Shown: positions 1 to 64,000 of the stretch, one piece after another
Layout of the letters: every line of letters starts with the position of its first letter
Numbering within the stretch: position 1 is the stretch's first letter
Assembly (NCBI GenBank): GCA_027923505.1
Contig: BROI01000022.1
Location: 496,001 to 560,000 of the forward strand
DNA: 64,000 nucleotides
From: Mayamaea pseudoterrestris
Taxonomy: Eukaryota
Reading direction: 5' to 3'
Program-made: the position numbers and the translations under genes
The notes under the pieces: generated by a model
Databases searched by the model: none
The model's input: only the letters and a program-made list of their open reading frames with translations
What the model was told of the DNA's origin: nothing

Positions 1-2410
1 TCAACGTAAACCGTCACGATCAAGACCAGTTCACCGTCGACATGCTTTAGAAAGACGCACGGATCCGTCTTCGACTGCACCAAGTTCATGTGCTTCGCAT
101 CCTTGAGCAGCTTGATAAAGTACTGCTGCCACAGTCTCGACGCGTTCACTTGTCCATACTGGGTCATTGACAGACGAATGCAGTGTCGTGCGATTGAATG
201 TCCTTCCTTGCGACTCGCAATAGTCTTCGTAAAGGACTGGCGCCTCGATGTACAGCTCCGTCTCCGCTGGCGCTTGCAAGAATGCCGCGCACACATCGAA
301 CACTTCCGCCACTTTCCACACTTCCGTTCGCTTCGCATTGACTCGCTTGCCTGCATCCAACTGCTTCTTCTTGTATAGCGACACACCAAGATGAGTGCGG
401 ATTGATTGATCGACTGGCGTCGACGCAAAACTCTCTTCAAAATCAATTCCTGGCACCATTTCGTATCCAAGCACTGTATTCCTTACGCGCGCTTCAATTT
501 CCTTTGTGATCGGGTTCATCTTGTACGTAAAGACGTTCTTCGTTCCAAGTGTCTTTCGATTAGGAGGACGAGGGACTTCAGTCCACGCTTTGCCATCAAA
601 CTTGCCATACTCAATGAACGTAGGCTGCTCCCAAGTGGCTCGATTCTGCTCATTGTACGCCTCCCTCCAGTTCTTCGGGACAGGCGGTGGCGACTTGCCT
701 GAAACCACAGCAAAGACTAGATCTGCAAGGTTAACTGGATCCTCATGGTCACTTGTGATGGATCCTCCCTCCTCGATTGCAATCACGGGCGCGCCAGCCG
801 TGCCCTCCTCGCCGCTAACGTCGCCAACTCCGATAGGTGCGCCACCATGTGCAAGTTGTTCTCCAGCTTCGATCTCCTCCGTTAAATCAACCACAGCTCC
901 ACGATCAATCACCTCGTTTAGTACGCGACCTTGCATCAACTGCTGTCCATGGTCAACTTCGATATCAGCAGCTGAATCCCTCCTCAAGGGAGCACCACGA
1001 GAACGAGTCATGATCGGCGAGCGCATCGGCACATTGCGCGGCGGGCGAGGGCCAGTGCGCGCCGGCGCAGTCGTGCCATCATCCTCCACTTTTCCATCCG
1101 GAGGCATTCCACCATGACCAAAGCTCCCCAACGATTCATCGTCAGACTCTTCAAAGAAACCTTCTTCATTGCCATCATCGTCGTCTTCTGTACCCTTTTT
1201 AACGAAAGGATAGACCCACCGAACATCTTTTGTGGCAATCACTTTACGTGTGGATCGCTTGTAAACCAAGCACGTTTCTGCAGCGTGGCGTGGAGCGTGT
1301 CCCACATAAAAGCATTCCTCCGCCTTGGGGACAAAATGGCGTTGATTCACCATGGGGATCTTGTAATAACCACGCGCTCCAAAGGGAAGCAGATTCTTTG
1401 CTCGCACAGGCACAGTCTCTTTGAAAGGGGTGTAAGCGTCGGTATATCCAAGGCGCGGAATCAAATTGTCCTTTACCGTCGCCAGCTCGAGGCAATTTCC
1501 CCACAACGCCATCGTCTCAGCGTGGGTCAACTGATTCTCCTCAGCCATCATACTTGCGTGTCCCTTGTTGCGGATTGTTGGAAACGCTCTCTCCACACGG
1601 CCGTTCTGCATTGGCGTGTGAGGCGCCGTCTGCTCTATCTTGATTCCTCGAACCAAGCATGGCTCGACAAGCAGCTCCCATTCCGGTGCGTTGTCGCAAC
1701 GAAGAAAACGACAACGGAACTCCTTCGCCTTTAACCAATCAATCAACGCAACAATCTGCTCGGTAAACTCGTTCTTCTGAGCGCCAAAGTAGCTCCACTT
1801 GCGACGAGTTGCATCATCGACGATCAAGCACCAGTAACGATTCTTGCCGAGAGACTCTTTATACGGACCGCTCAAGTCGAGAAACAAACGCTCACCAGGA
1901 TGCTTCGCCTCTATCTCCGTCTTCTTCTTCACGTTCTGCGACTTAGCTTTCGCCTTCTCGCAAGCAACGCAAAAAGCCAACGTTCCGACAAGCTTCCAAC
2001 CAAATTGCTTCGCCATGAGCTTCAAGTGCGACATACCAACGTGTCCCAAGCGACAGTGCGCCTCGTTGATCTCCATTCGACGCATGGTCCGGCGAAGAAT
2101 CTTCCTTTTCATCATCGAGCGCATTACCAGCAGCTTCTCCAAGTGAAAGAGACAACGTGCGCTGCGTCTGCTCGTCTCGCGATGCCTCCAAGTAAAAAAA
2201 GTTTACCGTCGGGGTCACGCTCAAAGTTGATTCCACGCTCCCTTCCCTTCGTTGTTGTCCAAGCGACTCGAATACACTCCTTGCTCACCGACTTGACGAA
2301 ACATCCTTTATCCAAAAGCTTGCTCAAACTGATAATAGTCGTGCGGAAACTGCGCCATGATCGGTACCTCAAGACAAAACGAGTACCATCCTTCGTCACA
2401 GCGGCAAGTC
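1..2410 (-). pseudogene. Copia Pol (protease C-terminus, integrase, reverse transcriptase), frameshifted
   Basis: Coding continuity jumps between ORFs 2124..2468, 1943..2236 and 31..2142, and again near ~185 into the frame carrying the RT YG..W, DPC and YV(D) motifs. Confidence 0.85.
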
Positions 2411-4027
2411 TCCCATCTGAGTTGCCACGCAGCGAGTTCCATCGGCAATGATCAAGGTACGGTTGCAAGCCCTCAAGTTCACCATCGCATCAGCGCAATG
2501 GACTCCGTGCGTTCCGCTGCCCGAGTCCAGCATGTACTTGTTGTCGTAAGCTTCGTCGCGATCCGAGACTGCAAAAACCAAGTGCTTCTCCTCTTTGTCG
2601 ACCTTCGATCCATTGGTAAGTGAATTGTTGTTATCGATGCTCTCGTTCGGGCGTAACAAGACGGGCATCTCACTCGAATCATCGCTATCATATCCACTCA
2701 GATTGCGAGGATTCAAGCTCGGAATTGATGATCCGCTTTCAGTGCTTTCGTCGTCCCAATTCGTGTCGCACGGGACCGAATCGCCATCTTCGCTATCCTT
2801 GAAGAAAGACCAGTCATCATCGTCTTCCTCAATCTCCATGGTCGAGCGCTGGTTGCAAATCCATTCGAGCGCGCCCATTGGCTCTCCATACGGGGCTGAC
2901 GTCAGATGCACCTCCGTCGGCAGCTCACACGATTCCTCTGACGTCACTGGCACCTCCATCGACTGCTCCTCCATGACGGCCATCAACCAAGGATCCTCGT
3001 CTTCCGAGTCTTCCGCATTAGAGCGACTGCCTTGACTGTTGTTGCTCTTCTTCTTCGGGCACTTGCTAGCGTAATGACCCTTCTCACCGCAAACGAAACA
3101 GGTAACTGTCTTCTTCTTGTCGCCGTTTCCTTTGCCGCCGCCGCCGCCATTGTTCTTCGCGTTGCCGCCCTTCTCACCCTTGTCATCCTTCTTCTTGTCA
3201 GGACAATCGCGCTTGACATGACCAAACTTGTTACACTTGAAGCAGCGTTTCAATGGTGGCTTGCCAGGCCAAGTAGCTAAAGCCAAGTCGTCGCCTTTCT
3301 TGCCTCCCTTGCCGCCTGGGTTTCCGCTCACTTTCCACTCCTCGACAATCAACTCCTTAAAGTCCTTCAAGGTAAACGTTTCCTTCATAACGTTGCCGCG
3401 ATGAGCTGAGCAGAAAGGCGCCCAAGCTGTCGAGCGCTGGAGACACTGGAAGATGGTCGACTTCTTCTGGTTTTCGTCGTTCATGTACTTGGGGTCAACG
3501 TCTCCCAAGCGAGTGTTGGCAAGCTCAAGATCCGCCAACCAATCATGCGCCGTTGTGTAATTCCCCGGGACACAGTCAGAATACTCCTTCTGGAGCTGCG
3601 GGAGATCCGATATCATGTTGCCAGCCTCGAACTCTTCCTTCAGGAGCTCCCACATGGCAAACGCGGTAGTCTGCGCGCTAACTCGACGCATCAGGGCATG
3701 ATTCTCAATGCTATTGACGATAGCAGCTTGAGCTTTGGCGTTCATTTCATGGAGACGCAACTCTTGGGTAGTCGCTTCGCGAGTGGTTTTCGTCCCAGTG
3801 CTTCTCCCGTTCGAATCCTTCTCCTCCTCCTCAATTTCCATCATGAGGTACTCATCAGGACTCAACAACTTGTGCTTCGCCAACTTAGACAAGTCCTTGT
3901 TCACCGCACCGAGCGCTCCCAACCCTTCAATCAACGCGAGGATCTGCGGCTTCCAGTCCTTCCACGTCTCCTTCAACCCGTTCCACGGGACTTTGCGTAG
4001 GTTCTTGGCTTCCATGGTGCTTGGCAT
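2396..4027 (-). CDS. Copia Gag (two zinc knuckles) and aspartic protease, ending at a frameshift
   Basis: 543-aa ORF with gag-like N-terminus (TAFAMWELLKEEF), two CCHC knuckles and a DSG protease motif. Confidence 0.9.
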   Translation of the reverse strand: MPSTMEAKNLRKVPWNGLKETWKDWKPQILALIEGLGALGAVNKDLSKLAKHKLLSPDEYLMMEIEEEEKDSNGRSTGTKTTREATTQELRLHEMNAKAQAAIVNSIENHALMRRVSAQTTAFAMWELLKEEFEAGNMISDLPQLQKEYSDCVPGNYTTAHDWLADLELANTRLGDVDPKYMNDENQKKSTIFQCLQRSTAWAPFCSAHRGNVMKETFTLKDFKELIVEEWKVSGNPGGKGGKKGDDLALATWPGKPPLKRCFKCNKFGHVKRDCPDKKKDDKGEKGGNAKNNGGGGGKGNGDKKKTVTCFVCGEKGHYASKCPKKKSNNSQGSRSNAEDSEDEDPWLMAVMEEQSMEVPVTSEESCELPTEVHLTSAPYGEPMGALEWICNQRSTMEIEEDDDDWSFFKDSEDGDSVPCDTNWDDESTESGSSIPSLNPRNLSGYDSDDSSEMPVLLRPNESIDNNNSLTNGSKVDKEEKHLVFAVSDRDEAYDNKYMLDSGSGTHGVHCADAMVNLRACNRTLIIADGTRCVATQMGDLPL

Positions 4028-4066
4028 CTTGTCTTGAATCCTTTCTAAGTCGATCGTTTTAAAACG

Positions 4067-4440
4067 TGTTAGAAAGTACGGTTGTACAATACCAAATAAA
4101 GACTCTGCAATTGCTAACGATACTCGATATTATGACCTTATTCTGCTGCAAAACTACAATCGCTCCTCTCGCATCTTCAAGAGGTATCCTCTTCTGCAAC
4201 TTGCCTCAAGTTGCACTCAATATAGAGCATAAAGTAGCCATTCGGGCTGACGTTTGCACTTAACCACGTAAGCTTGTAGACTGACGCAAGCTCTTCTTGC
4301 AATTCAAGTTGAATCGCACCTTGTTGCTTTCTTTGGACCGTTTTGGCTTCTTGCGGGTTACCTCAGTCCACTCATCGTTAGCTAACTCATCCTCATCCTT
4401 AAGTCGGTCCGAGCACCGTGAAGACTTGCTATTCACAACA
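4067..4440 (-). repeat. Putative 5' LTR (374 bp) of the copia element
   Basis: On the minus strand it starts TGTTGTGAAT (4440) and ends TTTCTAACA (4067), giving TGTT...AACA inverted termini 40 bp upstream of the gag ATG. The partner LTR is outside the window, so this is unverified. Confidence 0.65.
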
Positions 4441-4872
4441 TGCTTCTTTTTTTCCTGACGTTTCCGGGCGCGCACTGCGGCAGGGTTTCGTCGTCGTGCT
4501 CCAACAGTCAGCGGTCGAACGGCAATATGCTGGTGTGCGTTGCTTAGCAGATGCAGAATGGTTCTTCGAAACGAAACATGTCCGTATAATGACATTACTT
4601 TTTCAAATGTAACGAAATCAATCGTTGATGAGCGATATTGCCATTGTGCTGTTCGTTGCTTGAACGATGCCTCCATGGCCGAGAACGAATGATGTGCGTC
4701 GTCGGTGTCGTACCTACGTCGTTCCGTTACTCAACTAGCAGTTTGTCCGTCGACCGAAATGCTTGCAAAAAGTCACTCCGTTACTAAATGGCAGCCAACG
4801 AAACGCATCATGTTCCTTGCAGCAAGGCACCTTGACAACATTACCATGATCAAGCCTGCGTCCACCACCACC

Positions 4873-6025
4873 ATGACCAAAGCAAACACGAAACAGGCGG
4901 CGGCAGTCGCAGCAAAAGGTACGGGAATGGCAGCAGGCGGTGACTTGAAGCAAGTTTTTGTCACACCGCAGCAGCGTCACTCACGACTGGATGGCATGTT
5001 CGTTCCTCTTGTGCACAGAAACAGCGCCCGCCGTTCACAGCGACTCGGATGACGATAGTCAGGATTCGTTGCTGGAGAATGCTACTGCGGCAAAGGGTTC
5101 CGTTTCCAAAGCGACGAAAACTAAAGAGTCGCAGCAGCAAAAACACCACAAGAACATTGAATCTACCATTATTTACATTGGCCACTTGCCCCGCCACTTT
5201 CAGGAGCACGAGCTACTTGTGCTGCTGAAACAGTTTGGCAGCGTCTTGCATTTGCGTTTATCGCGCAGCAAAAAGACGGGCGGCAGCAAGGGATACGCCT
5301 TTGTGCAGTTTGGCGAATCGAGCGTTGCCACGATTGTGGCCAACACCTTGAGCGGATACTTATTGGACGGCAAGCGACTTGTTTGTCACGTGGTGGCGCC
5401 GGATCAAGTGCACAAGCACATGGTGCACCAGTTTGTCAAGCCAAAGCGTGTCGTCCAACCAAAGGAGCGGTCGTTGGAAAAGGTGCAAGCCATTTCGCAG
5501 AAACTGCTCGAGCGACAGGCGCAGCGCAAGGAAAAGTTGGCAGCCATGGGAATTGAATACGAGTTTGATGGATATGCTGCAGTGAGCAAGAGCAAGCCAA
5601 CGACGGAAACGAAGCGTAAGGAATCAGTGGAGAGTGCCGCAGCTGCATCATCCAAAGTATTTCCACCCTCCGAGTCTGCCACGACAAGCAAGAAGCGCAA
5701 AACGTCCATGGACAGCTCCGACAAGACTACATCCAAGCGCAAGGGTTCCGTCGACTCGGCTCCATCAGCGACTGACACTGCCAGCGGCAGCAGCAAGACT
5801 GGCAGTGAGCGCAAGCGCAAGGACTCGATCGGTTCCGCCGCCACAACCAGCGAAACATTGGCAAGGAAGCAACAGAAGCACGTCAAAGAGTCTGTCGTCA
5901 TTGTCGATGGTTCTGTAGTGCAAGCCGACGTCAAACCAAGCAAAGCAGTAAAGGATCCACAGTCAGAGCGCAAGGCTGGCAAAAAGAAGGAGAAGCGTTC
6001 AAGTGATCGGAGAAAGTCAACGTAG
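4873..6025 (+). CDS. NOP15: Nucleolar RRM protein, NOP15/NIFK-like; exons 4873-4918 and 5019-6025
   Basis: RRM IIYIGHLP...LRLSRSKKTGGSKGYAFVQF and 'KLAAMGIEYEF' tail. The GT(4919)-AG(5018) intron keeps the frame. Confidence 0.85.
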
Positions 6026-6479
6026 TAGGTTTTGATTAATTATTGCCCTCTAGTATGTAAGCCTGTCTTGAATCAACAAGCTGAAGTGACGGTCTCTGGC
6101 ACTTCTCCACACCTTGCCTGTCATTGCTGTAGAGTGTACCAACATGTGACAATGCTGCTGCTGCTGCTGCTGCTGCTACTACTACTTCTTGTGTAGTTCA
6201 TACACATTCCTTGGTCAGTAGGCAAAACTAGACTATTTCTTGATGGTAAATAATTGGTAGATGGTAGATAAGTGGTTGATGATTAAGGCTGCGTTACAAG
6301 ATGATATGCCTGGCTGGTGCCTCACAAGACTGCAATGTGGCTGGTGAGAACTTCTCACCAGTCGCAGCCCGCAGAAGCCGTGACATTCACTTGCTATAGC
6401 AATGATGTACTTACCGGTACATAGCGTTAAAAGAGCAGCAATCATGTACAATATCCATTGTATGGTCATATCTAGGACT

Positions 6480-7669
6480 CTATGTTACAGTTGCTGCTCG
6501 AGCCAGCTTGGCTCGCTCGTACCGCTGCTGCCCCTCGTAGTAGGCTTGCATGTCATGTTCGGTTTCCAATCGCAACGATGGAACTGCCATGGGAAGCTTA
6601 CTGTCATTTAGACTGACAAAGGAAAAAATACCCTTGGCAACGACTGGATTGTTATTCTCACTGCTGCTGTCAAGTTCGTTTGTCATTGACTCCAAGCTTG
6701 TCACCGTCGCCACCACTTGCACCTCCATACTCTTGGCGGAGCAAAAGGTTACCTTGGAACTGACATTGACAATGGTGCCAAGCTTGACGTAGTTGGAAAA
6801 CTCAATGTGAGGAATGGCCACCGTGACAACACTGGCCGACCGCGCGTGGCGGACCGCACTGGCGCCGGCGCAATTGTCCATCTCCTTCATGACGAAACCA
6901 GCCAGTGCCACGTTGGCGGCAATCACATTGGAGGGAAGCACGACGCGGTGAATGTGTTGCGTCGAGTCGGATGGTGTGCGAGTAGTGTTGTCGTTGCTGT
7001 TGTTGCTGCTGGTGCTGCTAATGCTGCTGCTCGATGATAATTCTGGTGGCTTGTGATTGGCGCGACACGTTCTGCAGAAACAAGTGTCGGTCATGTGTTT
7101 GAAGCACTCGTCGTTCGCTTCTGCGTCATTTGCCTCCAGCTTGGCTTGCTTGCGAGCCTGATAGGACTGCAGTCCTGATTGGTAGTGCTTCCACTCCGTG
7201 GTGCCAGTGGCTGGAACCATCAAGGATGGGACGTTAATGACCTTGACATTCGTTTCCCCTTGCTGCAAGGCAACGTACCAAAGATCGCCCGTGTTTGTGA
7301 CGCACTGCTTAATTTCACCGCCCGTAAAATCTTCGGCTGTCACAGTCACCTTGACTAGCATGGAATGCTGCGACGTGTATGCGATTGTGGCTGACACCGA
7401 GGCAAGCTGTCCAACGTGGAGCGGCTTCCAGAAACGCATATGTTCCAATCGCACCAAGACGGAGTAAAGTTTAGTAGATGTGTCGTTGTTACCATTTTTA
7501 TTGCCATTTTCATGGACAAATCGCGTCGAAGCCACCACTCCAGCCTGCTCCATGAGTTGCAGGATGCATCCTCCATGAACGGTTCCTCCGGGATTGGCGT
7601 CTTCCGGAAGCATCAATCGCACAAGTACGGGAGTAGCTGATGTAGACATGGACATACTTGAAATCATGC
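6480..7669 (-). CDS. Double hotdog-fold acyl-CoA thioesterase (ACOT7-like); start uncertain
   Basis: LMLPEDANPGGTVHGGCILQLME in the first hotdog domain, and a second domain (VVLPSNV..GFVMKEMDN..SMEVQV..FSFVSL). Confidence 0.85.
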
Positions 7670-8191
7670 TGATTGATTGACAGTGAGTGATCTGATACAG
7701 TAGTGGTTGCGGTTGAACGACTGTTTTGTGACAAAAGTCGCAAGACGAAGCTTGCCTTCCGATGCGAAATGGAACAGGTTGGAAGCGGTTCGCTTCGTGA
7801 TGCGCGCCGAAGGCCGTCATGCCCGTCATCGTCGCGAGCAAATCATGTCACACCACGACTACAATATTATTTGGATCATCGCTTGGTTGGAAGCAAGGCG
7901 CGCGAATTGTTGGTCTTGGCACCAAGGCCCAGCAGACAATCTTGTTAAGTAAATCTTCAATTTGCAACTCCACGCAGGATTCGTCAGTCGTGAATACGAC
8001 AACGCACCCGTTCTTTACCAGTCATAATGACTTGACGAATGCGTTCCAACATTGCCTGCTGACCCAGATGGGTCACGATCTTGAAGCGACGGCGGAGTCG
8101 ATTGGCACGCACGCAAGTGTGATGGATCTCGCACCTCTAGTGTCACAAATCCGCACCGAAAGGCTCATCGCTTTGGCAGAAACAAAACAAC

Positions 8192-8845
8192 ATGAACGAC
8201 TCTCTCCCCGACCTTTGGACATCTACCGTCACCATGCTCATGGATCTTGACGATGACGATGAAGACCCAGCAAGCAGCAGCAGCAGCAATGAGCAAGTCT
8301 TTGTCACGAGCGAAAGCTGCTACAACTACGACGATCCTGACGCCTTGTATTGGATCAACGCAGACGACAATGAAAATATCGACATGGAAGCAAGCAGCTC
8401 CACTCTCATTGACTTTCAATTACTTTCGCCGCCATGCAGCACCAGTTTTGGTGCATCCGGCCGCAAGACAAGTCTACTAAACCTGTATTCCTTGGGATTT
8501 CCCTTTTGTGTGTCGCCCGACGACTCGGACAGCGACGGCTGCTGCCCTAACGACGAGGAACGACTCTGCTTCGACAGTCTGCCGGCTCCTCCACTCTTCT
8601 TGTCGACGTCGTCATCAGCAACCAGAGCAGCAGCAGCAACTGCTGCCAACCGCAAGACTGTCACAGTGTCACCTCCATTATCACCATCCTACCAACTCTC
8701 CGCCCAAGCCTTGCTGGAAAAGATGCAGCGGACCGACGAGACCCGTCGCAAGCTTGGCGGCCACCAAACGTACGTGTCGCTGGACACTGGCACGCGCGAG
8801 CAGCTCTTTCACTGCCTTCAACGAGCGGCGGCGCAAATGGCGTAG
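8192..8845 (+). CDS. Hypothetical protein (217 aa)
   Basis: ATG in an AAACAAC context, acidic N-terminus and C-terminal helix 'LLEKMQRTDETRRKL'. No recognisable domain. Confidence 0.6.
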   Translation: MNDSLPDLWTSTVTMLMDLDDDDEDPASSSSSNEQVFVTSESCYNYDDPDALYWINADDNENIDMEASSSTLIDFQLLSPPCSTSFGASGRKTSLLNLYSLGFPFCVSPDDSDSDGCCPNDEERLCFDSLPAPPLFLSTSSSATRAAAATAANRKTVTVSPPLSPSYQLSAQALLEKMQRTDETRRKLGGHQTYVSLDTGTREQLFHCLQRAAAQMA

Positions 8846-10697
8846 TATAAACGTCATGAGTGAATTGAAAATCACGTTGAACCAGTGAATAATAAGCCAG
8901 CAGCAACTTTGACTCGACAACGCAGCAGCAAATACACACCTCGTTAGAATGATATACATGTTAAATTGCTGCCACGTAATCTTGTTACGACATGATTGTT
9001 TTTTATAAAAATGGAATTTGTAGTCGGCATTCGCTTCGCTCGCAACTCAATGCCGCGCATGATCTCATGGTCGCTGTTGCTGCACGTCGGAAAGCAGCAA
9101 GGTTCACGAAACAAGTGTCAACATTTTTTTGTCAACATGAAACAGTAGTCTTTCTTCTTAATGATGCGCAACTTGGTTTCCCACAAATCGGAACGCTGCG
9201 ATGATTGGTGAGTTACAAATTGTACCGTACCGGTAGGGTCCAATACAGTGCAGAACTGTGACGCACTCACGTCGGTCCGTGGCTCAAGCTACCTCACCCG
9301 CAGGACGGGTTAGATTCGTTGCGTCGCCTACTTGCCCTTCAAACGATTCACCAATTCTCCATTTTTGCATTTAAACTCAAAGCTTCGTCTGGTTGTCAAG
9401 CTCTCGCTGTGAGAAAGACATGTTGGAACATTTGCCTCTCAGGGCTGGCTGAGGAATGTGTTTGACAGTCATCATCATTTGCAATAAACTTTATGTCGCT
9501 TGCAGGGAAAGTGGTGTTCTTAAGATAGACAGTGCGTAGCTGCTCTGCACTTGCACAGGACACGGGACATTGAGCACTACCGTAAAAAGATCCCTCGAGG
9601 CGCGTCGCTGAGCATGCCATTGCTCCATTCATTAAAGCTACAGTTGCTTTTGGCTGAGGAATTTTGTTCGATTATCATCATCAGCTCAAGCATACGGTGC
9701 GTCGCTTGCAGAATAAGTAGTGTTCATAAAGGTGGACAGTGCATAGCTACGCACAGGGCGGGAAAGCATCGAGCACTACCGGTATAGGCGGCGCCTCGGG
9801 CTCTCCATCCATTTTCGGCCGGACTATTTCCATGCAAGGATGTCTACAATTGAGTTCTACGTTCTACTTCTCTTCGGGTGCTGCCCTGCTTTGCGATTCT
9901 CCGTCCCCGGTCGTCAACTTCACGTGCCGGTACATACTCCTACTCCGCAGTTTGCATCCAACTCCGGCAACAGCTTTCGGTCAATCTACGAGCGGTAGTC
10001 CCACTGATCGACAACTCCAACGTGTCAAAGCGAACATTGCTCGAAAGTGAAAGCGCCATGTCACCACGGCCTTCAAGAATGGCAATTGCGTTAATCTTGC
10101 TTGCGTCAACGTGGAGCTAGCGAGGGGCAATGCTTATACTGGTAATTTGAATCATTCGTTCAAGCATCTCAATGTCCATGTGGCGTTCTTGTCATGCGGG
10201 GCATAGAATCAATTGAACGTTGTGAATGCATCTTCAAAGTGCGATTCAAGTTAGTCTGTATCATCATTGCCCTTTTTGAAGTGTCCCAATCAAAAGAAGT
10301 CTGCTGGGACGGATCGTTGGTCATGGATTGGAATGGCGAGATTTCTGGCGCACGATATTCGCCGCACTTGTGACACGAGGTTGCGTACGCACTTGATTAG
10401 ATGATGTCACCTACATTATGCTCCATAGTCAAATATTCCGAACAACAATATTTCCGAAAATGGCGTTCCAAGAATTCTGCAAGCCCTGACGTCAAACTCC
10501 AATGGGCTGTTGGTAGTCGTTGACGTAACCTCTAGCGTACCGCAAAGTGTACAATGGTTGATCCAGCTGGTTTCGGTCGCGCGACCAACGAAAATAGGAT
10601 CGCTCCAGCGTCCCTCTGTCGGCGAAAAACTGTTATTCCATTCCATTCTCATATTCGCCGCAACCAAATCCATCACTCTCTCACTCTCTCGACTACC

Positions 10698-10882
10698 ATG
10701 ACTTCTTCCACTACTACACTGATGAACAACAATACCAGTAACGACTGGACTAGCATCATATCGGCTGGCAACACTGGCAACCAGGACGAAATAATCATCG
10801 CCGACGACTTTCTCGACGTTCACTTTTTGGGGGACGACTTGCTGGACATTTACGGAGATGCCATTGACGAGGCCAATGAGCA

Positions 10883-10915
<33 letters not shown>

Positions 10916-12460
10916 AGTGAATCAGCAGTGTAAGTGTATACTACATGTATATATAATGAAGGTTGATGCAAGAGCGTTCAGTCGCTGACTCCTTCTTGCA
11001 CCTTCATCTGCATCACAGATTCGCACCAAACGATGATTGTTTCCGACGAGATTCCCATCTTGGCCAACAATGATTCCATACTCAATGGATTCGCCAGTCT
11101 TGTGAATCCGCCGCCAACCATTGTGGAGAGCGATGCGTTCGACAAGAGCAGCTCGTGGGTTCATTCGTCCCTCTTGCAGCAGCAGCAAGTGCCAATCAAG
11201 ACTGGCAAGCGCAAGTTTACGGACGCGGCTACTGCTGCTGATGGCAATAACAAGAAGAAGCGCGCGACGCCACCGAAAAAGGAGGCAAAAAAGATTCCGC
11301 AGACTCCGACACTGGCACCAAAGCCACTGCAGCAGCAGCTGCCGACATCACCCACATTTACATTAACCGTATCGCTGCCATGCTCGACGCTCCAATCGGC
11401 TGGCACGGCCGACGACGAGTTCAAGGTGCACGCCCAAGCTGCCGTCACGGAGTTTCTCGAAAAGAACCACCAGGAGCAGCAGGACAAGGTTGATACCACC
11501 ACGGAACACGTCAAGGCACTCACGGCCGACAATTGGGTGGCTGGTGGTGGTAACAACACTCCTACAACCACGGACGTTTGCAGTCTCTCCGAAAACGATT
11601 GCTGCTCCGAAAGTAACAACAAACTCCCCCGCAACCGCCGCTCCGAAATGAACGCCGAGGACCGGGCCAAGCAGAACCGCGACCGCAACCGCGAGCACGC
11701 CCGCAACACGCGCCTCCGCAAAAAGGCCTACGTGGACGAACTCAAGTCGACGCTGCTGCAAGTGGTGGCGCAGCGTGACGCCGCCGCGCTGGCGAAACAG
11801 CATGCTGCCATGCGCGACCAGGAGCAGCGCGACGTGCGGTACCGCGTGGTGCAAGAGTTTATGACGCTGCGAGGTGCTCACGTCAAGGATGTGGCACGGT
11901 GGTCGGCCATTTTGGAGGACGACTTTTGCTTGACGCTTCCGTCGACGCCGTATAGGCGCATGGTGCAAAGCAACAGTGTCTGCGGAAGCAGTATTGGGTC
12001 CAAGCAAGTAATCACTGGCGTTGCGGAATGCATGTCGGATGCTTCCAACTTGTCAAGCTTTCTCCAGTCACTTGGTAGTCATGGAGGCGACGATTGTCCA
12101 GTGACGCTACAGTACAAGTGCGACCGCCAGGCCTTTTTAATGGACGGAGCATCCGCCATGGTTGACTGGGAGGCCGAGGCGGTGGGAGCTGCCGCAACTA
12201 CAACCTTTGCCGGCTTTGTTCGTTGCACCTTTTCGCCAGTCACCAACAAGCTTCGCGCCGTCAACATGTTTTTCGACACGGGCGTCGTCACCACCAAGAT
12301 TAACTCGGTCGCTGTGACCGTTGCAGGCAGCGCATCGTCGGCTGCCTCCATCTCCAAGGAGGAAGATTCGTCATTCGAAGAGGAGCAAAGCGTGCAAGAC
12401 GAGGAAACTGCCGGACGAGTTCCATCTACGATTGAACTATCGTCGCCCGAGTTTCATTAG
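10698..12460 (+). CDS. bZIP transcription factor; exons 10698-10929 and 11019-12460
   Basis: Basic region RAKQNRDRNREHARNTRLRKKAYVDELK, an in-frame GTAAGT..CAG intron and a polyQ tract. Confidence 0.9.
10881..10916 (+). repeat. (CAG)n microsatellite encoding polyQ in bZIP exon 1
   Basis: Tandem cag run with one caa interruption. Confidence 0.9.
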
Positions 12461-12877
12461 GCTACGCGATGGTTGGACTGCACAGCTAGGCGTCCATCAT
12501 TTTTACTTATACAAATCAAAACAAACAAACATTTTAACATAATCGCACCCTTTACTATGTAAACCAGAAACTTTGCTGCATTAACTTTTACGCTCCAGTA
12601 TTTCAAACCTTTGCATGCTTCTTGACGGTGGAACCTTCTAGCTTTATACTGCAGCACTTGCATCAATCACGTACATGTACTGTACAGCACAGCATGTCAC
12701 AACACTGTAATTATATTTTAACATGCGACCATGTTGACCAGCAATGTATATTTGAAAGGAGAAGTTCTTCATTCGCCTCACCATTGATGTAGACCTCATG
12801 GAAAGCCTATTCATCTATTACATGCGGTTAAAATGTTTTTACATTTTAGTTTAGAATGCGACTATAATAAGATTTTT

Positions 12878-15400
12878 TTACATGGATGAGATTTCCTTGG
12901 AAAGGTTCTCCGCCGACATGCCAAGCTCCTTCATGACAATGTCTCCTGGGGCGGAGAATCCAAAGCGGTCGACGCCAACAACCTTGCTAGCGTACTTGTA
13001 CCAGAGTCCAGTGACACCGGCTTCCATGGCGATGCGCTTGGTGCATGATGATGGAAGGACCGACTCCTTGTAGTCCTCCGATTGACGCTCGTAGAGCTCC
13101 ATGCATGGCATGGAAACAACGCGAGCACCTGGTAGTGACTCGGCGGCGTCAAGTGCATGCTGGACTTCAGATCCAGTGGCAATAATGATAATATCCAAAT
13201 CTTCAGTCTCCTTCTTGGCAATGTAGGCTCCCTTCAAGGCACCCTCACGGCGCTCCATGTATGGCATGGCATCGTTTTGCTTGACGTTCTGTCGGCTAAA
13301 GATGAGCGCCGTTGGGCCGTCCTCGCGGGTCACAGAGTGCACCATGGCGGCAACAGTCTCCTCGGCATCACCCGGTCGGAAGACGTCAAGGTTGGGGATG
13401 ACTCGGAGTCCAGAAACAGTCTCGACGGGTTGATGGGTTGGTCCATCCTCACCGACACCGATGGAGTCATGGGTCAAAATGTACGAAACGCGGTTTAGTT
13501 CCGACAAGGCAGCGACACGAAGGGTCGCGCGGAAGTAGTCGACAAAGACCAAAAACGTGGATCCCGAAATCTTAAAGAGTCCATGGTAGGCGAACCCGTT
13601 CAGGATAGATCCCATGGCGTGTTCGCGGATACCAAAGTACAAGTTCTTGCCCGAGTACGACTTGTCGAAACCAGCTCCAAAGTTGCCAGCGCCATCAATG
13701 TAGTTACGGGTGGATCCGTGAAGATCAGCTGATCCGGAAACGTAGTGGGGGACCAACCGGGAAACATGCTGAATGGCCTTGTACTGCGACACGCGGGTGG
13801 CTTCGGCGCCCGACTTGAGCTCCGGAATGTCCTTGATCATGGCCTCGGCGCCAATGGTCTTGTCATGAACGGCATTGTTCAATTGCTCAGCGAGCTCTGG
13901 GTTGGCCGCCTTCCACGCGTCAAAGGTCGACTGCCACTCGTCGTAGTCAGCCTTGTTCTTCTTCTGAATATCGGTGAAGAATTCGCGGGTTCCCTCGGAA
14001 ACGAACCACTTTTCGCCGTCCGGAAGACCAATGTTCTTCTTGGCCTTTTCAACATATGGGACACCAGCCTCTCCGTGGGCAGCGTTGGTTCCCTCCGTCT
14101 CTTCCATGCCCTTTCCAATAATGGTGTTGCATTTGATAAACTTGGGCTTGCCATTGTCGCTAGCCTTGGCCTTGGCGATGGTCTCCTCGACGAGCTTAAG
14201 GTCATGTCCATCAATGTCAAAGGTTTCCCATCCATAGGCATCGTAACGCTTGATAATGTCTTCGGACTGCGTGTACTCGGCCATCTTGTCGAGCGTCACT
14301 TCGTTGGCATCATACAAGACAATCAAATTGTCAAGCTTCTCGTGGGCGGCAAAGGCAGCCGCTTCGGCGGAGACACCCTCCTGAAAGCAACCATCTCCCG
14401 CCAAGGTGAAAATGTGGTGGTCAAAAATGGTATGTTCCGGAGTGTTGTACACGGCGGCGGCCATTTTCTCCGACGCGGCCATGCCGACGGCGTTGGAAAC
14501 ACCCTGTCCGAGCGGTCCCGTCGTGGCTTCCACACCGGGCGTGTTGTGCTCGGAGCTTGGGAATTCGGGGTGACCGGGCGTCATGGAGTGGTGCTGACGG
14601 AACTGCTTGACTTCGTCCAAGGGAAGGTCATATCCGGCAATGTTGAGCCAGGAGTAAAGGAACATGGAACCGTGTCCGGCCGAAAGGATGAAGCGATCGC
14701 GGTTGATCCATGTGGGGTCCTTGGGGTTGTACTTCATCTAAGCAATTAAAAGGTATGACGTAGCTAAAGTGAGATCAATTCACATGCAGTACTGCCTACA
14801 CCACATCCACTTATTACATTTTGTATATCACATACCTGACTACCCCAGAGAACGGATCCAATCTCGGCGGCACCAAGGGGAAGACCCATGTGTCCCGAAT
14901 GTGCGGCGGCGATCGAGTCCATGGCAAGACCACGCGCCTCATTGGCGGCAGTGGCAAGGGCGGCCATCTTGTCGGTGGCAACCTCCGTGCTCATCTTCAA
15001 TGATGTCTGTATAAGAATCAATTAGGTAGTATAGCGTGAGAAGCTGGTATTGAGCAAGCAGTATGATTTCTACGGCTGAATCGACGAGGAGAGCAAGTTC
15101 GACGGCAAATTCTGTCGTAGGTATGACCTCACCCATCGGCAATTAAAGATGAATGAGGCTCGAAGCGACGACTGTCCAGCAATCATCAGCCATGGCTCAT
15201 CCCCCTGCAAGTCTGTCTTTCTCTCTCAATGTCACAATTACACGAATCTATACTCGTCGCTTCGCGTCGTTTCATGCAAAATCTTCTCTCATTCTCACAC
15301 GCACCTGCATTCCAAACCGCGGCGCCGGCGCCATGGCCGTAAAGGCGTTGGCGTGCGCCGAAAGGCAAAAGGCGGCAACGGTGAGTGTCGAAAACTTCAT
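12878..15400 (-). CDS. TKL: Plastid-targeted transketolase; exons 15400-15305, 15006-14836 and 14737-12878
   Basis: Motifs [31 protein letters not shown] and GEDGPTHQP. Presequence [20 protein letters not shown]. Both introns are GT-AG, phase 0. Confidence 0.97.
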
Positions 15401-15955
15401 GTCTCTGCTGCTTCTTCTAATAGATGCAAGTAGTGTGGTGGACGACTGGCTGCTGCAGCGACGAACTAATGTTGTGGAGGTAGATCCAACAACCAACATC
15501 AACGCGACGACGACAACATGGAACACACGCACGATGACAACACATGCATGCTTGGTTGGTGGCGCGCCGTGGCAAACACTGACGTACGTCTTTAGTAACG
15601 CGAACCTTAACTATATCAAAGAATATCAATCGACGTCACGCGAGTTTTCATGAAAAGGGCCCAACAAGATTTCTCCGACAAAGTGCGCGCCAAGACTGGC
15701 AATCCTTGTCCTCCATGACCAACAAGAAAACATGTTGACAGCAGCAGTAACAGCAACTAGTAGCTAGCTTGTTGGATCCATCTCACAGACTATAGCTGGT
15801 AGAGTATCCTTGAAACGTTGAGAGAGGATATTGGCATTGCGACTCCTCAGCGCACCTCTGCAGCCGACGCGGCGCGAGTTTGCAATTGTTCTTTGGCACA
15901 AGGTCACATTACACATTGACAAGCAACGCAACGACCATTATTACGCACTTGCAAC

Positions 15956-18577
15956 ATGAATCGCAGTCTTGCCATTCTCGCTCGCAAACACAAGGAAGCC
16001 CAAGGCAATGACCTGAACTTTCAGTGCATGGATGACGGTGGTGAATCCGTCGTCTCCTTCGACATCTCCTTGGCGCAGAGTCGACGCAACTTGATGGCGC
16101 AAATCAATCAAGAGCAAGAGCAAGATGAGGAAACTGCAGTCATGGCAATGGCTAGCGCGCATGCTGTGCCAAACAGATCAATCAGTAGTTCCATGTTTCA
16201 GCGGGGCGTGGCGTCGCTGGCCCGCAAGGTTTCCTCGCGCATGAGCAACTTTCGCGACAAAGAGTCTACTAATGAGAGAAATGAACTTGTTTCTGCTGCC
16301 AATGCAGTAGCAGGAACGAGCAGCAATAGTAATAATGTCAATCAGCAAGATGAGCATGATCAAAACAATCAACAGCTAGCGCATCACTTGCATCATGGCG
16401 AACAGACTCATCGCCGACGAGCTAGTGCTGCCGGTGGACTGTCGCCGCCCTCCATCATTTCGGACGAAGTAACCATTGATGACGAGCATGGACACAACCT
16501 TAATGATGATGCAGCAGCAGCCAAGCAGCGGCGGAGTCAGTCCGTGCCAAGCACCATCGCCAAGCGACGAGGACGCCGCAGTCGAAGCGTCACGACCACC
16601 ACGCGCGTGCGTCGGACGGATGTTGACTCGTCGGATCGACGTTTCAGCAGTGGCAGCAAAACGTCGTCGAGTGGGGCCGAGTCGGACTCCAAAACGCAGC
16701 AGCAGCAACGGTCCTCGTCCAAGCTGGTTCGAAGGAGTCACCATGGGCGTGTGCGTGAAAGTAACAGTAGTGCATCGGATCATGAATTTTCGGCGTCAAT
16801 GAGTGATTTGGAGCGGCGACGCAAGGTGATTCAACATGCCGACGACGTTGAGGATGATGACGAAGATGATGAAGCTGAACCAAAGAAAAAGACGCGGCGA
16901 AGAGTCATTGTCAAGGTTCGAAGTACGAGGGTGGATCCGGAGCATCCGGCAACTGAAGGTAACCAAGACAATGAAGAATTGATAAGAGACGCGCTGAAAC
17001 ATCGGAGTCGCAAAATTGATCAACTGTTGCATGCAAAACTTTCTTCAAGCTCTGGGCGGCCGCGTCGCCGCGGAAGCAATGGCGCTCAGAGTTGCGTCGA
17101 ACTGCAATCCACCAGTCGAGAGTCACTCTTGGTAGCAGCAAAGTCGCCGGCTGCTGCATCCAAGAGTCCGTTAAGGGTGAAAATGTCGCCGGGTCGTAAC
17201 CTAGAGTCGCCAACGACATTGCCTTCGGTGAAAGTGTCAAGGATATGCGTGGAAAAGCCAGAGCGGTCGTCATCATCTAACTTGCAGCACGAGGACATTG
17301 ACGCTCCGGTTGGTATTTTGCACCATCGATCATCGCATCATAGTCCTGCCAATGACTCGCTTCGTCGATCCCGAAGCAAGTGTAGGAGCGACAAGGACGC
17401 GGCTCGTAGCTCGAGCGCTCCAAAGGACAAGGAGATGCGCGTCGGTTCGAGACACAAACTGGCGCAGTCTCCAACCATTTCGCCAGCCAGATCCGAGTCT
17501 TCGCGGTCGAGAAAAGGTGATTCACCAAAAGATGTGCATAGCCGCAGGGAACACCGCAAAAGGTCAACCAAGCTAGAGGAGATTAAAAACATAGTTTTGG
17601 ATGTCGAGGATGATATTGATGGAGATCTTGCTTCACCAAAGCCGAGGGACGGCACGCGGAGGAAACATGGGTTGGTTGCTACCCCGCCCTCGCAGAAAAC
17701 TATCGTTCGTGGCATGACAAGATCGACCCATTCACCAAAATCAATGAGTGCAAAGCGAAGCGAACATTCGCCAAAAACCACCAGTATTCCGAGTCGTTCG
17801 AAACACACTTCTGCAACAATACACAAGTCGCCGGACGGTGGCCTCGTCGAGGATTTAAAGAAGGAAATGTCGGAAGCTAATCAGAAAAGTCGCGAACAGC
17901 TGATGAAGTCAAAGCATGAAAAGTCATCACACACTCCTAAAAGTCGGCCACGAAAGGCATTGAATTTGGAGGATAGTTATCCCGCCTCCAAGAATGGGAA
18001 GGAATTGACCGATGAGGTTTCTTTGGCGGAATCTGTCGGAACGGCCACAGGGACACCCAAGTTATTGAGACGAAAACGTGTTTCTGCTAGGAGCCCTGCC
18101 AGTGACAGGGTAGTCCGTTCCGCGTCAAAGTCCAAGGGAAGTCCAAGTGAGAAACGTGTTTATTCTGATGCGCAAAGTAAAGTGCACACAACGCGAAGGC
18201 GTAGTAAAGGTGTCAGCGAACCAGATGCGCCAGAGCTACCCAACCTGCAGAGTAGTAGCACGAAGCTTGGCAGAAGGTCGAACAGAAATAACGATGCACA
18301 CAGATCCCCGCAAGACCATTCAGACGCTTCAGATACCGAATCTACTGATGTAGATTTGCACTCAGGTGATTACGGTTATGGCTCCAAAGTCGACTATGAA
18401 ATGGATGATTATGGTGACGATGACATTATAAAAATGAAGCCGACAGGCAGCAAATCCAAACCTGTCGTCGCGGCACAGCTACAATTGCCGGGTCTGTCTC
18501 CTACAGTATTTGATGGTGACGAAGTGTCGGTACAATACCAAGACGTCGTCGCGTACAGTGATACCAATGCATTTTAA
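15956..18577 (+). CDS. Ser/Arg/Lys-rich low-complexity hypothetical protein (873 aa)
   Basis: Long uninterrupted ORF with disordered-looking composition. Confidence 0.7.
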   Translation: MNRSLAILARKHKEAQGNDLNFQCMDDGGESVVSFDISLAQSRRNLMAQINQEQEQDEETAVMAMASAHAVPNRSISSSMFQRGVASLARKVSSRMSNFRDKESTNERNELVSAANAVAGTSSNSNNVNQQDEHDQNNQQLAHHLHHGEQTHRRRASAAGGLSPPSIISDEVTIDDEHGHNLNDDAAAAKQRRSQSVPSTIAKRRGRRSRSVTTTTRVRRTDVDSSDRRFSSGSKTSSSGAESDSKTQQQQRSSSKLVRRSHHGRVRESNSSASDHEFSASMSDLERRRKVIQHADDVEDDDEDDEAEPKKKTRRRVIVKVRSTRVDPEHPATEGNQDNEELIRDALKHRSRKIDQLLHAKLSSSSGRPRRRGSNGAQSCVELQSTSRESLLVAAKSPAAASKSPLRVKMSPGRNLESPTTLPSVKVSRICVEKPERSSSSNLQHEDIDAPVGILHHRSSHHSPANDSLRRSRSKCRSDKDAARSSSAPKDKEMRVGSRHKLAQSPTISPARSESSRSRKGDSPKDVHSRREHRKRSTKLEEIKNIVLDVEDDIDGDLASPKPRDGTRRKHGLVATPPSQKTIVRGMTRSTHSPKSMSAKRSEHSPKTTSIPSRSKHTSATIHKSPDGGLVEDLKKEMSEANQKSREQLMKSKHEKSSHTPKSRPRKALNLEDSYPASKNGKELTDEVSLAESVGTATGTPKLLRRKRVSARSPASDRVVRSASKSKGSPSEKRVYSDAQSKVHTTRRRSKGVSEPDAPELPNLQSSSTKLGRRSNRNNDAHRSPQDHSDASDTESTDVDLHSGDYGYGSKVDYEMDDYGDDDIIKMKPTGSKSKPVVAAQLQLPGLSPTVFDGDEVSVQYQDVVAYSDTNAF

Positions 18578-18690
18578 CAACCTTTTACACAAGGATATAT
18601 GACTTTCGAAGGCGAAGACGTACATTGCCGAACGTTTTGTGAATGGTCGCAACGCATTTTAACGTAAATGTATTGTACCGCAATCTAGTT

Positions 18691-21600
18691 TCAGTTTTTA
18701 CTCATTAACTGTGAAGGTGGATTCTTCTTCTTCGCGTATGCTTCGGTCGTTGTTGTCTGGAGCCGTTCAAATACGTCTTGCTCTATGTATCCACTGGCAT
18801 TGCTTAAGGCTGTAGACAATGGCGGCACAACTGGTAACGAAGGCTCCTTGGATATCGCATTTCGGCTGGACGATATTTCTTTCGTGTCGTATGCGATTGC
18901 TTCAAGCTGCTTGACAGCATACGCCTGCGTTGTAGTTTTTTGCAAACGCTCAAACACATCCTGTTGCGTGTACGAAGCGAGTTTACCGCTGCATGTGTCT
19001 GCGTGACCTTTTGGAGAGTCGCGATCGCTTGCTGAAAGGCCAGCGTCGCTGTCACTGACGAGTAAATCATCGAGCAGTCTCGTCGCAGCATCACGTGGAT
19101 CAGTCCTTCCATAGTTTGAAGAATGAGGAGCATGGTGATCGTGCTCCTTCTCGTTATCGCTCTGCAGTAAGCTGTCAAGTTCTCTAGATGCGCGGTCTTT
19201 TTCCTTTTGAGCAGCAACATGGGTCGAGCGCGATACTGTGTAGTGTGATGGACTCCCGAGCCGATCGAAAACCGATTTGTGTCTCACGTCTGGGTTCTTT
19301 GGTGGTTTGCGGCTCGCATTGCTTAATGCACGAACACCGTTCTTTCCAATATCGTTTCGAACCACAATCTTTGAGAGTTTCTCAGTGACTTGCTTCGTCA
19401 TCGCCCGACGATTTGCCGAGCCGCGATTTGGACTGTTTCCCGATCTTTTTATCGGCGAAGGAGGGCTTGACAATTGCTCACCAGCAACAGGTGCTAGCGA
19501 GAAATCTTCATATTCGTAGGAGGTACCTTTAAGCGAGGGAGGTACTCTTCCTTCAGCGATAATCGCCAAGTCAGCCATTATCTCACTCGACCAATCGACA
19601 GGTTCGCTCCCACCGTCGCTATCAGAAGTATGCATTAGTTCGACATGCTTTTTCAAGCGAGGGGAGAATAGTCGATGCTTACTCCGACCTGTGCCAAATT
19701 GCCTTCTTAACGCCTTAGAGGCGGTCACCGAATGCCGAGCATGGAGAATATCGTCGACCAACTCGCAAATCGTATGAAATGTAGTCCTAAAATCACTCGC
19801 GCCGTCTAACTGCGTAGCAGTCAATTCACGTATTTGTCGTAAGACGGCGCGATGGTGCGCCAGGTCTTCTTGCTGTTCATCGTAAAGGGTCGACTTTTGA
19901 ACGTTAAGCGAGTTAAGTTCAGCTACCTGCGCGCGATAGTTGTCAATGGATTGATTTTCGGAACGCAACTCCTCAATCTGTTGCTCTAACAAAGAAATTT
20001 GTTCATTTGCAAGAAGCAGAACATTTGGTGCGATACGGTCGTCCGAACCAGTTGGTTGTGTCGCTCCAATTTCAGAAGTCTCCTTGACAATTCCCATCAG
20101 TGATATGATTTGCTCACGCTGAGCCTGCGTTAGCGATGCTATTTCTTGTCGTTGTTCCTCCATATACGACTGCAGTGCCGCTTCATTCCCTGCTGCTGCC
20201 TTTTCTGCTATCTGGGCTCGCTCGTCGAGCGAAGATGCCGTCCTTGCCAAAACCGATACACGCCGACGTTCTCGTACTATCATGCCAAACAATACGCGAG
20301 CAACAATAATTTTTGAGTGATTATCGATGCTGCCACCAAATATTCTCGCCAAATCCCCATCAAACAGAAAATTATCACTATTTGAACTGGACAGATCGTT
20401 CGTATCTCTAACAGGTTGCTTGTCCCTCCCAAGTCGTTGTGCTAATTGTCGGATACGACTTTCTTTAAACTTTATCTGGATTGACAATGACTCAACTTCT
20501 TCCGATCCCTCCCCATATGTTGCAACCGCTGCTTCACGATCGCTTGTTAATTGAAAGTGCTCTTCCCATTCCTCGGCAAGTTTATCAACGATCGCCTCCT
20601 TCCTTACGACAGAAGCCACCTTCTGGTCGAAATGATCGCGCAATCGGTCTACATCGACGTTACGTGATCGGGAGGACGCTTCATCCTGCCGCTTTTCTCG
20701 TCGTCCAACGAGTATGGGATCTAATCCAGCCTTTGCCATCACTCCCTTCTTTAGCGACAAAACTCGAACTTTCTTCTCTGCGTCTTTGTACTTTGACCGC
20801 AAATGCCCTAACTCTTGCAATCTAGCCTTAGCCACCTGCTGAGCCTTCTCCTTCTCAATCTCGCGTTGGTTTGACACTTGTTTCCATTTATTCAGCTCCC
20901 TGTCTTTCTGCATCGCATCTTTTTGGAACTGCTTTTTTTCGTTCGCAAAACTCTTTCGCTCTTCCACCAATTGTTTCTGCATGTCGACCTTCTTCCGCTT
21001 CATAGCCGTCACGTCATTTTGAAGTCGATTGATCTCAGCCAAGTTGCGAGATGAAACGGCGGTAAGATTCCGAAGTTCCTTTTGCTTCTTTCTCAAATCC
21101 GCAATGTGTCCTTCCTTTTCTTTTAACTGAGTTGTCAGATTAGTGTGTGACCTGTGTCCTTCCTTAGTTTTCTGCAACTCCAGGAGTAGCTTCTCTCGCT
21201 CCGCCTCTTTTGCGCTAAGCGTTGACTCCATCTGCCGTAACCGCTCGTCGTAAAAGTCTTTCATTCCCTGCAGACCATAGTTAAAAAGTTAGATACAAGA
21301 ATCATACCTCGGGCTGAGGAGTAGTAGGAGACAGACTGATGCATGCACTTACCGCATACTTCTCGTGACTGAGGCGCAACTGTTCTATCAAGTCCTCCTT
21401 TGCGGCGATGCTTCGGGAAAGTTCACTGAGGCCGGTCTCAAGCAGCCGATGACGTTTTGCTGGTGATTCCATAACTTCTTGCTCTTCTTCATCGTTCTCG
21501 CCACCCGCGTCCAACTCCTCATGATCTTCAAACGACTCGTTTCCACTAAGATACTTCTCGGTGAGCTTGTGGATTTTACTTTGTTCTTCAATCTCCTCAC

Positions 21601-23446
21601 GCTCGATTGCCTCAGGACTCGACTGATCATCCGCTGAGAGGGTCGACTTTAAACTAGCAAGCCGTTCCCTGTCAGCTTCCAAAGCTTTCCTGGCCCTTTC
21701 CAGCGCCAGCTGCTCTTGCTCAACGTCGACAGTCGCCCAAGCCATCTTATTAGCCTTTGACTCTGCATCACGTAGAGCGGCTTTTAACTCTCCAATTTCC
21801 GCTTCGTAACTCTTGGACTTTTCCAAAAAGGCTGCTTGCTCTGCTGAAAGGCTAACATTTCCGTCCGGAGAGACGACCGAGAGTTGTAACTTTAACAATT
21901 CGCTCTGAGCCTTGGCAACGTACAATTGCTCTTCTGCAGTATCGTGGTTGACTCTAGTCTCCCGAAGCTGTTCACGAGTTCGGTCAAGCTCCAATTGTAT
22001 ATCTTCCAGCTTTGAGTCGGTTGTTGGTGCCGAGTAAGCCCCGGGAGTTGCCGGCGGCATGGCCTTTTGTGGCGACATTGCACTTGCTAAACTAGTCGAT
22101 TCTCCGGATGCCAACGCTCTCAATTCCTGACGCGTAAATTGTAGCTTCACTTTATCTTCGTCCCAGCATTTCAGCAAGTCTGTTGCAAGCACTTGTATAC
22201 TGTTTTGCAGCTCGGCCACAAGCTTGGAGCTAGCATCCATGTTGACAACGGCATGATTTTGTATATTCTTGGCGCGATTGGCGTACCGCAGACAGTTCAA
22301 TGTTTCATCCAAATTGGACGAGCTCGGCGAAACGCAGGCAATCATGAGCGTCTTGTGGTTGCCACCCAAGCTTCCCTTGAGCAGACGCGTGAGTTTCGAG
22401 TCGCGATACGGAACATGCGTCTTGCCCCGCTGCTTGGGGTCGCCAAGTGCCGAAATAACGTTTCCCAACACCAAAAGACCCTTGTTAATGTCAATGCCTT
22501 CCTTTAGCCTCTTTCCTTCTGCTTGCGTTCGCTTTTGTCGTTCCGCGCCAGCCAAGTCTATAAAATTAAACTTGCTCCGCTTAATCTGCACATGCTCATT
22601 GTTACCTTGCGCATCGCCCTCATCGAGCACCACCGACTGCTCAATCAAGACTGACAGTATCGCATGCGACCGACTACTCGCCTCATTCATGGCGGTGGCT
22701 CCGGTGACGCGCCGCAGCTTGCCATGCGTCAACGCCCGCAACGCTTCCGTCGCCGTCGAAACTTGCTTCTGCGTCGCCCCCAGCACTTCGGGTTCACCGT
22801 CGGTTCCAACGTCGCGAATCGACAACTTGACGCAGTGGTTGCTCGTGAGCAAGTCGCGAATCTCTTCGCCGTAAATTTCCAGAAACTGCAAACGAATCAC
22901 GGACGTCTTTTCGTCATTGTTTAATCTGTCAAAGAGTGCTTGAATGGCGCGGGGAATGACGCCGGCGTGCTGCGAATCGCCAGCAACTGTTTCACTGCCT
23001 TCGTCGCCCATGATGGTGTAGGTTTTACCACTACCAGTTTGTCCGTAGGCAAAAATGGTTGCATTGTATCCCATCAAGCATGACTCGACGAGTGGTGCCA
23101 CGCAGGCACTGTATATTTGGTGCTGCGTTGACGTCAAGTCAAAGACTTGGTCGTAGGTGAATCGCGGCCCGCCTCCTGACACTTGCAGTGAACTGATCGA
23201 TTGCTGTTGCTGGTGCTGCACGACGCGAAGACAAAGGTCTGTGCCATCCTCCATGGCAAGCAGGGGACGAACTCGGACGGCAACCAAAACGCTGCTGGAA
23301 GCGTCGCGCTCCATAGTCATGGGTGCGGCGGCTGTTTCTAAAGCATCATCATCGTCTTGTATGGTTTCATTTTGAAGTTGATCTGCAATGTAGGATTCAT
23401 TCATCGAGTCATTCTCGGGTGCATCTTGGTCCATGGGAGCGCTCAT
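18691..23446 (-). CDS. Kinesin-4 (KIF4/KIF21-like); exons 23446-21353 and 21267-18691
   Basis: Motor motifs YGQTGSGKT, SSRSHA, DLAGAER, HVPYRDSKLTRLL and ETLNCLRYANRAKNI, then a long coiled coil. In-frame intron at 21352-21268. Confidence 0.92.
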
Positions 23447-23934
23447 TGTTTAATGGGTTGATGATTGTTGCGTCGAAAGCGGTAGGGAGAGAAAAATAGA
23501 GGGCTCGTCGTCCTCTAAATGACATGCGACTGAAACAATGATGAATTTTCTATGTTTATATAACTTTATTGTAAAGGTGAGACGAAAAGGTCTTCCGATG
23601 GACTTGGTAGCGACGGCTCAACCGCCATGGTGGAAGTGATCGTTCATCCATGTGAGCGGAGTGTTGTCGCTTTGCGAGTCGTAACGGCATCGAAACGTCA
23701 CTCCCAACTAACGGTGCGACATGAAACGCTCCACGCGGCAAGACCGTCCATCTTGCTCCACCATGACGCACATCTTTGTGCAGAGCTTGGAAAGAGCAGA
23801 TCTTTGGTCAATCTTTGCTGCTGAACTCAAGTAGCCAAGGTACAAGCCGATTGACTCTACCTAGATAAAGTTTTAGTTGCTTCATCTCCAAGACTACAAC
23901 CAATATAACCATAAAGACTCTATCAAAACACAAA

Positions 23935-25252
23935 ATGTCAGCCGCTTCCGCTCGCCGCCGCAAGCAGCTCGCCGCACGGTCGGCCGGAGAGGGAGGCCAC
24001 GGCGCCGTCTTGAAGAAACTGGAGCAAGCCTTGGAGGCTCCCAACATGGATGAAACGACCGCCTACGAGGCGCTCCAGCTCGCCCAAAGCATTATCCGCA
24101 AGCGCATCAAGCAGGGAGATTTTGACGCGGCGTGCGTCTTGTGTAGTGACACGTCGTTGCGTCTACTGCAAAGCAATCGCGTCTCTGTCGCGTCGCAGCT
24201 ACTGAGTCTCTTGGTGGAAGCGCTGCGCGAGACGCACATGGTGGACTCGCAGGAGTGGATTGATCGCATTGTGGCGCTGCAAGCGGCGCATGACTCCGCC
24301 ATGGATGCGACTTTTTCCGGCGACGCTGCCAGCAGTATCGAGGCCTTGCGCCTGGCCCGTTTGCAGCGCGACTGGCTCCGCGATGTGACGCACTGGAGCT
24401 CGGACTTTGGGAAGATTCACTATGGCGCCAATGTGTTTCACGAGCTCTTTGCGCAGCAGTCGCATCGCCTCGCCATGATGTTGACGGGCAGCAGCTCTAC
24501 GAGTAGCAACAACGCGACGAATGATAATGACGACGACGACGCCAACGAGCGCGTCGAAGCTTGGTGCGACGCCGTCCAGCACATGGCCTTGGCGGAGCAG
24601 CCGGACAAGATTGTCGCGTGGCTGGCCACCTTGCCGGCGCCGACGGATGTTGAATCCGCTTTGGGTCACTTGTGCGCTCCCGCCTTGCGCGACTCGCTCC
24701 TGACGCGCACCGTACTCTTGCTGGCGGCGATTGAAAACTTGCGCGACGCCAACCAGTTGGTGCGCGGCTACATTAACCAAGTGGAGGAACCATCGGGTCG
24801 CACCATGGCAGCCTTGGTCAAGTCGTATACCAGCAAGGACGATGGCAAGGCGCCGACTCATGTTGTCTTTTGCTGCATGCTGCTGCGTGTCTTGGAAAAG
24901 GATGCTTCGGCTGGTCCTTTGTACTCGTGGTTGTTGCGGTCGTTTAAAAAGGAGTTGGAGAAGTTGCCCAAGCCGCAGGTGGGACTTGGTTTTACGACAA
25001 AGATTGGGCAAAAGTTTTTCAACATGCAGCCGCCGCCAAACATGTTGAGCATGGTACGTGAACGTTGGTTGGAGACTTTTGTTTGAGTCTTCCAAGTTGC
25101 TGGCAGCCTTCATCTTACACTTTGCCTCTCGCACTTTCACGTTACAGGTTGAAAATATGATGGGCATGATGGGCGGAGGAGGTGGCGGTGGAGGCATTAA
25201 CCCCGCCATGATGCAAGCCGCGTTTGCGCAGATGCAGGGAGGCATGATGTAG
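23935..25252 (+). CDS. GET4: GET4/TRC35-like tail-anchored protein targeting factor; exons 23935-25053 and 25148-25252
   Basis: N-terminal YEALQLAQSI..KQGDF, RTVLLLAAIENLRDAN, and C-terminal KIGQKFFN..NMLSMVENMMGMM. Confidence 0.8.
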
Positions 25253-25548
25253 AATGATTTTCTTAAGAGTGTTGGAGCAAATATGTTAAGTTTGAGCGAT
25301 GTGTCCAGTGATGTGTGCAGGTGCGCTTATGCTGTGCTGTGGTGTTCGATTAGTGAATCACAGTTGAACTAAGTTACTGGCTAATGTAATGACTAACAGT
25401 AAAACATATTGCAAGTAGGCTATCATTCTCATCTATCAAGTATATGGTGTACACGACGGTTGCATCACTCGCGTGGCTACAAAGGAGGGCATGGCGACCG
25501 ATCGGGCAATCGTTCAGTCTCCACTATACGCACACTCGGGTAAGGTAC

Positions 25549-27260
25549 TTAATTGAATAAAGTGCGCTCGGCTGCTGGGTTCTGTTCAAGCTCCAGCTCT
25601 GCCTTCTTCGTCTTTTTGAGCATGACGGCGCCTTCACGGAGAATGTTCAGCTTGCGATACATTGCAATGCGCGCATCAGCACTAGCCCGCTTGCTCGCCG
25701 CAGCTTCCTTCAGCGCCTCGATCTCCTTGCCCAAAGTAGCTGCCTGCTCTTTGAGCTCCTTGATGCGGAGGACAGCTGACTCGTACTGCGTTTTCTCTTC
25801 GCGGACCTTGACCAGCGCCGCCTCCGCCTCTTCAATGCCAGTTTTGAGCGTTTCAAGTTTCGTATCCATCTCTTCCTTGTGCTTTACCAATTGCTCCGTC
25901 TCTTCATCCATGAGCTTGGCTTCTTCGTTCGTTTCGGCCGTCTTGGCCGACTCGCGCAAGCCCTTTACCATTTCGACAAGGTTCTTGTAGTCAACGTCCT
26001 TTCCAACATTGTCAATCTCCATTTGATTATTGGCCGCTTGCAAAGGTTCAAGCTCCACTTCAAACTTTGTTTCCAACGCGTGAATTAGCTTGACCTTTTC
26101 ATCCAATTGCATCTTGGCAGCGGCAAGGGCGGCGCCAATCTCCTCCTGCTTGGTAAAGAGCCCGTTGCGTTCCGCACGCGCCGCTTCAATGGCTTGCTTG
26201 TGACCATCCCGCTCATCCTTCAGCTTCTTGTAAGCAGTCAGTTGATCGTTAATGTCTTGACTAAAGGCATTGGTTTTGGCCGTGGCAGCGTCAATGTCGT
26301 GTGCCTTCTTCTTGAGGGTGGTGAGGCGAGCCTTGGCATTGTCAATCTGCTTTGCCTGAGCGGAGCGTGCCGCAACGCCGGCGCCCTTCTTGTCGGCAAG
26401 TTTCTTCTTCTGTATATAAGAAGAGAGGCAGTTAATAAAATAATTCTACATTGAGCGAAGTAAGAGATGAAAGCGACATCATTTTGATCACATACCAATG
26501 CGTCCAGCTTCGTCGCGACCGCCACCTCCTCCTTCTTGCTCGCCGCCAGAGTCGTTTCCAAATGCATTAACCGCTGCTTCTCGTCGTGAATTTCCTTGCG
26601 GCGATTCTCCGCCAGTGTCTTGGCAGTCTCCAACTCGTCGCGCGCCCGCTGCAACTTGTCATTGCCGGCACTAATGCTCGCCTCGAGCTCCGCCTTCTTT
26701 TGAATGCAATCTCGGAGCGTCGCAAAAGCGCTCTCGCCGTCATGGAAATTCTTTTCAAACATTTCCTGTTTGGCGGCTGAGCTTTTGCGAGAGGCAGGGA
26801 GAGACTTGCCACTCGATGCAGCGGCCGCAATCTCGTTCTTGTCGTTCAACTTGACATTTTTATCGTCATCATTCTCCAAATCGAGCAACATGCCAGTTTC
26901 GCTGGACAGCGTCGCATCAACGTTGCGCAACATTTGCTGGTTCATTTTATATTGATCCGCCAGTCGCAGTCCATCCCGCAGCAATCCAGCTTGCTCCTTG
27001 GCGGAGTACATCTTGTCCTTTTGCAGCGACTTGGCAAGATTCTGTTCCAACGTGATACTCTTTTCAACGGCAGCGCAGTTTTGGTTCAACTTTTCCATTT
27101 GCTTGACAATGTCGCGGCGGCAGTCCTCCGTGACGGATGGATTGTTCATGCCGAAATCGAGAAAGTCGTTGCTGGCGATGGCGTCTGGGTTGCTGCTGAC
27201 TGGAGTAACGTGAGGGACAGAGGTCTGCTGCCGCGATGGAGTGCTTCCGGTGTGACGCAT
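25549..27260 (-). CDS. Long coiled-coil protein; exons 27260-26496 and 26409-25549
   Basis: A GTATG..CAG intron (26495-26410) joins ORF 26238..27260 in frame to the E/K/A-rich ORF ending at 25549. Confidence 0.75.
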
Positions 27261-27601
27261 CTTGAAAGATCAGTTAGTAGTAAGGTTGCAGTAGAGTGCG
27301 ACAGTGTCGGTAGTTTGTGTGCTGTGATGGCTGCAGACGAGGCTGTCACAACTATGGCCAAAATGAAAAAAATGACGCCGATTCGCGGAGTCAAGATCCG
27401 GACAAGTCTTACCGGTACTGAATGCCCGTTGTCGTCGCCGCGCCGCTCGAATGGATGGAGATTCATTACAACCATCGAATCCATCCCAGCAGCAGAGTCG
27501 CACACTCTTGGAGCAACAAGGACAAGTCAAGAACAAGATCATCTTGCATATTAAAGTATCCGTGGCTCAAGACATTTGTTACAACGAAGCAACCCGCAAA
27601 A

Positions 27602-30600
27602 ATGAGGTGAGACAATTCGCAACTCAGGCCGCTCGGACGGCACGCAACAATTTTTTGTTCTTTGCGTTGGATGACCTTCATTTTAGACTTGATTACGCAG
27701 CGCCACAAGTGACTTTACACAATAAGACCATGATAGCTTCATGAATGTGCAATAGAAATTTGGAACAAACGCTTGGACTCACTCACTCGACAATCTCATT
27801 CACTTTCGGCCCATTACCCAATTCACAGCAATCGAGGACGAGACAGTCATCATGCTCCTCATCCAAATCACAATCAGCAGCAGCATAATCCAGTCCAGCC
27901 TCTCCACCCGCAGGACGAAACCCGCGCCTCCAAGGGGTTGGACCACTTCAAGCGCGGCTACCAGGAGCGCGCCAGCACGAGGGACCGCGAGTTTTACTCT
28001 CAGCAACGCACCAAGCGACTGGATCGCAGCGGCAACATCAACGACAACCATAACAACAACAGCGACCCATGGGCCAATCGAGACCGCGTCACTATAGTCT
28101 TTGGATTAGATTGCAACCAGTTACTGGATGAAATGCTCAAAACGAGGGATCGGCGCACCGTCTTTGACATTTTGGACAAGGCGCGGCAACAATATGCGCA
28201 AGGGTTCGAATGCGGCAAGGCAATCACGGCTCTCATTTCGGCGTCGGCTCGTCGACGCCACACGCAACTGGCCTATACGATTTGGGACTGGGTGCTGGCG
28301 GTCAAAATTCCGTTGAACGTGTTTCACTACAATGCCATGATTGCCGTGGCGGCGACGGAGCGGGCACCGGAAAAGGCACTTGGTTTAATGGACGAAATGA
28401 CGCGCTTCAAGATTCCCAAGAATGAAGTCACGTGAGTAGACACGACAATAGTGGCATCTGGCTCAATGTTGAATCTCTGCTGTTTCACACAAACAATCAA
28501 CCATGCTCACAAATTTACAAACATTTTGCAATCAACTTTATAACAATTCACAGCTTCTCCAGCGCCATTACCGCCTGCGAAAAGAAGGGCGACTGGCGAA
28601 CCGCCATGGACTTGCTGGATGGCATGGAGCGGGAAGGCTTTCCGCGAACAGCCATTGCCTACAATGCAGCCATTTCGGCCTGCGAAAAGGGCATGGTGCC
28701 GGCCAAGGCGTGCGAAGTGTTTAACCGCATGAAGCGAGAAGGTATTGTTCCGAGCGTAGTGACGTACTCGGCCTTGATTAGTGCGGCCGAGAAGGGTGGT
28801 CAATGGAGACTTGCCATGGACATTTTGGAGGATATGAAGCGCGACGGTCATCGTGGCAACGTCATAGCTTATTCGGCCGCCATTTCCGCGCTAGCCAAGG
28901 GTCAACAGTCGGAACTGGCGCTGCAGCTGTTTCGCGAGATTCAATCTTGTGGACGCGAACCAAGCATTGTAACATATAATGCTACGATGACAGCCTTGGA
29001 GAAGGGCTTGGAATGGGAAAAGGCTCTGGAGCTGTTTGACGAGATGAAGACGAGGAACCTCCATGTCACGGTTGTCAGTTATGGTAGCGCGATTAGTGCC
29101 TGCGACAAGGGATTGCAGTACCGACAGGCTCTCGAGTTTTTGGACGAAATGACGGAAATGGGAATCCAAAAGAATGTTATCATCTTTGGCGCGGCATTGT
29201 CTTGCATGGAAAAGTGTTGTCGCGCCGACATTTGCTTTTTGCTGATGGAGCGCATGCGTCAAGAAAAGGTTGCTCCAAATGTACACATTTTTAACAGCGC
29301 CATCTCGGCGTGTGCTCGAAGCAACCTTTGGGAAAAGGGATACGAGCTATTTAAGGAAATGGAGGCAGCCAATGTTGCTCGCGATGTTGTTTCCTATAAC
29401 GCAGTGCTCGACGCAGTGCAGACTCAGATCCGTCTTGGTCGGACGCTGTTCAGGGAGGGCGTCGACAAGGGGTTCTACGCTCGCGTGTCTCGGATTACCA
29501 ACCAATGGTTCGAACTAGACGTACATTTCATGTCGCTTGGTGGCGGTGAAATTGCGGTTGGCTGGTGGTTTGAGGAGCGCCTCGTTGAATTCATGGAGGA
29601 CCTTGAGAAGCTGAGGGATGTCAAGTCAATTTCTATTGTTACCGGCTATGGCAAGACTCGGACGAGAGGCAGGCGACTTGGCGACGACGGTATGAGAAAG
29701 CGCGTCAAGGCCATGCTGACATTTATGGATATCAAAGAGCAGGAGCAACCAAACCTTGGGCGAATTCACATTGACATGGATGCTTTCATCGCTACTATCA
29801 AGAAGAATGGCGGCCGAATCATTTTTGATCTTGACGGATATATTGGCTGGAAGGAAGCTGAGACCACGACCAACTCTGTACCTGACGTTGAGCAGAAGAT
29901 TCGACCGAGGTACCGGCCTATCAATGCTGGGTCAAATGGTCCTCCATTTGAGCGTATCGAAACTGATCAGACATCTCCAGAGTACAGATTGGAGAACATG
30001 AAAGGATTAATGGTTCAAGAATCCGATGGGCGCGCCGCCGACAATATGGATCGGCGCGTAAACGACGGCCGGGGTGGTCCACCGCCGCATGGACGTGACG
30101 CTGAATACACCCGCCGCAACGGTGATAGAGATGGGCCCCGTGGCGACTCGCATGGCGGTGCTCCTAGACGTGGAGGTTTTGACGATCGTTCGAGGGGCGA
30201 AGGTGGAGCTCGCGAGGACCGCAGGAGCAACGATGACTTTCGCGACGGGCCGCGAGGCAATGAACGCGATGGGCGAGAACCTAATCGTCAAAATGGAGGA
30301 TATGATAGTGGCCGAGGAGATTTTCGTGAGAGTAGGCCGACCCGCGGTGGTTTTGGTGGCGGCCGCAATAATCATGACAATGCTGGGCCAAGGGACGACC
30401 AATACAATCGCGACGGTCGCTTTCGCGATAATGGCGGAGACGGCAGGGGCCGCGCTGATGGTCGCTACGAGAATGACAGAGATAATAGCCGAGTCGATGG
30501 TCGAGATTCAGGTCGATACAACGACGACGCTCATGGGCGCTCAAACGGCTCGCGAAACTACGATGCTCGTTTCAACGACCAATCCGGCCGAGTTAGTCGC

Positions 30601-30720
30601 GAGAATTCTCAAGGAGGAGAGAATGTTCAGCGCAAACGCGGCTATCAAGATGTTGAAGCCAGTCAGCCGCAGACGCGTGGATATGATTTGGAACCAAACC
30701 GGCAAAAGCGACGATCTTGA
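27602..30720 (+). CDS. PPR-Smr protein with RG/RD-rich tail; exons 27602-27606, 27829-28431 and 28554-30720
   Basis: About ten 35-aa PPR repeats (e.g. VVTYSALISAAEKGGQWRLAMDILEDM) and an Smr-like domain (ELDVHFMS..SISIVTGYGK). Introns GTGAG..CAG keep the frame. Confidence 0.88.
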
Positions 30721-31140
30721 AGAGTTGATTCTGCGAGTGCAATTGCTGGGACAATGTTCACCAGTCTCATAGCGTTAACTATGAGTTTCATATACAGTGA
30801 ATACAGTATACTTGCATTTAACGCCTACCGGTAGTCGCGACGAATGCGTCTTGCAGACTTGGCGGAAAGCAGATAGCTGAGGGCTCGCCCATTTTGGGTC
30901 GTGCGAGCCGTTGCAACGTCGTAACGCGACTGACAAATTTGCGCCCTCGACGAAATTCTGATCCAATCTCACTGCTGCCGGACCTCAAGGCCCTGAAGGA
31001 GACTGCGGCAACTTGTCCTTTTGCAGTGTCAAGCAGCTGTAACAAGCGTAGGAATTGAGCGAAAGATTTAGTTATTGCAAACTTTGTCGCAGGTTCTTGT
31101 TTCGTGTTTCGATTCCGATTGCCGACTGACCATCCTGACC

Positions 31141-32654
31141 ATGGAGTTGCCGATGAAAACAAGAGAGGCAAAGGCCGATTCAGCATTGCACCATCAGCAA
31201 CCAGCAAAGCAAAAGAGTTCAGGCACAAATTCTTCATTAGCGAAATGTGATTCGTTAGTGCTGTGGAACCCTTCGTTTCCAGATGTCCTTCCTACGCCTC
31301 TTGCTATAGCCAGCAGCAGCGTCGCACTCGTGCCGACAAACGTTTGGGGACTAGACTTTTTTGATGCTCAAGATTCTAAAATACCTGGCAGCAACAAACA
31401 TCGATCAACGGCAGATACTATTGTCACGTATCAGTCGGACCAAAGCGTCAGTTCACATTTCAAACCATGGACGCAAGCAATGATTCTCAGCAGTCGGCTG
31501 CCCCTACACCCTCAGCCACCGACGGACTGCGACGATAGCATTGGCTGTACAAGGAGGAAGGCGCTGCTTTACCGAGAGGAAGATGCTGATGAAGATGATT
31601 GCACTAACAGTCGCGCCATTGTGGCAAGCACCAGTTACGCTACCGATGTTTCGCAATCACACGTTCGAACGCCAATTGTCATTCTTCTCATGGACCCGGC
31701 GCAAAAGTCGTACGAGCTAATGCAGCTTTGGATCGACCCTCAGGTTGATAGTGTCGGAGACGTTATGCAGGCGATGCAAAAGCAGTTGCACGACAAGGAC
31801 GACTGGAAGACTGACTACGAAGGTTTGTTTCATATTCGCAACTCGCAATGTACGCAGCTCACTCACAATGTCCGCATGGACCAGTACAATGCACAGCCGT
31901 ATCAAGTCTATATTGCCAAGCCATGGAGCATGAATGTAAAGTTGGCGCAGCAACATGCCAGCGAGCTTGTGCACTTTCTACAGGAGCTTCAAGTACTGGA
32001 AGCTGGTCCAACTGAGCCGCCGCTGTGGCTTTCACAACAACCCCATACGCCAAACGCGATGACCGTGCGGCAGGACTCGGTCTTGCTGCTCAGCAGGCAA
32101 GCTCGCGCTCGCATCTTTGTATCCGATGGAATATTGACCCATTACCATGCATGTCAGTTTTTATCGTTTTGTCCGCCGTTTGAGCTGCCCGTTCAATCGC
32201 TCCTTTGCCTGGACGTTTTGGGTAATACTTTGGCGATTGGCAATGACGACAGTGAAAGCGTCTTTAGTGACGATGCAGAGCAACAACGCAAACCAAAGGT
32301 CGCGTCAAAGGTCTGCCACAAGGCGCATCAAGATGAACAAGCGAGCTTGGCAGTCTGCCACATGAAAGGCCAAGCAAAACCAAGCCCACAAGACAACGAC
32401 GACGGCTATTTAAAAATTGGGCATGTTGCTGGTCGAGCCGTCAACTTGATTTCGTCATTGACGGCGGAAGCTTGCCAACCAACTGCGCGACCTCGCTTAT
32501 GGAAGATTCAATGCGGAACAGCAATAGCAACAGTGACGACGACGATGATGTGTCCACAGCGGACATTTCGTATGCTTCCGCGTCCATGCCGCTGATGTAT
32601 AATCAATCACTGCAGACGATACAATGGACAAAACTAGATAATACAGAAATGTAA
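31141..32654 (+). CDS. Hypothetical protein; C-terminus probably continues after a 1-nt homopolymer frameshift near 32412-32416
   Basis: Globular-looking segment RTPIVILLMDPAQKSYELMQLWID..YEGLF..YIAKPW. The shifted frame ending at 32654 reads more like natural protein. Confidence 0.65.
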
Positions 32655-32687
32655 GCTACAAATAAGAATTCAAAAACTCTTTTCCAC

Positions 32688-35600
32688 TTAGTCTTCCCGC
32701 TGAGCGTCGCGTCGACTAATGTAATCGACTCTCTTACCGTCGTCAAGAAGAACGTCCCTGGCGTTCTCCAAGGCCTGGAATATCGTTTGAGCATCCTCGC
32801 TCTCGTTCTTGTCGGGGTCAAACAAATTAGCAAGTTTACGATATGATTCTTCAATGATTCCGACAGGAGTTTCAGTATTTACGTCCAGCAGCTCGAAGTA
32901 ACAAACTTCAGTATCGGCGAGGATCAAACGGATGCGAGCCATTTCCTTCTCTTGAATACTAGCCTTAATTTTGGCTGCCAAAGGTTCCTCCTTAGCAGAA
33001 TCATCTCCCTGCCACTTTCTTCGTACTCCAGCAAATGATTTCTCTAACCGCTTTCGTCGTTCACTGAGCATCTTCGCTTTTATGTTTTTGACACCCGACG
33101 AAAAGACTCGATTTGTGCCTTTCATCCCGTTGAGTTCCTCGAAAAATAACATGGCTTGTTTCTGTCTATCACCATCCAACATCGTCTCCAAGCATGTATG
33201 TGAACGATAGTGCAACTCTTCCTTCTCATTGACTGCCTCCAGTCGCTTTTTAAACTCATTTGTGGCCATCGCAGACCGTTTCTGATCTAGGTGCTTCCAG
33301 CGCTTTTCACCGTTAATAATGCCACGAATCTCGTCACCCGACAATCCAAGATCATTTGTAAGCTGCTTGGCATTGATAACCATACTGTAAGATCCGTCTG
33401 CACCTTGCCGTGCACACCGCCCCTTAATCTGAGTCTCCTCTGACGCATCTGAAGAGAAGAATGCTTGGATAACGTGGACACCTCCAGCTTGCAACATCGT
33501 CTTGTCTAGACATTTGAAGTCTGTCCCACGCCCAAAGTCGCGGATCATCAGCGTTATTGCGCCTCTTGTCGTCGCCTTTTGGAACAAAGTTGTACGCTCA
33601 TGCAAAGGAGCACTTTCCGTAATTGTTCTTGTCTTACTTTTGAGCACTTGCATATAGGACGACTCATAAAAATCTAACAACGCTCGTTTAGATTCAAAGA
33701 AGACCATGACGGGGCGGTCTACCTCCTCGAGACCTCGTCTTGTCATAGTACGGCGACGGTGGATTTCATGCTTCAATTCAAGAAAGTGGTCTTCTCTCTG
33801 GCTGCAAATAATAACATCTTTGGCAACGGAATGTGAGACTCCATTCTAGCATTGTATCACGATCTCTGCTTGCATGGGACAGTACTCACCGGTCGCCGAC
33901 TCTGGAGCAAAATCGAGTCTGTTTTCGCCAAACACAGATGGAATGCACGAATATTTGAATATGTCGTATCGATCTTCCAGCACGCAGCGCTCTTCCTTAC
34001 TAAGAGCAGAAAGAGTACCAGTGACACCAAGAATCGCATCATATTCAAATGGGATTTCGGCGTTTGACAAGCGAGCAATAGCAGGACACAGGTTCACCAT
34101 TGAGTTCATGGTTGCTTCGGTGACATTGCCGATTTCGCACTCCTTTATGTATGCAAAACTGCAAAATGAAGAACAATAGTGAAAGGCCAAACCGTCGAAC
34201 ATCTAGCGATAAAAATTAAATGGAGTCAGGGAATACATCAGTTTTTGTGAGAGTTTGTCAGTGGACGCGGCATGTCATGTCTCACCTTGTAGCCAAGTAA
34301 TCCATCGGATACAACATAGTCGGCTCCTATTCCATCCCTTAAACCCTTGGCCGAAGCAACTAGCGGTTTGATTACCTTCTTCAGAAGTGGGTGGGCAATA
34401 CTAGGAAATCCAGCGAGAACATTGGTCACCTCCTGCGACGCCAGCAGCGATGCAGTCGTCAAGTTGGATGAGTTCTGCCACACATGTTGAAACAAGCGTA
34501 CGATCGAGTCATTGCATAGATCTAATCCAAGGTTACGTTCAGATCCAAAAGAGTTTGGACCAAAAAATACGTCAACTTCATCGACAAGCAATACTCGAGG
34601 ACGTGTTTTGTCATTGGGAGCCAACTCCCGGGCGCCGTTGGCCGTGCCGGTGAAAGCCTTTCTTGCAAGCTCACAAAATCCTTCAATGGAATCTGTCATC
34701 AACTTGTCGATTGTACCATAGGATATGTAGTCTTCGACTTGAAATGCTTGAAACAAAGGTCGGAATGCAGCAATATCTCGATCACTTAGATATTTGCTGT
34801 AGCAAACGCAGCATACTTCGTAGTCCAGGAGTGCGAGCACAGTCGCTGTCACGCCTAGCACTACCGACTTGCCTTCGCCAGTTTTCAGCTCCAGCAAATG
34901 ATTTTGCAGTGCTCGTTGGTCCTCTTCAATCACATTCAACAAGGTCAAAATCGCCACGACTTGGGCGGGATGAGGCTTCATCAGAAAATTTGTTTTTGTT
35001 GTGGTCAGAGCAAAAGCATTGCTACTTTTTAGAGACCAATATGCGAATGTATGCGAAGACAACGCAATTACTTGAGCCTCATATGTCAAGGAATTATCCT
35101 TCGACAACTGCATAGTTGCTTGGGCCAAGTCCGCGAGACTGTCAGTCCTGACGGTTAAAGCCTGCGAATTCGCATTGGAGCTAAACCGGCTTCCAAGATG
35201 CGCAGTAATTATACTGACGTACAATTCTTCAAAGTCTTCATACATTGATCTCAGACGTGACGAGCTCTTGCTGCTCAGGCTTAGGCCACTGATTACATAA
35301 GATATATCCTGACCAGCGGTTGCATCGTTGAATGCCGCATGTACCGCACCCTCAAAGCATTTGTGATCGGTAAGCAACTGCTGGCCAATATGCCCATCAT
35401 CATCCTTATCAAACTTTTGGAGAGCAAGTGAAAGATCAAGGAGGAAAGTGGTATTCTCCGAAGCGGACGATGCCATCTCAATAAATTGATCGATGCTTCT
35501 GTCGATTGTTAGTCGCCAACATGGAACGTCGCGGCTAGCTGTTTTCAACAACACGAGACCATTGACCATATCATTAAATGGCAATGACAAACCAATGGAG

Positions 35601-38600
35601 ATGTAACAGTCAAGCGCTTCACGCGCCGACTGAAAAGTACCTTCGCGATAGGAAAGAGACAGACGAGCCAGAGTCGGTTGCACCCTCGTTAATGCCTTTT
35701 CGATTGACTGCAAATTTCCGGAGAGAGCATATATGCAGCTAAAATTAGCCTTGTTTGTTGGAAATTTAGCGCAAAGACACGTTAGCTCGCGTCCTGCAGC
35801 ATTGATCTCTGCTTCAACCTTCTGTACGACCAGCGGATACAGATCCAGCACCCTCGACCCTTCATCCATATGCTCCTTTAGCTCGTGGACGGTTTGAGCA
35901 GCAGTCATGATTGCTACGATATCCGCGTAAAAGGTCTCTCGGGCATCTTCGTTAACGCAGGCTAGAATTTCGTTGAAAGATAAGCCGTGGATCTCCTTTT
36001 CCAGCTGGACTACTTCTAGTGCAGCATCTTCTTGAAGAATCTCCAGCTTTGGCCATGTAATGAGGCATAATTGTAGAGCTTTTAGTTGATGAAAATATCG
36101 ATCGGAAAGAACGAAGCTAACATCAACATTGCAGAAGGACGCGAAAGTTGAATGCAGCTTCTCAGCGTTCTTGTACGCCGACAAAATTCGACCAAAGTTT
36201 CCAAAGCTTCGTTCACTCACTTCTTTTCTGGGAGTATCTTTTAAACTCCTGATACAGTCTGTGACCGCATTAAGCGCTTCACACAGATGTTTTTCGAAAG
36301 CAGTGCGATTTTTGAATGTAAACAGAGACTTCAAGAGGCTGGAGTCCTTTGGTAACTGAACAAATGCAAATAGGAGACAAAGGGCAGGATGGACGTCGTC
36401 GTGGCCCCTCAAAAGGGACATAAGTTGACTTAATGCATTGCCTGTTGCACTGAGGCGCTGGACGATCCATAGTGCTTGGTTTATCTGCCCATAAAAATGC
36501 CGAATCAATGCTTGCTGAGCGTTCGTCAGTTCAGAACGTGCAGTGTTCATACCAAACAAACTTCTCGCGTTATTCATAAACCCAGACATAACGCCAGACT
36601 TCTGTGTTTTGATGACTTCACACCAAAGGTCCCAGTGTTCCGGCTCACTTAATTCCACCAGCAGCTTTCCAGCATCTTCGTTCCCGCATTTGAGGCGATG
36701 TAGTAGCGAGTTTGCCGCCGAAGTTGCATCTTGTAATCCGCGAACAAGATTCTGCGCTTCTTCCGCCAATGCGTCATCCAGCAAAGAGTGCTTTGAGATG
36801 CTCAACGAAAGAGATTCTTGAATGCATGTGGCCTCCATATCGTCGAAGCCTTTCCATTTGACGATTGTTTGTAAGCCACGGCGCACACAGCAAAGCGTTG
36901 CCCCAATAACATCCGACTCTCGTTTTTTCATACTAATGTCAGCAGTCGACTCAACGATTTGGCCAAGTTTCTTTCCACACAGTTTTGTAATTCTTGCAAG
37001 GTAGAGCAGCGTGCATGTATCAAAGTCTTGTACTAGCTCTAGCCAACCCGATAAATTTGGGAAACAAACGCCTGGAGCTTTTAAAGTCTCCTCGCTCGAT
37101 GCGAGACGCGACAGAAGGAAGGCACGGGCACATCCAAGATACTCAAAGTCGATAGTCTCGCATGCTTCGAAACAGCGCTTAGTGTCAGCAAACCCGTGAC
37201 AGTCGCTGACAAACTTGCTCAGGGCAGATTCTGCTCTCTCGCTCGCCTTGCGCAATGATGTCATGATGAAACTAAAAACATCGTGATAAAACACATGGGT
37301 CCGCGACTCAACGATCCTCTCCCCGGCAAGAAAGTCGCTAAAATTAGCAGCTAGGTCAATGCAGGCTGCATTGTTGTCAACAATAATAGGAAAATGGTAT
37401 GGGTTGTTGCTAATTACCGCGGCGATGTCGGTAAGAGTATTCGTTACCCAAGCCACGCCCATGTCGATGTTTCGTGTCATGGCCGCTCTGACTGCCTCGT
37501 CCAAAGCTGTTCCTCCAAATGTAAGACTTAGAACCTTCAGTCGCAAGATTGAACTGAAAAGTAACTGCTGGCGCAAGCCAACATACTCTAACCCCTCGCT
37601 GCAAGCCTTCGCTGTATCCGCGAGCAGTGCATCGGTCAATGTTGCGCTCACCAACCGGATAACAGTCGAGAGCCTATTTCGGGCAGCAGTGATTCCACAA
37701 ATATCTAACAACGGAGCGAATAGAAGCAACCCGTCAAAAGTTGTCTTGACCTGCATAACATAATGCGCAAAATCATCATTGAATCTACCGAGGACGTCTC
37801 GGGTCTCGCTAAGCAGAACGTTCGAGCAACGATCGAATGCGAAAGTCACAGCCGACGTTGCACGGATCCAAAAAGGGTTAATGTCGGGCATTGCAGTTGC
37901 GAGGCGATCAAACAGTGCCATTAATTCCAGAGCTCGAGGGAAGTCGCGTTCCTCCAACGAAGCCGAAACTTGTTCCAAAAAGTCGTAGAGTTGCAGATGC
38001 AATTTTTCCATCGCCATTTTCGACTTGCGATCCTTTATGCTCAGGCGAGGATTGTCAATACAGTTTAAATTCCCTTTCCATAGGCTGCGCAACAGGTCCT
38101 CGTAATTCCCCTCTTCCAAATCGACGCATCGAGCGCACGGAGTCGTTTTAACAATCATATCGTGGACAAAACTCGAAAGCATCTCATTAGCGGCGTCAGC
38201 ACCACAGCGCTCCCTGAAGAATTTAGTCAGCTTTAAGTGAAGACGCTTGGCGTCTTTTGGTCCGCACTTCGTGAAGACATACCGGAAAGGAGCAAAACCA
38301 CCGGATTGCATACCGTCAGCAAAGATACGATTGTACGCGTCGAGTGCGTCCGACAATAATTTGCAACGACCCGTTGTCAGTTCAGGAACGCTCATTACCA
38401 AGACCGGTCGTACGCTCTTAGCTTTGCGGAGAGCAGAAATAATGCCTGTCTGGTTTGCTATTTCCATCTCCACCCCAGAGGTGTCGAGGAGTCCGGGGAC
38501 GTCACAAATTACAAGTGCCTCTCCATCAATGCTCGTTTGCACAGCTTGAATCGTGCTAGTTACTGATGTTGTACCGGACGCAACGGCGAAGCCTGCAAGA

Positions 38601-39774
38601 TTGGGGGGAGGATCTCGTGGTAGAAAGTGATCGTCACCGTCGGCGTCTTCATACTCAAAGCCTACACCGCAAAGATGCAGGAGAGTCGAAGTCTTTCCTG
38701 AACCCGTGTTTCCAAGCAAAAGCAAGATGTCTCGCCCTTCGATTTCGTCCGCGGCAACCTTGTTCTTTTCCAACAAGATGCAAAGCTTTGTAAGGTCCAC
38801 CACGTCCTTTTGTGCAGCATGGCTTTTGCCTCTGCTATCGCTGTAATTGATCTCGTCAGATATGGCAGAGCCGTCAAAATCCAAAGCGCCGCCTGATTGT
38901 TCTACCTCCATTGCAACAGTCACTGACTCTTCTCCATTGCGTTCCGAAGTTCCCGCCGCTTCCCAATCCATCTCACTTGAAACTGTATGTTGCTTGTCAG
39001 GCGAACCATCAGCGAGAACAGTGACTTGCGGAACCATTTCTCCGCATGGCGAAAGTTTCGCACGACAGTAGTCTTCTTTGACGTCCATGCCGTCGTATTT
39101 AGCAGGCTTGCCGATCTGTCGGTGAATCAAAGAACTTTCCACCTGGTGGCCCGCTTCAGCGAAAGCACGCTTCGCCGTGACATCGTTTGTAAATTGCTTG
39201 GTCACCATAGCCGCATTCCAGTGTCCTTCCAAAGTAATTTTCTCGCCATCAAACGGGCTCGCAATTGCAGCACCACTATCGCTCGGCCCATCTGCATGTT
39301 TACTGTTTGGCGCAGCTCCATCGCCGACTCCATGTACAAACGGAGATTCTTTATAGCAGTATTGACTGTGATAGTTTCCTTCCTGTTTAGGGGATTCTCG
39401 TCATCGATCGCACCTCCCGAATCGGTGTGATCTCCGGATGTTGCTACCGGTAAGCCAGATTCCTTGCCCGCAGCCAACGCGCCAGGAAGGAGCACCTCGC
39501 CCACCAAATTCGCACCGCCATCCGTCGCATCACCCAGCTTGACTGTACCCGCAAACTTGACACCAACTGCCAAATCATCAGAAATTTTGGTGTCTTCCAA
39601 CGACGAGATCGCTCCATTATTCGCCGAGCTTACTTGAACTCCCAGCAAACCTTCCTCCATGCTTGAGGATGCATCGCCAGCAGCATCCATCATATCAACA
39701 TCCTCCGCATCCGACGAGATCACGACTGGCTCGTCGTAGGAGCTCCAGCTCTTGTCGTCTTCAATCTCAACCAT
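32688..39774 (-). CDS. Giant (~2,300 aa) GTPase + SecA-like SF2 ATPase + degenerate J-domain protein; exons 39774-34286 (frameshift near 39390), 34202-33890 and 33817-32688
   Basis: GTPase G1 LLLGNTGSGKT, G3 DVPG and G4-like FTK. SecA-like PHPAQVVAIL, ELKTGEGKS, LSDRD, LVDEVD, GVTGT, FGRGTDF, GGVHVI and ETQIKGRCARQG. C-terminal J-like YFELLDV..YRKLANLFDPDKN..F..LENARDVL. Both introns restore the frame. Confidence 0.85.
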
Positions 39775-40328
39775 GTTGGAACTGCTAAATACGAATAATG
39801 CATGAGCGTGTGAGCTGAACCTTACCACGACGATAACTCAAGCCTCAAGCTCTGCGAATTGATTTCGAAAAACACAACCACCGGTCGAAAACTTACCTTT
39901 GATTGCTCTTGCTACTTTTTTCTTTATTATTACTATATCACTTGCTGCCTATACAAATAAAAAGCTCCTACGTCCTTCTACTTGTGTGCGTGGTCGCAGC
40001 CGTGGACGCAGCGCAACGTTTACGGCAAAACCGGTGCGTGCTTCACTTGAAAACCTGCACAATGGTGCTTTGCAGGGCTAATAGTCGGCCAAGTAGAGCT
40101 TCGCAAAAGATGGGAAAGCTAGTAATACACAGAGTCTCGCACTCTCGACAGTCTCTCATGGATCTCACTTTGACGGCAGCGTGTGGCGCACTTCATAAAG
40201 ATCTTCATTTTAGAACCGCTGTGATACTGGTGGATGTCACAACTGAAACGTCGTACTGGTTTTGCGTGATGACGCATCCTTGCAGACCGCAAAACGACGA
40301 AAGCAGCGCGCGGCTGAGGAATTCAACC

Positions 40329-41393
40329 ATGGCTAGCCAGCTGAGAGCAGCGGTACGTCTGTGTTCTTTTCTGTAATGTAACGTGATGAACTAAATGTAT
40401 AAGAAGCAATTCGCGTGATTTACTAAAAAGTTGGTTGAAAAGTAATAAGTGGATCCTCCATCGTCGGTCGGCGCATGGTCGATTGCTTGATTCTCTGGGA
40501 TTCCAGATTCCGTTTCGTGGTTGGCACGCGGAAGGCGCAACTTCGTCGCGGCACGGAATCTTCCTCTCCTCATCCTCTGTCATTCTTCTTTCCAGTTTCA
40601 ATCTAATCGCCATTTTATGGCAGGAGCACTAGTGGCAGCAGCATCCGTCCCAGCTGTCACACTGCTCAGCGACGACATTGTTCATCCGCCGGCTTTTCCT
40701 TGGAGACACCGCGGATATTTTAGTTCGTACGACCACGCCGCCCTTCGTCGAGGCTTTCAAGTCTACCGAGAGGTTTGCGCGTCATGTCACTCTCTCGAGC
40801 GCATTCGCTGGCGTGAACTAGTGGGAGTGACACACACCAAGGATGAAGTGACAAACTTGTGCAAGGAAGTTGATGTTTTGGATGGACCAAACGATGAGGG
40901 CGAAATGTTTGAACGACCGGCCAAGCTTTTCGACAAACTGCCCAAGCCATATCCCAATGACGAGGCTGGAGCAGCGGCAAACGGTGGTGCGCTGCCTCCG
41001 GATCTTTCCTTGATGGTCAAGGCTCGGCATGAGGGACACGACTACATCATGTCCTTGTTGACTGGTTACATGGAACCGCCTGCCGGCAAGGTCATGATGG
41101 AAGGTCTCTACTACAATCCATACTTTCCTGGAGGTGGAATTGCCATGCCTCCTCCATTGCAGGATGAAGGTGTGGAGTATGAGGATGGAACTGTTGCGAC
41201 GGTGGCCCAGCAGGCTCGCGACATTGCTCAATTCTTGAACTGGACGGCGGAACCGGAAATGGAGGAGCGAAAGAAGAATGCTGGCTTGAACATGCTTGTG
41301 CTAATGTTCCTGGTCATTGGATCTGGCTACATGAAGCGTCTAAAGTGGTCGCCGCACAAGACGCGAAAGATTGCCTATGTCAAGGGCATGTAG
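40329..41393 (+). CDS. CYC1: Mitochondrial cytochrome c1; exons 40329-40352 and 40596-41393
   Basis: RRGFQVYREVCASCHS heme motif, PPDLSL, YYNPYFPGGGIAMPPPL and a C-terminal TM anchor. Confidence 0.97.
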
Positions 41394-41512
41394 TACCGGT
41401 AGATGTAGATATGAATTAGCGAGTAATGATACATCATCTTAGACACATATTGCCTTTGCAAGCTTCCTACTAGTACATACAATTTTATGCAGGATCTAGT
41501 GAAAGTTTACAG

Positions 41513-41851
41513 TTATTGCGTTGACTCTGACTCATTGTGATTTTGTCGCTGTGCCTGAATTTTTTCCAGTTCACGCTGATAATCCTTGTCCTTCTCCAAA
41601 TACTCTGCAAATGTTTCCTGCTTTTCAAATGCAGTCTTGATAATGTCTTCCTGTCGAGCTCGTCGTGCCGGGAAGTCCTTGTCCATTTCGCCCAAGAGTC
41701 GCTTCTTTTCCTCCTTGAGGCAACCGTCAAGTCGGACTTTGATATCATTGCAGCCACCCAAGTATTTCAGTCGCCAGTCAGCATGACATTTTCTAAGCTC
41801 TTGGATGACTTGGTCGCAGTCGGGATGAGGTCGGTCGAGTGGAGGATGCAT
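41513..41851 (-). CDS. CMC2: Twin CX9C cytochrome c oxidase biogenesis protein, CMC2-like
   Basis: MHPPLDRPHPDC-x9-CH..KYLGGCND..LDGCLKEE. Confidence 0.85.
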   Translation of the reverse strand: MHPPLDRPHPDCDQVIQELRKCHADWRLKYLGGCNDIKVRLDGCLKEEKKRLLGEMDKDFPARRARQEDIIKTAFEKQETFAEYLEKDKDYQRELEKIQAQRQNHNESESTQ

Positions 41852-42037
41852 AATGTAGAAGGTTGTGGTGGCGCGGTGAATTTTGTGGCGAGCGAGAGGA
41901 CGAAGAGATGGACGACTTGATAGCCACTGCGACATGACAAATGCCTCGCGTCGCACAATCCAAGTTGCCGACGTACCGTACATCTCGCCTCGTCTTGATC
42001 CTGTGACTTGCACCTTTTCACTGCATTCATCGCCATC

Positions 42038-42874
42038 ATGACAAGCATTATACAAAACTTTCGATATGCACTCAAGTATCGGGGAGGATGGCGAGGACTT
42101 TTGGAGCACATGTACACGGTGAGTCAACATTGGAAAAAGACGCTGACGAGAGTTGCATGATGCAGCAAACATCAGCCTAAATTCAACCAAACTGATTACC
42201 TTGATGCTCTCTTTCAGAATGGCGACTACCCCTTTAAATTTGGAACCTACATGGGAAGCGATGCTGCCGGCAATTGCTACTATGAAAACATTGTTGATTA
42301 TCAGCTCGGCCAGCATCGCTGGGTGGAGCCTGGCGACGCAGACAATTTCGACTCGTCGCAGGTTCCGCCTGAGTGGCAGGGATGGTTAACCTGCATGAAC
42401 GATGCGACTCCTGCCATGGAGGAAAATTACATTGATGAGAAGATGAAGAATTTAAAGGTTGGAGAAGTCTCGCATGCGCCGTACCGCAACATTGTTGGTC
42501 ATCAGGAGCCCTACTTCAATTTTCATCACATGCACAATCAGTCGCAGATTCGCTCGCGCGGCTACAATATTGGAAACCATGTGGTTGGCTTGCCACCGGG
42601 TGCGCCGGATGCCTACTACACGCAGCCAGGGTCACCTTATAATGAAGCCTTTTTGCGCAAGCGTCAAATGATTGGAAGTCTTGATCAAGATGGTGGGCGA
42701 GCTTACAAGAGCAAAATGTGGAAGGAACGCTTAAAGACGGTGGCTGAAAAGGAGGCGGAGAAGAAGGCGGAACGAGAAACATGGACCAAGCCGTATGAGA
42801 CTGCCAAAACAATCGAAAGGCTTTCGGCGCGAGAGCAAGCAATTTTGGCGCGTGGTGGTTCACTCGCCAAGTAA
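42038..42874 (+). CDS. NDUFA12: NADH:ubiquinone oxidoreductase subunit NDUFA12/B17.2; exons 42038-42118 and 42218-42874
   Basis: GTYMGSDAAGNCYYEN..RWV..DSSQVPPEWQGWL, with a phase-0 GT-AG intron. Confidence 0.92.
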
Positions 42875-43034
42875 ATTGGTCAATATGATTTGTCAACAAC
42901 ACACGGACGACAATTATACTTTAGATAGCAACTACACATGTGTCTAAATTTGATCATTTTTCTAATGCTTACTCGTAAGGCATCTCCTTCGTATTCCGGA
43001 AGCATGATTGAGCCGCACTGCTTGCGCTTACATG

Positions 43035-44324
43035 TCAGATTGTACAGTGGCTCATGGACAATTGTCGTTCGTTCGCTCCTCCGACAATCGCAGTGACTCT
43101 TGCCTCGAGCTTGCAGAGGCTTTTGGTAATATCAACAAAGTCGGGCATGTTGGGATCCGGCTTGGTAAGATGTTGCGACTTGTGTAACAACTTCTGCAGC
43201 ATGTTACTCTGAGATGACGACTCATCTTGGCTACCCACTGTCTCAACAGGTCCGGCTTGACGATCTACTCCGCAAAGTTTGGCAAGCGCATCATGCAGCA
43301 TATGTCCTGCTACAAGATACTTGCGCAGACAACGATCGCGTCCGGTCGCAACATCGAGGTAGGCATCGCCAAGGAGCATGTGCGTCTCGGCGACCAAACA
43401 GAGTAATGGCTCTCGGCAATCCTTTTACGCACAAATCGTCAATGCATCCGTCAAGACTTTGATTGCCTCGTCGTGATTGCCCCTGACACGCAGCGTATAC
43501 GCGGCATGGTGATACATGCCAAACAGTCGCTTTCGAAGCAAGATTTCCTGCGAACGAGAAAGGTCCGACCGCTCCAGCATGCCAGACACAATGATGCGGG
43601 CACATATCAAATAATCGTAAGCGATGGCCATGTCATACAGGACGCCGCCGTTGTTTGTGATCCCACTGTTCGTTTACACAGCAAGGACCAGTGCCGTTCC
43701 ATATAGGTCGTAGAGCGGGGCCAATGACTCGTGATCTCCGCTAGGTTGCTGTTCGAGCTTGTGGATAATGGCGTTTTTAGTTTTGCTTTTTGCTTCTTCG
43801 AAATCACCTGAGTTGATCAGGTTCAATATATCCTTGTAATCAGCAGAATCGAAGACATCAAAGTACGTTGCAAGTGGCGTCACCGAGGACAACGACGAGG
43901 GCGGTAAGACCGTGCCAGGTGCATCCTCATTAGCTTGAACCTTTTCCGCATTCGTGACTTTCAACTTTTTCAACCTTAACGTAGAAACAGCGTCCAAGTC
44001 CGCTTCATTCGACGTCGCCTTCGCCAACTCCAACGACGACATAGTGTGCTTTCGAGAGATGGGCACTGTTGAGGCCTCAGCCCCATCCTTTGACACAAAG
44101 GGTCCAGTACCAGCTCGTTCATCCAAATTAATACCGGCTCCACTCCTCGAATCCTCCATACCATCCGACATCGACGCAACTCCAGCTTCAGCTTCGATTT
44201 CGTTTACGACCAAGGCTGACAACGAAACAATCAACTCCTCCTCCTCCTCCGACTTGCCTCCTCCTTCATTCAAAACAGAGTCGGCTTCCGAGCTCCCGCT
44301 TTCGTTGCCCTTGGTCTCAGCCAT
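43035..44324 (-). pseudogene. NASP/Sim3-like (SHNi-)TPR protein with two in-frame TAA stops (43674-43676 and 43425-43427)
   Basis: ORFs 43674..44387, 43425..43631 and 43035..43397 share one frame. Motifs HESLAPLYDLYGTAL, DMAIAYDYLICARII and VAETHMLLGDAY. Confidence 0.65.
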
Positions 44325-44899
44325 GATGGTGCTGAATGGGGAAGCCCAGAAAGCACAGCGTGAGAATGAAGCTGCATAACGCGCCACTTAAAAAATACTA
44401 GACGGTGACCATCAACCTCGCTGCTCGATTTAGAGTGCATGACCTTTAAGCATACCTCGTCATGATATTTTCTTGCTGCTGCTTGCTGCTTGCTGTATCA
44501 ATCACGCGTTATCGCCACTACAATAATGCTCGTCTCTCCTTTGTCACTCGTGAAGAGCTGTAACGTTCCGTTGCCGACGAACCGACGAAACTCCGCCGTT
44601 TCGTCGCAGCGACCGGTAGTGCTCCGGCGAAACCGGTGCGAGGTTCGGCAACAAATGATTTGTATGCTAGAATGTGAACTCGGTTAACAGTAAAACAGAT
44701 GATCTTTTCTATGAAATTTGATGCGAAAACAACTTGATCATCATCAAGCATCATGGCGGTCAGCCGGACGCCGTCGAATTTGAATCCAAAACCAGTGCGA
44801 CTACCTCGTCACATAACCGCTGCGCCATCATGACGTTTCAGGCTCGAGTGTCACGTTTTCGCACCACACATCAACTTTCATTCCAATCTATCATCCACC

Positions 44900-47495
44900 A
44901 TGGCGATCCTGCGTCTATTGACAACACTATCGCTTCTATCGAGCAGCCATGCCTTTTATGTCGATACAATAACCCAAAGACATGCTTTGAAGTATGTCAA
45001 GAAAGCTAACGACAGCATCCACGCCTTTCGAATCAATAATATAGCAACTCGACAATTCACCTCCACTATACTCTTTGGCAAAAAGGCTGCCCGCAAGGGC
45101 AGCGGCGGCGGAAAGTCGTCCTACAGTAGCAGCAAACAAGTGCCACAAGAAAAGCAATCGGTCAAGGATCAGCGCTTTGACGCGGCGACGCGACAGTTCA
45201 TGTTCACCATGCTTGGCTTGACCAAGATTTTGCCCGACAAGTCCAAGACGCTGCTCAAAGACATTAATCTGTCGTTCTATCCCGGTGCCAAGATTGGAGT
45301 CGTTGGCTTGAATGGATCAGGTGCGTGATGGAACTGTGGTGCGAAGAGACCTATTTGCTGTTCAGCGTTTAAAACTCACCATAATCTCGCCTCACATACA
45401 GGCAAGAGTACATTGTTGAAAATCATGGCTGGCATTGACACGGAATTCGACGGCACGGCCCGTCCACTACCGGGCGCCAGCATTGGCTACTTGGCGCAGG
45501 AACCAGTCTTGGAGTTTGAAACGGTGCAGGAGTGCGTCGACCAAGCGGTGCAGTCGCAGCAAGCAATATTGGACGAATTCAACTCACTCAGCATGAAACT
45601 GGCTGATCCAAACTTGACGACGGACGAAACGAACAAGATTATGAGTCAAACGGATCTATTGACGAACCAGATTGAGGCTGGCAATCTGTGGGATCTGGAT
45701 CGGGTGGTGGAGCGCGCCATGGACGCGCTCCGCGTGCCGGCCGGTTCGGCCAAGGTTGCCAATCTTTCCGGAGGCGAGCGTCGACGAGTAGCGCTCTGTC
45801 GACTACTGCTGCAGAATCATGACATGCTACTACTTGATGAACCAACGAACCATTTGGATTTTACGTATCTATTGTTGTGATTGGTTGTGTTGTTGGAGTG
45901 TTGTGCAAATGTTGAGAGGAGTGCCGAGCGATCTTGCGTGGCGTATTGTTTGATCGTCGTTCGTTGATTCGTCACAACATTATGCGTGACGTGTACATGA
46001 TTTCCTACTCATGCCTTTCATTGTCTTCTTAATTACAGGGTACGATATTACAAATCCGTCTTCTTTTCATAAAAGCCATGATAGCCCTTGTCTCACTAAT
46101 CTTTCTTTCTCTGCCGCAGCGAGTCCATTGCATGGCTGCAAATCTTTTTACAGAACTTCAAGGGCACTGTTGTTTGCATTACTCACGACCGTTACTTTTT
46201 GGAGGAGGTGGCTCAATGGATATTGGAGCTGGATCGAGGAGCTGGTATTCCGTTCGAAGGCAACTACTCGGCGTGGCTGGAGGCAAAGAATAAGCGTCTA
46301 CAGGAGGAAAAGAAGAAGGAGACTGCGGCTTCAAAAGCCGTTCAAGCTGAGCTGGAGTGGATCCGGAGCAACCCCAAGGCGAGGGGTAACAAGAGCAAGG
46401 CTCGTTTGAATCGCTACGATGACTTGTTGGCGGCGGCTGCACCAAATGAAATGCGAAATGCTGGACAAATATACATTCCGCCAGGCCCAAGATTGGGGAG
46501 TGTCGTCATTGAGGTGGGGAATCTGCGCAAGTCGTTTGGCGAGCGCCTGTTGATTGACGACCTCAGCTTTAGCTTGCCACCCGCTGGCATTGTAGGAGTG
46601 ATTGGCCCGAACGGCGCGTAAGTTGACATGACGAAGGTTTCAGTAGCTGCGCAACAACTGTTTGTTCCCCGTTTTGACTCATTATTTTTTGATGGTGTTG
46701 ATACATTGCAGTGGTAAATCGACGTTGATCAAGATGCTACTCGGCCAAGAGCAACCAGATGAAGGCAAGGTTACGATTGGAGAGACTGTTCGCCTCGTGT
46801 CCGTCGGGCAGGAGCGCATGGAAAGTCTCAACCCGGAAAAGACTGTGTTTGAGGAGATTTCAGACAATCTAGATGAGATTGAACTTGGCACGCAGACTGT
46901 CATGTCTCGAGCATACCTTTCATGGTTTGGTTTCAAGGGCGGCTCGCAGCAATCGCTCGTTGGCAACCTGTCTGGTGGAGAGCGTAATCGAGTACAGCTC
47001 GCCAAGGTTCTCAAGGCTGGTGGCAACGTCATAGTACTAGATGAGCCCAGCAACGACCTAGATGTACGTATATCAAATGCGTTTGAATGGTGATAAGTTT
47101 GTTGAGCTGTAGTGTTTGTGGAAGCTGCTTCATTATGTCATTTAACACCCCTTTCGTTATATTCCACAGGGTACGTTATCTATCTCTGCTAAAAAGGCTA
47201 TATTATAACAGTTACTAAAGTGTCGACTCACACTTTCTTCTTATCGCTCCTTACCACAGTCGAAGTACTGCGCAGTTTGGAGGAGGGCTTGCTGAACTTT
47301 GCCGGATGCGCCTTTGTGGTATCACACGACCGCTTCATGCTGGATCGCATTGCCACACACATTTTGGCGTGCGAAGGAGACAGCAAGTGGTTTTGGTTTC
47401 CCGGCAACTATGCCGAGTACGAGCAGAATCGTTTGGAGCGATTGGGCGAAACAAGCATCAAGAGAATTACGTACGCGCCATTGATAAATGTTTAG
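44900..47495 (+). CDS. ettA: Plastid-targeted ABC-F translation factor EttA/ChvD; exons 44900-45320, 45402-~45860, [46039], 46120-46617, 46712-47063, [47170] and 47260-47495
   Basis: [70 protein letters not shown] and [13 protein letters not shown]. Presequence [19 protein letters not shown]. Confidence 0.95.
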
Positions 47496-47950
47496 GATCT
47501 TTTAAGTAGTTATTATTATTGTTTAACTGTAAGCTTCATTTGCAGCCTTCATGTCGTTCGATTGATGCGCTCGCGCTTGCACCATCAAGGCTTTCCCGAG
47601 CAAGGTAGGCGTGACTCGCATGAAAAGGCCACATGTAGCCGTGAAGCCATGCTTTTGATAAAGTATCCAGTAGGCAAGCGAACACACGACCGGTATTGTT
47701 TGCGTGCATTTGTATTTCAAAGCTTACTCTTTAGCTCGAATGCGAACGTTCTTTTCGCCGCCGTTCACACCAATGAAAACTCTCATTTGACGTCTGGTCA
47801 GACACTTTTCGGTTCTTGTCCTCGTCCCTCGATCGAACACGACACACAAAAATTGTGTCCCAAGTTTTAGCTGTCAACTACCGCACCACATAAATACCAT
47901 AATCACTACACAGATGAAGCTCTTTCCAACACTTTCGCTGATATGCCGCC

Positions 47951-48373
47951 ATGTACAGCGACTTTGCCACCAGTGTGGGAGGCTATTCGGAAGCCCCACT
48001 CAACGACCGCAACCACCCTCGACTGCAGCAGGCGGCCGAGTTTGCCGTGACGGAGGCCATTGCCACGCAACAATACTCGTTCATGACGAGTCTGAGTAGT
48101 AGTAGCAGTGGCGGCAGCAATGGCGTTGCTGTTCCGTTTGTCATTTGCAAGGCGTTTCAGCAAGTTGTCGCCGGCATGAATTTGCGCATGGTCATTATGA
48201 TTCAGGACGACAACAAGAACTGTCTGGGGGCGTTTGCGACGACTGTCTACGATCGATTCGGAGACTTGAGCGTCACTGACTGGAGCCCTGAGCCTGTGTC
48301 GTGCGAGATTGCGCAGCAAATGCTGGCGGGCGAGTATGTAGGGTCTGGAGCGTTGGAGTCATTCTTCAATTAA
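47951..48373 (+). CDS. Cystatin-domain protein (5' end uncertain)
   Basis: VGGYS..AAEFAV and the QVVAG cystatin motif. Confidence 0.8.
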   Translation: MYSDFATSVGGYSEAPLNDRNHPRLQQAAEFAVTEAIATQQYSFMTSLSSSSSGGSNGVAVPFVICKAFQQVVAGMNLRMVIMIQDDNKNCLGAFATTVYDRFGDLSVTDWSPEPVSCEIAQQMLAGEYVGSGALESFFN

Positions 48374-48465
48374 CTTGCGTATTTTTTATAGTATTCATGT
48401 TTATATAATTTTTAATCTATTCCTTCCCATATGTATATCTTTATGTATCAGTCTTTGATATTCAA

Positions 48466-49695
48466 TCAATGCTCATCGCTCGTCATTTCGTCAATCACCG
48501 ACCCCAGCACGGATAGAATATCCGGAGCCGTCATGGCGCGCCGCTTTTCCTCAAACGCACGCTTGGTCGCTCGCTTGACGAAGCAGCAAGCCGTCCATGC
48601 GACCAAAACATCGTGGTTTTCGCGGCACGTCGTTCCTTCTTGTTGCTCGTCCATGAGGGCTTGCCATGCCAGCAACGTACCGGTGCAGCCACTCAGTATA
48701 TCGCCAATGCCGCCGGATCGCTTCAACCCTCCTGGTTCGTGACATTCCATGCAAGTTGTGCCCTTGCGAATCGTGTCGACGCCGCCCTTTTGCAAAATCA
48801 CCAAGTCGCGCGCCCACGAGAGTGCTTCGCTGGTAAAGTCTGGATTCTCGCCAAACAGTCGCTGGTGCTCCATGACGTTTGGCGTCAAAATGATGCGTCG
48901 CCGTTTCTTCAAGCCACCATCTTTTGACTCTTGCATTCCGTTTGTTGCTGCTTCATCTTTGCCAAAGATTGCTTCGGCATTGTCGTTTATTGAAAGCATG
49001 TAGAGTGCATCCGCGTCCAGCACCATGGCCACTGAATATTGCAACTCCATGACGATGCGCTTGATTGCCTCCAGCACCATTTCGTCGCGACCCAGTCCTG
49101 GTCCAATCACGAGGGCGTGCAGTCTTCGCTGGTGACACAAGTCGACGACGGTAGTCACCATGTCTTGTGTTAGTTGCTCCATGTCGTTGCTCCATTGATT
49201 ATTGTTTTCACGTTTGTTTCTTTGCGCCGCTGCAAATTCCTTGGCGCAGTACACACTCGACACCATGAACTCCGGACTATACGTCTTGACGACAAACGTC
49301 GCTTCCTGCGCCGTCCAAACATATGATAAATCGCAACCCGTTTGCAGACACGCCGTGGCGGCGTAGTAAGGCGCACCAGTGTAGTCGACGCTGCCGCCCA
49401 AGACGGCCACGCGGCCGCCACTGGTGCCCTTGTGTGAATGGGGTGATAGTGGAAGAATCACGTGGGGTTGAATGCTTGCTTTGGACTCGATGGTCCATGT
49501 TTGGAACGAATGTTGCTGCATGTTCTTGGCGTTGTCGCTGTTGGAGTTTGGTTGGCTCATGGTCGATGAAAATGCGGCCACTGGTTTTGCAAACAATGAG
49601 AGAATGGAGTATACCAAAGTTGCTGGATGAATATTGTATAGCGGAACGCTTGCCAGGAACAAACTGCCACGGAACGATCGTCGCATCATCGTCAT
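48466..49695 (-). CDS. NAXD: ATP-dependent NAD(P)HX dehydratase (YjeF C-terminal/CARKD)
   Basis: HKG..GRVAVLGGSVDYTGAPY, VIGPGLGR, VLDADAL, ILTPNVME and GGLKRSGGIGDILSG. Confidence 0.93.
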   Translation of the reverse strand: MTMMRRSFRGSLFLASVPLYNIHPATLVYSILSLFAKPVAAFSSTMSQPNSNSDNAKNMQQHSFQTWTIESKASIQPHVILPLSPHSHKGTSGGRVAVLGGSVDYTGAPYYAATACLQTGCDLSYVWTAQEATFVVKTYSPEFMVSSVYCAKEFAAAQRNKRENNNQWSNDMEQLTQDMVTTVVDLCHQRRLHALVIGPGLGRDEMVLEAIKRIVMELQYSVAMVLDADALYMLSINDNAEAIFGKDEAATNGMQESKDGGLKKRRRIILTPNVMEHQRLFGENPDFTSEALSWARDLVILQKGGVDTIRKGTTCMECHEPGGLKRSGGIGDILSGCTGTLLAWQALMDEQQEGTTCRENHDVLVAWTACCFVKRATKRAFEEKRRAMTAPDILSVLGSVIDEMTSDEH

Positions 49696-49886
49696 GGTGC
49701 GGTCCGTTTTTCTTTCGGATTCGAATCAGATCCGCATGGTGAAGCGGGAGTGAAAAGATAGAAAGATACTTAAGGGACTTCGCACGAGCCATCGATCAGT
49801 CGTTCGTTCACTCGATGCACCATCATCCATGCCCACAAGCACCAAATCACTTGTGTCATACAATACAGTTAAAAGCGACAACACAG

Positions 49887-50611
49887 ATGTTTCGAAAATT
49901 CGATCCCTCCACTGACGTTTCCACCTCCACGCAAGTGAAATCCAGCGTCGTCCGATCACTCAAGAGTCAAATACTGGACCATCACCCTTGCATCACGGAG
50001 GAGCAACTGAACGAGCTCCTGCCGAAAAAGGCGGCGCTCGTGCAGTACAAGGTGGGACCTCACTTGAAGTTGTACTGTCGGCATGTTGTATCTGACGAAG
50101 ACGAAGACATTAATCACCGCGGCCCGTACGACGAACCAGTGTTATTTCAGCACCGCGACGGCCCCATCTTGCCGTGTTTGAAGTTGGCGCACCAGTATCC
50201 AACGCTTTCGTTTCAGTCCGTGACGGTTGATTCCGGCGCCATTCCCTACCTGCTGGGCGGCGCCAACGTGATGTGTCCCGGCTTGACGAATATTGGTGGA
50301 GCCATGCCGGATGATGGACAAGAGGTGGATGCACATGGTTTCGAAAAGCCGGGGTTGGAGAAGGGAGCGGGAGTTGTCATTTACGCGGAGGGAAAGGAAT
50401 ACGCGATTGCGGTGGGAGTCATGACCATGAGTAGCGCGGATGTGTAAGTGTGTGCAGGAGACGTGTTTGGTTTGATTCGGACTGCTGCTATGGTACCTCA
50501 TTGCTCATTGTGTTTACTCGCTGGCACTACAGTCGATCAAAAAACAAGGGAATTGCAATTGAACTCATGCACAATCTTGGTGATGGGCTCTATCAGACGG
50601 AGGAGATATAA
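49887..50611 (+). CDS. MCTS1: MCTS1/Tma20 PUA-domain translation factor; exons 49887-50443 and 50533-50611
   Basis: MFRKF..TQVKSSV, VDSGAIPYLLGGANVMCPGL and NKGIAIELMHNLGDGL. Confidence 0.92.
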
Positions 50612-50666
50612 CGGTGTCGAGTATTAGAGCTGGCTTGGAAATTACAGTACAAATTAATCTTGTATT

Positions 50667-51081
50667 CTACTTCTTTTTATTCTTTTGACGATCCAAGTAT
50701 TGCGAAAGGTAGTACAAGGTGCTGGCGCGCGTCTTTTTGTCTTCCACGTCGTGCTTGTCGTAGCAGTCCTGCATGTCCTTCACGTACTTCCACAGGGGCC
50801 GGATCGAGTAGTCGGCCGCCTCCATGGCGTTGGTCACCTTTTCAATTTCGGCGGCGCATGGATTCACTTTGCGTGATCTTGTGTTCTGTGATGCGACAAA
50901 ATGAATAACGCAGTGAGTAAAATGTATTGAACCAAATAGTGGCAGATGAACGACGCATCCATCTCCGTCTATGCGCCGCCCTAAAAATGTCTAGGCTCGC
51001 TTGAACGTAACAAACGAACCATCGAAATACAATATGCACATGCACGCGCCATTCGCGCGTCTCACTCACTCGTGCCGCCAT
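50667..51081 (-). CDS. Small CHCH-like protein resembling mitoribosomal mS37/Mrp10; exons 51081-51070 and 50885-50667
   Basis: MAAR|NTRSRKVNPCAAEI..MQDC..STLYYLSQYL, with an in-frame GTGAGT..CAG intron. Confidence 0.6.
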
Positions 51082-51429
51082 TCGCAACTGATCAAGCGTA
51101 ATTTTATACGTTCGTGGTGTCATTGTTGTTTGCTAGCGAATGATAATCCGAGGCAGCGTATAAAAAAGAGCAACAGCGCAGGGTGCATCACCATGGTGCT
51201 TGCCGCAGCTTTCAGAAACGGAGGGGCGTCGAAGCAGTCACGGAGCGACAGATGCCATCTTCGGTGCGACGTGGCGAAGTTGCCAACGGTTTTTACGTTG
51301 GCGATCATCACCATGGCACAAGCAACGACCATTTTGCTCTCATCAGTAGTATACAAGTAACAACGGTATATTCTACAGCGGCAATACACTCATTCATTGT
51401 TCCAGTCTAGTGTCTGTTAGTCACTCACG

Positions 51430-52669
51430 ATGAATTACGGCGGCGCTCCTATGGTTCCCACGTACGACTACGGTCCGTCGGATCGAAGCCTTGGCATTGG
51501 CGGTGCAAGCACTCGATCCTTCGAAAGCGGCGGCAACAGCACCCTCGCTGACACGGTCATTAACCAGGAACGCAGCAGCAGCCAACGCGCCAACGTTCCT
51601 TCTCGTACAAATTACCAAGCCGAGCCCAAGGCGCAGCGTAACAAAGTGATCGAGGGCGGTGATGAGCAAGAGGATTACGTATACGATGACAATAAAGTCA
51701 AGCGCAACAACACGCCTCCGATAGCCAGCAACAGCCCTGAGTACAGTACTACAAGCAGCAATTCCAAGTCTCCAGAACAGCAGTACCATGACAATCAGCG
51801 CTACTCGTCCGCTTCCTATTCTCCAGCAGCTTCCGAAACCAACAGCAACCTGCTCGAACACAGCACCATGACTGCTGCTGCAAGTACCATTGCCGTCTTT
51901 GGCGCCACAACAAAGACAGGCCAAGCCTTTTGTCGCCTCGCGCTCGATGCCGGCTACTTGGTGCGCGCCTTGCTCGGCAATTCCAAGAAACTGAACGAGC
52001 AGACGAATTTGTCGTGGATTGTTGGCAGTCTAAACGACGACGAGGCCGTGCGCGCCTGCGTGTGCGGCGCCGACTACGTCTTCTGCTCCTTGGCCGAGCA
52101 CCAATTCAAAAAGCAAAAACACTTGCTGCGCGAGTTTGTGCAGCGACTGTATCCCATTATGAAGGAGCAAACGACGATTCAAGTGTTTCTATTTCAGGTA
52201 CATGATAAATTGATTTCAGTGCTTGCATCTGTTTGAATCTTGTATCTCATGACTCACCACCTCTTCATCTCAAACACAGTCTTGCTCACTCGCGACTGAC
52301 TTGAACGGAAAGACTCCGGTCCTCTCCAAGATTGTCAAGTCGGTGACCAAGCGCGGCAATCAATCCATTCGCGATCAAGACTTTATCGTCAAGTTCATCA
52401 ACGCGCAGCACCAGCCAGACGAACAAGAGAATGTTGAAGGTAGCAGCAGCAACAATGACAGCACCAAGCCACTATTTTCCTTTCTCATTACCCGACCCAC
52501 CGTCTTGATCAAAGACGGCCCATCCTCCAAAAAGTTGGCCCCGTCAAAGTCGCAGCCTGGCTTCTTTTCCATTACGCACATTGACTTGGCCGAGTTTTCG
52601 CTCAACGCGTTGCGCAACCGCAAGCTGTACAACACGTGTCCCTACGTGGTGGCGGACTGCGGGTTGTGA
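51430..52669 (+). CDS. NAD(P)-binding Rossmann protein (flavin reductase/BVR-B-like) with low-complexity N-terminus; exons 51430-52197 and 52280-52669
   Basis: IAVFGATTKTGQ..ALDAGYLVRAL..GADYVF..ITRP..ITHIDLAEF. Confidence 0.8.
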
Positions 52670-53026
52670 AAATGAAACAAATACAGCAGCAGTCGCGTGG
52701 TTGTATATGTGGCACATGCGTTAGCTCACGTTTCGCTCGAGGCACGGAACAATAGCTAATGTTTTTACATATAACAGGTAGCTATTAAGTATAATTACAC
52801 GCTACTGTAGCAATGGATGCGTAATGTACTTGTAAAGCTGGCTTTGGCGTTCTGCTATCAATAGCTAGAAATCGTAACGGTACTCAATGCTCCAGAAACT
52901 GTGCGACACGGAAGATTTCGCACGCACCAAACGTTTCACCATGGGAGAAACGCAGCGGCAGAGATGTCATGTCAGTAGTCTCTTTCCGCATCCATCTACT
53001 ATACCTTAACATTTAGCAGTAGAACA

Positions 53027-56000
53027 ATGAAACGCCGCACGCGCAAAGGAATTTTCCGCGGAGGATCTAGCAAAAACAAGGGACCCGATGAAAGTGGTGC
53101 AGAAGCTGTCATGGATGACGTTGAGGAAGGAAACGAGGAGGATGAGGAGCAAGACGTTGCCGCAACCTTCAAGTCGGCGCGTAAACCGACAGTCCGGGAC
53201 CATGTAGCGTCCCCTGCTTCCAGTGTTTCGACTCCCGCCGCCGCGTCGCATGACGAAGACGCTGTTTCGATTGATCCGTCGGCGGCAGCAAACACCAACA
53301 GAACCAACATGCCCTCCACCTATCGAAACGCTTCCTCCGCAGCATCCGCTGCCAACGACTACAATACCGCAACCGCGGAGCGTCCATCCTATCGCATGGG
53401 TGGTTTGAACGAACGAGACGATATTGACGATGACGACGACTACGATGAGGACGATGACTTTCAGGACGGCGGCAACCACCACAATCGACTCTCGCAATCG
53501 GCCGTCAAGGCCAAGCTCATTGAAGCTTCGGCGGGAACGCATCGGTTGCAGCGCATCTTGAACAAGACGGCGGCAGCGGCAAACACGAGCGGACAACATG
53601 ACGCAGCTACTAGTAGTAGTACTGCCATGAACGATGCTCATCACGTGAGCAACAATGACGCCTACTTGCTAGACTCGCGCATGCAGCAGCAGCAGCAACT
53701 GGCGACGAACCATCAAAACGTCAAGCGCAACGTGCTGCAGCAGGAGCGCATTTTGAGCGTTTCCAACGTGGATCAAGTTTCGCGGTTCATTGCGCGCATT
53801 GTCTTGCCTCCCATTCGTGTGGATGCCTACAGCAAGGGTGGGCAATTTTTGCATGCCAATCTGGATGCGAGTACATTGGGAGCCAGCATGACGGCGGCCA
53901 TGAACGCATCATCCAATCCAGCGGCAACCGCACAACCAACCATGGCGTACCACTTGATTCCCAACATGCAGCAGGAGTGTCTCCTGATACTGCCGTGTCA
54001 CGCGTTTGAATCGACGGGAGCGCAAACGGTCAATCTAGCGAGCCTGCAGTACCCTTCCGACTGGGCCAAGCACAAGCGCGCGCTGTCCCTCTTTGGTGGC
54101 ACGACGACGAGTGCGTCCATGTCCGTCCATGGCGCGCTCAAGCGCAAAAGCAAAATGAAGTGGGTCGTCTTGGCGCGCAGCACCAACAAGCCGTTAATGG
54201 CGGGTACTAGTAGTGGCATGGGGCAGTTTTTGGCTGGAATTTACCCACATGTTGGTGGTGCTGGAAATGACACGAATGACGCGCAAGAGTCAACGCAGCA
54301 GCAGCAATCGCAGCAACAGGATGAAGGGACGGATCGAGGATATGACACAATGTTTGCCGACGGAGACGATGACGAAGATAACAAGCTGGACATTTCCAAT
54401 GCCAATAATTTGAGTGGGGAAGGATCGCCCATTGTCAAGCGCTCCAAACGAGCTGACAGTGCTGGCGTTATGAATTTGCTTTCGGGTCATTCGGTGGATG
54501 ATACGACGCAGGACGGAGATTCCGAAATGAACACCACTGCGGATGACGACGATATCACAGAAGCAACGGGAGATGATAATGATAATGATGAAAATGTTCT
54601 CGATCAAGATGGAACTGCTGCATCTCGGCGTCAGAAATCAATTAATACCATTCAAGCCGACGAGGCTCCGGATGATGAACTCTTGGCGCCAGCAACCAGC
54701 AATGACGATGGTATGGATGAGATTTCCTCGTTTCCGGTCCTGGTTTTGATGACGCTCAACGCCGACGGCACGTCTCCCGACGTTCGCAAGCTCATTCCTG
54801 TCCAAGACTTGACGACCATTCAGGATTTGCACGCGACTGTTTTGCAACTTGCGTTTGTCAATGGCGACACCATTCGCCTCGAGTTTGGTCAATCCAGCAA
54901 CGATGAATCCAAAGCAGCGGAAGGCTCTCTCGACAAGGAACGTTTCGTTTGGTCGCTTTTGCAGGTGCACGCCATGTTGTGCGTTTCCGTGGTGGAGCGC
55001 AATTCAATGGATTCGGCTGGCCGCAAGGGACGCATGATATTACCGCCATTGAATGTGTTGAATCTGGATCGAGCCGAGTTGCAGTATGTTGCGACTGTGA
55101 ATGGATTTTTGCGCAAGTCGGCCTCGTTTCGGGCATTGTTTGATCGGCATCGCATGCTCATTGCGAATGACGAGGAGAATCAAGTGTTACACGGAAGCAA
55201 CAATGAGGAGGAAGGAAAGGTGGACTTGGATGAAATGGATCGCATTGCGTATGATTTGATCATGGGCAATTTCAACATGCGCATTTCCTTGTTCGCGTCT
55301 GAAGAGGAGCGCAAGGATGCCGAAGAGATACTGAATTCGACCGAGTGGACTAGTTCGTTGAACCGCGAGGAAACGGCGGCTGTCAGTGTGGCGGAGCGGT
55401 TGGGGTTCATGCTGCAGGCCAAGATGCGCGATTTGGAAGCAGAAACCTGCCGTCGGTTGATTGCATGGGAGGATGAGAAGCACCTATCCGTGACGGGCGA
55501 CTCTAAGCTTTTTACGGCTTCGGACGAACGCGATACTGTTGATGCATTGGCACTGGCGTCCTTGTTCAAAACATTAGAGGCGCTCGATACGGAACTCAAG
55601 TCTATGGAGGATTGGCTGCAGGCGCGAGCTGCTGCAATTAAACCCCTGACAGATGATTGCGCCGATATCGAGGAAGAAAATAGACAACTCGAGCAGCAGT
55701 GGAAGTCGTATGATATGCTGCAGACGGAGATGAAGCGATTGCTGCAGGGTGCTTTAATCGACGAGAATGTGGAAAAGATCTTGAAGAATCCGGCGTCTGC
55801 TCTGGTCTATGACGAGGATGGTCGCGTCGATGTCGAGGAGAGTGAGCCTGGCATTGAGGAAATTTACGATGCAGGCAAGGCCTTGCAGGAGGCAATGGAA
55901 TATCCGCGACGCTCTGGCGGACTGCACCTGGAGGCGGTGAGCGAACGCGCCGATGGTCTTGCTACCATTGCGAATTCTTTCTGTACGGCTCTGGCGCACA

Positions 56001-57718
56001 TTATCGTGACGGTGATGGAGCAATTTAACCAAGAAGTTTTGGCTGGTAGTGACTACGGAAAAGTGTCCAAAAATGATACGCATTCCATGATTGCGAAGAA
56101 AATTCGCGACACGCAGCGCAAGTTCCAGTCCGCGCTTCTTGGTTACATCAAGCTGATTGAGATCTTGGCAGCGCTTAGTCCGGAGATGCTGCCAGCTTTG
56201 CGTGATGCATACTCGGAAATGGTCGCTGAAAGCATTTTGATGAAGAAACGCATGAAGGGATATTTTCAGGCGCTTCCTGGAAACAATGCAGCGTACATGA
56301 ACAAGGCCGGTAAAGACTTGAAGGACTACATCGCATTTAGCGAGGACGGACCTGGTGTTTTGGAGACTGTTAACGCCCCGGACATTCGGAATGCATTCAG
56401 TGAACTCCTTCCAGTGATTGCCAGAGAGGCGTACTTTACGTCGGCGTTGTTTGGATCGGCAACAAAAGACCAAGATGGGCGCGAGAAGAAGCGCAACTTT
56501 GAAAATACGCGATCAGCCGTTGACAACGCATCGCAACACTTCCGTTACTATATTGAAAGAACTTGCGGCATTCTGCCGGATCAGATTGGCGGCAAGTCGA
56601 CATTCGACAAGGGAGTTAAAGGTGATCCTCTACTCTGCCTCGTCGGTTCAATTTACCTCAACGAAGCCATGGACAACTACATTGATCGCGAAAAGAAGGG
56701 CGGCGACCACTCTTTGTCACTGGCGTACGTTCGTGCCACCATTTTAGACCTGCGCAAAAAGGCTGACAAGCAGTGGGTTGGCTGGGTAGAGAAGCAAGTT
56801 GAATGGATACGATCAAGCGACGGAGTACCACTCAATGGCAAGCGCGCTGGAATATTTCCCAGCTTTGGTCGGTTTCCACTATATCTTGATCATGTGATAC
56901 TCGCTTGTCGCGAAGGGCGCGATGAAAGCTATGCCCCAGATATCGTCAACATCAAGGTCATTAACTACTATCTGCAGAAAATGGCAGCTGCATTGTTGGA
57001 AAGTCTCAGGGAGTGTGCAAGTCGCGACATGACGGACCAACAGGTACACAATGGGTATGCATTGCCAGAATGTTCATGAAGTGTTTGTTTACTTACCGGT
57101 GTCAATTTTTCGTTGCAGTATGCCTCACATGTTATGCAGATGGAGAACACCTACTTTTTCACGCAAGCTATCAAGCAGCGCGGACCTATGTTCACCGAGC
57201 TCTTTGCCAAGCAGACCTTGCGGGCAAACGCAATTTGCAAAGATAGCACCGATGCCTATCTTGGTTGGATGATTAAGCGCGAGTTTGTTACGCTGCATGA
57301 ACTTTTTTCGAAGGTGTCAAAGCTGCGCAAGGAGGTTGGCGACAAGCAAGTTGGATCGCATGTTCCGAAACCTCAATTTGTACGGACCTTGCAAAAGGAA
57401 GCGAACAAGGATACAATGAGGGAAAAAATAAGCACCATGTTTGCACGCATGGAGAAACACCTGTCCGAGGAAGGAAAACTCTTACCAGTCGCTTGGAAAG
57501 CACTCGTCAAGGTATTGTACGAGTGGTTTGGTCGCTGGGAAAAGATGAGCACCCAAATTTATGGCCACAAACTGAGCCCCACAGCGGTTGACATTGTCCG
57601 CATTGCAAAGGCTGCGGGTGGACAAGCGAAACCCAAGACGGATACTGGTGCAGCGACTGGGGACTTTGGATTTAAATCTATTCTATCAATGAACCAAAAC
57701 AAGCAAGATGCAAAGTAA
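53027..57718 (+). CDS. SEC3: Exocyst component Sec3/EXOC1-like; exons 53027-57043 and 57119-57718
   Basis: Coiled coil 'LDTELKSMEDWL..DIEEENRQLEQQ' and helical C-terminus with 'MQMENTYF' and 'RMEKHLSEE..LLPVAW'. Confidence 0.8.
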
Positions 57719-57972
57719 CAAAGCTCAACGAGTGTGTTGTAACCCGTCGATTGCAACGTTAATCGTTAAGACGTCGAAAGCATCACAGTAAGTGCATTCG
57801 ACGTGGCAACTACCGATAATTATTCAAAGATAAGTCAGACGTAAGTTGTTTTATTAGTCAAAGAGAAGTTGTTGTTCATACATTAAATCGCATTGGCTAA
57901 GACGTTGGTTTAATTTGATAGCATCTACAACCAGATCCGGTCGGTTTTCCATTACTACTTTGCCAAGACTTA

Positions 57973-59703
57973 CTACTCATTGCTCCCTTCACCTTCGTCT
58001 CTATCTGTACCGGTAGCGGCCCCTGCTGCATCATCTGCCTCCGCCTCTACATTGTCTCGAGTCGTTGTAGTCGTCGCATCATCCGTAGATTGGGCCGGAT
58101 GCAACAGTAGCCAATCAACGGCTCGATTGACATTGCCTCCAACGGTCGTCAGTGCTTGTACATTGCGATCATCTTGATCAAATCCCATGTCGCGCAAACT
58201 CTGCAATTGTCTCTGAAACCGAGTGGTAGGGTCAATTGCTGGTTGCGATGATCCAGTCAGCGACGGCGACCGTTGCTGCGCATTCAAGAGCGAACTAATG
58301 TCAAGCGGAACATGAGGCACCGCGGCACTGTCGTTTGTTGCAGCAGCTGCCGATTCACTACTTCCAATAGTCGCCCATGGATTCGCTTGTGATGTCACTG
58401 GTCCTCGAGCAGCATTCGGCATCACAAAATCGTCCATCATCATTATTTGCTGCAGCATTTCGTCCACTCCGCCAGCGCCATTTTGTTGCTGCTGCATCAA
58501 GGACTGCATATTTCCCAGTGGCGCTGATGCTGGCGCACCCCAGTTCGAAACAATATTTTGAATAAACTGATTGGCTTGCTCCGTCGACATGGTTTCAAAA
58601 AACTGCCCCAGAAACGAGTCCTGCTGCATTAAATGCTGTCGAATCCTGTCTGGATTATTTTGCGCGTATTGCTGCAGCAGCTGCTGCGAAAGGCCCAACG
58701 AGTCAGCTTGCATTGGAAAGGGAGGTGTCGGTAGTTGCGACGATCCAGCGGCACTTCCATCCATCATGCGCATGGCCTGTGCAAGCGGATTGCTATTGTC
58801 ACTATTATTTGCCGCAAACGGATTTGCTCCTGCCGAGGAAAATGGGTTTGCAAACGGAGTCGTTACAGTTTGATTCGGATATGTCGCATTGTTCGCGTTC
58901 GTATTGCTGCTGCTGCTTCCCCAAGGATTTGGCATTGCTGTACCCGCTGCTCCTGCATTTACCCCTCCTGCTGCTCCACTATTCGAGCTACTACTACTAC
59001 TACTACTACTCGTCGTCGGCAAGTACAAGTCATCCTCGAGCGAATGCATGGAGTCGTACATGCTGCGCAAGGCGCTAAAACCCCCCGGCATGTTTTCCAA
59101 CTGCGACATGGCCAAGTCCTGCTGCCGCATGGCTTGCGCCAAGGCGTCGGGGTTGCGCATCATTTCCATGGCCTGCTGCATGGCGCCCGGGTCGTTGAGC
59201 ATTTGCTGCAAGTGGGAGTTGGTGTTGCTGCTGTTGCGAGCGCTGTTTCCGTCGCCGCCGCCAAGCATGTTTTGCATGAGTGCAGATAGTGAATCGGCAG
59301 GAGGAGACGGATCTAGCGTCGTTGTTGCCGTTGCTGCAGCTGCAGACTCTGTCGTTTTGCAGTCAGCAGCAGTCGTCGTTGTTTCTTGTTTCTGCAGGGG
59401 CGTCTGACTGGCGCTACTGACAATCAAAAATAGTGTACATTGCGATACAATGCCAAATTCTTGAAGATTCTTGTCATTATCTAGAATGCGTCCCTTGTAA
59501 ATGAGCTTTTGACTCGTCACTGGAGTCTCGGGATGCGACTGATGAAAGGCTTGCTTGACGTCATGCACCGTGTATCCCGGTAGTGGAGGAGGAGACGGTA
59601 GAATGACTGTAAACTTGACGCCGCTTGATAGCTTGATGATTAGCGTAAAATTATTTGCGTCCATAGCAGCAATATTCGTAGCTTCGTTCGTCGTCGAGGA
59701 CAT
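57973..59703 (-). CDS. DSK2: Ubiquilin/Dsk2 (UBL-STI1-UBA)
   Basis: UBL QKLIYKGRIL, STI1 MEMMRNP..DLAMSQLENMPGGF, MPNPW, and UBA RFQRQLQSLRDMGF..GGNVNRAVDWLL. Confidence 0.93.
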   Translation of the reverse strand: MSSTTNEATNIAAMDANNFTLIIKLSSGVKFTVILPSPPPLPGYTVHDVKQAFHQSHPETPVTSQKLIYKGRILDNDKNLQEFGIVSQCTLFLIVSSASQTPLQKQETTTTAADCKTTESAAAATATTTLDPSPPADSLSALMQNMLGGGDGNSARNSSNTNSHLQQMLNDPGAMQQAMEMMRNPDALAQAMRQQDLAMSQLENMPGGFSALRSMYDSMHSLEDDLYLPTTSSSSSSSSSNSGAAGGVNAGAAGTAMPNPWGSSSSNTNANNATYPNQTVTTPFANPFSSAGANPFAANNSDNSNPLAQAMRMMDGSAAGSSQLPTPPFPMQADSLGLSQQLLQQYAQNNPDRIRQHLMQQDSFLGQFFETMSTEQANQFIQNIVSNWGAPASAPLGNMQSLMQQQQNGAGGVDEMLQQIMMMDDFVMPNAARGPVTSQANPWATIGSSESAAAATNDSAAVPHVPLDISSLLNAQQRSPSLTGSSQPAIDPTTRFQRQLQSLRDMGFDQDDRNVQALTTVGGNVNRAVDWLLLHPAQSTDDATTTTTRDNVEAEADDAAGAATGTDRDEGEGSNE

Positions 59704-60214
59704 AATGCTTGCTTGCTGCGTGTAAAAAGTAAGAGTTGCGAGTTGGATGCGCCTGCTGTGAATGATTATTTCGGCGTTTCAAATATAAGTTCAGCGTCTT
59801 GGAGTCTTCAAATATGAAAGAATGATAATTCTGCCTAGTGCTGTTACGCTGCGGTGGTTGTCAAGGCGGGTTGCTTTGCGAGAGAGAATAGTCGTGAAGC
59901 CAACGATTCGTTCGATGTGGTTCTGCCATGGTCGAATCGCGTGCGAAGACTTTCATCCGGTACTCGAGTCGCGCTACGACAGATTGGCAAAGGTTCCTGG
60001 CCACTCGATGCACGATTTCATGCGACGTACACGCCCCTGCCTTCGCCCTTGGTCCCGCCCCCACTGTCATTGCTTTTTTGCTTACAGCAATCGAATTTGT
60101 TTTCTCTCATATATATAGGCTCAAGACAAGCGATAAGAAAGCATAAAGCTATATCAAATACTTTTGACGACAACCATCATTACGCAATCAGTACTCGTAA
60201 GCAGCAGCAGCAGC

Positions 60215-61410
60215 ATGGACGACTCGACCAACATGGAAGGATTCACAGCCGGCGGCGACGACAATGACTCGATTGGCAATCAGCAGGAGGAACATCATGG
60301 ACGAAAGCAACGAATGCATAGAAGTCTTCCGCGCGTCAAGATGATATTGGAGGATGAATCGGTGCGTATAGAAAGTAGTAGTGTGAAGATTTTAGGTGAA
60401 CATTCCATGACACCTCACATACGTTATTTCTCCCGCAGTACTTGTCGGGCATTTTAAACGCACTCGAATCATCCGGATGTAGCAAATTATCGTACGCGAC
60501 GGTCAACAATTCGTGGAACGATGCCTTTCAGCAAGTATACGCCACGGTAGCATCGGATTGCCACTTGCCGCAGGGAAAGAATCGACACCACAAGTTCAAG
60601 GAAAAGATTGTGGAACTATGGGCGGCCATGGAGCGAGACGTTTTGGATGCTTCCAAGCCGGACAAGTGTATGGAGCATGCGCTCTACGCGCTCGGCATGA
60701 AGCAACTGGCCGAGTATCGATCCATTGCCAAGAGTGTTGATCGGAAGCGACAGGCTGCGGGCTTTTCGCCAATCATGGAGGATGGCCCGGAACATGCTGG
60801 ATTGAACATGGATGCCACCGGTACTGCTGGAAACTATGGCTTTGACGGAAACCTTTCCTCGCACAAGAAGGCAAGGTTCAACAACAATGGCACGCACCAT
60901 CATGTCCAAGGCACCACCCTGTTTGCCACGTCTCAGCAGCAGCAGCCGCACCAAGCGACGGAGTCACTGCTGACGCAAATGCAAAGCACCATCAAGCGCA
61001 TGGAGCGCGTCGCGCATCATCAAAACGGCGGTCCACCAAAGTTGCCCAGTCCCTTGGCCGACTTGCATCGCATCATTTGCGGAGAAACCTTGGTGAACGA
61101 TCCATCCAACCAGCAGCTCGTCATGCCCTACTACACCAAGTGCTTGACTGCCTTTTTGACGCTGGCGCAGGAGCAGGCGAACCACTTTACGACGCCAAAT
61201 CTACTGGCGGGTGTACTGGAAGGACTGGAAGTGCTAATGCAACACGATTTCGCCAACAGTCAACAAGACATGAAGCAGCGCATTCAGTACACTTATACTT
61301 ACGTTTTAAAGGCGTATCTGAAGCTGATTGATCCGCAGGTCAAGCGCACCTCCGATACGAGCGACAGTTACGGGAATCACGATGGGACCAATGGCAGCAT
61401 TGACATTTAA
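60215..61410 (+). CDS. Hypothetical protein; exons 60215-60361 and 60439-61410
   Basis: A phase-0 GTGCGT..GCAG intron joins the two ORFs. No recognised domain. Confidence 0.7.
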
Positions 61411-61713
61411 ATCAAGACGGGCGGCTGGGTGTCAATTTAAGCGCTGCAGCTCCGTGCATGCTCCATAAGCTCGATCGTTATAACAATCATGCACACTAAT
61501 ATATAAAACATGGCTCGACCTTTGGCTAGCGGTAATAGTAGTCGCTCTCGAGATCGAGAAAGGGTCGTGCAAAGTCTAGTCTGTCGGATCGGTTTTAAAA
61601 TCTTTGCCGTCGCGATCGTATCCTCTTGTCGCCACCTCGATGATCGAAAAGCATTCGACGCCATTCTGCTCCATTCTTTCAGGCTGGCTGCAGCCGCAAC
61701 AATCAAATCTGCC

Positions 61714-63801
61714 ATGAGAGTTTTGACGACCTTGTTTCTGATCCAATCCTTGTCATCATGTTGTCATGGATTCCTATCAAGTCCCGCCGCCTCATATCGT
61801 CGCAGCGCTGGTCCGTCGTTCCATGCTCAACCATTGGCACGTTTCACATTGCTTCCTTTAACGCCAGTGCTACCATCCACTAGCAGCAGCGCCCTATCGG
61901 CGTCATCATCCATACTCACGTCTGCTGCCACGGAAGCAGCTGCAACGTCTAGCGGCATCATGTCGGATCACTTGATGAATTTCTTTTTCGAGACGCTCAT
62001 TTCCTTGGCCGTCCCAGCCGTCGTTGGATTGATTGGACTGTTTGTGGCGGCAAAGATTCTGCGGCCCAGTCGCAACCGAAAGCGCAACGCCGACATGGAT
62101 AACGAAGATAGTGCTCTATCGTCACTCTACAGCGACTTGTACGGCGATCAGGAGCGTCAAAGCAGCAACAACAACGACAAGTCTCTATTAAAGCAACTCT
62201 TTGGTATGCAATCGCAGTCATCCAACAATCTACCAAAAAACGTTGGCGTTCCGGCGCTAGAGTACATTACCATTAAAAACGTCAACCTCAAGCTGCAATC
62301 CTACCAGTACAGTTTAACGGCGGCCACGCAGACCAAGGCCAAGGCGGCGAGCGACTATCGCAACGAAGCGCTGCGATTGGCGCTAAGCAAGAGTCTTGCT
62401 AGTGGCAAGTTGTCACTGACAAACCATTAACTGTTTCAACTTGCTCACGCGGAAAAGGAATTTTTGAAGAATGGCATGGAGCTAATCAAGCGTTTGAACC
62501 AGCAGCAGGCGGAACTGACGGAACTAACACTCGACGAGGAGCTTGACAATATGGGAATGGAGTCGGTCTACGAACTAGATCCAGCTAATGATAACGCCAC
62601 AGACACGAACAAGAGTAACAAGTTCAAGAGTCTCATGGAGCGCGTGTCGGGAGGCGGCGACACCAAAAAGCGACAAGCCGTCCTGCTGAAACAGGTTGCC
62701 GCGCTGCAGTTGCAACTCACCAAGCTGGAGCTTTCGTTTCGACAGGAACTCGTCAACGTTTGCGGTCCCACGCATGCGGCGAGTCTGCGCGCAACACTCG
62801 TCGGAAGCACCACGACGAGTCTGCTGACGGCCCTGCAGGATCGACCACTGTCGCAAGTGCTGTCTGCCGGCGGCGGTGCAGCCGAATCGAATCATGACGC
62901 TTCCAGTATATCATCCACGCATCGTCGTGCACCCAACTTGTTCGTCACATACTTTCCCGGCGACGCTTCCGCCAGCCAAGTCAAGGAGCTGCGCGAAGAA
63001 GTCACGGCCATTTGCCAGGCGGCGCAACCTGGCGACGAGGTTTTGGTGGTGCTGCAAACGGGCGGCGGCACGGTGACTGGCTACGGTTTGGCCGCGGGTC
63101 AGTTGCTCCGACTCAAGGAAAAGAAACTAAAACTAACCATTGCCGTGGAGCAAGTGGCGGCGAGTGGTGGATACATGATGTGCTGCGTGGCGGATCATAT
63201 TGTCGCCAGTCCGTTTGCAGTGTTGGGAAGTATTGGAGTCATTTCCGACATTCCCAACGTTTACGAGCGACTCAAGACGGAAGGAATCGAGTTTCAGACA
63301 GTCACGGCTGGCAAGTACAAGCGCACGCTGACTCCCACCAAAAAGGTGACCAAGGAAGATTATCAAAAGACGGCCAAGGATATTGAGAGCGTCTACGTGT
63401 TGTTTCGCGACTTTGTGGCCGAGAATCGTCCGCAACTCGACATTGAGAACGTTGCGACGGGCGAAACGTGGTTCGGCACGGCGGCGCTGGAGCGCAAATT
63501 GTGCGACGAGATCAAGGCGGTGGACGACGTCATTATGGAGTACATACAAAAGGGATTTCAGGTATTGGAAGTTGATTACACCCCGCCTGTTGAGACATTA
63601 TTTGGAACGATATCCCCGGCGCGAGCAGAACGAAGCTCTGGTGGATTCATTGCAAATAGTATCCGATGGCTAGTCAAGACGGTGGCAATGGAAGTCAAGG
63701 GCGAGTTTGGGAATGGATTTATGTCCTCGACGGAACAAAGTGTTGATAAAAGAGTCATGGCAAGTGATGACACTGCCGAGACAACTCGAATGGAGAGCTA
63801 A
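61714..63801 (+). CDS. sohB: Plastid-targeted S49 peptidase SohB-like, interrupted by an in-frame TAA at 62428-62430
   Basis: LQTGGGTVTGYGLAA, VAASGGYMM, AVLGSIGV, TAGKYKRTL and VATGETWFG. Presequence MRVLTTLFLIQSLSSCCHG|F. Both ORFs are in the same frame. Confidence 0.88.
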
Positions 63802-64000
63802 TAAATGTTGCTATAAAATAATGTTGAAAGCGTCAGCGCATGGGTAGCTATTCGTTGTATGAGTTTTTTTTACCAGGACATCGCCATGGAAATAACAGTA
63901 AAGTCTAAAGTCACTTTCCGTCGTGGCACGCGACTGTCGGCTGGTTTCTTCCACACATCAATTTTGTCTGTTCCTGTCATTTACTGCATTCGTTGCGATT

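Follow-up and report, generated by a model that had tools for sequence, protein, structure and literature searches.

The locus holds a single large gene on the minus strand of the Mayamaea pseudoterrestris window (the whole 64,000-nucleotide stretch of DNA that was analysed). Spliced RNA-like contigs characterise it as a nuclear gene that is transcribed and spliced. The soluble protein that it encodes opens with an acidic, disordered N-terminus; a GIMAP/AIG1-like G domain comes next, then some 900 aa of helices, and a SecA-type ATPase precedes the final J domain. The initial annotation had proposed the same order of GTPase, helices, SecA-like ATPase and C-terminal J domain, and all of its motifs were recovered on the minus strand within 3 nt of where it had put them. 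The features are the following:

39782..39896, minus strand: 5'UTR intron of 115 nt, GT..AG, directly upstream of ATG 39774 (joint 39781->39897, one contig of sequencing run X2)
39202..39774, minus strand: upstream acidic ORF (frame A), 190 codons plus TGA, from ATG 39774 to TGA 39204-39202
39205..39400, minus strand: frame-switch zone, with a C4 run at 39393-39390
34286..39208, minus strand: exon 1 of the main ORF (MVTKQ...), from the first in-frame ATG; splice donor at 34285 in runs X2 and X4
38021..38809, minus strand: GIMAP/AIG1-like G domain (Pfam, predicted structure and motif alignment)
35291..38020, minus strand: all-helical region of about 900 aa (predicted model)
33093..35290, minus strand: SecA-like motor, including two introns, with N-terminal helices, NBD1, an insert, NBD2 and a long scaffold-like helix
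34203..34285, minus strand: intron of 83 nt, phase 0 (joint 34202->34286, X2 with a side of 255 and X4 with a side of 119)
33818..33889, minus strand: intron of 72 nt (joint 33817->33890, X2 with a side of 47; agrees with annotated protein P0001)
32901..33092, minus strand: helical, coiled-coil-like linker from motor to J domain (model helices 736-759 and 771-793, low-confidence loop 758-771)
32721..32900, minus strand: J domain (Pfam DnaJ)
32688..32690, minus strand: stop codon

The sequencing runs carry no RNA label on record, and X2 and X4 were treated as RNA on account of the splicing in their contigs. These contigs show two coding introns and one 5'UTR intron and join all coding exons; support for the 5'UTR intron is weak because the shorter side of its joint comprises only 25 letters. 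One continuous exon encodes the GTPase as well as the first half of the motor, and two GT..AG introns connect it to the remainder. This speaks for one gene.

The N-terminus is less simple. A single product of about 2,300 aa had been claimed, which does not hold for the gene as sequenced: the acidic start lies in an ORF of another frame, no joining intron was found, and the main ORF encodes 2,121 aa from ATG 39208. The upstream ORF ends one base after the main ATG (ATGGTGA). In its frame, codon usage scores as coding-like between 39774 and roughly 39350, its first 130 aa contain 21% D/E, and its start (MVEI followed by an acidic stretch) is similar to that of ortholog P0022. The main ORF is open from 39400, and a 1-nt gain at any of the 196 positions in 39400-39205 would create a single open frame of 2,310 codons from 39774. 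No joint in 39200-39400 is reported in the contigs, RNA-like record 13 of X2 is unbroken across 38885-39352, and no indel relative to the window is reported in the frame-switch zone in contigs of X1, X2 or X3. The second haplotype lacks an indel in this zone as well; it differs at 16 sites in 39006-39125, changing the residue in 13 of the 15 affected codons. Many GT..AG pairs of fitting length that keep the frame open occur between the two N-terminal frames.

Neither candidate start is signal-peptide-like, in line with the earlier statement that a plastid presequence is absent. A search for membrane helices found no 19-aa window that is hydrophobic enough, except for a core strand of the motor, and the N-terminal 411 aa, compared by sequence with solved structures, gave nothing significant. 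The gene had also been described as an accessory insertion among housekeeping genes. The adjoining genes are indeed ordinary housekeeping genes; together with spliceosomal introns, an unremarkable GC content and orthologs in diatoms, this speaks against an insertion.

The G domain carries the motifs G1 (GNTGSGKT, 38713-38690), G3 (DVPG, 38503-38492) and a G4-like FTK (38275-38261). Reference AIG1/GIMAP proteins are characterised by G1, G2, G3 and a G4 of the FTxxD type. Across the family, the motifs GxxGxGK[ST], S-x-T, DxPGFxD[TS] and FT[KRH] are conserved; the G4 of this gene reads FTKCGPKD, and its Asp is not conserved in the family. For alignment to whole giant proteins a 1,200-aa query was used, as a shorter one pulled its tail into motor columns. 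Pfam AIG1 matches the domain with E 2.5e-4 and 20.9 bits, under the cut-off of 27, and protein P0018 with 19.5 bits. Residues 33-295 of the predicted model, which cover the domain, have a pLDDT of mostly 77-96; structurally they match GIMAP7 (Z 14.2) and GIMAP2 (Z 13.9) best, followed by GTPBP6 (Z 12.4), Toc34 (Z 12.3) and HflX (Z 12.2). The domain thus resembles GIMAP/AIG1 and Toc34/33 proteins in fold and in its DxPGxxDT and FT[KRH] motifs; it differs from GIMAPs in its sub-threshold AIG1 score, in a lead of only about 2 Z units over HflX-type GTPases and in not being a small stand-alone protein. A G-domain search of limited sensitivity for small stand-alone relatives (154-492 aa) retrieved none among 1,460 candidates at E <= 0.001, and a protein-cluster search gave only leads below 0.9, to MMR_HSR1 and AIG1 clusters. 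The predicted complex of two G-domain copies with GTP and Mg scored 0.22 against a mark of 0.32.

The long helical linker of the earlier description is present in the predicted model as helices throughout about 900 aa. The model covering GTPase and helical region has a pLDDT of 70.9; confidence is high beside the GTPase and beside the motor (79-98 in most ten-residue blocks of residues 880-1190) and low in the middle (below 50 at residues 464-720), a part that does not align across the family. A G domain followed by a confident helical extension is reminiscent of GBP1 and dynamin-like stalk GTPases, and GBP1 appears in Foldseek with E 9e-5. It ranks below GIMAP with a very large rmsd, however, and the G motifs are AIG1-like.

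In the motor, ATPase motifs I, II, III, V and VI are intact. NBD1 contains TGEGKS (34882-34865) and DEVD (34582-34571); an insert and GVTGTL (34028-34011) follow, and NBD2 contains GRGTDF (33533-33516) and QIKGRCARQG (33431-33402), the same wording as in SecA (TGEGK-, DEVD, -TGT-, GRGTD-, Q--GR--RQG). Pfam SecA_DEAD matches with E 8.3e-10 and 38.8 bits (cut-off 24.6). On NBD2, P-loop_SecA reaches 16.3 bits, under its cut-off of 27; the NBD2 motifs align to SecA and the fold matches. In a Foldseek search with the motor model (pLDDT 85.1, pTM 0.79), all 28 listed rows to rank 35 were SecA or SecA2 (E 1e-18 to 5e-10), and the first other family was DinG (E 5e-6). VIA placed 28 SecA entries at Z 19.3-25.8 and the following family at Z <= 16.8. 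The aligned length was 547 residues at Z 25.8 for SecA, compared to about 340 for DEAD-box proteins, and the roughly 200 extra residues past the two RecA cores would fit SecA-specific parts. Structural alignment likewise covered 547-557 residues of full SecA and 390 of the isolated motor; over all SecA and SecA2 matches the range was about 450-557 residues at Z 19-26. A profile search against solved sequences retrieved SecA2 (1.5e-13) and SecA (about 1e-12), the sole solved family over the motor. Further matches under 0.01 in the same search, ZorA and designed helical proteins among them, were set aside, as they matched only helical N-terminal parts of the rows.

Two further elements recall SecA. 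A conserved insert of about 150 aa separates motifs II and III, at the site of the preprotein-binding domain in SecA, and has 12 near-invariant columns among 36 sequences (Y379, I386, Y388, D392, T403, A406, Y407, E410, G432, S435, A437 and P440). NBD2 is followed by a 42-residue helix (model residues 666-707) and later helices, and the alignment ranges reach SecA residues ~760-815. By position, size and these ranges, the insert may be PPXD-like and the helix scaffold-like. This makes it doubtful that the motor lacks a canonical SecA C-terminal scaffold, as had been stated. Pfam families for the SecA preprotein-binding domain and the wing and scaffold gave no match at E <= 0.01.

Despite these similarities the motor is set apart from SecA. 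In a quick LG+G4 tree of the motor, the four canonical SecA sequences included split from all others with an SH-aLRT of 100, and the giant GTPase-SecA-like family forms its own strongly supported clade (SH-aLRT 100) on a stem of 1.51. Identity to SecA is only about 15-20%, and the family profile gives canonical SecA 43-74 bits, compared to 329-744 bits for family members. Unlike SecA, the motor is part of a cytosolic protein of 2,121 aa, in which a GTPase and a helical stalk precede it, and the C-terminus is a J domain instead of the SecA tail. The motor is not known to be linked to a SecY channel. The earlier view that this is not the plastid or bacterial translocase is therefore supported by the position of the motor outside canonical SecA and by the N-terminus. 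An organellar or ER SecA-type preprotein translocase, for which the SecA fold could be cited, and separate genes misread as one, which the joined exons and the orthologs of identical architecture contradict, are both hardly credible.

The terminal J domain is recognised by Pfam DnaJ with E 2.7e-10 and 40.6 bits (cut-off 27.8), its closest solved sequences are J domains, and the four terminal helices of the model have a pLDDT of 82-96 in most blocks. J proteins need the HPD motif to stimulate Hsp70. This position reads DPD in this haplotype (GAC at 32819-32817), whereas HPD is kept in five relatives (P0019, P0021, P0023, P0024 and P0137). Besides this gene, four of the six diatom-clade orthologs scanned have a J domain. 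Most of the family ends differently: a divergent VWA-like domain, counted with the tail of a family member as query, is common to 169 of the 184 members with at least 150 aa after the motor. This gene and the diatom orthologs P0019, P0021, P0023 and P0024 are among the 15 without it and carry a coiled coil and J domain in its place, in agreement with the swappable C-terminus suggested previously. A profile seeded from Monosiga-type VWA tails found only 9 proteins, the common tail being a more divergent VWA; four of 6 short members checked have VWA-type Pfam matches, one of them above the cut-off.

The family comprises at least 664 clusters at 50% identity (E <= 1e-30). Its members are giant proteins of diatoms, rotifers, Hexamita, Reticulomyxa, dictyostelids, Monosiga and other protists, and are also found in Legionellales, Chlamydiae and Wolbachia. 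Relatives share both G domain and motor (E 1e-90 to 1e-114), and the same G domain accompanies the motor in 125 of 249 stored family proteins, which substantiates the proposed dual-NTPase module. Orthologs in Seminavis robusta, Thalassiosira exigua and diatom-like records form one clade with the same architecture. The distribution is patchy with expansions in some lineages, as had been anticipated: among the 120 matches listed, Hexamita inflata has 9 copies, Rotaria 11, Adineta 6 and Reticulomyxa 5, and three named diatoms have one match each. End domains are shuffled across the family (Jacalin+GBP, C2, ankyrin, U-box, VWA and J), and member P0066 has a true GBP domain. The 35 prokaryotic loci include 20 from Gammaproteobacteria, Legionellales or unclassified Pseudomonadota, 9 from Chlamydiae and 1 from Wolbachia, almost only intracellular associates of eukaryotes. 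Members are named 'SecA family profile domain-containing protein' or 'Helicase-related protein' in databases. A literature search returned passing mentions of such domains only, and no study of or experiment on a family member. Part of one such report lists Legionella fallonii lfa2470, with a SecA DEAD-like domain, among eukaryote-like transferred genes (PMC4256840), and a section of another attributes GIMAP-type GTPase and SecA-like domains to effectors of Amoebophilus (PMC3482391).

As the best explanation, we tentatively propose a nucleotide-gated cytosolic remodelling or extraction machine with a G-domain switch, a stalk, a SecA-like motor and a C-terminal module. The G domain would serve as an assembly switch that depends on GTP, in the manner of GIMAPs and further dimerising GTPases, and the helical region would be a stalk that might couple this switch to the motor. 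The motor, either cytosolic or on a membrane surface, would spend ATP on clamping and pulling a polypeptide client. What follows would be set by the C-terminal module: across most of the family it would be a binding domain of the VWA/MIDAS type, and in the diatom clade a J domain, through which Hsp70 would be loaded onto the client. Switch, stalk, motor and output module would therefore add up to a protein-remodelling or extraction machine, and our best guess is a GTP-gated motor that hands its clients to Hsp70. The client could be a foreign protein, as in defence, or one of the cell itself, as in quality control; defence would be a plausible role. Points that count against this explanation are the G domain being only marginally nearest to GIMAP, the AIG1 match below cut-off, the missing Pfam matches to the SecA preprotein-binding and wing/scaffold families, the kinship of SecA with DEAD-box helicases together with the 'helicase-related' labels, the DPD motif and the out-of-frame start. 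The DPD motif may weaken Hsp70 activation in this strain, and the displacement of the ancestral start into another frame may make translation less efficient. Midasin/Rea1 and MoxR-VWA systems combine a motor ATPase, a long linker and a MIDAS/VWA domain gripping the client, but their motor is AAA+ and they have no GTPase; the giant family, with its SecA-like motor and GTPase, shares their logic by analogy and no homology is implied.

A rather unlikely, yet serious, alternative is a dedicated innate-immune (conflict) NTPase that senses or attacks viral or bacterial components, with end domains as sensors or effectors and with bacteria having copied the family to interfere. It would account for the lineage expansions in Hexamita inflata, Rotaria, Adineta and Reticulomyxa among the matches listed, the shuffled end domains, the near confinement of prokaryotic relatives to intracellular associates, the Legionella and Amoebophilus examples from the excerpts cited above and the GIMAP-like G domain. 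In M. pseudoterrestris, the diverged stretch of the second haplotype could be read in the same way, but it falls within the disordered N-terminus, and relaxed constraint there is just as good an explanation. Moreover, with a single match per named diatom among the matches listed and orthologs of the same architecture in one clade, the gene looks like an ordinary conserved gene. This alternative concerns the role of the protein and can overlap with a remodelling mechanism.

A nucleic-acid-dependent SF2 helicase or translocase, such as a RIG-I-like sensor or an RNP remodeller that is assembled by the GTPase and signals through J or VWA, is unlikely. The two RecA-like domains do align to DEAD-box proteins at Z 15-17, Pfam Helicase_C and ResIII match weakly, and several sources apply 'helicase' names to family members. 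SecA, however, scores far above any helicase over about 200 more residues, no other solved family is matched by sequence profile over the motor, and the signature motifs, e.g. TGEGKS and QxxGRxxRQG, are of SecA and not DEAD-box type.

It is quite improbable that the gene is losing its function in this species. A 1-nt loss would have separated the ancestral start from the main frame, and the catalytic His of the J domain would be gone, so that little or no active protein is made. The frame break does coincide with the switch of the codon-usage frame, the 190-codon upstream ORF would be expected to hinder translation of the main ORF, and DPD contrasts with HPD in the five relatives. Yet 2,121 codons are open with every NTPase motif intact, the gene is transcribed and correctly spliced, no indel is found in the second haplotype either, and the ATGGTGA overlap could permit re-initiation.

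The nucleotide-gated remodelling machine may be part of a wider picture, which we regard as possible but doubtful: an undescribed class of eukaryotic cytosolic machines in which a GIMAP-like switch gates a SecA-type motor that pulls targets apart or extracts them, perhaps pathogen or effector assemblies or membrane-bound complexes. Its outputs would be interchangeable (VWA grip, J domain with Hsp70, U-box or lectin), and the module would have been exchanged repeatedly between intracellular bacteria and their hosts. SecA is known as the secretion motor of bacteria and plastids, and a large clade of SecA-type motors in giant cytosolic eukaryotic proteins with an immune-type GTPase would extend the uses of this motor class; the diatom branch would then provide the first link of a SecA-type motor to the Hsp70 system. 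A conflict between hosts and symbionts, a testable idea, is suggested by the patchy spread, the lineage expansions and the occurrence in Legionellales, Chlamydiae and Wolbachia. For genome annotation, it is relevant that the public model of this gene (1,874 aa) is truncated and begins inside the GTPase domain.

The gene is one of a large and distinct clade, as yet unstudied, in which SecA-type motors are fused to GIMAP-like GTPases. An ORF scan delimits four stop-to-stop open frames on the minus strand, from 39837 to 32688. The best database match is the hypothetical protein MPSEU_000923500 [Mayamaea pseudoterrestris] (P0001, the publicly annotated protein, 1,874 aa), which is 100% identical and thereby identifies the window as nuclear DNA of this species. 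The annotated protein begins MEIANQ at 38450-38467, downstream of G1 and G3, and the public model therefore lacks the P-loop, one part of the 247 in-frame residues that it leaves out. Four public sequencing runs, all from one study (X1-X4), contain the stretch. Canonical GT..AG introns are missing from contigs of X2 and X4, which thus behave as RNA, and contigs of X1 and X3 read through the same introns and thus behave as DNA.

Introns of the gene
Joint 34202->34286, minus strand: coding intron of 83 nt, skipped in contigs of X2 and X4
Joint 33817->33890, minus strand: coding intron of 72 nt, skipped in a contig of X2
Joint 39781->39897, minus strand: intron of 115 nt just upstream of ATG 39774, skipped in X2 (shorter side 25)

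With the end of exon 1 set at 34286, removal of the two coding introns yields exactly P0001, and contigs of X2 cover 33890-39352 apart from small gaps. One uninterrupted exon holds both the G domain and NBD1, and the last exon is common to NBD2 and the J domain. These shared exons and the spliced joints in RNA-like contigs make it very unlikely that G domain, motor and J domain are separate genes.

The motor gives an above-cut-off Pfam match to SecA_DEAD (E 8.3e-10) and weak matches to Helicase_C and P-loop_SecA; all motifs named in the initial annotation were recovered where it had placed them. The last 869 aa were modelled with AlphaFold2 on 36 family sequences (alignment A2; mean pLDDT 85.1, pTM 0.79). 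Among the 28 rows listed to rank 35, a Foldseek comparison of this model with the PDB returned only SecA and SecA2 (E 1.1e-18 to 4.7e-10), followed by DinG (4.6e-6). VIA-align matched 28 SecA entries with Z 19.3-25.8 over 450-557 residues, model residues 55-735 corresponding to SecA residues ~5-815, and aligned 390 residues of an isolated SecA motor without insert; DEAD-box proteins were the next family (Z <=16.8, ~340 aligned). When the A2 profile was compared with solved sequences, the motor region matched SecA2 (1.5e-13) and SecA (about 1e-12) and no other family. About 150 residues separate motif II (DEVD) from motif III (GVTGTL), at the place that the preprotein-binding domain occupies in SecA, and twelve columns within this insert are nearly invariant across the 36 sequences. 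A 42-residue helix and further helices follow NBD2 in the model. Taken together, the structure matches, the insert and the helices after NBD2 argue that the motor, as modelled, is SecA-like beyond its RecA cores, the sub-domains being equated by position and alignment range, not per residue.

Distinctness from canonical SecA was examined with genes taken from five bacterial genomes in which family members occur as well: canonical SecA and further SecA_DEAD genes. A family-motor profile scored family members at 329-744 bits, against 95-160 bits for the set of other bacterial SecA_DEAD proteins and 43-74 bits for canonical SecA. In a quick IQ-TREE analysis of 58 rows (LG+G4, SH-aLRT only, 23 of 55 inner branches starred), the four SecA sequences split off with support 100, other bacterial SecA_DEAD proteins form a grade and the giant family comes together as a single clade (support 100, stem 1.51). 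Within it, a clade of seven diatom or diatom-like rows has support 99, and Mayamaea groups with the family proteins P0022 and P0024 (support 97). Bacterial members are placed both near the family base and nested among eukaryotes; gene transfers between eukaryotes and bacteria took place, in a direction that the quick tree does not settle. In G001-G005 (loci L042, L044-L047, L050-L055), single genomes of Chlamydiae, Legionellales-like Gammaproteobacteria and Wolbachia carry, besides their normal SecA, as many as six additional SecA_DEAD matches in open frames of 1,257-3,913 aa; of the six in G003, two score under the family cut-off. Bacterial secondary SecA_DEAD proteins are the subject of PMC4452313. 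The gammaproteobacterial MAG locus L028 encodes one protein with two tandem SecA-like motors (ORF residues 509-984 and 1382-1855).

At the other end of the protein, the AIG1 Pfam match stays below cut-off (E 2.5e-4). A 1,200-aa model of G domain and stalk, built on the family alignment A4, is confident at residues 33-430 (G domain and helical extension), helical at low confidence at 464-720 and helical with confidence regained at ~880-1190. Foldseek matched the G domain to GIMAP7 (1.7e-5), GBP1, GIMAP1, GIMAP2, GIMAP5 and Toc34, and VIA ranked GIMAP7 first (Z 14.2, 203 aligned, rmsd 3.7), followed by GIMAP2 (13.9), GTPBP6 (12.4), Toc34 (12.3) and HflX (12.2). The family shares the motifs G1 GxxGxGK[ST], S-x-T, DxPGFxD[TS] and FT[KRH]. 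The G domain is AIG1/GIMAP-like, not a certified AIG1/GIMAP family member.

The C-terminal J domain has an above-cut-off DnaJ match (E 2.7e-10) and a helical fold that is confident in the model. It reads DPD (GAC 32819-32817) at the position of HPD, which five relatives keep. A DNA-like X1 contig carries a same-length, strongly diverged block at 32816-33349 that starts right at the DPD codon, so the other haplotype may differ there. This block is too diverged to be aligned at 95% identity, and in the same contig 130 nt of 32608-32739 are swapped for 122 other letters. The diverged stretch (32608-33349), a very diverged allele or copy, spans the linker behind the motor, the edge of the J domain and the 3' end.

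Of 8,000 candidates scored against the motor query, 288 proteins reached E <=0.001. When 1.84 billion cluster representatives were scanned exhaustively, 3,117 reached E <=0.001, 1,460 <=1e-10 and 664 <=1e-30, the weaker bins including J-domain proteins because the query contained a J domain. Diatom matches are P0018 (MMETSP, 47% identity), Seminavis robusta P0021, Thalassiosira exigua P0023, P0019, P0022 and P0024; of the six scanned, four carry a DnaJ domain at the C-terminus and two have models that end early. Other named matches come from Rotaria, Adineta, Brachionus, Hexamita inflata, Reticulomyxa, Heterostelium, Arcella, Blepharisma, Monosiga and Cymbomonas; among the best 120 of the 288, none is named Phaeodactylum or T. 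pseudonana. The family G domain is present in 125 of a set of 249 family proteins. A complete motor is found in 224, with at least 150 aa after it in 184, of which 169 share a tail of ~300 aa and 141 the motif D-x-[TS]-x-S-M. This tail gives VWA-type Pfam matches in four of six short members scanned, one above cut-off; other ends are Jacalin+GBP, C2, ankyrin and U-box, and one J domain lies mid-protein. Near the position of intron 33889-33818, the environmental ORFs P0055, P0073, P0077, P0096, P0114, P0124, P0157, P0164, P0168, P0170, P0173 and P0219 end and one environmental ORF (P0137) begins, which hints that diatom-like relatives may share this intron position. A pattern search of 185,579 prokaryotic species genomes gave 332 matches, from which 38 stretches at 35 loci were confirmed, 20 of them in Gammaproteobacteria, Legionellales, Legionella, Aquirickettsiella or unclassified Pseudomonadota and the rest in Chlamydiae (9), Wolbachia (1), an alphaproteobacterium (1) and others (4); by profile score, 21 of the 35 are true family members. 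A full-text literature search found no study of the eukaryotic family; passing mentions concern effectors of Amoebophilus that carry GIMAP-type GTPase and SecA-like domains (PMC3482391) and the SecA DEAD-like Legionella fallonii lfa2470 (PMC4256840).

The acidic N-terminus that the initial annotation had assigned to the product lies in another frame. The upstream ORF (ATG 39774, 190 codons, D/E 21% of the first 130 aa, stop TGA 39204-39202) is out of frame with the main ORF, whose open frame extends from 39400 and first offers an ATG at 39208. No joint or indel was reported within 39200-39400, which is covered by X2 record 13, unbroken over 38885-39352, and for the remaining part by contigs of X1 and X3. 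A codon-usage score, with the big exon as training set, switches frame at about 39350: positive values fall in the upstream frame between 39774 and that point, and in the main frame beyond it. A 1-nt gain at any of the 196 positions in 39400-39205, among them a C4 run at 39393-39390, would merge the two ORFs into one frame of 2,310 codons, and P0022, the closest full-length ortholog in the tree, likewise starts MVEI followed by an acidic stretch. In our reading, the acidic start is probably ancestral and out of frame in the M. pseudoterrestris strain sequenced; the main product as sequenced is predicted to be 2,121 aa from ATG 39208. The upstream stop lies one base past the main ATG (ATGGTGA, 39202-39208), a near-overlap that could permit termination and re-initiation. 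Recoding or an undetected isoform are the other candidate routes to the main ORF. Relative to the window, X1, X2 and X3 have an in-frame 3-nt insertion (ATC) at 39573, within the acidic ORF. A second haplotype, present in X1, X2 and partly X4, has 16 differing sites within 120 nt (39006-39125), changing the residue in 13 of 15 affected codons, with indels absent.

The analysis shows the protein's architecture, its family and its intact NTPase motifs. The mechanism that we tentatively favour is a GTP-switched, stalk-coupled motor: the G domain would serve as a GTP-dependent assembly switch and the helical region as a stalk, the SecA-type motor would pull a polypeptide client, and the C-terminal domain would decide the client's fate, a VWA domain gripping it or a J domain handing it to Hsp70. 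A dedicated immune role, which may overlap with this mechanism, seems rather unlikely. Somewhat less probable still is a nucleic-acid helicase or sensor. Loss of function in the strain sequenced, where the acidic start is out of frame and the NTPase motifs are intact, is quite doubtful. A translocase or an artefact is barely credible, and the motor stands apart from canonical SecA, as had been proposed. What the initial annotation observed was thus largely right; its interpretation as a defence or quality-control NTPase in an accessory insertion was partly so.

The proposed insertion finds nothing to mark it, judged from neighbours and GC within the window. The gene's GC of 0.46-0.50 lies inside the window's range, and its neighbours are kinesin, GET4, a PPR protein, cytochrome c1, Cmc1, NDUFA12, NAD(P)HX dehydratase and a PUA protein. 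It is an ordinary part of the diatom genome. Convergent with its 3' end, a 507-aa open frame without a Pfam family occupies 31072-32592 on the plus strand.

Follow-up and report, generated by a model that had tools for sequence, protein, structure and literature searches.

Whether an exon can consist of a single nucleotide, and whether one gene can rely on two of them, are questions raised by a nuclear gene of Mayamaea pseudoterrestris that spans positions 44900-47495 on the plus strand of the window, i.e., the whole 64-kb stretch of DNA that was analysed. The product of this gene is an EttA-type ABCF protein (EttA/ChvD subfamily). The corresponding public protein, P0001, appears at NCBI as 'hypothetical protein MPSEU_000924000 [Mayamaea pseudoterrestris]' and is 100% identical over a 166-residue query; over its full length, it scores above the cut-offs of both curated NCBIfam EttA models, namely, TIGR03719 (812.7 bits; cut-off, 806.75) and NF008775 (812.5 bits; cut-off, 599). 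The N-terminus of the EttA product is signal-peptide-like and contains the stretch ..SSSHAF.., where orthologues show ..SAFAP..; we take this stretch to resemble the ASAFAP-type motif of diatom plastid proteins. Judging from such sequence features, the protein is probably plastid-targeted.

The answer proposed here is that each ABC cassette is, in all likelihood, interrupted at its D-loop by two spliceosomal introns of ordinary size arranged around one G (G46039 in cassette 1 and G47170 in cassette 2). Transcript data were drawn upon in the form of contigs, not reads, assembled from four coded runs (X1-X4) of one study; the records do not state what kind of runs these are, and contigs of this sort lose rare forms. 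With both one-base exons counted, the organization of the gene is as follows:

44900..47495, plus strand: coding region from ATG to TAG, encoding 655 aa when the two one-base exons are counted, versus 657 aa for the public model.
44900..45320, plus strand: exon 1, comprising the presequence and the start of cassette 1, to the Walker A Gly codon.
45321..45401, plus strand: intron i1, 81 nt, GTGCGT..ACAG, with a contig joint in X2 and X4.
45402..45860, plus strand: exon 2, with a 3' end reading ..CAT TTG GAT T (the D-loop Asp and base 1 of the Cys codon); X2 contig record 10 covers 45473-45860 and then continues at 46119.
45861..46038, plus strand: intron 1A, 178 nt, TTACGTAT..TTACAG, with a non-canonical 5' end (T at +1), CTCAT 27 nt from the 3' end and pyrimidines at 13 of the last 20 bases.
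46039, plus strand: proposed exon consisting of one G, which supplies the second base of the Cys codon T-G-C.
46040..46119, plus strand: intron 1B, 80 nt, GTACGATA..CCGCAG, with CTCAC and CTAAT 24 and 20 nt from the 3' end, respectively.
46120..46617, plus strand: exon opening with C GAG TCC.. (ESIAWL), running past the linker and up to the cassette 2 Walker A.
46618..46711, plus strand: intron i3, 94 nt, GTAAGT..TTGCAG.
46712..47063, plus strand: cassette 2 exon, with a 3' end reading ..GAC CTA GAT (the D-loop Asp).
47064..47169, plus strand: intron 2A, 106 nt, GTACGTAT..CCACAG, with TTAAC 24 nt from the 3' end.
47170, plus strand: proposed exon consisting of one G, with which the Val codon G-TC begins; orthologues read DLD-V-E.
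47171..47259, plus strand: intron 2B, 89 nt, GTACGTTA..CCACAG, with CTCAC 29 nt from the 3' end.
47260..47495, plus strand: last exon, TC GAA GTA .. TAG.

A sequence-only reading of this DNA had proposed the one-base exon in cassette 2, and the letters and coordinates on which it relied were all found to be right. GAT extends to 47063, GTACGT occupies 47064-47069, TTCCACAG ends at 47169, the G is position 47170 and a further GTACGT lies at 47171-47176, with TTCCACAG/G/GTACGT thus spanning 47162-47176; CCACAG closes at 47259 and TC GAA GTA opens at 47260. The sizes it had assigned to the two sub-introns, namely, 106 nt (47064-47169) and 89 nt (47171-47259), and the branch-like motif it had noted in each, were confirmed. 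Direct joining of 47063 to 47260 is indeed out of frame, as had been claimed, with the first stop then appearing at residue 589 of 655. Inclusion of G47170 keeps the family spacing without an indel, again as had been put forward, the D-loop stretch being identical to that of the Fistulifera and Seminavis orthologues. A second case that had gone unnoticed lies in the first cassette, where TTAATTACAG/G/GTACGA is found at 46030-46045, with the G being position 46039. There, the exon reads ..CAT TTG GAT TTT ACG.., the first GT comes only at 45865, and the next exon begins with C GAG TCC at 46120.

Examination of the transcript contigs revealed joints at each of these gaps and at the two ordinary introns of the gene. 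Joints at 45317>45399 (cut +3; intron i1) and 46617>46712 (intron i3), both GT..AG, were each present in X2 and X4. In cassette 2, the joint 47063>47259, with GT..CA ends, skips 195 positions with two letters of ambiguity and was present in X4 (159 letters on the shorter side) and X2 (27 letters). In cassette 1, the joint 45860>46119, with TT..CA ends, skips 258 positions with no ambiguity and was present in X2 (64 letters). The region 45912-46113 is without contig cover in X1-X3, and such parts were excluded from the evidence. Since the contigs are joined in this manner, the mature RNA reads GAT-G-TCGAA (Asp-Val-Glu) in cassette 2, matching the junction that had been predicted, and GAT-T-G-C-GAG (Asp-Cys-Glu) in cassette 1. 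A Cys is natural at the latter site, given how four other proteins (P0005, P0080, P0101, and P0116) also carry Cys after HLD, reading HLDC(E/D)S. In each gap, the joint leaves exactly one G more than would direct joining of the flanking canonical sites. The retained G is compatible with position 47064, 47170 or 47259 in cassette 2 and with position 46039 or 46119 in cassette 1; we infer that it is the internal G of each gap.

The joined contigs would carry a different meaning were they derived from an intron-less DNA copy, i.e., a retrogene or an intron-less allele, rather than from splicing of this locus. The undocumented kind of the runs leaves room for such a source, as does the fact that the joined contigs differ allelically from the window. 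The allele behind the strong cassette-2 joint shows 17 differences in 303 nt and its intron interior is not visible in the contigs, which counts against the reading of two introns per gap. Against an intron-less source stands the behavior of X4, which is joined at i1, i3 and the cassette-2 gap, yet in which record 27 (702 letters, 45536-46238) runs unjoined across intron 1A, the G and intron 1B. The allele carrying 45805G/45817C is, moreover, joined in X2 but unjoined in this same X4 record. Finding one allele in both states fits RNA processing and not an intron-less DNA copy. Likewise, only one protein of Mayamaea pseudoterrestris at 100% identity was present among the best 120. Derivation of the joined contigs from a DNA copy is thus considered extremely unlikely.

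The public gene model solves the two gaps differently. When 44900-45320, 45402-45864, 46120-46617, 46712-47067 and 47260-47495 are joined, P0001 is obtained letter for letter; the donors chosen by the annotators were therefore the weak GTATCT (45865) and GTATAT (47068), each used with a single GT..AG intron. Were this model right for the main transcript, the observed joints would be minor ones. In its favor, each donor is canonical and preserves the frame, the model translates to P0001, and the available portion of the Mayamaea genome paper describes gene models generated from RNA-seq reads with funannotate. However, joints at 45864 or 47067 were found in no contig of the four runs, though other joints were present, and it is major forms, not rare ones, that contigs keep. 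The proteins argue in the same direction. The public model gives HLD-FT-ESIAWL and DLD-VL-EVLRSL, that is, one extra residue after each D-loop. Spacing was counted among 240 proteins returned by two similarity searches. An extra residue follows HLD in one of the 109 proteins with the cassette-1 motif and follows DLD in one of the 172 with the cassette-2 motif, this being only P0001 in both instances; P0121 runs into unrelated sequence. As such, the public model looks wrong, carrying a spurious residue in each ATPase half, and is very unlikely to describe the main transcript. It contains neither of the proposed one-base exons, in agreement with the earlier remark that a 1-nt exon is overlooked by annotation. 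The outcome that the sequence-only reading had set against its own proposal, namely, use of the donor at 47068 to give DLDVLEVL, is that of the public annotation, the weak GTATAT being present there, but not that of the joined contigs. An error of this sort by an RNA-seq-based pipeline, placed beside each D-loop, would mislead family structure models and alignments.

Each gap could also be a single non-canonical intron, extending over 45861-46118 (TT..CA) in cassette 1 and over 47064-47258 (GT..CA, or TA..AG when shifted) in cassette 2, with the internal AG/G/GT being unused and the kept G being the last base of the 3' CAG or G47064. It is exactly there that the aligner puts the joints. Removal of one intron of a pair alone, the half-spliced intermediate that had been proposed as a check, was looked for and seen in 0 of the 4 runs, with the assembled contigs dropping rare forms. 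Moreover, X4 record 27 keeps the whole of the cassette-1 gap, as would be expected of a single excision unit, and cassette 1 requires a TT 5' end whichever reading is taken. A non-canonical event is hence required in any model, such that the argument from parsimony is weakened. The cost of excision as one unit is nonetheless higher, with cassette 1 requiring two non-canonical ends and cassette 2 one, including a ..CA/G 3' end without a known mechanism; for cassette 1, the ends so defined are TT..CA, and for cassette 2 they are GT..CA, TA..AG or AC..GT. With G46039 and G47170 taken as exons, seven of the eight splice sites are canonical, the exception being the TT start of intron 1A.

Excision of each gap as one unit would also leave unexplained the sequences within the gaps. 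The core CAG/G/GTACG is common to both, and the window contains just two copies of CAGGGTACG, at 46036 and 47167, one in each D-loop gap. For this sequence, 0.27 occurrences are expected in 64 kb, and two were reached in 3 of 100 shuffles. The bare AG-N-GT is common, with 392 occurrences in 128 kb, and 1.4 expected but 5 seen in the 455 nt of the two gaps. The strong AG-N-GTAYG is found eight times on both window strands, with 0.028 expected and 2 seen in the gaps. When a pyrimidine-rich upstream 20-mer is sought together with the strong motif, three sites in the window are obtained, i.e., those of the two gaps and one at 6726 on the minus strand; the last lies inside an open reading frame and was rejected as a candidate. 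Equally unaccounted for by a single intron per gap would be the separate branch-like motif and pyrimidine tract of each half: each of the four sub-introns closes with a pyrimidine-rich tail and carries YTNAY at a distance of 18-30 nt from its own 3' end. At 80-178 nt, the sub-introns can be compared with i1 and i3, of 81 and 94 nt. Finally, neither an end-pairing fold nor an RNA family was found to favor a non-spliceosomal route. No stable RNA fold was detected in the gaps, both of which are less stable than shuffles (z of +1.3 and +1.5), and no Rfam family matched the gaps with an E value of 1 or less. There is accordingly nothing to indicate a non-spliceosomal intron. Taken with the points in its favor, a single non-canonical intron per gap is judged to be unlikely.

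The one irregular splice site that comes with the preferred reading, in which two introns flank one G, is the 5' end of intron 1A. The T at 45861 is present in the window and presumably also in the unspliced contigs X1 record 4 and X3 record 19, which show only two differences (at 45805 and 45817). Intron 1A is removed despite this TT start, as shown by the X2 contig. Other solutions for this end were considered and rejected. Inspection by hand revealed no GT or GC between 45857 and 45864 that could serve as a canonical donor near the cassette-1 joint. Combining the donor at 45865 with G46039 shifts the frame, and were AG/T/GT at 45897 used, the first donor would still be non-GT. The U12-type 5' end has the consensus RTATCCTT at the cleavage site. 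In EttA, cleavage occurs before TTACGT and GTACGT; GTATCT and ATATCA lie close by but do not coincide with the joints seen. Because such motifs are absent from the joints, the gaps are not of the U12 (or AT-AC) type. Similarly, the observed joints offer no motifs for IRE1-type or tRNA-endonuclease-type excision. In plants, minor non-canonical combinations together account for about 0.09% of annotated sites, those one letter off GT-AG being the commonest, according to the accessible text of a plant splice-site survey, the main text of which contains no 'TT-AG'. Intron 1A, being precisely removed although TT-initial, offers a natural test case for 5' splice-site requirements.

In the mechanism that we propose, each G would do double duty, at +1 of the 3' splice site that precedes it (CAG/G) and at -1 of the 5' splice site that follows it (G/GTACG), and it is optimal in both positions. 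With short introns that each carry a separate branch-like motif and pyrimidine tract, recognition is probably by intron definition, and since acceptor and donor overlap, the introns of a pair would most likely be removed one after another. The product would be a protein of 655 residues with the normal family spacing, i.e., HLD-C-ES and DLD-V-EV. Incomplete processing is costly in terms of reading frame: retention of intron 1A leads to a stop after 7 codons and retention of 2A to a stop after 10, while the frame is lost when a G is skipped, translation then stopping at residue 390 (G46039) or 589 (G47170). Skipping of the one-base exon as a regulatory on/off switch, as suggested in the sequence-only reading, is possible, the X4 contig retaining the cassette-1 pair providing only a hint.

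Conservation of AG-N-GT in orthologues, which had been offered as a further check, was not borne out, as the arrangement is kept neither in the close relatives P0005 and P0121 nor in L004, L005 and many fragments. P0005 (90% identical, on a 20-kb contig) is uninterrupted from its start through HLDCESIAWL to GPNGA and is therefore without i1 and without the cassette-1 pair. P0121 (86% identical) ends in ..NDLD-GTSSRRTIVAHH (G-T-S..), with non-homologous sequence after DLD. Such an ending, which speaks for the two-intron reading, fits an exon that closes with GAT G, followed by GTAC.. and one intron at the 2B position; a donor after the G equivalent to G47064 could equally be responsible. P0220 (56% identical) ends in NDLDVRHLF, as would be expected if only the 2A position held an intron. 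In other diatom loci, introns are found at different sites close by. The L005 sequence breaks at TTG/GAT, while L004 breaks at G/AT in cassette 1 and shows an intron after DE in cassette 2. Open reading frame fragments stop after DEPT-K, N-R, NH-V, HL-G, HLD-V, HLDA-V, HLDAE-R and others; these fragments were chosen by length, so that we do not claim these sites to be a hotspot compared with the remainder of the gene. Among metagenome loci (80 kept, 12 inspected, with L001, L004 and L005 read closely), none carried the AG-N-GT pair. Most of the other metagenome loci represent bacterial ettA.

Given their absence from close relatives, the pairs are thus young or lineage-specific, and would provide a recent, datable example of the origin of a one-base exon. 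No similarity was found among the six introns of the gene (all z below 2) or between these and the rest of the 64-kb window. An intron copy elsewhere in the window or an origin by tandem duplication was considered and set aside, nothing rising above shuffles. Similar copies, as signs of introners, were not found among the six introns or within the 64 kb searched. The simplest origin would be two separate gains one base apart, with a new intron appearing beside an existing splice site each time. A bolder version, which we regard as doubtful, holds that both one-base exons arose when an intron was inserted on the upstream side of a 5' splice site already present, at a distance of exactly one base (GAT^G/GTACGT and GAT T^G/GTACGA), amounting to splice-site-guided intron gain. 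In this scheme, intron 1A, with its TT start, would be removable only via its neighbor by coupled, ordered splicing, and the cassette-1 pair would be the slow step, with its retention tuning EttA output.

One-base exons are a class with very few documented cases. A plant micro-exon database, in so far as its description is accessible, covers exons of 1-15 nt, and a search of a limited literature collection gave, among the papers listed, no report of a one-base exon in diatoms. What is new here is the proposal of contig-supported one-base exons in a stramenopile, doubled within one gene at equivalent sites of two ABC cassettes, with one flanking intron bearing T at +1.

The closest parallel is with the CYP621A P450 genes of Fusarium, in which, as reported in the available sections of Nelson and Syed (2026, PMC12940212), a one-nucleotide exon within an AGGGT core has SRA read support and is present in 20-24 orthologues; these authors count CYP621A as the second example of a one-base exon. 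As far as those sections go, the likeness to EttA includes the AGGGT core (3' AG, lone G, 5' GT), the need for this G to maintain frame and an invariant motif, and the failure of public models to include it. In both systems, transcript support across the joint is accompanied by an intron-less relative that serves as a length marker. Unlike CYP621A, where the exon is conserved, the pair is absent from close relatives of Mayamaea, and Mayamaea EttA has two such exons at equivalent places of a duplicated domain, with one flanking intron being TT-initial.

In Arabidopsis APC11, a one-base exon, A, was proven by base substitution in reporter constructs (Guo and Liu, 2015; PMC4674806). In the accessible part of that study, intron definition with stepwise removal is argued for. 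The APC11 exon, as described there, is constitutive, lies between two GT..AG introns and was mis-annotated; the EttA exons are likewise of one base, and the same mechanism would apply to them. By contrast, the exon of the plant gene is an A, occurs once per gene and is substitution-proven, whereas those of the diatom gene are G, occur twice per gene and are based on contigs. Recursive AG/GT ratchet points, known to us through their citation in the available text of PMC4674806, similarly present a 3' and then a 5' splice site inside a gap that is removed stepwise. Such points, as portrayed there, leave no base behind and split very long introns, while in EttA one base is kept and the introns are of 80-178 nt. 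Because one G separates AG from GT and one G is retained, the EttA sites are not recursive zero-length sites.

As for the EttA/ChvD family itself (TIGR03719 and NF008775), the D-loop spacing of the Mayamaea protein is equal to that of the family once the one-base exons are counted. Unlike the family reference, the protein has an N-terminal presequence and is encoded by a nuclear gene of a eukaryote, which six introns interrupt.

Intron 1A, the upstream intron of the cassette-1 gap in the EttA gene, begins at 45861 with TTACGTAT, as compared with GTACGTAT in its cassette-2 counterpart, intron 2A. Precise excision of intron 1A at T|TT was seen in a contig. A U at position +1 is very unusual in spliced introns.

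In one contig of run X4 (record 27, spanning 45536-46238; 702 letters, with 17 other letters and 9 gaps), intron 1A, the proposed one-base exon G46039 and intron 1B were all kept unjoined. By contrast, the ordinary introns i1 and i3, as well as the cassette-2 gap, were all joined in X4. Retention of this intron pair, the first member of which starts with TT, may be specific to an allele or a sample. Across 44879-47700, the runs were found to contain a second allele that diverges strongly from the window, for example differing at 17 of the 303 letters of the exon at 46761-47063 and carrying, in the presequence, an extra in-frame CAG behind 45123 (X1 and X2).

Also in the presequence exon, one contig of low depth from X3 (4.4, side 30) skips 172 bases (44908-45081), with ends CT..CA. 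The skip may be an assembly artefact.

Upstream of EttA, the minus strand carries a long open reading frame (43500-44330) that terminates near the EttA promoter region; the two genes are therefore divergent neighbours.

Elsewhere in the window, the sole further AG-N-GTAYG motif preceded by a pyrimidine-rich 20-mer, at 6726 (minus strand), was ruled out as a micro-exon candidate because it lies within an uninterrupted open reading frame.

Break points in other diatom EttA genes were read in the following regions of two metagenome loci and in proteins or ORF fragments:

L004, 2900-3000: EttA break region
L004, 3960-4040: EttA break region
L005, 2900-3000: EttA break region
P0121-P0330: proteins

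These genes present many differing break sites near Walker B and the D-loop in both cassettes, with at least 10 distinct patterns per cassette being apparent in the two loci and the ORF fragments, the latter having been selected by length and so offering no measure of hotspots.

Follow-up and report, generated by a model that had tools for sequence, protein, structure and literature searches.

A probable pair of one-base exons at the two D-loops of an EttA-type gene in the diatom Mayamaea pseudoterrestris

We asked how the introns that interrupt the two D-loop coding segments of an ABC-F gene in Mayamaea pseudoterrestris are removed, and whether each of them holds an exon of a single base. The window analysed is a stretch of 64,000 nt from assembly GCA_027923505.1 (contig BROI01000022.1, positions 496,001-560,000 of the forward strand), and all coordinates, like those of an earlier sequence-only reading of this DNA, are positions within it. 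The gene occupies 44900..47495 on the plus strand, from an ATG at 44900 to a TAG at 47493-47495, and all of its features described below lie on that strand. Its database protein, P0001, is a full-length match to the EttA/ChvD family models, above the cut-offs of both in a family-model search (TIGR03719, 812.7 bits against a cut-off of 806.75; NF008775, 812.5 bits against 599). Residues 98-651 align with residues 8-556 of Escherichia coli EttA (3j5s_D, E 5e-192), and the two ABC cassettes are colinear with those of the solved EttA, each carrying a Walker A motif, an LSGGE signature, a Walker B motif and a D-loop. The gene encodes an EttA-type translation factor of the ABC-F family.

The sequence-only reading had claimed that an AG|G|GT configuration lies within the intron that follows DEPTNHLD in cassette 1, and that cassette 2 has a counterpart. 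Read directly, the sequence contains both as described, at 46039 and 47170. In cassette 1, CAT TTG GAT (45851-45859) and a T (45860) precede TTACGT (45861-45866), with GTATCT at 45865-45870; the interior carries ACAG (46035-46038), G (46039) and GTACGA (46040-46045), and on the 3' side CCGCAG ends at 46119, exon 3 opening with C GAG TCC at 46120. The corresponding letters of cassette 2 are GAT (47061-47063), GTACGT at 47064, CCACAG ending at 47169, G at 47170, GTACGT from 47171 and a second CCACAG ending at 47259, followed by TC GAA. At 46035-46044 and 47166-47175 alike, ACAG|G|GTACG places a candidate base directly between an acceptor AG and a donor GT. The argument that such a pairing is unlikely by chance bore out: ACAGGGTACG has 2 matches on the two strands of the 64-kb window against 0.04 expected, and none of 100 shuffles reached 2. 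The looser YAGNGTAYG has 3 matches in the whole window against 3.3 expected, so there is no general enrichment; two of the three fall in the two D-loop introns, which make up roughly 450 of 128,000 positions scanned. The further claim that the two sites are equivalent holds insofar as matching introns follow the D-loop in both cassettes, but the codon positions are not strictly equivalent, since G46039 is the second base of TGC and G47170 the first base of GTC.

Spliced joints were taken from the assembled contigs of four public runs (X1-X4), which come from one study and at most three samples. Such contigs lose rare variants and give no abundance, and the uncovered parts of some runs (for example, 45912-46113 in X1-X3) were left out of the evidence. 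X2 and X4 were taken as spliced-form runs since their contigs bridge all four intron loci, the run type not being on record. Contigs of both runs also join two ordinary introns at GT..AG, which identifies them as spliced forms. These are intron 1 (45321..45401, 81 nt, GTGCGT..ACAG), which splits the Gly codon of the Walker A motif in cassette 1 (joint 45317 to 45399, skipping 81, cut +3), and intron 3 (46618..46711, 94 nt, GTAAGT..TTGCAG), at GPNGA|GKS in cassette 2 (joint 46617 to 46712, skipping 94).

For cassette 1, X2 record 10 (452 letters) covers 45473-45860 (388 letters) and continues with 64 letters from 46119, with nothing between. The resulting mRNA, represented by this one contig of one run and a variant haplotype, reads GATT+GCGAG, that is GATTGCGAG, and encodes HLDCES as had been predicted. 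For cassette 2, X4 record 30 (462 letters) covers 46761-47063 (303 letters) and then 47259-47417 (159 letters); this second joint of X4, 47063 to 47259, is also found in X2, and both runs yield GAT+GTCGAA, or GATGTCGAA (DLDVEV), again the product foreseen from the sequence. In the mRNA a single G links 45860 with 46120, and another links 47063 with 47260. G is also the last base of the interval in both cassettes (46119 and 47259) and is present at 47064 in cassette 2, and the aligner reported the cassette 1 joint as TT..CA, with the G placed at 46119, and the cassette 2 joint as GT..CA ('both' = 2). Because each interval ends in a G, the mRNA alone cannot separate a micro-exon from a shifted non-canonical boundary. 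Base 45861, flagged earlier for a check of whether it is G or T, is T in two independent unspliced contigs (X1 record 4 and X3 record 19); the donor here is truly TT and not an assembly error. No variant at 46039 or 47170 appears among the listed differences between contigs and window.

The database protein departs from these transcripts at both D-loops. Its model is reproduced exactly by using the donors GTATCT (45865..45870) in cassette 1, which gives HLDFTES, and GTATAT (47068..47073) in cassette 2, which gives DLDVLEV; the junction letters are then GATTTTACCGAG, which is not what the spliced cassette 1 contig reads, and GATGTACTCGAA. Among 120 listed homologues, 94 have A at site 1 and 3 have C, with FT in P0001 alone; at site 2, 93 have V, 10 have T and 1 has S, with VL in P0001 alone, so that 104 of the 105 bearing the motif have a single V, T or S there. 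P0001 is the sole protein of the 120 with two residues at either site, its alignment with E. coli EttA requires one-residue gaps exactly at both junctions, and one-residue spacing alone fits 119 of the listed homologues and the solved EttA. Measured against the spliced contigs, P0001 is one residue too long at both D-loops. Cys occurs at site 1 in P0006, the closest listed homologue (90% identical), and in P0064 and P0113. All four translations put forward earlier were verified, including HLDCESIAWL, from the split codon T|G|C, and HLDFTESIAWL, from donor 45865 without the G. Joining donor 45865 to G46039 shifts the frame and brings a stop at residue 352, and omitting G47170 with donor 47064 causes a frameshift with a stop at about 588.

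We consider it probable that each D-loop 'intron' is made of two short spliceosomal introns around a one-base exon G and that these are removed in sequence. In cassette 2, GAT|GTACGT..CACAG|G|GTACGT..CACAG|TCGAA would comprise a 106-nt and an 89-nt intron, both canonical GT-AG: intron 4a (47064..47169, GTACGTAT..TTTAAC..CCACAG) and intron 4b (47171..47259, GTACGT..GACTCAC..CCACAG), and the candidate exon at 47170..47170 would complete the Val codon G|TC as its first base. In cassette 1, GATT|TTACGT..TACAG|G|GTACGA..CGCAG|CGAG would comprise an intron of the rare TT-AG type and a GT-AG intron. The former, intron 2a (178 nt), would span 45861..46038, with the non-canonical donor TTACGTAT, the acceptor TTACAG and a 3' end probably at 46038; the latter, intron 2b (80 nt), would span 46040..46119 (GTACGA..CTCAC..CCGCAG), with exon 3 from 46120 (46119 according to the aligner). 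The splice signals point to 46039..46039 as the source of the mRNA's G, which would stand second in the Cys codon T|G|C. Since the internal acceptor (ACAG|G) shares its G with the internal donor (G|GTACG), the paired introns would not be engaged together and removal would be stepwise; the recursive splicing suggested earlier is to this extent natural, as a sequential, 'recursive-like' process, and use of both bases is probably constitutive. The corrected model would have seven exons (421, 459, 1, 498, 352, 1 and 236 nt) and yield a 655-aa protein that has no internal stop and shows HLD-x-ES and DLD-x-E in their normal spacing. By way of nearby frame-keeping GT donors, the database model would have sidestepped the one-base exons, at the price of one extra residue per site.

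The splice signals within the two intervals are consistent with this arrangement. All six proposed donors carry a G at +5 (GTGCGT, TTACGT, GTACGA, GTAAGT and GTACGT twice), and the two annotated donors do not, GTATCT having C and GTATAT having A. By eye, CTCAY-type branch motifs lie 23-30 nt upstream of five of the six acceptors, including the internal acceptor of cassette 1; intron 2a has a branch-like TACTCAT about 27 nt before its end and a pyrimidine-rich tract. Three of the four introns flanking the candidate bases (2b, 4a and 4b) have the full set of GT, branch site, pyrimidine tract and AG, and intron 2a opens with TT. A U at the first intron position is chemically disfavoured, which counts against this arrangement. 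The split halves measure 178, 80, 106 and 89 nt, the contig-confirmed introns 1 and 3 measure 81 and 94 nt, and introns in the relatives L004 and L005 are about 74-80 nt long. Among the contig records listed there was no partly spliced intermediate, be it exon 2 and the G running on into GTACGATATT or ..TTACAG joined through the G to CGAGTCC.

Alternatively, each interval could be a single intron with non-canonical ends, the internal AG|G|GT being unused: 45861-46118 (TT..CA) in cassette 1, and 47064-47258 (GT..CA) or 47065-47259 (TA..AG) in cassette 2, under a shared rule of a donor xTACGTAT and a cut one base ahead of the usual AG. These boundaries match the aligner's joints of TT..CA and GT..CA and yield exactly the observed mRNAs, and both intervals do carry TACGTAT at the 5' end and CC(G/A)CA|G at the 3' end. 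We nonetheless regard single introns as unlikely. Spliceosomes are not known to cut before the A-G of a perfect YAG acceptor. Such introns would leave unexplained why the motif occurs twice and why the internal AG is preceded by a branch-like motif and a pyrimidine tract, and at 258 and 195 nt the intervals are two- to threefold as long as the confirmed introns.

It is also conceivable that the database model represents the main functional mRNA and that the contigs capture minor or aberrant products. The annotated introns both have GT-AG ends and preserve the frame, contigs could not register relative abundance or rare variants, and RNA-seq went into the annotation pipeline (PMC9724779). Against this, no joint at donor 45865 or 47068 is among the joints listed for the four runs, and the other form was assembled in two runs. 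The extra residue unique to P0001 among the listed homologues, the gaps that the solved EttA needs at both sites, and the missing +5 G in donors that differ in this from the other six further make this reading very improbable.

We give scarcely any credence to a third possibility, that the contigs derive from a diverged allele, strain or retro-copy with ordinary intron ends, such as GT at 45861. The runs do contain several haplotypes: between the spliced contig of cassette 1 and the window there are mismatches at 7 exon positions, and X4 record 27 shows 17 differences together with 9 gap letters. However, the unspliced contigs X1 record 4 (45729-45907) and X3 record 19 (45696-45864) carry the variant letters at 45805 and 45817 and otherwise equal the window, so the variant haplotype also has TTTTACGTATC. 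After the cassette 2 joint, moreover, X4 record 30 differs from the window by only 1 of 159 letters, and the window itself holds a fully canonical micro-exon route for that cassette.

Other routes and origins were also weighed. No canonical two-step path leads to GATTGCGAG: close to the exon end, no GT precedes 45865, and the letters TTAC (45861-45864) have to be removed as part of the intron. A route through the GATTG|GT repeat at 45879-45885 would need removal of 22 nt with GA..GT ends and was rejected. The U12-type 5' splice site has a consensus like RTATCCTT, which GTATCTAT at 45865 resembles; a U12-type intron starting there is at odds with the spliced contig, in which the exon ends at 45860 and not at 45864. 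An introner-like origin found no support, as the six introns are mutually dissimilar beyond their splice signals (z at most 2.0) and no other copy lies in the 64 kb. A window-wide scan for an acceptor, 0-7 bases and a donor gave no excess at spacing 1. On inspection, the other spacing-1 matches (1518 and 47971) resemble coding sequence, the spacing-2 matches at 17813 and 17939 on the minus strand are antisense to an 885-aa open frame, and the window holds no further one-base exon candidate in an intron-like context. Between 45300 and 47300 no Rfam match, to a snoRNA or other RNA, was found at E up to 1, and the segment 45850-46130 does not fold more stably than its shuffles (z +1.4).

The suggestion of a conserved splicing-based control found no support. 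In the relatives examined by DNA or open frame, no micro-exon was seen and there is either no intron or one short canonical intron nearby in a shifted position; no sign of regulation was found either. In P0006 the open frame breaks off where intron 3 interrupts the Mayamaea gene. In P0241 (86% identical), the frame NDLD-GTSS would fit GAT G|GTAC.. and a single intron at the position of 4b, and in P0340 the frame NDLD-VRH would fit GAT|GT.. and a single intron; judged from these peptides, the two introns would lie on either side of the cassette 2 G. When exon 2 and exon 4 were used to query the protein collection for near-length peptides from M. pseudoterrestris transcripts, no match exceeded 88% identity. 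Across diatom relatives, intron positions differ widely within the same short coding stretch, which makes the EttA gene a good place to study the origin of neighbouring introns.

One-base exons represent the lower limit of what a spliceosome can retain. If the proposed structure is true, it is the first case outside plants and fungi in the literature found, the first gene with a pair of such exons, one per ABC cassette, and a one-base exon tied to a TT-AG intron. No diatom case of a micro-exon, recursive splicing, a stwintron or non-canonical splicing was among the literature matches listed, which is weak evidence that this is unpublished. Both errors in the public M. pseudoterrestris protein fall in D-loops that are critical for function. 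An annotation pipeline restricted to GT-AG introns and ordinary exons will silently 'repair' a gene of this kind with added residues, and annotations of other diatoms probably hide similar cases. An unspliced contig spans the compound intron of cassette 1 in X4, a run that splices the other three intron loci. A broader reading, which we find unlikely taken as a whole, is as follows: the diatom spliceosome would accurately remove a U2-type UU intron because the one-base exon is handed at once to a strong GTACG donor; the stretch of diatom EttA genes from Walker B to D-loop would be a hot spot where introns are gained repeatedly, and in each cassette a new intron would have inserted at a distance of one base from an older one, giving rise to the paired one-base exons; and the weak TT donor would allow retention of the compound intron to act as a tunable brake on an organelle-type translation factor.

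Several known systems share parts of the proposed arrangement. In recursive splicing, known from ratchet points and RS-exons of Drosophila and vertebrates, an acceptor and a donor abut inside an intron that is removed stepwise; classical ratchet points leave zero bases and lie in very long introns. Stepwise removal would be alike in EttA, but its introns are short, a single G separates AG from GT and one G is kept in the mRNA, which excludes a zero-base ratchet point. In fungal stwintrons, an inner intron interrupts a splice signal of an outer one and the two are removed one after the other. EttA would likewise lose two sequential introns from one interval, but each has its own complete signals beforehand, all four donors and acceptors being intact in the unspliced sequence, so a stwintron was rejected. 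Placozoan mitochondrial cox1 reportedly has a single-base exon between organellar self-splicing introns; one base between two introns is the common element, and EttA differs in being a spliceosomal nuclear gene. The TT donor has a counterpart in the constitutive TT-AG junction of human ETV1, a spliceosomal intron that opens with TT and is missed by standard aligners and annotators; it belongs to another organism and gene and adjoins no micro-exon (Parada et al., 2014; PMC4176328).

Two precedents are themselves nuclear one-base exons. Fusarium CYP621A P450 genes contain a one-nucleotide exon conserved across 20 orthologues, which its own study describes as just the second known from a nuclear gene (Nelson and Syed, 2026; PMC12940212). 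It resembles the diatom gene in its CAG|G|GT context, in supplying the middle codon base in a conserved motif, in an interval more than twice the usual intron length, and in its support from an intronless relative and public reads; that exon, however, is fungal, single and conserved (PMC12940212), whereas the diatom exons would be paired and none is found in the relatives examined. In Arabidopsis thaliana APC11, a single-nucleotide exon A was proven by base substitution in reporter constructs (Guo and Liu, 2015; PMC4674806). There too, one base lies between AG and GT in an annotated intron, is essential to the frame, and was missed by a database model that is wrong through use of a nearby donor; splicing of the introns on either side is accurate (PMC4674806). 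APC11 has one such exon, an A between canonical introns (PMC4674806), whereas diatom EttA would have two Gs at near-equivalent sites and one TT intron, the origin of each G being deduced from the signals around it.

The gene lies on the forward strand as an open-frame structure of five blocks, read from an ATG at 44900 to a TAG at 47493-47495, and encodes an ABC-F ATPase of the EttA type. The annotated protein (P0001, named MPSEU_000924000 in Mayamaea pseudoterrestris) scores 812.7 bits against the profile TIGR03719 (cut-off 806.75) and 812.5 bits against NF008775 (cut-off 599), aligns with E. coli EttA (3j5s_D) over residues 98-651 (E 5e-192), and shows 100% identity with exon 3 of the window. 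An N-terminal extension of ~95 residues (44900-45200), absent from bacterial EttA, opens with a hydrophobic signal-like stretch whose last letters, SSSHA/F, we take to resemble the plastid-import motif of diatoms; the relatives P0006 and P0003 have extensions like it. Introns 1 (45321-45401) and 3 (46618-46711) occupy near-equivalent Walker A loop sites of the two cassettes, two bases apart (GSG/K and GA/GK). Intron 3 is common to relatives, the P0006 open frame ending at the same point; intron 1 is not.

Each D-loop interval holds a candidate one-base exon. In cassette 1, the exon end GAT (45857-45859) and T (45860) are followed by a donor TTACGT (45861-45866), the annotated donor GTATCT (45865-45870), an internal acceptor ACAG (46035-46038), the candidate exon G (46039), an internal donor GTACGA (46040-46045) and a final acceptor CCGCAG ending at 46119, with C GAG TCC from 46120. 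In cassette 2, GAT (47061-47063) is followed by a donor GTACGT at 47064, an internal acceptor CCACAG ending at 47169, the candidate exon G at 47170, a donor GTACGT at 47171 and a final acceptor CCACAG ending at 47259, with TC GAA from 47260. Every letter quoted by the sequence-only reading stands on the forward strand where that reading placed it, and its observation of paired AG/G/GT sites is confirmed. The candidate G is the second base of its codon in cassette 1 and the first in cassette 2.

At both D-loops the database protein is in error. Translation with donors GTATCT (45865) and GTATAT (47068) yields exactly P0001, 657 aa long with D-loops HLDFTES and DLDVLEV. Among the 120 homologues listed, the first site is Ala in 94, Cys in three (P0006, P0064, P0113) and FT in P0001 alone; the other 22 fall outside the search pattern and, where the region is present, also have one residue (VQS, ADS, CDS, TAS, AQS), the remainder starting downstream or entering an intron. 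The second site is Val in 93, Thr in 10, Ser in one and VL in P0001 alone, while 15 of the 120 lack the motif, nearly all being truncated ahead of it. When P0001 is aligned with the solved EttA, a gap of one residue has to be opened precisely at each of the two junctions. P0001 is one residue too long at each D-loop, with FT in place of C and VL in place of V, and the corrected protein has 655 aa.

Four coded public sequencing runs (X1-X4) of unrecorded kind, from a single study with no more than three samples, cover the stretch as contigs only, which give neither abundance nor intermediates. Aligned to 44700-47700, X2 and X4 bridge intron 1 (81 nt skipped) and intron 3 (94 nt skipped), both GT..AG, and spliced forms are therefore present; X1 and X3 hold unspliced pieces only, apart from one odd joint in X3. 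At cassette 1, X2 record 10 (452 letters) covers 45473-45860 (388 letters) and continues with 64 letters from 46119, with none between; the junction, GATT+GCGAG, encodes HLDCES and is seen in one contig of one run. At cassette 2, X4 record 30 (462 letters) joins 46761-47063 to 47259-47417, X2 has the same joint, and the junction GAT+GTCGAA encodes DLDVEV. Both products are exactly those predicted by the sequence-only reading, and the contigs confirm the predicted mRNA. The donors at 45865 and 47068 are used by none of the joints listed in the four runs, and the transcript-based model translates to 655 aa with no internal stops. The T at 45861 is genuine and no assembly error, being present in unspliced X1 record 4 (45729-45907) and X3 record 19 (45696-45864); their sole departures from the window are at 45805 and 45817, where they have the letters of the spliced cassette-1 contig.

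The runs also contain a second haplotype, with ~2-4% exon divergence (45123-45295, 45520-45817), mostly at positions 3 nt apart, and an in-frame CAG insertion after 45123. Both letters occur in X1 at 45805, consistent with a heterozygous diploid. X4 bridges introns 1, 3 and 4, and its record 27 (45536-46238), of the diverged haplotype (17 differences; indels at 45907, 45908, 45976 and 45987), is unspliced across the whole cassette-1 compound intron. This record could reflect intron retention, a poorly spliced haplotype or allele-specific splicing, or DNA carry-over. A low-depth X3 contig skips 172 nt in exon 1 (44908-45081), not a multiple of three, with ends CT..CA; this is probably noise of that run, since X3 alone also has four single-base deletions.

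The mRNA would be the same if the G were the last base of each interval, preceded by a single non-canonical intron, TT..CA or GT..CA. The aligner itself placed the G there, and at cassette 2 two letters fit either side, so that TA..AG fits too. Such introns leave the double ACAG/G/GTACG otherwise unexplained, and the whole intervals, at 259 and 196 nt, are farther from the confirmed intron sizes than their halves. We consider it probable, if unproven, that the G comes from one-base exons at 46039 and 47170, because the double motif is then explained and three of the four introns are fully canonical, the TT donor alone being unusual. All six donors of the gene (GTGCGT, TTACGT, GTACGA, GTAAGT and GTACGT twice) then share G at +5, a position at which C and A stand in the annotated ones. 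Branch-like motifs read by eye also argue for one-base exons: CTCAY-like motifs lie 23-30 nt upstream of five of the six acceptors, among them TACTCAT ahead of the internal acceptor of cassette 1, and TTTAAC stands 24 nt before the acceptor of intron 4a. So do the sizes, as the halves (178, 80, 106 and 89 nt) are nearer than the whole intervals to the gene's confirmed introns (81 and 94 nt) and those of relatives (~74-80 nt). Since ACAG/G and G/GTACG overlap, the paired introns would be removed one after the other. At the TT donor, TTACGTAT would by textbook pairing rules still be complementary to U1 at +2, +3 and +5 to +8, while U at +1 would carry a catalytic cost. TT-AG introns are rare but known, a constitutive one being described in human ETV1 (PMC4176328).

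A zero-base ratchet point is ruled out by the base that stays in the mRNA, a stwintron by splice signals that are all intact before splicing. Nor is there any sign of an introner family within the 64-kb window: the six introns resemble each other only in their splice signals, z not exceeding 2.0 in local alignments, and have no further copies there. No Rfam family matched in 45300-47300, and the structure of the cassette-1 compound intron is not unusual.

Chance is an unlikely source of the pairing, as the sequence-only reading had held. ACAGGGTACG occurs twice against 0.04 expected (both strands, 64 kb), both copies lie in the two D-loop intervals, and not one shuffle in 100 gave as many. Across the window the looser YAGNGTAYG shows no enrichment (3 found, 3.3 expected), but two of the three matches fall inside the two intervals, which together cover ~450 of 128,000 scanned positions. 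Scanning the window for an acceptor, 0-7 bases and a donor revealed neither an overall excess at spacing 1 nor a further convincing candidate. With only two copies and no such excess, the motif is special to these intervals and not a regional habit.

P0006, the closest relative among those listed, is 90% identical across exon 3 and is an open frame of 448 aa from a contig of 20 kb. It reads unbroken from the N-terminus through GLNGSGKST to HLDCES and stops at GPNGA, the intron 3 position. It is therefore without introns 1 and 2, and it has Cys where the window codon is split T/G/C. Among the metagenome loci of relatives, L001-L003 have no intron at the cassette-1 stretch, and L004 and L005 each have one short canonical intron nearby at a different position (TTG G/GTAAGT..ATAG/AT GCC and TTG/GTAAGT..ACAG/GAT GCG). 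Open frames of diatom-like relatives (P0121-P0207, P0241-P0360; L004:2900-3000, L005:2900-3000) break within the Walker B to D-loop stretches, in cassette 1 at at least 10 different points in ~40 nt encoding 14 residues, and likewise in ILDEPxNDLD of cassette 2. Intron positions here are very plastic, and both stretches resemble a hot spot where introns are gained or slide. Judged by their peptides, P0241 (86% identical; NDLD-GTSS) fits GAT G/GTAC.., a single intron at the 4b position, and P0340 (NDLD-VRH) fits GAT/GT.. where intron 4a starts; the window arrangement accordingly looks like two intron positions, single elsewhere, that here stand together one base apart. None of the relatives examined showed an internal AG-N-GT, which leaves the suggested conserved splicing-based control unsupported.

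The published literature searched yielded no diatom one-base exon. Nuclear one-base exons are described in Arabidopsis APC11, where base substitution provided proof (PMC4674806), and in Fusarium CYP621A, self-described as the second example, whose CAG/G/GT context is the same as in this EttA gene (PMC12940212). The Mayamaea gene would be a further nuclear case, and its new traits would be a pair in one gene at near-equivalent sites and a TT-AG partner intron.
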